DNA from: Felis catus
Lineage: Eukaryota
Assembly (NCBI RefSeq): GCF_018350175.1
Contig: NC_058374.1
Span: 78,678,001 to 78,742,000, forward strand
DNA length: 64,000 nt
Reading direction: 5' to 3'
Part shown: one piece after another, positions 1-64,000 of the stretch
Layout of the letters: each line of letters opens with the position of its first letter
Position numbering within the stretch: the first letter of the stretch is position 1
The notes under the pieces: model-generated
What the model was told of the DNA's origin: nothing
Databases searched by the model: none
Seen by the model: only the letters and a program-made list of their open reading frames with translations
Position numbers and translations under genes: made by a program

Positions 1-2110
1 ACACAAAATCAATTCCAAGCAAACTATAATTATAAATGTCAAATGCAAAACTTTAAAATCTTTAGAAGAAAACATTAGTGAATGTCTTTCTTTTTTTTAT
101 TTATTTAGAGAGACAGAGAGTGTGTGTGGGCAAGCTCTAGCAGGGGAGAGGGGTGGAGGGAGAAAGAGAGAGAATCCCAAGCAGGCTCCGTGCTTGAGTG
201 TAGGGCCCGATGCAGAGCTTGATCCCACGACCCTGGGATCATGACCTGAGCCGAAATCAAGAGTTGGATGCTCAAATGACTGAGCCACCCAGGCGTCCCT
301 CTCTTTCTGACGTTGGTATAAATAAGGATTTTTACGCAAGGCATGATGAATGCTTAATCTGAAAGAAAAGATGGGTAAATTAGACACTAAAATTAAGAAC
401 TTTTATTTATCAAAATATTCAAAGTGAAAAGACAAGCCATAAATTTGAAGGCGATATTTGTGATACATATAAGTGACAAAGTATAATATCTAGAAGTATA
501 AACTTATATAGAAATATAAAAAACACTTAGCATCTAGTAAGAATAAAGCAAACAACCCAACAACAAAAAAATGGGCAAAAGGAAATCCATACAGGTAATA
601 AACACTTAAAGAGATACTCAGCCTCAATAGGAATCACGAAAATGCAAAGTCAGATCAAAAATAAGACTGATTATATCATTTCATTATTGAGAATCAGATG
701 CGTCAGAGAAGATACGAATCTTTTATGTATTGCTGATCAAAGTATAAGTCTTTATTATATGACTTTGGCAAATAACTTTTGTGTTATTCAGTATTTGATT
801 CAGAAATACCAGTCCTAGATGTGTATCACAGAAAAATCCTCACACACATCCATCGGGGACACTTAGAAAAATGTTCGTAGCACCAACTTTGTAAGAGAAA
901 ACAGAACAAAACAATAATAGAGTTATATAAAGTGTCCTGTATTCACGTAACAGAATACTACGAATCCTAGTGAAGACCCTTAGTTCTACAATATTAGATA
1001 AAAAAAAAAAGCAAGTCCTTTTGTAAGTGATATACTTAAAAAACCCAAAACCCCAAACCCAACCAAACAAGAAAAACTAAATAATAATAATAATAATGTT
1101 TACAGGTACATGCATGCATGTAATCAAACTAGAAGAAAAGAAAACAAGGGAATGATGAGAAATTCAAGGAAGGGCTCCCCCCGCCCCCAGATCAAGAAGC
1201 AGAAACAGGCTGGGGAGGCAGTGTGTAGGCATGTGTAAATTGTTAGGGACGTTTGGTTCTTGTGTCTATAAGTGGCTTCATGGGTATTTCATTTTCATTA
1301 TATTAAATACATAATAAAATCAACATCCTATTTATAAGAAATGAAGTCTCAACATAAGGTCCTGTTGAAAACCTAAAGATAAAACATAAAGCCATACAAA
1401 GTGAAAGAACGTGTGCAGGTGAGTGGTTCGAGAGTCAGAACGCACCGCGCGTAGTAGGAGTGAGCAATTCTTCATGAAACTTATTTCCCTTTAGGTGCGT
1501 GAGCATGGAGGTAGGTACGGATTCACGATATAAAATCCGTTTCTTATTTTGAGCTGTGGTTAAACAATAGTTTGACTGCCAGTAGCCCAAACATCCTCTT
1601 GCCACAGTACGACAGCGGAAACGTACCTACAGGTTCACACCGGCATTGTTTGTTAGCACAAAAACAAAGGTGCACAGATGTATACCCGCAGGGGAATGGA
1701 GAGAGAATCACACACTGGGATACTACGCAGCAGTGACAAACGAACCAAGCTGTACGCATCAAAAGCTCACATACAGAATGTCGGGGAGGGAAAAGCAAGT
1801 CATAAAAACAACGTAATCCTATTTTTGTAAAGCTTAATGTTAGGCAAAACTGAACAAATGCTGAGGGACTCATGCACACCGGAGGCTAAAGAAAAGCAAA
1901 GGAACGCTCACTACAAACCCCTGAGAGTGGTTACTTTGGAGATGGGATAGGGTCAGGGACCGAAGATGCTATGATCAGGAAGGGTCCCACGTGGGGCTTC
2001 GAAGGTACTGGTGGGTACACAAGGATCTGTTCTTATTACTGTTGCGATTTAAATCATTAAATGTAGGTTATAGGCACACATTCTTTTGCACGTATGAGAA
2101 GTTTATAAAA
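1..2110 (+). mobile_element. Old L1 (L1M-type) 3'-end fragments, interrupted by a SINE; boundaries approximate
   Basis: A-rich sequence with degenerate L1 ORF2 3'/3'UTR motifs (aaaatcaattcc, tagaagaaaacat, aagacaagcca, aaaatgggcaaa, aatgttcgtagca). Confidence 0.7.
88..299 (-). mobile_element. Can-SINE (SINEC)
   Basis: tRNA-derived head, (CT)n linker and A-rich tail in reverse. Confidence 0.9.
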
Positions 2111-3785
2111 CAGAAAGAAAATGCTGACCAGCGTGTGCTGTCTGGTTCCTGGTTCCTCCTGCAGTTTAGAGGCTCGATCCTGTCCCAGGTGCCTACCTAG
2201 TCTTGGCACTGGAACCCCAGACCCAGTCTCTTTCCCTCCTGTCTGCCTTCCCTCTGCTTCCAGACGAGCCTTCCTAAACTGCATCGCACACCAGGGTGGT
2301 GGTCTGCTCAAGCACCTTCTGTGGCTCCCCATTTCTCACCCCATAAGCCCAAACTCCTTGGCTCTGCACATTTCCCCCACCTGAAGGATCCTTCCTTCCC
2401 TCTCCTCCTCTTTCCTTCAAGGCCCATTCCAGGTCAGGGACCTCCACTCTCCCACCTGGGCTGACAGAACAGCCCCTTCCGGCCCCTGTCAGAACTCTGC
2501 AAGGTGAGGTCACAAAGCCCCCTGGGAGGGAGCAGCTTTGTCCCCAGAGGCGAGGATTCTGGGAGCTCCCTGGGCTGGAGCTGGGCTTAGGTGCGCCCCG
2601 GAGGCTTGGAGAGACGACAGCTCTTTTCATCATGGTGAGACTTGTCTATGTGGCACATTGGGTCACATGGGATGAGGGGGTCTTGGACTCTGCCCAGATC
2701 TGTTGGACCTAGCCAGGCACAAGCTTGTCTGCTGTGTCTACAGCTTTTGGGAATGGGACCCGGAAAGGGTGGCCTGTGGGAGTCTGTTCATATCCATTTC
2801 CCATACCCCCTCTGCCCTGGAAAGCAATTTGCACTGGGTTTGGCGTGAACAGTTCCTGTTGTCTGGGTTGAAGAGTGTGTGTGACTTTAATGTTCCTCAG
2901 GGTGTAGAGCAAAGAACATGCACTTAAGACGCAGTCTAGCTCAGCTCGACTGGCAGGGTCACTCATGTCCCACTGGGTCCCTACTTCCTCAGACAGTAGA
3001 TGTAATGAGCTTCAGCTTGCCCAAGGAAGGATAAGGGAGACAGTAACACCCACCTGGCCTACTTCACAGGTGGTCTTGAGCCCAGGTGAGACGGTGGAGA
3101 TAGAAGACCTTGAAGAGAATAAGGCCCTGTGCGTCAGTTACCGAGCCCAGGCGGTTTATGGGCTGGTATGTGAGGACAGGTGCAGGAAAGGGAAAAGGCC
3201 CCCTGATTTTGTCCCTTCTAGATAGCTCTCCCCATAGTGGCCTTGGGTTTAGCGAAGGAGCTAGAATCTGGATCCCTGTCGCTGATTAGTAGCATTCATC
3301 AAGTTAAAGGAGTTTCTTTATATTCAGAGATTTTTGAAAGTACTTTTAAATTAGGAATCACTGTTGGATCTTTAAAAATGGTGTTTGTATTAATTGCCAT
3401 GATCCTATGTGAATGACCATAACTGATTTGCTAGAGTCTAACTACCCCTGTTGCCTGGGATAAACCCTATGTGATCTCAGCCCAATGACTCGACAGATTA
3501 TCGGCCTGCGTTGTTCTTTGTGCCATCCCTTCGACATTACCTTTGGCATCTCTAGACCCGATAGAGCATCCGCCAGTGTGCCCGTCAACCCTCGGCAATA
3601 GGAAAGACGATCATCCCCATTTTCCAGACAGAGAAACAGAGGCCCAGAGTAGTCAGATGACCTGCTCATGAGGGAAGGTGGAGGGGTTGGTCCTGGAGCT
3701 GTCTTGCGGGCTTCGGTTGAGTGCCCTTGTTGGCTGTCCTCCTCGCCCTGACCCTCTCCTGTCCTGTGCTGCCTCCGCCCCACAG

Positions 3786-6700
3786 TGCGAGGAGGTACAG
3801 GCGAGCGTGCAGAAACACACGCAGGGCCTGCGACACAGTAAGGAGGAGCTGAACAGGCTTAACCAGGCCATCCAGCGGCTGACTGCGGAGGTGAACAGTG
3901 CTAAGAGTCAGGTGAGGGGTGGGGGTGGCGCACCGGAGTGATGAACGGTGGGAGGGTGTCCATTATCTATGACAGCTCCACTAGTCGTCCCCCTCCTCTG
4001 GAGTAGATGGGTAGAGTTTCTCTTTGTGAGTGTCCGAACAAACGGAAGTGTGGCTTTACACATGTACATCACGCTGCCTTTGCCTGGGACTCTGTAGTAG
4101 TTCACGTGGGCATGTAACTGACCCATAGGTAAAATACGTATAAATCTGTACGTTTGTTTGCCTATCAGTTTTCATGCGCACGTGCGATTTTGTATCTGCA
4201 TGCTTTGTTTGTCCTACATAGCATTAAACTTGAGCCCTTCTTTGGGAATCGCAAGACGTTCCGTAGAAATCCGGTTTTCTGGGTTCTCTTTATTTTATTT
4301 TATTTTATTTTATTTATTTATTTATTTTAATTTTTTTTTCAACGTTTATTTATTTTTGGGACAGAGAGAGACAGAGCATGAATGGGGGAGGGGCAGAGAG
4401 AGAGGGAGACACAGAATCGGAAACAGGCTCCAGGCTCTGAGCCATCAGCCCAGAGCCCGACGCGGGGCTCGAACTCACGGACCGCGAGATCGTGACCTGG
4501 CTGAAGTCGGACGCTTAACCGACTGCGCCACCCAGACGCCCCTCTGGGTTCTCTTTAAATAATGCACGGAGTTGGCAACATTCTGCTAGGGAAGGGAGGC
4601 TTCTGTCTTCTCTGTCGCCTTCACACAAGGCCGTGCTCCTTTTGTGTGCATCGACCCCACCACCCTGAGCTGCGTCCTTTGATGCAGAGGCAGAGGGCTC
4701 TTGCCATTTTCTCATCATCTTGGCTGTTGCTGTTATCATCCTTGTGGAAGGCAAAAGGTACCAACACCCGCGTCTCTAAATTAGAGATGTGAGAGGCTGA
4801 AACCGTGAAAGAGGTCCTGGTGATTGTGGGAGACGGACGATGTGCGGATTTCTTTCTGGAACTGGACACTATTGCTAGAGGATTCACATTTGGCCTTCAC
4901 CTTGGGATGCCTCCAGCCAGGCCTCTGGAGGCATTCGGGTTTGCAGCTCAGCTCAGGCTCTAGGCTTAGGAAAGAGAGGTTCCCACATGGATGTTTTCTT
5001 TCCTCCGACTTCTCTGCCTCTCAATCTCCCCTCTCTCCTCCCAGCTGCCCTGTCAAGCCCCCTGGGCTCATACTTTACCTGCAGAGGGAAGGGGTTCTGC
5101 TCCCTGTTTCCCCTGCTTTCTGTGGATACAAGTGTCTGAGGCTCTGAGGGGTCCTCCCTTCTTCAGGAACTGATGACTGTGAGGAGGGACAAGCTGTTCA
5201 GGTTCAAGGGGGTGGCACAGTGAATGGATGGGCCTGTCATGGTTCAGTCTGCCACCGGCCTCTGCTGTTCTGATCACAGTCCCCCAATCCCCCACCCCCA
5301 GTTTCCTAAGCAGCAAGCAAAGCTCATCAAGGCCAGCGTTTATTATTGTTCTATTTCTGCAGAGACTATGGAGCTAGTTTCTGGTGAGGAAAGGATATCC
5401 TTCTTGTTAGTTTCCCTGATGAAATAATAAACCTAGCATTATGTGCTCAGGAGCATTTGATGCTTCCTGGATCCTAGCTCCTTTGAGAAGAGTTACCATA
5501 TTAGACGTGAAAGGCTCTGTCTCAGCCATCTCGGATGGCTGGTCCCAAATCTCCACACTGGGAGCTGCGCTGACACAGACACATTTTTTGGAACAGGAAG
5601 GCCCGTTCCATACAGTGATCTCTAATCCCTCATTGGCCCTCTGGCCTCCAAGAAGGGTCTGGATCTTTGATGGGGGAGGGGGTGGGGGCCAAGGATGTCC
5701 TGTCCGTGCTCTTCCCTTCGCCCCCAGCCCTGTGAACTAGACAGAGCCAGGGAGCCACGAGCTCTGCAGGAGGAGAGTGCCTCAGATAGTGCCCAGGGCA
5801 AGCTGGCCTGGCTGGAGGCCGCCCTGCAGCGAGCCAAGCAGGACATGGCCCGGCAGCTGCGGGAGTACCAGGAGCTCATGATCGTGAAGCTGGGCCTGGA
5901 CTTCGAGATCGCCACCTACCGCAAGCTGCTGGAGGGCGAGGAGAGCAGGTGGGGGCTGGGCGGTGCTTTGGGTGTGGCCACGGGCGAGGAGTGCAGGGGC
6001 CCAGGGAGGTCACCATCTGGGTCCTCACCAGCTGGGGAGGGGGGGTGGTGGGGAGAGAAGACCTGGGGATCCAGGGCCTTGCTCTCCTGGAGCCAATTTC
6101 TCCCCACCAGCTTAAGGCCCTCTAGGGATGGGCACCTGGGATGGGACGACACATGGTCACACACCCCCAAGGGCAGAGAGCAGGGGCCAGTCTGTCGCTG
6201 CAAGGACCAAGGCCTAGCCAGGGGGAATAATGTCTCCAGTTTGGAGTGCCTTCTCAGTTCTGCCCTTCTTGCCCTGAAGGCAGGGTTTATGGGAACAGGC
6301 AGGGCCTGGCTTTTAACCTCAGACTGCAGTAGAGACCCAAGGGCTGCTAGCTCCAGCTGGGTACCCCAGGCTGAGGGGAGGGACAGGGAACCTGCCATGC
6401 AACAGGCATGCAGCATTTATTATCTTTCAACCCCACAAAACCCCTGGGAGGGAGGTGCTGTCATCCCCGTTTTATAGATGGGGAAACTGAGTCTCAGGGT
6501 AAAGGACCACCTCAAGGACACACAGGTAGAAAGCGACTGGGTGTGGCTTGACCAATAGTCTTCAGATGATTGAGCTATCTCCTCTATAGTGTCTTTTAAA
6601 ATGTTCCCTTCATGGTCTCCCCTTTTAGGCTAAGTTTAGGCCAAAGAAAGCGTCGTCAGCCTTCTCCCTCCTCCAAGAGGTCATCGATAAAATCGGACTA

Positions 6701-7611
6701 TCTGAATTTAAGGAGGAAAGATCGAGTTTAAGCTCCAGAGGAGTCTGATGCAAAAGGGCTGTGGGGATCTGAGAGAACCAGGGGCATGTACATCTCTCTG
6801 CCCGTCCGGGGAGGGCCAGGAAAGTTTTGTTTTGGAGAATGGGGATTATTATACCCAGGAGGGATGTTCACTCACCTGCTTCCTCCTTCTCTCCGCAGGC
6901 TTGGTCTGGGATTTGGGGCAGGAAGCTTCAGTAAGTAAATAATAGACATAGCTTGGGTTAGAGGAGTTCAATCTTATCCCCCACACCCCTTCGTGTGCAT
7001 TCTCTTGGGAAGGGATTTGGGATTTGGGATCTGCTTCCTCTGTGTGTCTCCCTCTTGTGGGGGGCTGTTTATTCTCTCGGGGGTGATTCTTTGTGTGTGT
7101 TGAAGGGGGAGGTCTTGTGGTCTGTTCTTTGGGGGCAGGTTCTGTTGGTTTGCCCTGGGGTGTGGGAGGGTGTTCTTGTGGGTCTGTCCTTGTGGAAGAG
7201 ACTGTTTGATTCTCACGTGGGGAGAACCTGAGTGTCCGAGTTCAGGGAGGGGGGCCTTCTGGAGTCTGTTTCTTGGAGGAAGGGGTCTGCACCAAGACCC
7301 CTTGGTCTTTGGGGAGTTTGCACCTCTGACTCCTGGAGAGGAGGAGGGTCTTTGAGGCTACTCTCTGGGAGAGGAGTCTGTATGTCTGTCTTCTGGGGGC
7401 GGAGCGGGAGAGGACGGCTTCTCCTCTGACAGCCACGCTTTGCTCAGCCCTGGGCAGCGGGCTGGGCTCAGCCTCTGGCCCGGCCAACCTGCTGCCTCCC
7501 CGAGCGGGCTCCGGCGCCCTGGACACGAGCGCCCCTGGCGGCGGCTGCGCGCTCTGCGGCTCCCCCGGATGCTTCGGGGGCTTTGGCTGCAGCGGTGCCC
7601 GCAGATGTTGA
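3786..7611 (+). CDS. KRT88: Divergent type II keratin, 3' part only (exons 6-9); KRT88-like by position; 5' exons not in window
   Basis: Exons with AG/GT ends and canonical type II keratin sizes: 3786-3911 (126 bp, [11 protein letters not shown]...AKSQ), 5728-5948 (221 bp, ends [21 protein letters not shown]), 6899-6930 (32 bp, [10 protein letters not shown]), 7433-7611 ([10 protein letters not shown]...[11 protein letters not shown] 7609-7611). Spliced frame is open (185 aa). Keratin identity is secure; the symbol is inferred from synteny next to KRT81, and exon 6 and the tail do not match KRT7. Confidence 0.6.
4293..4542 (-). mobile_element. Young felid SINEC_Fc-type element with 15-bp TSD
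   Basis: CpG-intact body; TSD TCTGGGTTCTCTTTA at 4278-4292 and 4543-4557. Confidence 0.95.
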
Positions 7612-7916
7612 ACCTTCCTGCCATGCTCTGGAGAAAAAGAACCCTAGCTTCTGCCCCAAGGACTTGACCCTCTGTCTCAGACGCCCCCTCCCACGGAGCT
7701 AGCCGTCACCTCATCTTTCCCTCTTGCCTGCCCCCACCCCGGAGCGTAAAGTCTTGGAATCTAATTTACCGGACGGTGACTGCCCGGTTTCCAGGGTGAA
7801 GATAGCCCGGATGCTGAGCCACTGAGGAGGCCGTGTGGCTTACCTGGACCCAGCACCCTGTCCCTCTGACCTGCCCCCACCCCTTCACTCTTATTTTCCT
7901 AGGACTCCTCCTTTGC

Positions 7917-7922
7917 AATAAA
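7917..7922 (+). terminator. Polyadenylation signal of KRT88-like gene
   Basis: AATAAA ~305 bp after the stop codon. Confidence 0.75.
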
Positions 7923-7992
7923 AGTTCTTCAGTGGACTGAGCCCCTGGGCTGTTTGTGCCTGGATTCCTCAAGCTAGGTACAGAGCCAAGAC

Positions 7993-8042
7993 GAAGCTGG
8001 CTGGATTTGGGGGTAGGGAAGCTGGCTGGATTTGGGGGTAGG
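7993..8042. repeat. Perfect 25-bp tandem duplication
   Basis: GAAGCTGGCTGGATTTGGGGGTAGG x2. Confidence 0.9.
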
Positions 8043-11000
8043 GGAGAAAAGGAGCGAACACTACCAGGAAGCAGCCCTCCCCTTGCGGAGTGTGGGTCCA
8101 CATGACTTCAGTTTATGGTGATGTCACTGAACCAGGATCCTGAGGTTGGTGGTGGTGGTGGGTTGACAGAGGACCCTTGGGGAAAGTGAAAGAAGGGGTT
8201 CATTCCTCCTCAGACCTGCTTATTCCCCAGCCTGGGGCCCGCATTTCACCATGTCTGGTTGCTGAGCGCTGCCTTCATTCATCCAGTCACTCGCCCTACA
8301 GACACTTACCGAATGGCTTCTGAGGGTCAGGGGCAGTATTGAGTGAGCCAGGCACTCTGGTTCTGGCCCTGCACAGGACGTTCTGGTGGGGAGGCAGGCC
8401 CAAACCAGCCCCAAAGAGAATGGAGGAGGTGGGGAGGAGGGCAAATCACCCTCTGCCGGCCTGGCAGGGGCACTTGAGGACAGGCTCCGGGGAAGACGGC
8501 CCTCGAAGATTCTGGCGGGGGGGATATGAACACAGCTGGGTGGCCCAGGCCTGGGTTCTAGTTTAACAAATGACCCGATGGTGGGCTGGGAGAGCATGTC
8601 TTTGGAAGCAGATGGAGCTTCTGGCTCTGCCTCTATTTCCAGGTCTATGGTGTTGTTTGCTGTGGGTTTTTACAAGGCAACTGGACTTTGAGGGGCAGAA
8701 GACAGGCCAGTTTGCGGGGGTGGTGGGTGGCCAGAGAAGGGCTGGATCTCTGGGCTCTCTCTTTGCCACACAGGCCCGAGAGAAGCTTCCACTCGGTGAA
8801 CTCACAGTCTTTTCTATTGCACAAAGGGTTACATCATCAGCACATGCAGGGAACAATGGTTCCTGCTTTCTATGTCCCTGGGTGGGGTTAAGGTGCGTCA
8901 TTGGCCAGAGGCCTTGGCTTTACCTTTTAAGGTACACTATGTCTGCTGTGTTCTCCTGGGTCCCTGCCCAGAAAACAGGTATCCAAAAAGGCCCCCTTCC
9001 TGGGTAAACAGAACTGTATCATGCAAGAGGAATGAGACCGAAACTTGGCATAAGGACTGCCACGCAGCAGGGGGGCAGGGGACACGGACCCATTGGACGC
9101 ACACATCAGCCCCATTTGGCCAATTCTGACCGACACCAACTGTATAAACAAACGTTCTTACCGACACTCTCAGTGCAAAGCAGCTGAGAGCCGAGCTGCC
9201 CCTTTGCGAGGTTTTGCGGTTGGGCTCCAGGTTCCCTGCATTTTGCTAGGAAGGTAATGACGTTCTGTGATCTTCAAGGTCAGGTTTTGCCAGCTCCTGC
9301 TGTGCTGATAATGTCAAGGAAAGGACTTGGAGGGAGGTGCCAAGGGAACTCTCACCTGGAGTCGTTGGCTGGGTTTATGGTGAGCATTCTGCGGCCCACA
9401 CCACGGAGGGCTGGCTGTTCACGTTTTCCCGTTTTGAATCCCAAGCCTGACGTCAGTCCAGATCCCATGGGCTGCTGGGTCAGGCTTGCGTGTCTTGCGT
9501 GGGCCACCAGCCATGTTTGTGGTTTGGGGACCGATTCTCTGAGTGGCTTCCCTGGCCACGGGCCACATTCCAGCCTGGGGTGGGAGAGAACTGTGTGGTG
9601 CATTTATAGAGAGTCTTACCAGCCTATTTACAAGCTTTGTTAGTCAAGGTGACTTCTGAAGGGAGGTGGGTGTCACCAGTTAAGACATCACTTCTCAGCA
9701 GAACGGGACCACTAGGGGGTCAGCCTTCTTCTGCTCTGGCCTGCCTCATACTTGATAGCACTTAGACGTGACAGATGTGACTTAGATGTTGGCATCTCTA
9801 TATAAGCCCCTCAGAGCCAGTGACTGTCTTGTCAACCCATCTCTAGGGCCTGCCATGCAGTGGATATGAACGGATGAACGGGTGAACGGGTAGAGTGAGG
9901 CTCTGTGGTCCTGTGTGGTCAGCTCTGGCCTTGGACGCATTGGGTCATTCTTCCATTAACCTATCTCACCCCATGGAAACCCCTCAGGAGTCTCTGGATG
10001 AGTCTACACACAATCCTTCCTGATGAAATTCCAGCTGCAATGTATCAGCCAGGCCAGCCTAGAGTAAGGAAGGAAGGGTCTGGATTCTGTTCCCAATCTT
10101 GCTGTTACCCTGGCCCAAACACTGCCTGTTTCTGAGTCTCAGCCCTGCCCTCCCCGGATCTAACTGGTGAAGATTCATCTGTCCCTTTTCATTTTCCTCC
10201 TTACTGAACCTCTCTGCACCATAGTTGACCGGCAAAATGAGAATAGTCCCTGTCACAGGATTGTGTGAAAAATATATTACTATATGCAAAGGCCTTAAAA
10301 CATAGTAAGAGTTACATAAATGCAATGAATATCTCAGGTACTGGAGTCTTGGGAAAGGCTTTGAGCACCTTCAACAGAAGGCTCTACAAGTCTAAGGCCA
10401 GCTGGTCTCCTGCTGCCCCAGCTGGAGCTAGACTGTCTACAGGGCAGGAGGGGAAGTAGGGAACCCCACGGGTTAGAGCTGGGGCTCCCTGGCCAGAGGG
10501 CACCTCCCCAGGATGACACCCAGCGGCACCTACCCTCACCACTCCTGCCTTAGCCCGGTTCTCCGCCTCCTCCCCCATCAGCACATGAGTCCGCCTGTCA
10601 CTCACACTGCGGTACCCACAGAGCTCCCCGCTTCAGCACGGACACACAGGCATGTGCACATTCACACACACAATCACACATGTAGAAATGCTCACAGTCT
10701 CTCTCACACACACACAGGTGCTTCCACACAGATGCCCGGAGATGTGCACGTACCTGGATGCGATCATATTGTTCTACTCACAGACAGCTGCCCACAGACA
10801 GTGAGCTCTGCGGAAGGAAGGTATAGCCAGCATGCACACCGCACGGCTACATGGCATCTGGGGTCCCCACCTCCCCCTGCCTCTAGCTCCTGGTCCTGTC
10901 CCACCTCTCCTGAGGACCAATGGAGCTTTTACATCGGTAAGGGGCCTCAGCAGCCATCTGGTCCAAACATTTTATGTCACTAGTGAATACACTGAGGCCC

Positions 11001-11819
11001 AGAGAGGGGAGGTAACTTGCCACAGGTCACACAGCGAGGCGTTCCGTTTTTGTCACCGTTCTGCTTCAGGAGTATTATGTACTTGTTTCATTCACTCTTG
11101 CTCCTCTTCCTGAGCCTTTCCAGGAGTGGGAACTGGAAGGAGGCTGAGAGTAAGTAAGGCCATCAGGGCCCGGCTGGGCTGATGAGACCAGTGCGATGGG
11201 AAGGGAGGGGTCGGTTGGCGGAGATGAGAAGCTCATTGGGTAGTTTCCGAACTGGGGAGGGATGGAGTGATGGAGCTGGGGTTTGGGCCTCAGGTCTGGA
11301 CTCCTGATGGCCTGCTTCTGAGCTGTGTGGTGTCACAGCACAGAGAGCTGGTTAGAACAACCTCATAGTCTGGATCTCTCCCAGGGTCCTGGCCTGCTCA
11401 GAATTCCATCAGGAGGGGAGAGGGGACATACTAGTGGGTGGGGGGCCTTGGATTGATCCTCTACCTTAAAAGAGCTTGGTCTTTTCAGACCACTTGCTTC
11501 TGGGCTCTCAATATTATTTATTTCTATTGCCCTGAAGGATGGGGGTGGGTTTAGATTTCTGCTACAGTTTTCCGGGCCTGGAAGTTTAGAGATTTGCCCT
11601 GCTGTACAGATATGTATTCAGGGACTTGCCTTCGCCATAGCAAGATGGAGGGACCATCTCCTTACTTTCTTTGCTACTTGTAAGATCCTCATAGTGTCAC
11701 GGGGAAAACAGTTCTCTGCACATAGGAGCTCAGTGGCCCTGGAATACGTGGAGATTTCTCTCTCTATTTGCTGTCTCTGATCACACAGCTGAGTGTAATA
11801 TGAGGGAAATGTAATCTGT

Positions 11820-12091
11820 TTATTTATTTATTTATTGTTAAAAATTTTTAAAGATATTTATTCACTTTTTTAATGAAAAAACTTTTTTTAAATGTTTATT
11901 TATTTTTGAGATAGAGAGACTGAGCATGAGCAGGGGAGGGGCAGACAGAGAAGGAGATACAGAATCCGAAGTGGGTTCCAAGGTCCGAGCTGTCAACACC
12001 GAGCCTGACGCGGGACTCGAACTCACGGAGTGTGAGATCGTGACCTGAGCTCAAGTTGGACACTTGATCAACTGAGCCCCCCAGGCGCCCC
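11820..12091 (-). mobile_element. Can-SINE
   Basis: SINEC body with long AT-rich tail; TGTAATC flanks. Confidence 0.9.
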
Positions 12092-12928
12092 TGTAATCAT
12101 TTACAGATGGGCACAAGAGGCTGGCCATAGCCCTGGTCCTTGGAGGGATTTCCACTTTATATTCTTCAAGAGAATAGGGTTCATGACAAGCGCATGTCAT
12201 GATTCTTTTGCAGCAGGCACCGTCTGCACACGTTAGGCATGAAATGCCTAGTCCTCCCATCTACTCATGAGGTAGGCGTGCTTTTATCTTTCTCACTCTA
12301 GAGATGTGGCAACTGAGGCACAGAGAGGGTGAGGAAATTAACCAAGGTCACTCAGCCAGGAAGGAGCAGAGCCCCATTTTGGACCCAAGTCATCTGGCTC
12401 CAGAGTCTATGTCCTTACCTCTGTGCCACCTCATTGTCTTGCTACGTGCTGTTTTCTATCCTGGAGGTAATTTATCAGCTCTGGCAGGTCTCCAGACCTC
12501 AAAAGGACTCCATTCAAAAAGCAAAAAGTAGCCACATCAAAGGCTTTTTGAAAGTTTAAGTCATGTTCATATAGTTACCCTTTAAGGAATTCTAATAAAT
12601 TGCTCGGGCATGAGTCTTCCCCAGCAAAGCAGTGAGTGATGTTTCCTTAAGTTCTGAGTGACTGATGAATCTAATTTTCGTTATCCATCAGTTGACAGAT
12701 ATGCACAGGGATGTTTTCTGGGAGGCAACAGTGTGTTAGTGAAATGACCACTAAAGGTGCACGCAGGGTTCAAACACCGGCTGGACCATGGAAGCTCATG
12801 GGGCCCTGCCCCGGTTACTGACCCCAGACTAGACCTTTTTCTGTTCCACGTGACTTTGGGGACTCTCCCAAACCCTGACCCTTGAGGATAACAGAGGTGC
12901 AGACAAGGCTCAGAGGTGGCTACATTGA

Positions 12929-12934
12929 TTTATT
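12929..12934 (-). terminator. Polyadenylation signal of KRT81
   Basis: TTTATT on + (AATAAA on -) ~330 bp past the stop. Confidence 0.75.
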
Positions 12935-13266
12935 GGAAACACAGATCAAGACAGATGAACATGACAGAGGTGGAAGGGGAGTGGTTGGGGGTGGGATATG
13001 GCCATCAGCCCCATGACAGCCTAGGGTAGGACCTTGTCCTGGTCCTCTGGGCCCCTCAACCCCCTTCGTATGGGCGTCAAGGGGACTTTTTAGGGGTAGC
13101 CTCTCCCAGCACGGGGCAGCAGAGCCGAGGAAGAGGGGATCACACATAGACATGAGAGGCCTGGAGTGGGACAGACCTTTCAAAGTGCCAGAGAGGTAAT
13201 TGAGAGCTTGCTCCATGGGGAAGCTGGGTGGGAGAGACCCCAGGCCCGAGACGTGAGTTCGGCCGC

Positions 13267-18368
<5,102 letters not shown>

Positions 18369-18458
18369 GGTGCTCCTGGAGGCTGGGGTAGCAGAGTACA
18401 GGACCGAGGTCTGGAGTCTTGTGGAAACTCCAATGTGCTCCGTGAGGCACCTCCGTCC

Positions 18459-18648
18459 TATTTATGCTCAGATCTGAAGGGCTTGGCTGTGCATTTCGGT
18501 CAATTTGTGCTTTATGGGCTTGGGCGGTTAGTTGAGTCCAACCCCTCTTTAGCACATGCTTTCATGGTGGAGTGGCCCGCACCCTCCTCAGTGTATAGGA
18601 TGCCAACCTCTGGGCTGTAGGGGGACTCAGTATGTTTCATCTTCAAAG
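18459..18648 (-). promoter_or_regulatory. KRT81 proximal promoter: CATAAATA TATA-variant (18459-18466), CCATAAA Hox13-type site (18511-18517), HK-1/LEF1 site CTTTGAAG (18641-18648)
   Basis: Motifs read directly from the sequence; CTTTGAAG(A) is the known conserved LEF1 element of hair keratin promoters. Confidence 0.7.
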
Positions 18649-18770
18649 TGCCCTGCCAGCAGTCTAGGCACTCATCTGAGGAGATTGCAGAGAGAAGGGC
18701 AGGGCAGGAGAGGGAGGAAGGGGGCCAGGAGAGGAGAGGAGAAGCAAGGCCAGAGGCTGGGAGGTTCAGG

Positions 18771-18775
<5 letters not shown>

Positions 18776-18804
<29 letters not shown>
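18776..18804. repeat. (TG)n microsatellite upstream of KRT81
   Basis: Direct reading. Confidence 0.95.
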
Positions 18805-18806
<2 letters not shown>

Positions 18807-19340
18807 TGGGGTGGTCAGGAGGGGACTCAGGAAAGACTGAGGTGTTAACAAGTAACATCCAGAAGTTTCCATTCCAGTAGTGGCGATCGTGCTACTCTAC
18901 AACAAATGTGCATTCCCTTCATCCCCGGACTGTCTAGCGGGCTGCTGAGATACATCCCATTTTTCCTGTCAAGACAGCAGCCAGCAGTTTATTAAATATG
19001 TGTGTGTGGTTTTTTTTGTCTTTTTCAACTTTTATCATGAGAGTTTCTGAACATCTGGAAACGTTGAAAGCATAGCATAAAAACACCCTGAGATGTTCAC
19101 TGAGTTACGTAGATTCAAGACTGGTTAACACTGTGCCAGCCCTGCCCTCATATTTGACGGTTACAGAAAGTATGGCACGTGTAGAAAGCAGGACCGTACC
19201 ACTGCGCGTGCAAGAAAATTAACGACAGTTGCAAAGAATCATTTGCTAGCCGTTCCATTTTCAGCCTTCCTAATTGTCTCAAAAGTTTTAAGAAATCGGT
19301 TTTATGTGACTTGTCTTGTGGCTCTGTCCCTTATATTTAA

Positions 19341-19540
19341 TTTTTTTAAATGTTTATTTATTCTTGAGAGACAGAGCATGAGCAGGGGAGGGGCAGAGAG
19401 AGGGAGACACAGAATCTGAAGCAGGCTCCAGGCTCTGGGCTGTCAGTGCAGAGCCCAATGCAGGGCTTGAACGCACAAACCCTGAGATCATGACCTGAGC
19501 CGAAGTTGGTGCTTAACCGACGGAGCCACCTCGGCGCCCC
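19341..19540 (-). mobile_element. Can-SINE
   Basis: SINEC body in reverse. Confidence 0.9.
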
Positions 19541-19584
19541 TCCATCCTTTCTTTATATTTTAAAGATACTAGAAGTTAACTCTA

Positions 19585-19778
19585 GAGTTGACCTGTTTAG
19601 TGTGGCATCCTGTAGGCGTATGCGGCTGTTTAAATTTAAATTGGTTAAAGCTAAATAAATTGACAATGGAGTTCCCCAGTTGCAGGAGCCACATGACCAC
19701 AGGACCACTGACTACCTTACTGGATGGCGCAGGGACAGAACATTTCCACCATCGCAGCTTGTCCACTGGATAGTGTTG
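19585..19778 (-). mobile_element. MER3-like hAT-Charlie DNA transposon relic
   Basis: Matches recalled MER3 motifs in reverse (tttaaatttaaatt; agccacatg; agaacatttccaccatcgcag...ctggatag). Confidence 0.65.
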
Positions 19779-21608
19779 GTCTAGAGGCTTGTCTGGGTTC
19801 AACTGACACGTTTTTGGGCAGAATACCTCATGAGCAATGCTATATGATTCTTATTATGTCACCCCAAGAAGCACAAAAATATCAGGCTGTTCCAGTATCT
19901 GTGATGCTAAATCGGATCACTTGCATACATTTCCCCTTTGTAATTAGAAAGAACGATGTAGGAAAACATATATCCTATTTTGATAAGAGGATATTTTCTT
20001 GTCTTTTTTTCTTTTGGCCACCTACTATCTGATATTTTATGTCGTAAGCAATCTCTAATTCTCCCATCAACCATACGAAGTATGTATCATTATCCCCATT
20101 TTACAGATAAAGAAACCGAGGCTTGGGGAGGTTAAATAACTTGCCCAGTATCTCCTAGCTAGTTAAGTCATGGAGCCCAGGAGAGGCAATGCCTTCTCAC
20201 CTACATGCTGTGACAACCCCCAGATTTCCTACTCTCTGGAAATTTTCAAGAGGGGTAGGAAAAGTTGTTTAGGAGGGGATATCTGTGGAATTTATGGCTG
20301 GGCAGAATCAGTCTTGGGCAGATGGGCAGCGTCACGGGGGGTTGGGATGGTTAGAACCAGGAGGGGCCAATGGTGTGGGAATGTAGCACAGGGACAACGT
20401 GAGGCTGGGGCTGGAGATCTATAGGGTCCTGTGGCTGAGAACTGAGCGGTTTTAGTTATTTGTTCACCTCTGGTGCACTGTGAGTATCTTGACAGAGGGT
20501 ACTGTTTCTACTTACCCACAAAGCCTCCTACTGCAGGGGAACAGGTCTAGAAGAATTGTCTCATAAAGTACAGAGATTTGCATTATTAAATGAAAGAGAA
20601 GAGAAGCCATGTGGCCGGCAGCCCCCTGTAGCTGCCGTGTCTTAGAGGTAAAGGCAGGCAGGGCAGCTTGGGGAAGGAGGAAGGGGGGTGGGGCTGGCGG
20701 GAAAGGAGAAGGAAGGAGGGGAACAGACCGGGGCTGGGGGTAGGGCTCTGTGTGTTTGTGTGAAACATTCAGGGCTGAGGCCTTGTGACAGGACAAACAC
20801 GGGCTCGTGGACTGTGTCAGCCATCTGGCTGTCCAGGAGGGTGTGGCACCTGCTGTCACTTTATGTGTTTGGGGAGCTGGGCCAGCACTTCCGAGACCCT
20901 TTATACCCTTTGCCATTCTGGACACTGCCCACAGTTGAGCCATGGCAGTGCTCCCAGCAAACCAGTTGGCTGGTGTCCTGAGGAGAAGCGCTGTGAGTCA
21001 AGGTACATCTCACACATGCTTTACCTTCTCCACCAGTGTAACTCCTTATAAAAATGACATGCATAAACATGAGCTAATTACTAATAGCTGGCCCTTCCTA
21101 AGCAATTTTAAAGACACCAGAAGCAATTTAAAGAAACGAGATATAAGAAAATCAAATTTTCACCATTTCATTGAATTTCAGGCATTATTAATTGCAGCTA
21201 ATTTTTGAAGACCCGAAAGGACATTCGTTCTGTATGTTTTCTTGGAGTAAAAAAGCTTGTGGTGGGGGAGGGGAAGAGAAGAGAGGGGGAGGGTTGGCTG
21301 AATCACCACCATAGTCTTGGCTCTGGCAATATGGGTTTTATCAAGGGTAAAAGAGTTTTTATTGAGAACTATGTTACCCACACAAAAGAACGTATAGGCG
21401 GTGTACCTACCCCCTATAGGAAGAAATGAAATATACGTGTGACTTAGGTGCTTCCTATAAGCCTCATTCTGGTTGTACCCATTTCTTTTTGGCCTAGGGA
21501 CAACATCCCTCTGGGATTTTGTGTTCACTCATTCCCTTGCTTTTCTTAGCAGTTTTAGAACCAATGTATGCATCTCTAAACCATAAATTATTTAGTTTTC
21601 CAGTTTTT

Positions 21609-21829
21609 AAAAAAAAATTTTTTTTTCAACGTTTATTTATTTTTGGGACAGAGAGAGACAGAGCATGAACGGGGGAGGGGCAGAGAGAGAGGGAGACACA
21701 GAATCGGAAACAGGCTCCAGGCTCTGAGCCATCAGCCCAGAGCCCGACGCGGGGCTCGAACTCACAGACCGCGAGATCGTGACCTGGCTGAAGTCGGACG
21801 CTTAACCGACTGCGCCACCCAGGCGCCCC
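21609..21829 (-). mobile_element. Young SINEC_Fc-type element
   Basis: CpG-intact body; TSD AGTTTTCCAGTTTTT. Confidence 0.95.
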
Positions 21830-21845
21830 AAGTTTTCCAGTTTTT

Positions 21846-22039
21846 AAAAATATTTATTTATTTTGAGAGATCAGAGATAGTGTGAGTGGGGGAGGGGCAG
21901 AGATCGAGGAAGAGAGAGAATCCCAAGCAGGCTCCATGCCGTCAGTGCAGAGCCCAATGCGGGGCTCAGTCTCACAAACCGTGACCTGAGCCAAAATCAA
22001 GAGTCAGACGCGTAACTAACTGAGCCCCCCAGATGCCCC
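21846..22039 (-). mobile_element. Older Can-SINE in tandem with the previous one
   Basis: More diverged SINEC body; same TSD. Confidence 0.9.
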
Positions 22040-22041
22040 AT

Positions 22042-22300
22042 AGTTTTCCAGTTTTTGAAGTTCATGTAAATGGAATTGTATTGTGTGTATTCTTTTGTGT
22101 CTGGCTTCCTTTTTTTCAGCGTTGCTTCCTGTCGCTGTATTGTGTTCATACTCATTGTGTGAATATGCCACAATTAATTTATCTCTCCACCCTGATGGCC
22201 TCATGGTTGTTTCTAGGGTCTGTATTATGAACAGAGTGGCCATGAACATTCTTTCTGTGTCTTCTGGCATATCTGTGGAAGGGTTTTGCTAGGGTATGTG
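22042..22300 (-). mobile_element. Old L1 3' fragment (continues left of the SINE pair to ~21200)
   Basis: tgtaaatggaattgta...ttttgtgtctggcttcc...atgaacattc, typical reversed L1M 3' end. Confidence 0.7.
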
Positions 22301-24160
22301 GTTATTTAAAAAAAAATATGCAAGTAGGTATATGCTTAGTGTCGAAAGCCATTTCATGAGTCTTCTTCCAAATTTAAAAAATCATAACATCTCTTGATGT
22401 TCATCTTACCTCCTACTAGATGCTATGCTGATTGTCCAACATGCACTAAAGCATTTAATTTTTACAATTACCCTCTGAGGCAGGTGTCAGGTGAGGACAC
22501 TGAGGCCTAGAAGGTTAAGAGTCTTGCTCAGTTTGTGTCGTTAGTGGCAAAGCCGGCACTCAGAGTCTGCTGGTATGTTTGATCCCAGTGGAAGGGATGA
22601 GTTTATCTCATTGCCCCTCTACCATCGTTAGAAGTATTACACAATAGATGGTGCTGGTATATAGCACATTAACACACACTCTCACTGATCCCTTCCCCCA
22701 GGACCCTCTTCAGGGCCCCTTACAGTGCTCTGAGGGTTCAGGGCCAGAGGATAGAGAAGAGCTCACCCTTGTTTGTGGTGAGCTTCCAGTTCTAAGAGAA
22801 AAGCTGGACACATATGCAGATTGTGAACAAAAATGCAAACCTTGCAACACACCAATGAGCACAAGTGTTTGGTTCGTGGATCTATTCCAAGGGCTTGGCA
22901 CATAGTAGGTGCTCAATAAATATTTGTGGAATGAATGAAACGAATGCCAGCTGCCTATTAAATGCTGAGTAATGGAACCATCAAAGCTTGGTCGTTAATT
23001 GTGCAAAGCTTTCTGGTAGGGTGGGGTGGGGATCAGATGTAGCAGACCAGAGGGCAGCCATTCCTGGGAGTGGGGGATGGGTAGGGAGACATTCCTGGCT
23101 GGGGTCTGAAGGAGGAATGAAGTGGGTAGATGTGTCCTTGACCAAAGTGAAGTCCTTGAACTGAACAATGATGAGAGTGGTCAGGAAAGCCAGCCAACAA
23201 GGGCAAGAATCTTGAAAGCCATGGGGCAAAGTAGAGACTGAAGGGTAGGATTGGGGAAGGAAAGAGAGAAGTGGATGGGAGGTGGATTTCTAGGGAAAAG
23301 AAGAGAGAAGATCCTTGATCTTAGACCATTACTCTCTTGGGCTACTTGGAAGGACATAGACCATCTGGGGGGTGAAGAGTATGGGAAGGAGGGGAGACTG
23401 GGAGAGATGAGAGAAGGGCTTGAGGAGATGCAGGGGTTCAGCCTGCTTAGTGGGACGGATTTCATCAAGGGCAGAGTTCCTGAGTCAGTCTTCATTTCCC
23501 CATTCCCCTAGGCAGTCCACAAGAGCCTTTGGCCCCGCCTTCCTCTGGTGAATTCTAATGGATAATTGGCCACTGTCCCAGGCTGACTTGGCTGAGAAGG
23601 CAGGACTCTGACTTGGGCCTCTCAACTCATTAATCCAGTCATCCTGCCTGCTGGCTGGCCTAGGGTCAACTCCTTCGTATACAGCCTGAGTGTTATGTAA
23701 ACAGCCATTCCTTCACCCCTCAACTCCCCTCACTGAAACTTGGCCTGCACCTGCTTTCTGTGAACAGAAAGCATGAGCTGCAAGGTGAGAAAGGGCACAG
23801 CCCCTTAGATACCTGCAAGCCTGGTATGCAGATGTTTTCGTATCCTCCAGATGTGGAACCTACAGGCTGCCTCCCACCTTGTAGTTTTGAAGCAGAATCC
23901 CAGAGATGCGACTAGCCCTACTTCTGAGGGCTCTGCCTCAGTGGGCTCTGTCACAGCATCTCACTATCTCTGCCTCTCCCACAAGGTCCTCCAAGTTTCT
24001 CTACTGTCCACTCTCTGAAAACCTCCATGCACGCTTTTTACACCAATACTGCCCCAACTGCCTCTTTACTGGCATCTGTTGTCACCCTTTCCAGGGGGCC
24101 CTTCTTACCTTTCGCATCAGACTAGCTGCATTCTACGGTGCCCCAGAATGGGCACTGTCA

Positions 24161-24379
24161 GTGGCACCTGGGTGGCTCAGTTGGCTAAACATCCGACTTT
24201 GGCTCAGGTCATGATCTCATGGTTCATGGGTTCGAGCCCTGCTTCGGGCTCTGTGCCAACAGCTCAGAGCTTGGAGGTGCTTTGGATTCTGTGTCTCTCT
24301 CTCTGCCCTTCCTCCACTCATGCTCATGCTCATGCTCTGTCTCTCTCTCAAAAATAAACATTGAAACATAAAAAAAAAA
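24161..24379 (+). mobile_element. Can-SINE
   Basis: SINEC head, CT linker and A tail. Confidence 0.9.
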
Positions 24380-25469
24380 GAATAGGCAGTCTCAGTAGAC
24401 ATTGCATTTCTGAGCATCTGATGATACAGCTGAAAAGGAGCCCTCTTCAGACTTCCAGCCTTTCTCACAAATGTGGGTCTGTCTTCCCAGTCAGATTGGG
24501 AACTTCAGAATCCATGTCTCCTTCTTTCTCTTAGTGCCTTCCTCCCTTTTTCCAAAATTAAGACAGACTTCAGCATATGGCAGAGATGTAGCCATCACAG
24601 AAACCCTGAATTCCCCAGTAAGATGTTGTCTCATCTAACCCATCATCCATGTGGGGGAATCTGCCTTACAACATTCTTCACAGGAGAAGGATGTACTGAA
24701 GGGAAGCTTGAACAAGAACTTCCTAATGTTAAAACCACCAGATTTGCCCCTTTTTTTCCAGGTATCCCTTGAAACAAGATCCACTTAGGCTAAAAGAAGA
24801 GCCTCTAATCTCCTGATATGAAGGTTTTTTTGTTCACCCTGTTTCTATAAACACCGTGGCTACTCCAGAATAAAGGGTTTTTCTCTTTTACATAAAACTT
24901 CCCTAAATGGGAGATATAACGCAAGCACCTTTTTAGGATACCACGACTACCTGCCCTCCTTCTGGGACGTTTCCCTCAACTCCAATTTCCATCTGTCCAG
25001 CTGCAGTGAAAATCTGACTTCTCTTGCTCTCTTTGGAGTTCCACTGTACCTGGATGGGTGGCATACCCCCCACCCTCAACTTCATGCAGGCTACTAACCA
25101 ATCAGGGGGCTTCAGGATCAGGAAAGAAGCAAGATAAGTGAGTATGTCATTGATTTATGGCTGAGGATTTTTGGTGGTCTGTTAAGGCCAAGTTAGAAAT
25201 ACAAATTTGTGAATTATTAATAGATAACAGACTTCTGGGACTGTCCAAGCCTCTTTTCATCCAGTAGTATAGTTGCCTAAGGATTGCTGACATTGTCCCT
25301 TTGCCGAAGAGGAGAGATCCTCCCTGGGACTTCCCTGGGGGCAGTTGGTCTAGAGTGGGGATTGAAGGAGGGGCATTTGATTTTGGGTTCTCTTCCAGGA
25401 TAAAAGAAGTAACCATGGCCTAAGGTCCCAAGTCCTCCCTGTTCCTTGGACTGAAATCATAGTAGAATA

Positions 25470-25920
25470 ATAATAGTAGATAACATTTACTGAGCACTTG
25501 CTATGTGCCAGGTGCTGTGTTAAGCGTTGTTCATGTACAATTTAATCCTTTTACTAGTCCTTTAAGATAGACACCATTAGTGGGGATTTTACATTGGTGG
25601 TTTAAGAATGTGGGTAGGTACATTCTACCAAACCTGCTGATATATCTACAGCAACAGCATTAGCAGCAATAACAACTACAAATATGATTACATAATTAGA
25701 GTGTCAGGCTCTGTTCTAAACGCTTTACATGGATTAATTCTTTTAATCCTTACAACAGCTTTATGAGGTGGATATTATTATCCCCATTTTATAAATCATG
25801 AAATGAGGTACAGAGAGGTTAAGTAATTACCTGAGGTTACATAGCTAGAAAGTGGCAGGGCTGGACTTTGAAACTAGGCAGTTTGGAATCTGGGTCTGTG
25901 TGCTTAACTGATATGCGATG
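25470..25920 (-). mobile_element. MIR relics (two adjacent copies)
   Basis: catttactgagcacttgctatgtgccagg; atccccattttat...gaggtacagagaggttaagtaa MIR core. Confidence 0.75.
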
Positions 25921-26884
25921 TATTTCAACTTTTTATTTTCAATCATATTAAGAAATGATTTTATGTAGTCATGAAGCACACACACACATACACACCACAT
26001 ACAGTTGAGACAAAAAGGAAATAAAATGGTTTTTTTTTTACTACATATGATGCACTCTGCTATTTTCTATTCCACTCTGCTTGATTTTGTTCTAATCTAC
26101 TTCATGAAAATTCTGTTTGCTTCTATGAGTGGGCCACAATGTGAGCTCTGAAAAAAATGCTGCCCCAGAGCCTCCTGCTTCTTAATGATTAGAATAAAAC
26201 ACATATGTACTGTGTTCTGGAGTTTGATGAGCACGTGGACATCTCTGTAATTTTCCCAGGCAGTGCTGGAAGGAAAGACTTAATATATTTCCCAGAGGAA
26301 TGAAGTGCCTTGCCCCCAGATCACACAGAGCTGTTCATGGGAGAGCCTTGATGTCCATCCAGCCCTGTTGGGTTCAAGGCTCACACTATCCACACTACAG
26401 GCGGAACACGCCAACATGGATCTGTTTTGACATCTGCCAAGATTACTGACAAACTGCTGTAAAGGGAAGGGGGTTACAGGGTTGGTATAGCATAGGAAGC
26501 AGCACAGATCTGGGAGGGGGGAGGTGGAGGCAGGGGGCTGGATGCCCTACTGATGGCTCTGTCTAGATTGATTCCATTATATTCTGAGCGAAATGCTATA
26601 TAGGCTCATGACAGTAGTGTCTACCCCATGCTTTCTGAGCCCTAGAGGAAAATGGAAGTTTGAGATGAAAACAAGACATGCTTATCTTTTCTTGGAGCCT
26701 TGCTGGAAATAGTTGGGCATTCCTGAAGCCAGCGAGCCACTGTGTGTCCCCTTAGGCCCCATGGAAGATTTTGAGGAAGGGAATGCCTCCTCTTTAGCAT
26801 AGGCTGGACAGAACGGTCTCATGTTTTGGCCTCAGGACTGGTCTATGTGCAAACTGAGATGGGCGAGTGTACACATGAACAAAT

Positions 26885-27015
26885 GAGTGTGTGTCCGTGT
26901 GTATGTGTGTGTGTGTGCGAGAGAGAGAGAGATTATGGGTGGCAAGGCCAGTATGTGAGTGCGTTGTGTGTGTGTGTGAGAGAGAGAGAGAGGGACAGAG
27001 AGAGTCATAGAGACA
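26885..27015. repeat. Compound (TG)n/(GA)n microsatellites upstream of KRT86
   Basis: Direct reading. Confidence 0.85.
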
Positions 27016-27271
27016 GAATATGTTGATAGGTGTAGGTGAGGGCTTTGGGGGCTGGCATGGGGGTATTGGGCCTTTGGCCAGGCAGATATGGGCTATCGGT
27101 GTGAGGGAGACCACCAAACGCACCCCAAATTTCACATCATCTTCTGTAGATCTCACATTCTCCCAGTGTCCCAAGGCTGGCCCAATCAGCACCACGGACA
27201 GCGGTGGCGGCTTTGTGAAATGGGCGGTACAGGAGCTGTAGCCCCGCCTTTCTCCTCCCTCCATTCTAATC

Positions 27272-27533
27272 TGAGTCATTGCTTCCCATCATCGAATCCA
27301 AGAGTTCCGCCAAATGCGTAAAAGTAGTGTACGGGGAGGGTGTGAGAGAGGTGAGTTGGCCTTTTGAAGATAAACATTGTGCAGTTTTGGGTAAAAGGCC
27401 ATAAACATCTGGCCGCATCTGGCCCTCAATTAAGCACATAAGGGAGGAGCCAAAGCAGCTAAACAACCCAAGCCAATAAACACACCTAATTGCTCCTAAC
27501 TCGTGGACGCACTAGGCTCCCCGCATATATAAA
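27272..27533 (+). promoter_or_regulatory. KRT86 proximal promoter: AP-1 TGAGTCA (27272-27278), variant HK-1 CTTTTGAAGA (27361-27370), CCATAAA/CCAATAAA Hox13-type sites (27399-27405, 27473-27480), TATAAA (27528-27533)
   Basis: Motifs read directly; TATA box ~100 bp before the ATG. Confidence 0.7.
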
Positions 27534-27586
27534 GGGCCCAAAGATGTCCAAGACCTGAACACTTCAGTCACCGTACCCTCCATTAG

Positions 27587-33817
<6,231 letters not shown>

Positions 33818-34390
33818 GAGGCCTCGGCGTCCCTGCCAGCGCGCAGCCACGTCCCCCTGCGCCCGGCCCGACCCCGATCGCCCCGCCGCTGCCCCACGAC
33901 TGCCAGCAGCCCGCCCCCAACAACCAGTCGCCAGGTGTGCACCCTCGGCACGTCCTCCCTGGGTTCTCCCTCTGCGCGCCACCCCCCCCTCCCCCCCAAC
34001 CCCGGGCGCCCTGAGCCCTGTGCACCTGGGGCGGCACCTTGGCCTCTTTCCGTAGCCTTTCCTAGTAGTGGATTTATCTTGAGGATTCATCCTTTCTTCT
34101 GCCTGCTGTGTTGTTTGCTGGATTCATTCGTCCTGCCCGACTCCCTCACCTAAGCTTGCGGGACAGGGCAGGCCCTAGACTCTCCCTGTCTCCACTTCCT
34201 GGGAATCTGCCAGTGCGCTGGATCCTGTGGAAGGGAGGTGGGGAACACTGACGGTGGTTTTCCTGTAACTCTGTGAGGCCCATGGCCGTGGGAGGGAAGA
34301 GCATCTCCTTGCAGGGCTGCCTGTAGAAGCTTCTGAAAACCCAGCGACGTAACTGCCAGCCCCTTTGTCTTCGTTTCACTCTGTGTTTCC

Positions 34391-34396
34391 AATAAA
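34391..34396 (+). terminator. Polyadenylation signal of KRT86
   Basis: First AATAAA noticed after the stop (~575 bp). Confidence 0.75.
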
Positions 34397-34618
34397 CTAA
34401 CTGTAGCGTATCAAACCCGGTGCCTCAGAGTTTTCAAAGTGCCAGGGCTGTCCTGTGATAGGAGCTCCCTGCCAGACATTTCCTCAGGACCCCTCCAGCC
34501 ACTTGGTTACTACTGGCACTGGGTACGCCCCTCTGATCTTGAGCGACGCAAGCCTTGGAGACACAGAAGAAGACCCAGCGATGCAGGGAATCACGTGTGG
34601 TCATGGATTTCTCTACAC

Positions 34619-34858
34619 CACGATTTCTCAGCTTCAACAGTATTGACATTTGGGGCTGGAGCGCTCTTTGTTGGGGGGCTGTCTTGAGCATTGCAAGGTA
34701 CTTAGCAGCATCACTGGTCTCTACCCACTAGATGCCGGGTGCACTCCCCCACCCCCATCCATTGTGACAACCCAACATGTCTCTAGAAGTGGCCACGTAT
34801 GCCATAGGAGTTCTCCACCAGGGTGATTTTGCCCCCCACCCCCCACCCCAGGGGCGTT
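34619..34858 (-). mobile_element. MER20 (hAT-Charlie) relic with terminal segment inverted
   Basis: tattgacatttggggctgg...ctctacccactagatgcc...ttgtgacaacc matches reversed MER20; 34796-34858 matches the MER20 end in the opposite orientation. Confidence 0.8.
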
Positions 34859-35634
34859 CCCGGAGAGGAAAGAGCATGGGGAAAGGTGTGAAGATGAGAA
34901 CAGAAGGAAGGAGTGTGAGACAAGCAGTGTGGGGGAGAGAAAGGGCACTGGGGTTGGAGTCAGACTAGGCTTCTAATTCAGCGTCCTGCCTCTGCCATTT
35001 CCCAGACGTGTGACTTAGGGCAAACTGCTTCCACAGTCCGAGCTTCCCTTTCTTTCCCTCCCAAGATCCCCCAAAGTTTCATCAGGTCATGACATCAGCT
35101 TGAAGTTCAGGATCTCACTATTTGGATCAGATCCAGGTATGCACAAGGCTCTTGGGACATGGTTCCTTGGTTGCAGCACCCCCCCCCCCCATTATGGTTT
35201 ATCTCTATCTGAAGACCTGTGAATTAAGAGTTTTTATGTCTACCACACACCTGTCCTGCAACGGTGAGATGGGGGTAGGATAGCCACAGTGGGCACTCCC
35301 ATTTAGAGGGAGGAAAAATTGGGGGCACTGAGAAGTCACTGGTTCTTAGCAATTCCAAGTATGGTCAGCCAGGCCCTGCTACCTCCTTCCGTTGTAGAGT
35401 GTCATTAGTGCCCACTTTTGCTCTTTGGAAGTGGTCCTCCTCTGTTCTTGGCTCTAGCCTTTGGGATCTTGGCTCCGTTTTCTGGATTGCTCTTTCTTTT
35501 CCATGACAAGTGGCTCATGTTTTCTTAGCCTGCTTCCTGTCTATAGGAGGTTGGGGACCAGAGGCCTGTTTTCATCTTGAACTATTTCTATTTCTTTTTG
35601 TGAGAATGGCTGTAGTTCTTTTAAAAATGTTTCT

Positions 35635-35838
35635 GGGGTGCCTGGCTGGCTCAGTCAGTTAAGCGTCTGACTTTTGCTCAGGTCATGATCCTGCAGTCTG
35701 TGAGTCCAAGCCCCACGTCGGGCTCTGTGCTGACAGCTCGGAGCCTGGAGCCAGCTTTGGATTCTGTGTCTCCCTCTCTCTCTCTGCCCCTCCTCTGCTC
35801 ATGCTCTGTCTCAAAAATAAATAAACATTAAAAAAAAA
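35635..35838 (+). mobile_element. Can-SINE
   Basis: SINEC body; TTAAAAATGTT flanks. Confidence 0.9.
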
Positions 35839-36728
35839 CTTAAAAATGTTGTTTTTGTTGTGTCAGAATTTGCTGGACAGAAGCTATCCCCATAAATCTC
35901 TTTGAGATAGGCTCCCCTCAACCTTAGACTGAGAGTCACAATGCTTTAGGACAATACCGAAGATTCTTGGAAGCCCTGTTGCTTAGTAGACAGAATATCT
36001 CCGATGGCGCCTTTCAGATGCTTAGAAAACTTTTGGTCCACAGAGTGAGTCTAAGAGGCCATGAATTAAATCTTTTTGAGATCTCAGCAAATGATCTAAC
36101 AGTCACAGTGTTCATCTGGCTTTTGCTTGAGAGCGTGGTTTACTGGCAGGGCTTTGAATTTGATCTTTGTTCTGCAGCCATTTCTTACTTTGAGAACCTT
36201 TTGCTGACTGGAAAGACTGTCCTTCTGAGTTATGTTAAAAAGCCGAACATTTCCCTCCACAGTCCATCTCTGTCCTCTTGTGTTTTATCGTAGGCAGCTA
36301 GGAGAAGCCAGTGGCACCTTGATCATTCTACCTGGAAACCCTGGCCAGATCCCCAGCTCCATAGATGTCCTTTGTACCTTCCTTGTCACCACAGGCAATA
36401 GTACTGCCAAACTTGTCACCACTACATAATATGGGTCACCTTTTACAGCATTTAGTAATAACTTCTTCATTGTCCGTCCAGCTTTCTCTAATGGTCTCCT
36501 GGAGGACATTCAGACTCTGCCTGATGCCTGGTCCCAGAACCAGTCATGACCGAACCCAGGTTTGTTTGTCTGACGTGCAGCAAAGCCGATCATTGAGACG
36601 CTGAGTATGCAGAAAGGACAAGGTTTATTCAAGAGGCAGCCAAATGAAGAGACAGGATGATGGCAAGCCTCCAACTGACCTCAGTGAAGGGGGAGAGAAC
36701 AAGTTTTTTACAATCATAGGAGTTGAGG

Positions 36729-36729
<1 letters not shown>

Positions 36730-36764
<35 letters not shown>
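36730..36764. repeat. (TA)n microsatellite
   Basis: Direct reading. Confidence 0.95.
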
Positions 36765-36767
<3 letters not shown>

Positions 36768-37838
36768 TGGAAAGGCAGGGAAACTTATGACTATTCATGT
36801 AAACAGATCGAGCGTGCGCCCTGAGCAAACATGCATGTAACATACATCCCATGTTCACTTGGGGGTGGACTCTTAGCATCAGAAGGAGGCAAAATTCAGC
36901 TCCTAATGTAAGAGGTTATTTCAGGACAAGGAGCAGGGACTGTGGGCATGCTCCGAGAGCGGGTATAAACCAGATGGGTTCATTGTCTCTGGTAAGGAAT
37001 GCAGGGCTTTGCCTGTTCATGGGCAGGAACCATATGAGTTGATCTTGAGTCTAGGCTTCTGCAGAGACAGCTAGCGTATTTGTTAGTGGGGGCAGAAAAG
37101 ACACAGTAGCTGATTAGGGAGAAACAGTTCTCTGAAAAACAAGCTTTTGACTTTCTGTGAAGTTTCTATCTCCTGGTTTGACAATGTTACAGGTCTTAGG
37201 TTTTCTCGTGGTAGCACCCTCCTTCCAGGTACGGATTTCTTCTTCACTTATCTATGGCTGTTCACAAAGTATCCCCAAACTTAGTGGCTTAAAACAACAA
37301 TATTTCTGATGGTCCCTGGGATGAACCCTGGATGAATCTTCTGCTTCATATTATTGGCTGGGGCTCGGGGAGGTCCAAGTGGCTTCACTCATGTGGTTGA
37401 TATGTGGCGCTGGCCACTGGCCGAGAGCTCAGCTGGGGCTGATGGCCAGGAGCCTCTGTCTTCCTCCACGTGCTGCCAGTCCTCGTAAGGTCTGGGTGCA
37501 GAAGCCCAAGAGTGCCACTTCCACCACATTCTATCGGTCAAAGCAGTCGGAGGCCCCGCCCAGATCCAGGGGAGGGGCAATGAGGATTGATGGGGAGTGA
37601 GTGGCACGTACAGAGGCGGGAGGAATAGCTGGGGGCCATTTCTGAAGACAGCCACCACAAGAGGATTCAGTGAGACCACGCAAATAAAAGCTTAGAGTGC
37701 AGTGTGGCACATAATTGATACTTGACAGCTGCCATCATTATTGTTATTACTGTTACTGTGGTATCACAACGGCACAGCATTTCGAGCCTGTAAACAGCAG
37801 GAGGCAGGGTAGGGTTGTCGAAAAACCTGGGTATTGCA

Positions 37839-37991
37839 GGGCACCTGGGTGGCTCAGTTGATTAAGCGTCCAACTTGGGCTCAGGTCATGATCTCATAGT
37901 ATGTGAGTTCGAGCCCCGCGTCGGGCTCTGTGCTGACAGCTTAGATTCTGCTTCAGATTCTGTGTCTCCCTCTCTCTCTGCCCCTCTCCTG

Positions 37992-38027
<36 letters not shown>

Positions 38028-38060
38028 CAAAAAATAAACATTAAAAAAAAAAAAAGAAAA
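37839..38060 (+). mobile_element. Can-SINE with (CA)n expansion in linker
   Basis: SINEC body; (CA)n at ~37994-38023. Confidence 0.9.
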
Positions 38061-39369
38061 AGGCTGGGTGTGGAAAGTCTGGAATTTTGGGGGTTCTCGT
38101 CCTGGTTTAGTCACCGAGAGTGCATGGTCAAGGCTTTTCAGCTTCTGGAACCTCAGTTTCTCCATGTTTTGGGGTGATAACTGAATGAGCACTCACTCCA
38201 GCTGCTGGGCAGGGCCAGGCAGACGCCGAGGGACTGTGACTCTGGGTATGGTCACTACCACAGCTGGCCTCACCTCAGGCTTGTCAGCCCACAGGGGCCT
38301 GACATCCAGATAGCTCATGTTCCTCGCAGTCAATGCGGACTTTCCAGAGAGGAGGCACAGGGCTCTCTGTGAAGCCTGGAATTGGCCCATGCCATCTACC
38401 TCTGCAAGATGATGTGAAAAGTGCCTGGAAGGAAGTAGGAATGAGGAATGATCGTGGGCAAAGCTTTTCTGGGGTGGGCTTGGGGGTGGGGGTAGGAGTG
38501 GGCCGTGGAGGAAAAGTATAGACAGGAAGGGCTCATCCTAAGCTTTGTGATGGCACTGGAGAGCGGTCCCCCTCCTCCCCACCAGCCTTAGGACTTATTA
38601 GAGTTCCTGGATTTTTCCATGCTCTTCCCCTTGTCTGGAGCACATCTCTTCCTCCTGGTTAACTCCTTACTTATGTTTACTTTCTTGCCGTAAGATGTAA
38701 GCTTCCTGGAGGACAGGCATCTGTGATTATTTCCATCACTTCCATGAACTCTGGCTTGTATAACAGTCCTTGGTACATATTAGATGCTCTATAGTTATTT
38801 GTTGATTGAATAAACAAACTCTGGCTCTTTCTTTAGGTCTCGGCTTCAATATTACTTCCTTCAGGAGGTAGCCAGCTTTCCCTGGTTAATACTCCTACAA
38901 CCATGCTTCTCCTTTGCTCCTAGTACCAAGGCCCAGGCCTCTTTGTGGCTGCACCTGTCGTTGATGGAGAGGTGGCAGTGGTGATGGAGGAGGTGGGGCT
39001 CAGGGACCCAGGAAAGGAGGCTCTAATAGACGGAGAGTATGCAGCATCAGTCCTGCCTGGTGCCTTGAACTGGCAGGGTGGAAGGAAGGCACATCCCGTC
39101 CAGAGGCATGGGGTCTCCCTGGGATCCTCTGGGGCACCTGGATGACATCTCAAGGCTGGCAGTCCTTATAGTAGCCTCCTTAAGTCCCTGGGGAGGGAGT
39201 GTTATGATCCCAGAGCAGAGTTCAGAGTCACTGTGGAAGAAGGTCAGAACTGGAAAGGCCCTCGCACAGCCCCTGGGCCAGCCCTCACTTGACATGTGTT
39301 CAAGGCATCCTGAGCCAGAGGCGGGGAGGAAGGCAGGGACGACAGGGAGTGGGGAGAGGTGCTGAGATC

Positions 39370-40030
39370 AGTCAAAGCCAGATATATAGGACGGGTGTGC
39401 TGTGTTGAGGAGTCTGGACTTCATCCTGAGGGCAATGGGGACCCACTGAAAGGTCAGACTTGTGTTTTATAAAGACCTCTGGCTGCTGTGGGGTGTGGGC
39501 TGGGAGGCGAGAAGACCGGCACTCGAGCCAGGATGGTGGGGGCCCGGAATGTGGGTGGTGGCAACAGAGAGAGAAGAAAGGGATGGTTTAGAGGGGTACT
39601 TAGGAGATAGAAAATGCAAGCACTTGGGGGTTGATTGGTTTTGAAGGTGAGGATGCAGGCATGGGGAGATTATAGGTCTGGGCAAGTGTGTTAATGATCT
39701 TGACAGGGGACACAAGAGGAGGCTCTGGCGGGCAGAGAGCAAATAGTGAGTTCAGCCCGAAGATCTATTGGCTTAGAAGAGTCTCCAGAACTGCCAAGTG
39801 GAGATGTCTTGTAGGAACTGGGGCAAGTGGGTCTGAAGCTGGGGAGTGAGGTCGGGTGGCGGGGGAGTCATCCGGACTCGGAAGTGCAGGTGGGGGATTT
39901 GAATCAAGGAGGCCATTAACTGTGGTGGTAACTGCAGGCCAGAGACTGATGTCATTGCCCAGGCAGTATGTGCTGAGAGGTGAGAGAAGGGCCCCAAGGC
40001 ACCTGAAAGTTCAAGGGCAAGGTTGTCTGG
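39370..40030 (-). mobile_element. L2 relic; boundaries approximate
   Basis: ggagtctggactttcatcctgagggcaatggg, caagtggagatgtc...ggtctgaagct typical of L2. Confidence 0.6.
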
Positions 40031-41159
40031 GTGAGGGACATGAGCCAGGGAGAGGTTCGGCCTGGGAGCAGCTGAGGGCCTGAACAAAGCAGAACAGGCA
40101 GAAGAAGGTAGTGGAGGGCCCGAGACTCAGGGCTCAGGAATGGGGAGGGACAGAGGGCCACAGGGAACCTAGGGGCCTTGGGTGAGGAACCGAGAGGGCC
40201 CCAGGGATTCCAGGAGGGAGTGAGGGAAGGTAGCGGGTCCTCGTAGGACAGCTTGAGGAGATGGGTGGGAAGGAGCAGGGCCTGGAGGAAGAGTGGCCAG
40301 CATGGGGGCTGGGGACAGCTGGGGCAAAGGGACAAATGAAGAGGGTCAGTGAGAAGGAAGTAGACTGCACAGGAGGGCTGGGGTCTGAGGAAGGCTATTC
40401 CAGGCCTGGCTCTTCCTGAATGAGGTTAGAGGCCTCTCAAGCTTTTCCTCCTGAGAGCTCCTCCACTCTTCCTGAACAGAGAACAGGAGAGATCAGGCCA
40501 TGCGGGGGGCAGAGGAGCCCTCTCAGCCTTAGGATTGAAGCTCTGAGGTATCTGAGGGTGAGGGTAGTGTGGAGGGGAGCCGAGGAAACGAGTAGATGGT
40601 ATGCTCTTACCAGCTACGGGGCTTTTGAGGAGGCTGTCCCAGGTGCTGAAGAGGTGTGTGTATGGGGGGGGGGGGGCGGGAAGGATGGGCAAGAGGTGGG
40701 TGTCAGGGGTCTTATCTCCCCTTGTTTGATGGGCAGCAGTGGGAATGGGGTGGGGTGGGGTCCAAACCGACACAGGGCGGCCACCTGAGGTGGTTGCTGC
40801 TGTGCTGTGTGTGTGGGTGGTGGTGGTGGTGGGGAGGGGAGAGAGTGAGGGTGTACCAAGAAAGTGGGGTGTATGTGAGGGGGAAGGAGGCTAGAACCAA
40901 CTGCCCCAACTGTCTTCCAGCCGACACCATGGCCTCCTTTGGTTCCCTTCAGAACCAGTCAGAAGAAGAAGTCCCGAACTACCTGGCCAGGGGAGGATGC
41001 CACTGTCTGGGGACGGGCCCTGCAGGTGTCCAGGCCCTGAGACAGCTCAGATCTGCCCCAGTCTTCACAGACCCTTGGGGCCGGGGCGCTCACCGGTCGG
41101 TGGACATGGGCTCAGGCCAAGAAAGCAAGATACCACAGCACAGAAAGCAGGTCCTCCAG

Positions 41160-41165
41160 TTTATT
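41160..41165 (-). terminator. Polyadenylation signal of KRT83
   Basis: TTTATT on + ~315 bp past the stop. Confidence 0.75.
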
Positions 41166-41478
41166 GGGAAAAACAGGAGACAAGAGACCAGAGAGGCAGG
41201 GGAGGCCTCCAGCAGGGCTCCTGCCAGGGAAGGAGAGCCCTTCTCCCTGGGAGGGGCCAGAGGCCAACACAGCGGAAGGGAAGGGTCCATTCCCAGGCAG
41301 CAGCCCCCTCCAGTAGGACAAGACGAGCAGAGGAGTGGCTGATGGGAAAGAGCCGCATGGTGTATTCTCAGAACACGAGGGGAAGAGCTACCGAGGCACC
41401 GCTGTTCTCAGCTGGAGGTGGAGGCAGGGGCACATCTGGCAGGCAGGAGGGGCTTCTCTGGCTCTCTCTTGGGGCCGC

Positions 41479-47934
<6,456 letters not shown>

Positions 47935-48020
47935 GTTGGAGATAGGAAGGTGTGGGAGCAGTGGAGAAGCTGGCAGAGGACAGAGCCAAAGGCTTGTGCT
48001 CCCTGGGCTGTGGCAGGCCC

Positions 48021-48184
48021 TTTTATGTGCCAGGGGCAGCTGGCATTAAAAGGGGCAGCAAAGAGACAATAGCTGCGTTTTATTGGCTTGGCATCACCCC
48101 GGCCTCTTAAGAGCCAACCAGGCTTGCCTCTTCAGTGTAGCTGTGTCAACAATCCACAGCCACAGGCCTGTTTCATCTTCAAAG
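48021..48184 (-). promoter_or_regulatory. KRT83 proximal promoter: CATAAAA TATA-variant (48021-48027), CCAATAAA Hox13-type site (~48079-48086), HK-1/LEF1 CTTTGAAG (48177-48184)
   Basis: Motifs read directly; the 16-mer TGTTTCATCTTCAAAG is shared with the KRT81 promoter. Confidence 0.7.
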
Positions 48185-48453
48185 CTATTAACAAGCTTCC
48201 TCATGGCCTCTCCCCCTCCCATTGCTACTGGAAGCGGAGAAAGGGAAGGGGTCCTGGAAGCATCAGTTGGACTCGACGCTCTGACTATGGGGAATGGGTG
48301 CAGGGACCTGGGGTGGAGCCTGCTCTCGTTTCTGGAAGGGTCATCACTGGGCTATGGGCCTCGGACCTATGACCTGGCCTCAGGGTGGATGGCTAGCTTG
48401 CCCCAAGGAGCGGGCTGTGTCCCAAACAACTTCTTGTTCTAGGAGGCTCCTTT

Positions 48454-48499
48454 GCGTTCTTTTGTCTCTCCAAAGCGTTCTTTTGTCTCTCCAAAGCGT
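48454..48499. repeat. Perfect 21-bp tandem duplication upstream of KRT83
   Basis: GCGTTCTTTTGTCTCTCCAAA x2 + GCGT. Confidence 0.9.
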
Positions 48500-51057
48500 G
48501 TCCCTTTCTCCTCTGTCAATATCAGTCTCTCCTGACCTGTTCCTACCCAGAGCCTAGTCAGGGAGGGCAGTGGGGGTACAGGTTTGGGAGGGAGCGTGGT
48601 CTCTGTGCTTTGGGTATTCCCAGGAAGACGGGCCACCGGACACCAGCTGGGACATGGGAGAAACTGAGTCAGAGAGTTCACGAGAGAACCGGGGCTGTTC
48701 TTCGGAGTTCTGGGTCTTGTTGCTGGGGGATTAGGGGGCAGGAGTAGGAGTGTAGAATTACCCAGAGCTATAGAGATTGATCAGGGAAGACCACCTGGAG
48801 GTGGGTTGAAGCAGGACTGGGGTGCGGTGGGGGCAGGGTTGGGAGGAGATGAGAAAGGAGTCTGGCTTGGATTTGGAGGCTAGACTGTGTAATCATGCAC
48901 TCTCTCATTCATTCAGAAAATTCTTATGTGTGCCAACTGTGCACCTGCTAGGTCCTGGGAATCCAGCAGAGGCCTGAGGTATTTGGAGGTGGGAGAGGGC
49001 GGCATGCGCACAGGGGTGGCAATAGTTGGCCAGTGGGGGAGGAGGAGAAGCCAAAGGCGGAGAGAAGGTCCTGAGATGCTTAGACTGAGTTGGGATCTGA
49101 TACGGGGCTCTGGGGACGCTTTAGGTTGTCAGCAGGGAAGCTAAGTGATGAATACTGGCGGGTAAGCCCCCACCAGGAAGGATGAAAGGTGCTGGAGATG
49201 GGGGGAGGGAGGTCACCAGTGTCCTGAAATGGCATCACTTCCTCTCCTCCGAGGACTCACGCCATGAGAGGAAGTGAGGGGCTCATGTGGCCGTCCCAGT
49301 GGCCAATTTCTCATGATTTTCCCCCTCAACGCTTTGGGCTAGGACCACTGATGGCTTTGGTGGGTGGACAGTGGGACCAAGCCAGGAGGTTCCTCAAACC
49401 TGTGGATCTGAGCTCATAAACCCTTCCAAGAGCAAGATTCTTGACTGCCTTTGTACTTGAGCATGGCTCCTTTGATGGACCTGTTTACTGACCAGCCACA
49501 AGCACATGCTGACCCAGGCTCGGCTAAAAATAGCCCTCTATGCAAAAGGGCCTCACCTATTGCCCTCCTTAGTCCTCTCAGGGCAAGTGGGTCACTTATG
49601 TCCCAGGGTAAAGGAAGGCCCGTCTTTTCTGGGAAGGCAGGTAGGTGATGACGCTATGGAAATGTGTCAGAGGCAGGGTAACATCTTAATGTATCCTACT
49701 TCCAGCCCCTCCTCTTGGGCCCTATGGAAAAATTTTCGTAGACTCTGGCATGTGGAGTGGGAGCTCTGCGGGTATGGGCTGTGGGGTAGGGGCTTCTGGG
49801 GTGAGAGATACCCAAGAAGGCAAGGCCTGGGGAGGAGCTGAGTGGCCGGTGGTGGGATTTTGGAGCGCTTCTGTGGGAGGCGTGGCCGGTGGGTACTTTC
49901 ATGCTGAGTGTTGGCTGGGTTACACATCTACCAGACATCCGAGGAAGGACCAGCTCTTTCGCTCCTCTTGTCTCAACTGGAAGTGCTGAGCACCTGGAAG
50001 GTTCTCAGTGCATGCCCAAGGATTACATGGGATTTAATTCTTGGTAAAACGCCGAGGGAGGCAAGGCGATGAATCTCGCAGGAAGCACTCTCTGATGCGG
50101 TGCTGGTGATTGCACCTCTGAGCTCTGACCCATGCCATCTGTTACAACCCACTGGGCTGGTGTCGAGTTGCACGCTTCACTGAGGGTCTCTGTGTAGACA
50201 CACCCACTTCCTTGGGCTGGGGGAGCCATGAGTGAGCCCAGACCCCTGTCCTGACTGGAGATGATGGCAGTGTGGACTCTGGAGATAGAAAGGCATGGTT
50301 TGAAGCCCGGCTCTACCGCTGACTAGCTTTGTGACCCCGGGCAAGTAATGGTTCCCCAGTTTCCTTACTGGTAAAATATGAACGGAGACCCATGCCCGGC
50401 TGGGAGGGACTAAATGGGTGCCTGGAGGTGGGAGGCGCCACCCGCACCTTCACCCCATACTAACAAGGTGACTGGTCTTGGTTAAGCAGGCCCTTGCAAG
50501 GCATAGTCTATACCGGCTGTGAAGTACCATTCTTGGTAAGCAGAAAACAGCCCAACAGCTTTACAAGGCAGTCATGGCCACATCAGAAAGCTTTAATCAG
50601 AGCACCTATTTGTAAATGGCTGAGAACAAAGAGAATTGCGAACTGGGCGAGCCCTTGAAAACAGACTTAGACAGGAAGCCGACAAAGGGACAGCAGCCCA
50701 GCAGGTTGCTTCCGTCCACCTGGGCTCCAGGCCCTAACCGTGGGCTATAAAGGTTCTGGTCGAGCCCCAGGCTGGTTGGGTCACCCAGGCCTGTGCCCTG
50801 AGCCTGCTCCCCACACAGCTGGCCTGGGTCGGTCTGGGGGCTGACTGGTCCCTGCTGCCCAGAGTGACTGCTTGCCCTGTCCTTCTGGACCTTTGATTCC
50901 GGCCTCCCTCCCTCCCTGGGATTGTAAGAACCCCTTGTCCTTATTTATAACTGGGGTTTTCTGGCGGTCACCTGCCTGTCTGGCCCACTGGTTCTGTTGG
51001 CATTTCTTGTTGCCTTCATATCAGCGGGCCTTTTCATTTTTGTATCTTCTTAATGGA

Positions 51058-51252
51058 TTTTTTTAAAAAAATGTTTTATTTATTTTTGAGAGAGAGAGAG
51101 TGGGGGAACATGAGCAGGGGAGGGGCAGAGAATCCGAAGCAGGCTCCGTGATGGCAGCAGTGAGCCTGATGCGGGGCTCGAACCCACAGACTGTGAGATC
51201 ATGACCTGAGCCGAAGTTGGGCCCTCAACCGACTGAGCCACCCAGGCGCCCC
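51058..51252 (-). mobile_element. Can-SINE
   Basis: SINEC body in reverse. Confidence 0.9.
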
Positions 51253-52018
51253 TCCCCTTTATGGAGTTTTGATAAACAACACTGTGATGAACATATGTAA
51301 GGTGTATCTTCATGCACGTAGCCGCCGGTTTCTTTAGGAATATGGACCTCCCGGGCCTTGTGAAGACGCAACGAAGTGGTGTGTGTGACGGCACACGGGA
51401 CGCTGGGGCTGAGCGTGCACCCGCCTCCTACCCGGCGTGGGGGATCTCCTGTGCCTTGGTTCTCCGACCTCGCTGCCTCCAGTTTTGTCTTCTGGCCTTG
51501 AACTCACAACACACAGGCCCATGAGCTGGAGCTGACGAAGCGTGGCAACCTTATGTGCTCCACAGGTGTTTATTAAACACGTACTACGTACCTGAGGGTA
51601 GAAAGAGGAGTTTAATATACATCCCTGTCCTAAGGAGCTGACTGCTTGGTCAGGTAGGTTTGTAAGCAGGCACAAGTTACGTGGACAGTACTTAGAGTAG
51701 TTTTTCGGGTCAGTGCACGAAGGATGGTCGATTGACAGAGTGTGTCTTGTCTCAGCGGCCCAGGGAGGAGCTCTCCGTGAGCTGGCGCAACCAAGGAGGC
51801 TATGGGAAAGGTCAGGGCAGCGGATGAATACGGGGAGAGCTTGGAGGGTGTCACGCTGAAGGATGAACTTCAGGCACACTCCCGTAAGACTGGGGGCAGG
51901 GCAAGAATGCCTACTCTCAAGGCCGTGCTTAACGTACGGGAGTTCCTGGCCAAGAAAGTAAATATGTGTCAGCATGAGAGGAGAACTGGCATTGTTTGCA
52001 CAGCTACAGGGAAAACAA

Positions 52019-52245
52019 GGGGCGCCTGGGTGGCTCAGTGGGTTAAGCGTCTGACTTCGGCTCAGGTGATGACGTCACGGTTTGTGGGTTCGAGCCCCGC
52101 GTCGGGCTCTGTGCTGACAGCTCGGAGCCTGGAGCCTGCTTCGGATTCTGTGTCTCCCTCTCTCTCTGCCCCTCCCCTGCTTGTGTTCTGTCTCTGTCTC
52201 TCTCTGTCTCAAAAATAAATAAACATTAAAAAATTAAAAAAAAAA
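52019..52245 (+). mobile_element. Can-SINE
   Basis: SINEC body and A tail. Confidence 0.92.
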
Positions 52246-53975
52246 GACAACCAAACAAAATCAACTGATAAACTATAGAAATAATAAGACGAGAGGAGCA
52301 GTGGCCTTGTGTGCAGCAGAAGGAAGCTGGGCCAAGCTGGATGATAGACTGGACAGTGACAGGGGACAGCGGGTAAAGGCAGATTAAGGCAGTTAGAAGT
52401 GGACGTACTTACAGACCACACAGGGTTGAGTTAGAACATGTCAAAACCATTCTGCTCCAGTAGATCAAACAGACACACTCTGAACGTGCTGCTGCTTCCT
52501 TTCCAGTCGTGAGCATGTGTGTGAGGGCATCACGGTCATTGCCTGTGATGTGGAGAGGGACGGAAGGGGTGGGGTGGGTACAGAACGGAGGGAAGAGGTG
52601 AACAAAACCGAGAGGGGCTTCTGTGGGCCGGCAAGGACGCCGTGCCGAGAGCAGGAGCATGCCACAGCCTTACCCCTCTGCCCAAGAGGTCCCAAAGTGC
52701 AACTGAAGATAAGATAAAGAAAGTGGGGGAGGGCCTAGGAGATGCGCTAGGAGGGCTTTGCTGTGCCAGCCTGGGGACTGGGCTGAGGAACCGTCGGATG
52801 CTTTCTGCTCGGCCTTTGGTGCCCGGGCACGTGTGTCTTGGAAGCAGATTTTGAGCGAGTTAAGACTGTCAAGGCATAGGATAAACTGGGGGAGGGAAGC
52901 CTGGCACACAGATCTGTTAGGAAGTTAACACACGGGGGTGGTGGCTGCGGGCCGCCAGGGAGGGTGCACCATGGCGTGCTGAGTACTTGAAGGGAAGCTG
53001 CTGGAAGCATGAAAAATCCAGGCAGGGAAGAAGAGCCGGGGAAGCCCCACACTTTGTGCTCATTAACCTGGGAAGGCTTCCCGGAGGAAAGGGGCTTTGG
53101 GTGACTTCTGCCGCCAGGGTAGGGCGCCCTCTAGTGGAACAGTGTGGCAGTCCCGGCAGTCCAGACGCGTCTCTTCTAAGGCGCTTCTGCAGCAGTGGGG
53201 TGGGTGACTCACACAGCCCCGTGGGCTTCTCTGAGCCTCAGAGCTCAGGGTTTTGGTTTGTGAAATGGACCGCACGTCATGCAGGTGTGATGCAGCTGGA
53301 TGGGCTCCAGGGAGAAGACAGGAAAGGGCTAATTATAAGTGTTTCTGGGCCAAGTTTTCTTCCTGTTTGTCTCCTGAAAGTCCTCCTTCTTGGCAAGGCT
53401 TCTGAGCTGTTGGACTTGGGGAACCCTGCAGGGGGCGATGTCCCACTGCGCCCCCCACCCCACTCCCCCACCCCCGCCCCAAACCAGGTAGCTGCTTCCC
53501 TGTCCCTTGGAGCAGGTTGGAAAGCCCTGGGAGTGGCTTTTAAGTAGGGCCCAAAGCGGAGCCCCCTGTCACTTCAGCCCACTGATTGTCCTCTTTGGGC
53601 ACCCCATGACATCAGCCCTGTCCTCACTCAGGGCCTGCCGGTTCAGCTGCCTCATGTGTGCCCTCCGCTCTTCCCCCCACTCCAAACCAGCCTCCTCTTC
53701 CTCAACACTCCTCACAGGGCTGGGTCTCGGGCCCCCGGAGCCCTGACACCTCTGAGAGTGTCTTGGCCAGCACTGGCCCCCTAGAAGCAGCGAGGGGGCT
53801 GTGACCGGTCGCTCTCCCTCTTGTGTGGTCTGAGCAGCAGAGGGCAGGGCTGGCCGCTGCCCTGGACACCGTGCGTCTGTAGGTGCCGCCTGAGGGTGCG
53901 GGAGCTCCCTGGGACAGAAAAGTGAGCTGTCCCTGCCGAGCACTGCCCAGGCTGCAGATGCGTGAGTAAAACAAA

Positions 53976-54176
53976 CTTTTTTAAATTTTGAGAGACAGAG
54001 AGTGTGTGTGTGTGAAATGGGGAGAGACAGAGAGAAGGAGACACAGAATCCAAAGCAGGCTCCAGGCTCCAAGCTGTCGGCACAGAGCCCGATGCAAGGC
54101 TTGAACTCACGAACTGTGAGATCATGACCTGAGGCAAAGTTCGGATGCTTATCGGACCGAGCCACCCAGGCACCCC
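53976..54176 (-). mobile_element. Can-SINE
   Basis: SINEC body in reverse. Confidence 0.9.
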
Positions 54177-54348
54177 AACAAATGTTGGTTGTTAAAGCTG
54201 CTGACTTTCGGGGTGGTTTAGTACACAGCTACGGTTCCCGGAACAGACGTCTTGGCTAGATTTCATAGTCTGTAACCGCTTCCTATGATGAGACTCATCT
54301 TACTCCAGAATTTAAGACATTTTAAAGTCATGGCACAATTTCAGTTTT

Positions 54349-54567
54349 TTAAAAAATTTTTTTTAACGTTTATTTATTTTTGAGACCTAGAGAGACAGAG
54401 CATGAACGGGGGAGGGGCAGAGAGGGAGGGAGACACAGAATCTGAAACAGGCTCCAGGCTCTGAGCAGTCAGCACAGAGCCCGACACGGGGCTTGAACTC
54501 ACGGACCGTGAGGTCATGACCTGAGCCGAAGTCGGACACTTAACCGACTGAGCCACCCAGGCGCCCC
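54349..54567 (-). mobile_element. Can-SINE with 15-bp TSD
   Basis: TSD CACAATTTCAGTTTT at 54334-54348 and 54568-54582. Confidence 0.93.
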
Positions 54568-55965
54568 CACAATTTCAGTTTTAAGCTCTGCTCCAACCTC
54601 CTCTTTCTCCCCGCCCCTAAACCACCTGCCCCTCCCCCACACCCGGCCAGCCTCTTATGGCTGTAATGGCTCGGTTCATGGGGCACAGTCTTTTCATGGC
54701 CTCCTTCTTTTTTGAGATTTCCAAACATGTGTTGTGTCGCAGGAGGTACTGTCACACAGGGCTCTGCCTCGGTGACAGCTGGTGGGGGTGGGAGGCTCCA
54801 TGGCCGCCATGTGGGTGGTGGCCCCACATGCCTGTTGCTCAAGGGTGGCTTTCAGTGAGGTCCCCCGACGCTGTGCTGCCTTGTGACCTGTGGCCACACC
54901 TTGCCTTCCATGCTACTGGGTGCTGACAAGGCCCGACCCTTCCGTCTCCACTCTCCACCGGGTAAGCTGGTGACCGTGAGGGGTGGTGGCCGGGTCCGTG
55001 TGTAGCTTCTTAGAACGTGGGGGACTAATGCCCTTTTGTGCTCAGCGTTGGGACTCGGCTGCCGTTCTGGGACCACAGGAGACATCCGCTGGATCTCCAT
55101 CCCTCTCAGAATAAGGCTCCGAATATCTTAATTTACTGGACATGTGCCTCGTAGCTTCTCAGCGGCCGCTTCACCCTGGAAATTAGAAGAGCCTGTGTGT
55201 GTCTCCCTCCCCCATCAGGTGTAGGAGACTTAAAGCTCTTCTCCCCAGGTCCCCCACCGTCTTCCTCGGTGATGCACATGCTTTCCTGATGACCCACGCC
55301 CCAGACGTCAGCTCCTATCTCCCACCTGCCCGGGATGTAACCGCGTCCCTGTCCTTCTCGTCCTGTCCCACACTCTTGCTCTGCACCGGGCTGTCTGTCC
55401 TCTTCTCGCACTTAGCTTGGAAGCGTCTTAGAAGCAGGGATCTGACCCAGGGGCGAGGACCTTCTGCTGATCTGGAATTGCGAGGGAAAGAGATGTTGCT
55501 CTTAGTAAAATTTCAAATGCTGGAAGTTTGACCCCAAACTTCTGTGTGTATGGAAATATTCCTAAAGTCTGTTACCGACGTTCCTGCTGCAGTAAAGTGC
55601 ATCGGACGTGATGTGAAGCTGACTCAGTGGTTTGGGGTTATAGGGACCATGGCTCAGCCCCTCCTTTTACTGGGAAACGGCCCGGAGAGAGGGGAAGGGG
55701 CTGTCCTCAGGCCCCACCGCCAGCTCAAGGCGGAGACGGAACCGGAAGGCTGCCTCCTGGCTGTGAGGCTGCCACTGTGTCCTTGATAGGTCCTGCTTCA
55801 TTTTCACAGCCGCCAGCCCAACAGAGACCCTGCTCCTCGGGGTAGCGTTTCACTGAGTGTGACATTTCACCCCCACGTTTAATGGGACCTGCACACGGGA
55901 GCTAGTGTGACGTGCAGGATAGTTTGTCCTCATGCTGGTACATCCCACTGTCTGTGCTATTTTCT

Positions 55966-56186
55966 TAAAAAAAAATTTTTTTTAATGTTTATTCATTTTT
56001 GAGAGAGAGAGAGACAGAGCATGAGTAGGGTAGGGGCAGAGAGAGAGGGAGACACAGAATCCGAAGCAGGCTCCAGGCTCCGGGCTATCAGCACAGAGCC
56101 AGACGCGGGGCTCGAACCCACAAACCATGAGGTCACAACCTGAGCCTAAGTCGGACTCTTCACTGACTGAGCCACCCAGACGCCCC
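55966..56186 (-). mobile_element. Can-SINE with 17-bp TSD
   Basis: TSD TGTCTGTGCTATTTTCT at 55949-55965 and 56187-56203. Confidence 0.93.
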
Positions 56187-57882
56187 TGTCTGTGCTATTT
56201 TCTAGTACACACTGGCTTGGGTCCCCAAGGGGGAAAGGACAGCACGAGTGACCACTGACTGACCGCTGTGCTAAGTGCACTGTGCGGCCGTCTCATCTGA
56301 TTTTCTCCACACGCTCAGGCAGGGCTGTGATCGGGGCGTCTTCCTGCAGGGCTGACGGGGATGCTGCGGCTCAGGGATGGGCAGGTCACTTGCTCTTTGC
56401 CATTCTGTCTTTTTTTTTTTTTTTTTTTTTTGCTTCTCCCACATCCAACAAACTGCCACGCTCTTCTGATACCTTGTGGTCCTTTCCATGTCCTCTGCAC
56501 TCCCTCCAACGCGGTCTTCTTTCAGGCCGTGTTGTTTCTCATTTTGTTCACATGATAGCTTGCTAGCTGGATTTTCTGCCTCTTATCATGTTCCCACAAG
56601 CAGCTCTTCACCCTCCTTCTTAGTTGATCCCATTGTTCATGCAGTCACCTTCCTCCCACCCACCTACCCGTTCCTCACTGTCCAGCCCAACCCGCCTGCC
56701 ACCGAGAGTTGAAATTCTCTGCCACTGGCAGGGTGAGCGTCAACCCCTGGGTCCTGCCTGAGCTCCCTCCTGCCGCCCCCCTCATCACTCCGCAGGGGAC
56801 GCCCTGCCCTCCTGCCACACTCGGCCAGCTGAATGTCCTTCCATACTTTCGCACACACTGTCCCCTGGCTTTGGGCAACTCAAGGCTTGGTTCAGGGGTG
56901 TTTCCTTTAAAAGGAGCTCAGTATCTTTGCCCATGTCTATTACCACACTGTACTATAGATGCTTGACTTCCCACTGTGACCGGTAGGCTGTGGGCCACTG
57001 GACTGGGCAAGGACTGGCTTTTGCCCGGCTTGAGGTCACCAGCATCGAGCCCAACACATCAATGCCAGACACTTGATAAGCAACTGCTGAATGAATGGAT
57101 CAGTGGATGTGCTAAGACCAAGGACTCGCAGACGAGGGGGGTAGATGGGTATTCAGGGGCCACTCTGCTCCCCTACCCCCCAAACCACAGAACATCCACT
57201 TGCCAGACACAATCAGACATATTCAGATGCTAGGGAAAGGCTTGTTGCTGGAGACGGATGCCAGGCAGGGCAGCCTGGGCGGGCTGTGAACAAGGCTCAA
57301 TCCACGGCCACGTTCTCGGTTTTCAGGGGCTTCCCACGCTCCCAACCCTGCTGGTGTTCCAGCTGAAGAATCCGGCCAGGAATCGCCAACTCTCCTTTAG
57401 GAGCGGACATAGCAGAAGATTCAAGTTGAGATCCTCCCTTCTGGATTTTTTTAGGGGGGGCACTCTCATAATGTTGGTGATATCAGCAAGAAATCCAAGC
57501 GTCCTTAAGCTGGAGACAAAATGGAAAGACCATGTATGTAGTACCTTCAGGGCCCATAATAGAAGATCCCCAGTTTTCCTCTGGCGATTCACCCAGCATC
57601 CTACACCCACAGGCTCGCTCTACATATGCTGGGCGAGGCGGGGAATCACAAACGTTTATGAGAAACTTGGTCCCTGAATAACTATGTTGGGGGAAGCCAC
57701 CCTACCCACAAATCTACACCCTCAGCAGTGTTCCGTGAACAAGGAATAAACTCTTACTGCATTTGAGACATTCAGTGATATATGGGATGGAGTGAGGGTG
57801 CCGTGAGACCGGTCCACCCTGGCTGGAGGCCATAGGGGTACATTTTTTTTTTTTTTTGGTAGAGAATTTAAAAACAACAATA

Positions 57883-58095
57883 GGGGTGCCTGGGTGGCGC
57901 AGTCGGTTAAGCGTCCGACTTCAGCCAGGTCACGATCTCGCGGTCCGTGAGTTCGAGCCCCGCGTCGGGCTCTGGGCTGACGGCTCAGAGCCTGGAGCCT
58001 GTTTCCGATTCTGTGTCTCCCTCTCTCTCTGCCCCTCCCCCGTTCATGCTCTGTCTCTCTCTGTCTCAAAAAAAAAAAAAAGTTGAAAAAAAAAT
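57883..58095 (+). mobile_element. Young SINEC_Fc-type element
   Basis: TSD AAAAACAACAATA at 57870-57882 and 58096-58108. Confidence 0.93.
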
Positions 58096-58158
58096 AAAAA
58101 CAACAATAAAATGGACTAAAAATCGGTTAGCTTTTGTTATCACCCAGCAGGAGCAGTT

Positions 58159-58402
58159 CTTTTGTTTTTATTTTTTTATTAAAAAAAATTTTTTTTAGGT
58201 TTGTTTATTTTTGAGAGAGAGAGAGAGACAGAGCGTGAGCAGGGGAGGGGCAGAGAGAGAGAGGGAGACACAGAATCCAAAGCAGGCTCCAGGCTCTGAG
58301 CTGTTAGCACAGAGCCCGACATGGGACTTGAACTCACGAACCGCGAGATCATGACCTGAGCCAAAGTCGGATGGTTAACCGATGGAGCCACCCGGGCATC
58401 CC
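58159..58402 (-). mobile_element. Can-SINE, tail-to-tail with the previous one
   Basis: SINEC body in reverse. Confidence 0.9.
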
Positions 58403-59286
58403 AGTGACAAAGTACTCTTCCCCATCAGAGTGCACTGCCTCCCCACCTGCTCAGTGCACGCCCCCCCGCCACTCCCCGCCCCCCCCCATCGCTGGAGCCA
58501 TTATGCATTTTTTTTTTTTTTTTTTAACACAGTGAGCTTCCTTTACGATACAGGAATACAGGAACACATTTATCAATCCTGGGAGTTCTGCCTGCTTCAG
58601 AACGTAGGCCCTTGTGGAGAAAGAGGTCCCAGGTGCTTATCTTTGTGCCCTGTGACCCCGGCCACAAGATTAGCAAGATTAGGCCAGACATTTGTAGTTG
58701 AGTCACCAGAGATGCTGCTGGTCCCCGACCGGCGGGAAGCTTTCTGCCACGCCTTCCTGCACACTCTGGAGGGGCCTGCTTTGAAGGCGGGCCACATAAT
58801 TTCAATTCCAAAGACACCAAAGTGAGTTTTGCTTTTGTTTTTCCCACGCAGTGCTGGGACCGGAAGCAGCTCAGGCACCCACAGGTAAGCCGCGTGGCTG
58901 AGTGAGGAGCAGGCCCGAACCCACATGCCCACTGGTCCCCAGCTCCCTCCCTGTATCCCCCGAACCTGCCACGCCCGGGCCTCCCTCTCGCTCTCTCTGC
59001 TCAAAGCACACTGGCCTCCTTGCTCACACCAGGCCTGTTCCCACCTCTGGTCTTGGCACTGGCTCGTCCCCTCAGCTTCTCAAACTCTGTGCTCAATGGG
59101 GAGCAGGGCAGCCTGTTAAAATTGGACCCCATCTTTCTCCCACTTCTGTAGAGTCCCCCTTTCCTGTTCTGTTTTTCTTAGGACATTTACCACCATCAAA
59201 TATACAATCTATTCACATGCTAAGTTTATTGTCGATCTTTCCGCCTGGAATGGGAACCCACGAAAACATACATCTTTGTGTATTTT

Positions 59287-59493
59287 TTTTAATGTTTATT
59301 TATTTTTGAGACAGAGAGAGACAGAGCATGAACGGGGGAGGGGCAGAGAGAGAGGGAGACACAGAATTGGAAGCAGGCTCCAGGCTCTGAGCCATCAGCC
59401 CAGAGCCCGACGCGGGGCTCGAACCCACGAACCGTGAGATCGTGACCCGAGCTGAAGTCGGATGCTCAACCGACTGAGCCACCCAGGCGCCCC
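59287..59493 (-). mobile_element. Can-SINE (first of tandem pair)
   Basis: SINEC body; TSD A(T/G)CTTTGTGTATTTT. Confidence 0.93.
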
Positions 59494-59508
59494 AGCTTTG
59501 TGTATTTT

Positions 59509-59728
59509 TTTTTTAATTTTTTTTTCAACGTTTATTTATTTTTGGGACAGAGAGAGACAGAGCATGAACGGGGGAGGGGCAGAGAGAGAGGGAGACACAG
59601 AATCGGAAGCAGGCTCCAGGCTCTGAGCCATCAGCCCAGAGCCTGACGCGGGGCTCGAACTCCCGGACCGCGAGATCGTGACCTGGCTGAAGTCGGACGC
59701 TTAACCGACTGCGCCACCCAGGCACCCC
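59509..59728 (-). mobile_element. Young SINEC_Fc-type element (second of tandem pair)
   Basis: SINEC body; TSD AGCTTTGTGTATTTT. Confidence 0.93.
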
Positions 59729-60199
59729 AGCTTTGTGTATTTTATTCACTGAGGTATCCCCAGCTCATAGAAAGGTGCCTGGCACATAGTAGGTGCTCAA
59801 TAAGTCCTCGTTGAATGAAAAAAAGAAACAAATAGGGCCCAGTGTGAGACAGGCCCTTCCAGACCATCAGGTTTCTGCTTTGCTTTCCTCGGTCCTCCTG
59901 TCCCCCCACGGAGGAGCTCTCTCGGCTTCTGGCACACTCAGCTCCCCTTCCCACCTGCTAGGCTTAGCGTGGGAGCTGTGCTTCGGGGGCCACAAGAGCA
60001 AAAGGCTAGAGCAAGTTGTTTCTGCAGGAGCGCAGTTTGTGGGGTGTCTCCCCCGGCTCACCCCAGACTTGGTTCCCCCTTGGAGCTCTGTCCTCCAGAT
60101 TCAGAAACAGGTCCTCATCTCAGACCGGTGCTCCCTCTGGATTCATCCTTATACTCCTTACCTCGAGTGCGATTCTGTCCTCTGTGTCTTCCTGGTGTG

Positions 60200-60201
<2 letters not shown>

Positions 60202-60255
<54 letters not shown>

Positions 60256-60256
60256 G
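60202..60256. repeat. Compound (GT)n(GA)n microsatellite
   Basis: Direct reading. Confidence 0.95.
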
Positions 60257-61570
60257 TGCGGAAAGACCTTTCCCATTCTTTCTGGCTCTGTTTGGCTCTT
60301 TTCTTATGTCCCCGCCCCAAGCCTGTTCCCCCAAGAGGGAGTTCTGGAAGGTGACTCCTCGTTCTGGTCCTTGTGCACAGAGATTCTCTGTAATGAGAGC
60401 TTTACTCCAAGGACTGGGTTGCTGGGGGTTTGGGTATCATGATAGTCGGGGCTGCAGGCAGGGGTTTTCCCCTTTGGGTCCCATTTCCATCCTGCTGTTC
60501 TGGGGTGTCACAGGGAAAGCATCCTGTACGATCGGGGTGGGAGGCTGGGGGTGAGCAGTCTTGGCTGACGGCTCCGTTTTGCCAAGGACCTGAGGAACCG
60601 GGTATTTGTCTCGTCACCAGGCCTGCGGTGGTGGCTGTCCCTGGCACCTCTGCTTCTATTCTCTCTGCCACACGTCGCCATCTTCTAGGACCTGCCTCGG
60701 GTCTCGCCTCCTTGCGACATTCCACCTGCCATGAGTGGCCCTCCTCGGTCCTCAGCATTCCCTTTACACGATCACTTGTCTTTCCCCCTCTTGCCATGGA
60801 TCTTTCCTGCCTCTGTCTGGGGTCCCCATGAGACCCAGGTTCTTCAAGAGCGAGCTCTGTCCACCGAGCTTTGTTCCCCTCGGCATCTGAATTAGGGCCT
60901 CGCTCTGGTGGGGCCTCAGCTCTGGCCTGTGAATGGAGGCGCCTCCTCCAGGACAGCCCCCGGGCCTGGCGTACAGGAGGCTCAATCACTATTTGTGGAC
61001 CAGATGAGGAAGCTGTCCAGATACTGGCCATTCCTTCCTGGGTCCAGTCTATTCAATTCAAGCCGTGCTTCCCAGGGACCTGCTATGTGTCAGTTACCAT
61101 GAGGGCTATCAAAGTAGAGAAGACGTGCTTTCTGAATCAAGGAGGCTGTACCGACCCCAGTCACTCTACTGTCAGACAGAATGTAGGAAAAAGCAGGCGC
61201 AGGGAAGGCTTGAAGGGTTCACTCTACTTGTGCTCGCCCTGGAAAGATGAGCCAGGCATCCTTGCAGCCTTCGGGGGGAAAACACGTGATCTGCCTGCAA
61301 GGACGGGCCCGTGGGACCTTATGGGACATGGGACCCTTCGAGTCTCAGGAATGTGCTGGCCCAAGCCTCCACTTGCCCCTGTGGGATAATGATCCCAGGT
61401 GGACTCACAGGGTGGGAGGGGAATTAGGGGCCAAATAGATATGTCTAGGCCTGTGGGGTTGCAAAGGCAGGGGACAGGTTTATTGTGATGCAGGGTCTCC
61501 CTGAGATGCTCATTAAAGGAGACAAGTTTCAGCTTTCCTTCTCCGTCTGCCTAGCGGGAGATTCCCACGC

Positions 61571-61641
61571 TCATAAATAGCTTTAATAACTTTCTCCTGC
61601 CTTTTATGTTGTTGGGAGGCCCGTCGTCTGCCCGATAAAAA
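61571..61641 (+). promoter_or_regulatory. KRT89-like promoter: TCATAAA and TTTTATG Hox13-type motifs and GATAAAAA TATA-variant (61634-61641)
   Basis: AT-rich motifs 80-150 bp before the ATG, similar to the paralogous promoters. Confidence 0.5.
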
Positions 61642-61717
61642 GGCAGGGGCACGGACAGGTCTCCAGTGTGAGACCTGTGCGCTTCGGGCCTCTCCATTTT
61701 CCCTGCACTGCGGAGGC

Positions 61718-62140
61718 ATGGCCAGCCGTCCCCACCGCATCCGCTCCGGCTATGGGGTCAGGAACTTCAGCTCCTGCTCTGCCGTCCTGCCCAAGCCGTC
61801 GGCCCACAGCTGCTCCAGTGCCATGGCCTACCGCGGGGGCAGTCCTGGGGGGCCCGGCTACAGGCGCCTCGGGGGCTTTGGCAGCCGGAGCCTGTGCGCA
61901 GTGGGGTCCCCGCGGATGGCGGTGAGCTGTGGATGGCCCCTGCGCAGCGGGGGCAGCTTTGGCTACCGCGTAGGGGGCCTTTGTGGGCCCAGCCCGCCCT
62001 GCATCACCAGCGTGTCGGTCAACGAGAGCCTCCTCACGCCCCTCAACCTGGAGCTTGACCCGAATGCACAGTGCGTCAAGCACCAGGAGAAGGAGCAGAT
62101 CAAGTGTCTCAACAACAAGTTTGCTGCCTTCATTGACAAG
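61718..62140 (+). CDS. KRT89: Exon 1 of a KRT85-related type II hair keratin; KRT89-like by position and strand; remainder beyond window
   Basis: ATG 61718, 423-bp open exon ending FAAFIDK|GTGGGT. Head ([22 protein letters not shown]) resembles KRT85 but is clearly diverged, and the gene lies on the opposite strand to KRT83. Symbol inferred from synteny. Confidence 0.65.
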
Positions 62141-62961
62141 GTGGGTCTGTGGGCTGCTCCCTGGGGCTGTGGCACAGGAAGGGGCGAGGGACTTGGAACC
62201 CAATGACCAGCCGTCTTCACGTTCTCTGAGTCCCAGGCCTGCAACCCATCAGCACGTGGCCTTGGGAGCATGACTGAATCGGGCTCTTGGTTTTCAAATG
62301 CTACCAGGAGAGTCAAACGCAACGACGAATGTGAAACCAGACAGAACGGGAAGTTTATTGAGGCGGCTTCCCTGCCCAGCAAGAGCTGCGTGTGTGTCCG
62401 TGGCCCCATCTTCGGGATCTCAGCCATCACCCTGTGAGGTGGGGGGTGGGTGGGGTGGGATGTCTGCTTAGGTTTGTGTGGAGGTGCCGCCCTCCCCAGG
62501 GTGAAAGGATCCAGGATGAGGAGGGGCCAGAAGCTCCTTTCCTGCTCCTTCTAGTAGGGAGGCTGTGAGTTCCCGGGATTTCTGCCCCAGGCGCTTTTCC
62601 CCACCCAACGTTACACAGATTAAACACAGAGAGTTGAGAAACTTAAGGGGGCAGCCCCTGGAGGGGCTGTTGAATTGCACTCTTCAGATGCTGGGGTCTC
62701 TGAGCCCACCTTCTGGTTGGATGCATAGCTCTGGTGTCCTCTAACTCAGTGGCACCCCCTCGGCGAGCCTCTCTGGGGGAGGACAGCCTCTGAAGTCCAG
62801 GAGAGGAAAGGGTCCCCTTCTAGGGCTGAGTGCTGTGCACATCTACACCAAGGGTCTTTGTAAGCGGACACACACAAGAGTGACGGTGCATGGAGGCCTT
62901 GCTCTCTGATAAGAGCCACCATCAGAAATAGGCATCTCTGCACGCGAAGGTGCTGTCCATT

Positions 62962-63159
62962 ATTCTTTTTCTTTTTTAGTGTTCGTTAATTTTTGAGAGA
63001 GCGCCAGCAGGGGAGGGGCAGAGAGAGAAGGGGACAGAGAATCTGAAGCGGGCCCTGCGCTGTCAGCAGCGCCCCGGCGCAGGGCTCGAACTCACGAACC
63101 ATGCGATCATGACCTGAGCTGGAGTCAGATGCTCAACCGACTGAGCCACCGGGCGCCCC
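62962..63159 (-). mobile_element. Can-SINE in KRT89-like intron 1
   Basis: SINEC body in reverse. Confidence 0.88.
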
Positions 63160-63764
63160 TGGACACCTACCTACTCTTCACATGCTGCTGGCTCGTCTCT
63201 TCCGCCAGCACATCGTGTGGGTCATTCATTATGCAAGGACACCCACCAAGGGCGGTGGGATGAGGTTGAAATCCAGCCCATGCTCGGCTCACCGGGCTGT
63301 ATGCCCTGGAAGGAGGCTGTGTCTGCCTGGAGTGGCCCCTCTGCCTAATTTGCTTGAAAGCACAGTAAGGTCCCCGAACATGCAAGGACCTTTGCATGTA
63401 GCCTTTTGGACAGCACGCAGGTATGCAGTCTCTGTGTGAGCAGTCAGTTCCGGTCCGAGATCCAGATTCTTGCCTGAAATTATTCAGTTATTAAACGTCG
63501 GCAACAAATCAGATTTCTATGACACAGTTTGCGGGCCAAGTAAAACATGCCTGCAGGGCAGAAAGAGCCTGGGGCCTGCCAGGGGACATTGCTGATGCAT
63601 TTCCACTGCCTCGGTTTACAATGAGGCTCCGGGAGAGTGGGGCACAGGGGCCCGGTTGGTGGCAGAGTCAGGCAGGGGAAGGTGTCCGCATTCCCCGTCC
63701 AGGGTCCCTGGGATGGGCTCTCCTGCCCCAGGATCAGAGTGAGGGAGAGTCGTGGTGGGTGTGT

Positions 63765-64000
63765 TTTTAAATCACTGGCATAAAAATGCCCACAAACTTA
63801 GTGGCTTAAAACAATACAAATTTCTTATCTCATGAGGTCAAAACCAAGGTGTTGGCATAGCTGCATTTCTCTCTGGAGGCCCTAGGGGAGACCTGTTTTC
63901 AGGGACATGCACGCTTTTGGCAGAATTGCGTTCTGTGTGATGGTAGGACTGAGGTCCCTGTTCCCTTGCTGGCTGGCTGGCTGGAGCTCCTTCTCAGTTT
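63765..64000. mobile_element. MLT1-like MaLR LTR, truncated by window end
   Basis: cacaaacttagtggcttaaaacaatacaaattt...aaggtgttggca...ggactgaggtccctgtt. Confidence 0.7.

What the first reader, a model, noticed from the sequence alone, without database searches (positions are those of the whole stretch)
3786..7611. KRT88-like gene looks chimeric: hair-type exon 6 and Cys-ended tail, but KRT7/KRT8-type 3' exon 7
Seen: exon 6 aligns with the neighbouring hair keratins ([24 protein letters not shown] vs [25 protein letters not shown]), exon 8 has the hair-type 32-bp size, and the tail is Cys/Gly-rich ending RRC. The 3' two-thirds of exon 7 reads [42 protein letters not shown]. Established: that is the simple-epithelial KRT7/KRT8 form; hair keratins have LEGALQKAKQDMACL.REYQEVMNSKL..TYRRLLEGEEQR. 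KRT7 lies just upstream on the same strand in the mammalian cluster. Inference: gene conversion or exon exchange from KRT7, or a retained ancestral state bridging soft and hard keratins.
Basis: partly seen in the sequence, partly recalled or inferred. Interest (0 to 1): 0.72.

Follow-up and report, generated by a model that had tools for sequence, protein, structure and literature searches.

The report
Headless mini-keratin KRT88 of placental mammals
This cat-family gene encodes only the last third of a hair-type keratin, a short form whose predicted counterparts recur across placental mammals; it likely works in developing sperm cells rather than hair, and its best-conserved stretch was likely overwritten by neighbouring keratin genes rather than by KRT7 alone.

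Summary
The window model gives 181 aa, identical to cat XP_023112865.1. Of 143 KRT88-type proteins fetched, 140 are 271 aa or shorter; the three longer ones look like fusions with an upstream hair gene. Named hits span 11 placental orders. Mouse Krt88 is listed as testis-specific; under its recalled alias it peaks in round spermatids. A 2017 catalogue saw the dog structure and doubted it.

The chimera is half right. Exon 6 is hair-type (KRT7 rejected, p=0.005); the last 46 codons of exon 7 cannot nest inside the K81 group (p=0.003). But that motif is the ancestral vertebrate state, also found in K8, K80, K84 and K124, and shows no synonymous excess to KRT7. Its GC3 of 44/45 against 93/123 elsewhere suggests cluster-wide conversion; plain retention is not excluded. 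Function is untested: likely a coiled-coil adaptor or cap in spermatids.

The parts
2632..2634 (+). ATG that ends the first exon (inferred start codon; the rest of the exon is 5' UTR, its start not determined)
   Evidence: One of only 2 ATG-GT[AG] sites in 1-3785, followed by GTGAGA; dog exon 1 is 79 bp UTR plus 3 bp CDS; many orthologue models begin M|CEE. A single Met cannot prove which of the two sites is used.
3786..3911 (+). Coding exon 2 = keratin exon 6 (first part of coil 2), hair type; alternative donor after 3890 gives a 105-bp form
   Evidence: Pfam Filament positions 199-239; 25/42 identity to hair keratins; tree support 100/99; dog exon is 105 bp; GT at 3891
4308..4542 (.). SINE-type repeat in the intron, accounting for part of the longer intron than in dog
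   Evidence: blastn match to other copies in the window; family name recalled
5728..5811 (+). 5' 28 codons of keratin exon 7: degenerate, proline-containing, helix broken; remaining states hair-like
   Evidence: Mean identity of orthologues to cat 0.67; AlphaFold shows no helix at residues 43-64; tree with exon 6
5812..5948 (+). 3' 46 codons of keratin exon 7: end of coil 2B with the helix-termination motif; ancestral K7/K8/K80/K84-type core plus KRT88-specific I24, G28, F31
   Evidence: Mean identity 0.93 over 32 orthologues; GC3 44/45; F31 in 0 and I24 in 1 of 308 other rod ends; pLDDT 81-99
6899..6930 (+). 32-bp exon = keratin exon 8, hair-clade size
   Evidence: KRT85, KRT86 and dog KRT88 also 32 bp; K7, K75, K124 are one residue longer here
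7448..7611 (+). Last exon, coding part: 54-residue Gly/Pro/Cys tail ending RRC-stop; alternative in-frame acceptor 15 bases upstream
   Evidence: mean identity 0.60; predicted disordered; longer isoforms in horse, sheep, deer models
7917..7922 (+). AATAAA polyadenylation signal
   Evidence: Only such site in 7600-8600
13268..18368 (-). Neighbouring KRT81-like hair keratin (context; fixes the synteny)

Best explanation
The gene is KRT88, a five-exon gene whose open frame gives a 181-residue keratin fragment with no head, coil 1 or coil 2A, and which likely acts in spermatocytes and spermatids as a coiled-coil adaptor or filament cap through its conserved rod-end helix, a helix likely overwritten and kept GC-rich by gene conversion from several type II keratin neighbours. 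Shown: the exon structure, the open frame, the short length of orthologue models across placentals, hair-type exon 6, ancestral-type 3' exon 7, and strongest conservation in that helix. From papers: testis and spermatid expression in mouse. Inferred: origin by partial duplication of exons 6-9 of a K81-group gene in early placentals with capture of a new ATG exon; replacement of about eight hair-specific residues in exon 7 by a tract from a K7/K8/K80/K84/K124-type donor; continued short-tract exchange; pairing through the intact a/d seam while the KRT88-specific I24 and F31 form an outer patch for another partner; disulfide fixing through the tail. It would not build filaments by itself.
For: Model identical to XP_023112865.1, cluster named Keratin 88. 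140 of 143 KRT88-type proteins are 271 aa or shorter; 96 of the 120 listed are of this type, from 56 named genera in 11 orders; a search limited to 223-711 aa listed 43 proteins and no full-length KRT88. No exon 1-5 relic in 1-13000. Dog RNA-based model has the same five exons, intron 3 the same 950 bp. Mouse NP_079763.1 is 171 aa. Identity gradient 0.77/0.67/0.93/0.75/0.60. Krt88 among earlier testis-specific genes (PMC7436996 supplement); 1700011A15Rik RPKM 0, 0, 18.3, 80.7 in 2C, leptotene/zygotene, pachytene, round spermatids (PMC4837615 supplement); not expressed in mouse ear skin (PMC12941220). Conversion: GC3 44/45 vs 93/123, p=0.0005; 1-4 synonymous differences in 35-43 codons to seven dog paralogues vs 8 of 25 in exon 6; dog K7 and K8 differ at 1 of 137 bases here; mole K7 and K8 are identical here; muroid K88 carries hair-type R38 and Q45; platypus and opossum hair keratins already have the derived states and every named KRT88-type hit is placental. 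Self-pairing model of residues 60-122: score 0.33, best of 3 controls 0.01 (mark reached by 21 of 30 solved pairs and 0 of 23 single chains in microbes; 17 of 29 eukaryote pairs, 7 of 16 animal, 1 of 7 without older relative, 0 of 30 single chains; runs agree 100%, pLDDT 83 or more); it uses the a/d seam and leaves residues 95, 99, 102 outside.
Against: No reads were laid, so expression and splicing in the cat are not shown (one search gave no data). The link 1700011A15Rik = Krt88 is recalled, and a Slide-seq preprint assigns that gene to Leydig cells. Krt88 appeared only in the list of earlier genes, not in the authors' own lists, in the 13 of 15 supplementary files searched, and not in another testis data set (0 of 9 files). 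Orthologues are mostly gene models; no protein evidence was seen. Exon 6 does not reject K88 as sister to the whole hair group (p 0.19 and 0.18), so retention fits too. Protein variants of KRT88 match paralogue residues no more often in exon 7 (18 of 53) than in exon 6 (29 of 94; p 0.72). GC3 and synonymous counts are one signal, were counted by eye, compare cat with dog, and could reflect synonymous constraint. The self-pairing score is just at the mark (0.32), antiparallel rather than parallel, and may come from memory of solved vimentin and lamin coil-2 fragments.
Confidence: 0.6

Rival explanations
1. Same mini-keratin, but exon 7 is simply retained: KRT88 split from the stem of the K81-K89 hair group after the exon-6 changes and before the MACLL-type changes, so no exchange is needed.
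For: One topology (K88 sister to the whole group) is rejected by neither exon (p 0.19, 0.49). K84 and K89 together hold almost the whole motif, and G28 is shared with hair keratins. K88 exon 6 keeps K10, D37 and S41 as in gecko K84-like keratin.
Against: Needs an origin before the monotreme split plus loss or non-annotation in monotremes and marsupials. Does not explain why only this segment keeps GC3 44/45 and near-zero synonymous distance to every paralogue. Best trees nest K88 inside the group, with weak support.
Confidence: 0.27
2. One reading: one conversion or exon exchange specifically from KRT7 built the 3' part of exon 7.
For: K7 is among the nearest proteins (3 of 46 differences) and the nearest dog DNA (6 of 137 bases vs 7 for K8, 10 for K124, 12 for K80; by eye). 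The one A-ending codon is shared with dog K7. K88+K7 is not rejected (p 0.35).
Against: K8 is equally near in protein; no synonymous excess (3 of 43 vs 1-4 for six others); horse K7 has another codon at that site; G28 is hair/K84-type; K7 is not monophyletic on this segment (7 changes for 7 rows).
Confidence: 0.2
3. KRT88 is a transcribed pseudogene fragment with no protein function; conversion alone keeps exon 7 looking conserved.
For: Dog curators suspected this; low skin coverage; New World monkey, pangolin and shrew models are decayed; testis transcribes many non-functional loci (recalled).
Against: Open frame, exon sizes and terminal Cys kept over 11 orders; KRT88-specific residues that no paralogue can donate (W71, I95, F102, CALC tail motif) are conserved; exon 6 keeps 0.77 identity.
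Confidence: 0.08

Closest known systems
Mouse Krt88 (NM_025487 / NP_079763.1, 171 aa) and dog KRT88 (LOC608165, five exons, 153 aa)
   Same: Orthologues: same exon plan, position before KRT81, and KRT88-specific residues.
   Different: Nothing essential; the dog model was flagged as possibly wrong or a pseudogene, and no paper found treats the short form as conserved.
K81/K83/K85/K86/K87/K89 type II hair keratins
   Same: Exon 6, 5' exon 7, 32-bp exon 8, G28, Cys-ended tail.
   Different: No head, coil 1 or coil 2A; helix broken at 43-64; lacks the MACLL-type states; reported in testis, not in ear skin.
K7 and K8 (simple-epithelial type II keratins)
   Same: 43 of the last 46 rod residues, including all a/d core positions.
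   Different: Exon 6 rejected as K7-related; exon 8 size and tail differ; the shared motif is the ancestral state.
K84 (and K124/K90, K80)
   Same: [11 protein letters not shown] core; K84 also shares G28 in three of the species sampled and the exon 8 length.
   Different: Exon 6 rejects K88+K84 (p 0.03); all are full-length.
Solved coil-2B fragments K5/K14 (3TNU, 6JFV) and K1/K10 (4ZRY)
   Same: KRT88 residues 3-114 align without gaps to the 2B fragment (E 1e-26).
   Different: Those are engineered pieces; KRT88 is a natural gene of that extent with an internal helix break.
Horse 'KRT88' (LOC100062875, 483 aa) and human KRT88P
   Same: Name and strand only.
   Different: A separate full-length hair-type gene upstream; spacing suggests human KRT88P matches it, while horse LOC102149928 ('KRT129P', five exons) matches the mini-gene (arithmetic).

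Membership tests
KRT88 orthogroup (mouse Krt88 type) | Sequence identity to proteins named Keratin 88 | tested here: met
   Identical to P0126, whose cluster holds 'Keratin 88' Felis catus; mouse Keratin 88 aligns end to end
KRT88 orthogroup (mouse Krt88 type) | Position upstream of KRT81, same strand as KRT86, five exons | tested here: met
   20.0 kb before the KRT86-like ATG vs 20.7 kb in dog; exon sizes match
Filament-forming type II keratin | Head domain, coil 1A, coil 1B, L12 and coil 2A (exons 1-5) | tested here: not met
   No relic in 1-13000 (only 2.6 kb upstream of the ATG is in the window); 140 of 143 orthologue models short; 6 of 143 carry such motifs, all read as joins to the upstream hair gene
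Filament-forming type II keratin | Continuous coil 2B helix | tested here: not met
   Two helices, 4-42 and 65-118, with a low-confidence gap
Filament-forming type II keratin | Helix-termination motif and intact a/d heptad core | tested here: met
Filament-forming type II keratin | Obligate heterodimer with a type I keratin, assembly into 10-nm filaments | not testable with these tools
   No type I keratin was among the session's sequences; only a self-pairing model was run
K81-group hair keratins | Derived exon 6 | tested here: met
   Support 100/99
K81-group hair keratins | 32-bp exon 8 | tested here: met
   shared with K84
K81-group hair keratins | MAC-L-[LVI]-[KR] ... MNSK states in exon 7 | tested here: not met
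   10-13 differences in 46; nesting rejected
K81-group hair keratins | Homologous Cys-rich tail | tested here: inconclusive
   2 of 25 protein comparisons reached p<0.05, one of them not a hair keratin; DNA vs K81-like p=0.013 with the stop in register, vs K86- and K83-like p=0.06, 0.08
K81-group hair keratins | Expression in hair follicle | tested here: inconclusive
   Literature only: not expressed in mouse ear skin, 3.1x coverage in dog skin; no cat reads
KRT7-derived conversion tract | Excess synonymous identity to KRT7 over other paralogues | tested here: not met
   3 of 43 vs 1-4 of 35-43 for six other dog genes, by eye
KRT7-derived conversion tract | Same-species KRT7 closer than other-species KRT88 | not testable with these tools
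   Neither cat KRT7 DNA nor dog KRT88 DNA was available; the catalogue's dog 'KRT88' entry is a KRT71-like sequence
KRT7-derived conversion tract | Segment groups with K7 in a tree | tested here: inconclusive
   Not rejected (p 0.35) and not recovered; segment nearly invariant

The most novel reading that the evidence does not exclude
Early placentals built a spermatid protein out of the tail end of a hair keratin: a natural coil-2B-only intermediate-filament protein that no longer polymerises, pairs with itself or caps keratin filaments of the sperm head or tail, had its pairing seam switched from hair type to K7/K8 type by gene conversion, gained an outer hydrophobic patch for a new partner, and was lost again in monkeys and apes.
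Probability: 0.3. Interest if true: 0.8.

Novelty: new variant of a known kind. Interest (0 to 1): 0.6.

Why it matters
Keratin catalogues count Krt88 as an ordinary keratin or a doubtful model. If it is a selected, headless, germ-cell protein, it is a natural version of the rod-end fragment, shows a hair gene co-opted into spermiogenesis, and offers a ready mouse knockout test of whether keratin-type proteins matter in spermatid shaping. It also shows the rod-end segment of type II keratins to be homogenised across distant paralogues, which warns against using it in trees, and exposes two different genes under the name KRT88.

Tried and rejected
No whole genome is held. The metagenome scan gave 80 loci; the 18 best, translated, were non-KRT88 keratins of apparently non-mammalian type and served only as outgroup states. 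Tail homology at protein level was not above shuffles. The paralogue-matching test on protein variants was null. A CRE-like site at 2505-2512 is at chance level (19 matches vs 16.8 expected) and is not used. Schultz 2003 is not held. Searches of earlier scan findings showed nothing. Rejected: a full-length KRT88 (horse 483 aa is another gene; P0002, P0003, P0297 and the squirrel-monkey models read as joins to it); 'hair keratins lack the motif'; KRT7 as immediate neighbour. No fold search was run because the model is two helices with pTM 0.32. In the Fisher test for dog K80 the denominator was entered as 39; the right count is 38, which does not change the reading.
Full report
Setting. The window is part of a type II keratin cluster of a cat-family animal. 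It holds the target gene on the plus strand, then hair keratins at 18368-13268 (minus, KRT81-like), from 27629 (plus, KRT86-like), 47934-41479 (minus, KRT83-like) and from about 61745 (plus, KRT89-like) (names from order, from head and tail likeness, and partly recalled). No whole genome is held.

Check of the observation. Exon 6 matches the neighbours at 25 of 42 residues; the last 46 residues of exon 7 differ from K7 and K8 at 3 positions and from K81-group proteins at 10-13. K84 has [19 protein letters not shown] (3 of 3 named K84 proteins), K89 ends [11 protein letters not shown] (3 of 3), and K80, K124, frog, gecko and bird keratins have the same core. It is the ancestral state; 114 of 308 non-KRT88 rod ends fetched have R14-Q15 and 116 the hair C14-L15 (this set reflects my queries, not a census).

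A search with exon 7 among proteins of 131-2000 residues listed 120 of 4943 hits; 96 are of the KRT88 type, from 56 named genera in 11 placental orders including elephant and manatee (genera counted from the list). Over all searches, 143 KRT88-type proteins were fetched (isoforms included), median 185 aa, 140 of them 271 aa or shorter; the three longer ones (walrus, sheep hybrid, naked mole-rat) carry upstream pieces that resemble a separate hair gene. A search limited to 223-711 aa listed 43 proteins and no full-length KRT88; its word filter passed only 46 candidates, so this is a modest test. Many models begin with a lone Met before exon 6. The window has an ATG followed by a donor at 2632-2634; joined to the four exons it gives 181 aa without internal stop, identical to Felis catus XP_023112865.1, whose cluster contains an entry named Keratin 88, as does the 171-aa mouse NP_079763.1 cluster. 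No relic of exons 1-5 was found in 1-13000, though only 2.6 kb upstream of the ATG is in view. Balmer et al. 2017 (PMC5573215; passages and parts of supplements seen) curated dog KRT88 as 79 bp UTR + 3 bp CDS, 105, 221, 32 and 101 bp and remarked that the annotation might be wrong or the gene a pseudogene. Mean identity of up to 32 orthologues to cat is 0.77 (exon 6), 0.67 (5' exon 7), 0.93 (3' exon 7), 0.75 (exon 8) and 0.60 (tail) (some models have tails in another frame and lower the last figure). AlphaFold gives helices 4-42 and 65-118, a disordered gap and tail, pTM 0.32; residues 3-114 align to the solved K5 coil-2B fragment. New World monkey, pangolin and shrew models look decayed; no ape, whale, marsupial or monotreme KRT88-type protein was among the named hits, which is weak evidence of absence.

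Expression. No reads could be laid, so nothing is shown for the cat. In mouse, Krt88 is in the list of earlier male-tract-specific genes, credited to Schultz 2003, in a supplement of PMC7436996 (one row and passages seen); it was not found in that paper's own lists in the 13 of 15 files searched, nor in 9 files of PMC10338237. 1700011A15Rik has RPKM 0, 0, 18.3 and 80.7 in 2C cells, leptotene/zygotene, pachytene and round spermatids (PMC4837615, one supplementary row); that this name is Krt88 is my recall. A Slide-seq preprint lists it among stage-dependent Leydig-cell genes (one passage). Krt88 is not expressed in mouse ear skin (PMC12941220, one passage). Schultz 2003 itself was not seen.

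Is exon 7 chimeric? Trees were built on 51, 32 and 33 of the 68 rows prepared (near-duplicates dropped; no K82 or true K87 row; short alignments). Exon 6, alone or with the 5' part of exon 7, places KRT88 with K81/83/85/86/89 at 100/99 and rejects K88+K7 (p-AU 0.005, 0.0001) and K88+K84 (0.03). The last 46 residues reject nesting with K81/86 (0.003) or K89 (0.03) but reject neither K88+K7 (0.35) nor K88 as sister to the whole hair group (0.49); exon 6 does not reject that sister position either (0.19, 0.18). So retention fits formally, but platypus and opossum hair keratins already have the derived states, which would make KRT88 older than the monotreme split although all named hits are placental. 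If it arose inside the group, about eight residues had to return to the ancestral state, which points to replacement. DNA favours exchange but not one donor. Counted by eye against dog mRNAs, synonymous differences among same-residue codons are K7 3 of 43, K8 4 of 43, K80 1 of 38, K124 2 of 40, K75 2 of 39, K84 4 of 39, K86 1 of 35, against 8 of 25 between KRT88 and hair exon 6 in the window. GC3 is 44 of 45 in this segment and 93 of 123 in the rest of the gene (p 0.0005), while hair exons of the window run 85-95%. Dog K7 and K8 differ at 1 of 137 bases here; mole K7 and K8 are identical; dog K84 has A28 where hedgehog K84 has G28; muroid KRT88 carries hair-type R38 and Q45. Against: KRT88 protein variants match paralogues no more often in exon 7 (18 of 53) than in exon 6 (29 of 94), and high GC3 alone forces identical codons. 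For KRT7: it is the nearest dog DNA (6 of 137) and shares the segment's only A-ending codon, which horse K7 and dog K8 do not. Concerted evolution of K81/83/86/87 is in print (PMC5540548, PMC4195889; passages seen).

How it likely works. Without head and coil 1 it would not polymerise (established knowledge of intermediate filaments). The conserved helix keeps every a/d core residue in the K7/K8 state, whereas hair keratins changed two of them; I24 and F31 fall on consecutive f positions and occur in 1 and 0 of 308 other rod ends. A two-copy model of residues 60-122 scored 0.33 against a best control of 0.01 (counts and limits under Best explanation), used that seam, left residues 95, 99 and 102 outside, and was antiparallel; solved vimentin and lamin fragments exist, so the pass may show likeness only. 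I infer a coiled-coil adaptor or cap in spermatocytes and spermatids, with an outer patch for a new partner and a tail open to disulfide fixing. Partner and place are untested.

Naming. From the catalogue's coordinates, the gene lies 20.0 kb before the KRT86 start in this window and 20.7 kb in dog, whereas horse 'KRT88' (483 aa) and human KRT88P end 30.5 and 33.4 kb before it and sit about 5 kb from KRT87P. The five-exon horse LOC102149928 has its assembly gap 19.7 kb before KRT86. Two genes therefore likely share the name.

Novelty. The gene is named and annotated. Searches for KRT88 and its aliases found 5 and 10 papers (two listed, six opened at the matching passages, including PMC8733776, PMC6747492 and PMC11812088), and four broader searches (listings only, apart from the two papers named above) showed none that treats it as a conserved truncated or germ-cell keratin. 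Subscription papers, among them older cluster surveys, and preprint supplements are outside the library and may do so. Verdict: a new variant of a known kind; the chimera is a likely but secondary feature without a proven donor.

Noticed in passing
window 14277-18372 vs 31717-27625: The head-to-head KRT81-like and KRT86-like genes are 97-99% identical over about 4 kb including introns, a sign of recent conversion between the inverted copies.
   Followed up: no
window 14088-14276, 31718-31909, 42844-43032: Assembly gaps of 189-192 N fall on exon 7 of all three hair keratins, as expected if that exon is near-identical among copies.
   Followed up: partly
PMC5573215 supplementary files 4 and 10: The dog sequence filed as KRT88 is a 525-aa KRT71-like entry, not the five-exon gene of the paper's exon table.
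   Followed up: partly
upstream of window position 1 (P0178, P0200, P0223, P0002, P0327): A full-length hair-type keratin lies just upstream in horse, camel and ruminants and seems reduced to fragments in carnivores; it carries the name KRT88 in horse.
   Followed up: partly
P0414 (unnamed ENA protein): An exon 7 that is hair-type in its 5' half and K124/K75-type in its 3' half: a second case of such a mosaic, or an assembly chimera.
   Followed up: no
P0147 and P0155; dog KRT7 and KRT8 mRNAs: K7 and K8 share lineage-specific states at the rod end (identical in mole, 1 of 137 bases apart in dog), and in dog also a long identical run in exon 5.
   Followed up: partly
P0012 (tiger model), P0090 (elephant): KRT88 with H6-Q7 as in K80 and K71-74; the tiger model differs from cat at three clustered residues: conversion or assembly error.
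   Followed up: no
window 7993-8043: Perfect 25-bp tandem duplication just past the polyadenylation signal.
   Followed up: no
window 2505-2512: One-mismatch CRE-like site about 125 bases before the ATG; at chance level for the window.
   Followed up: yes
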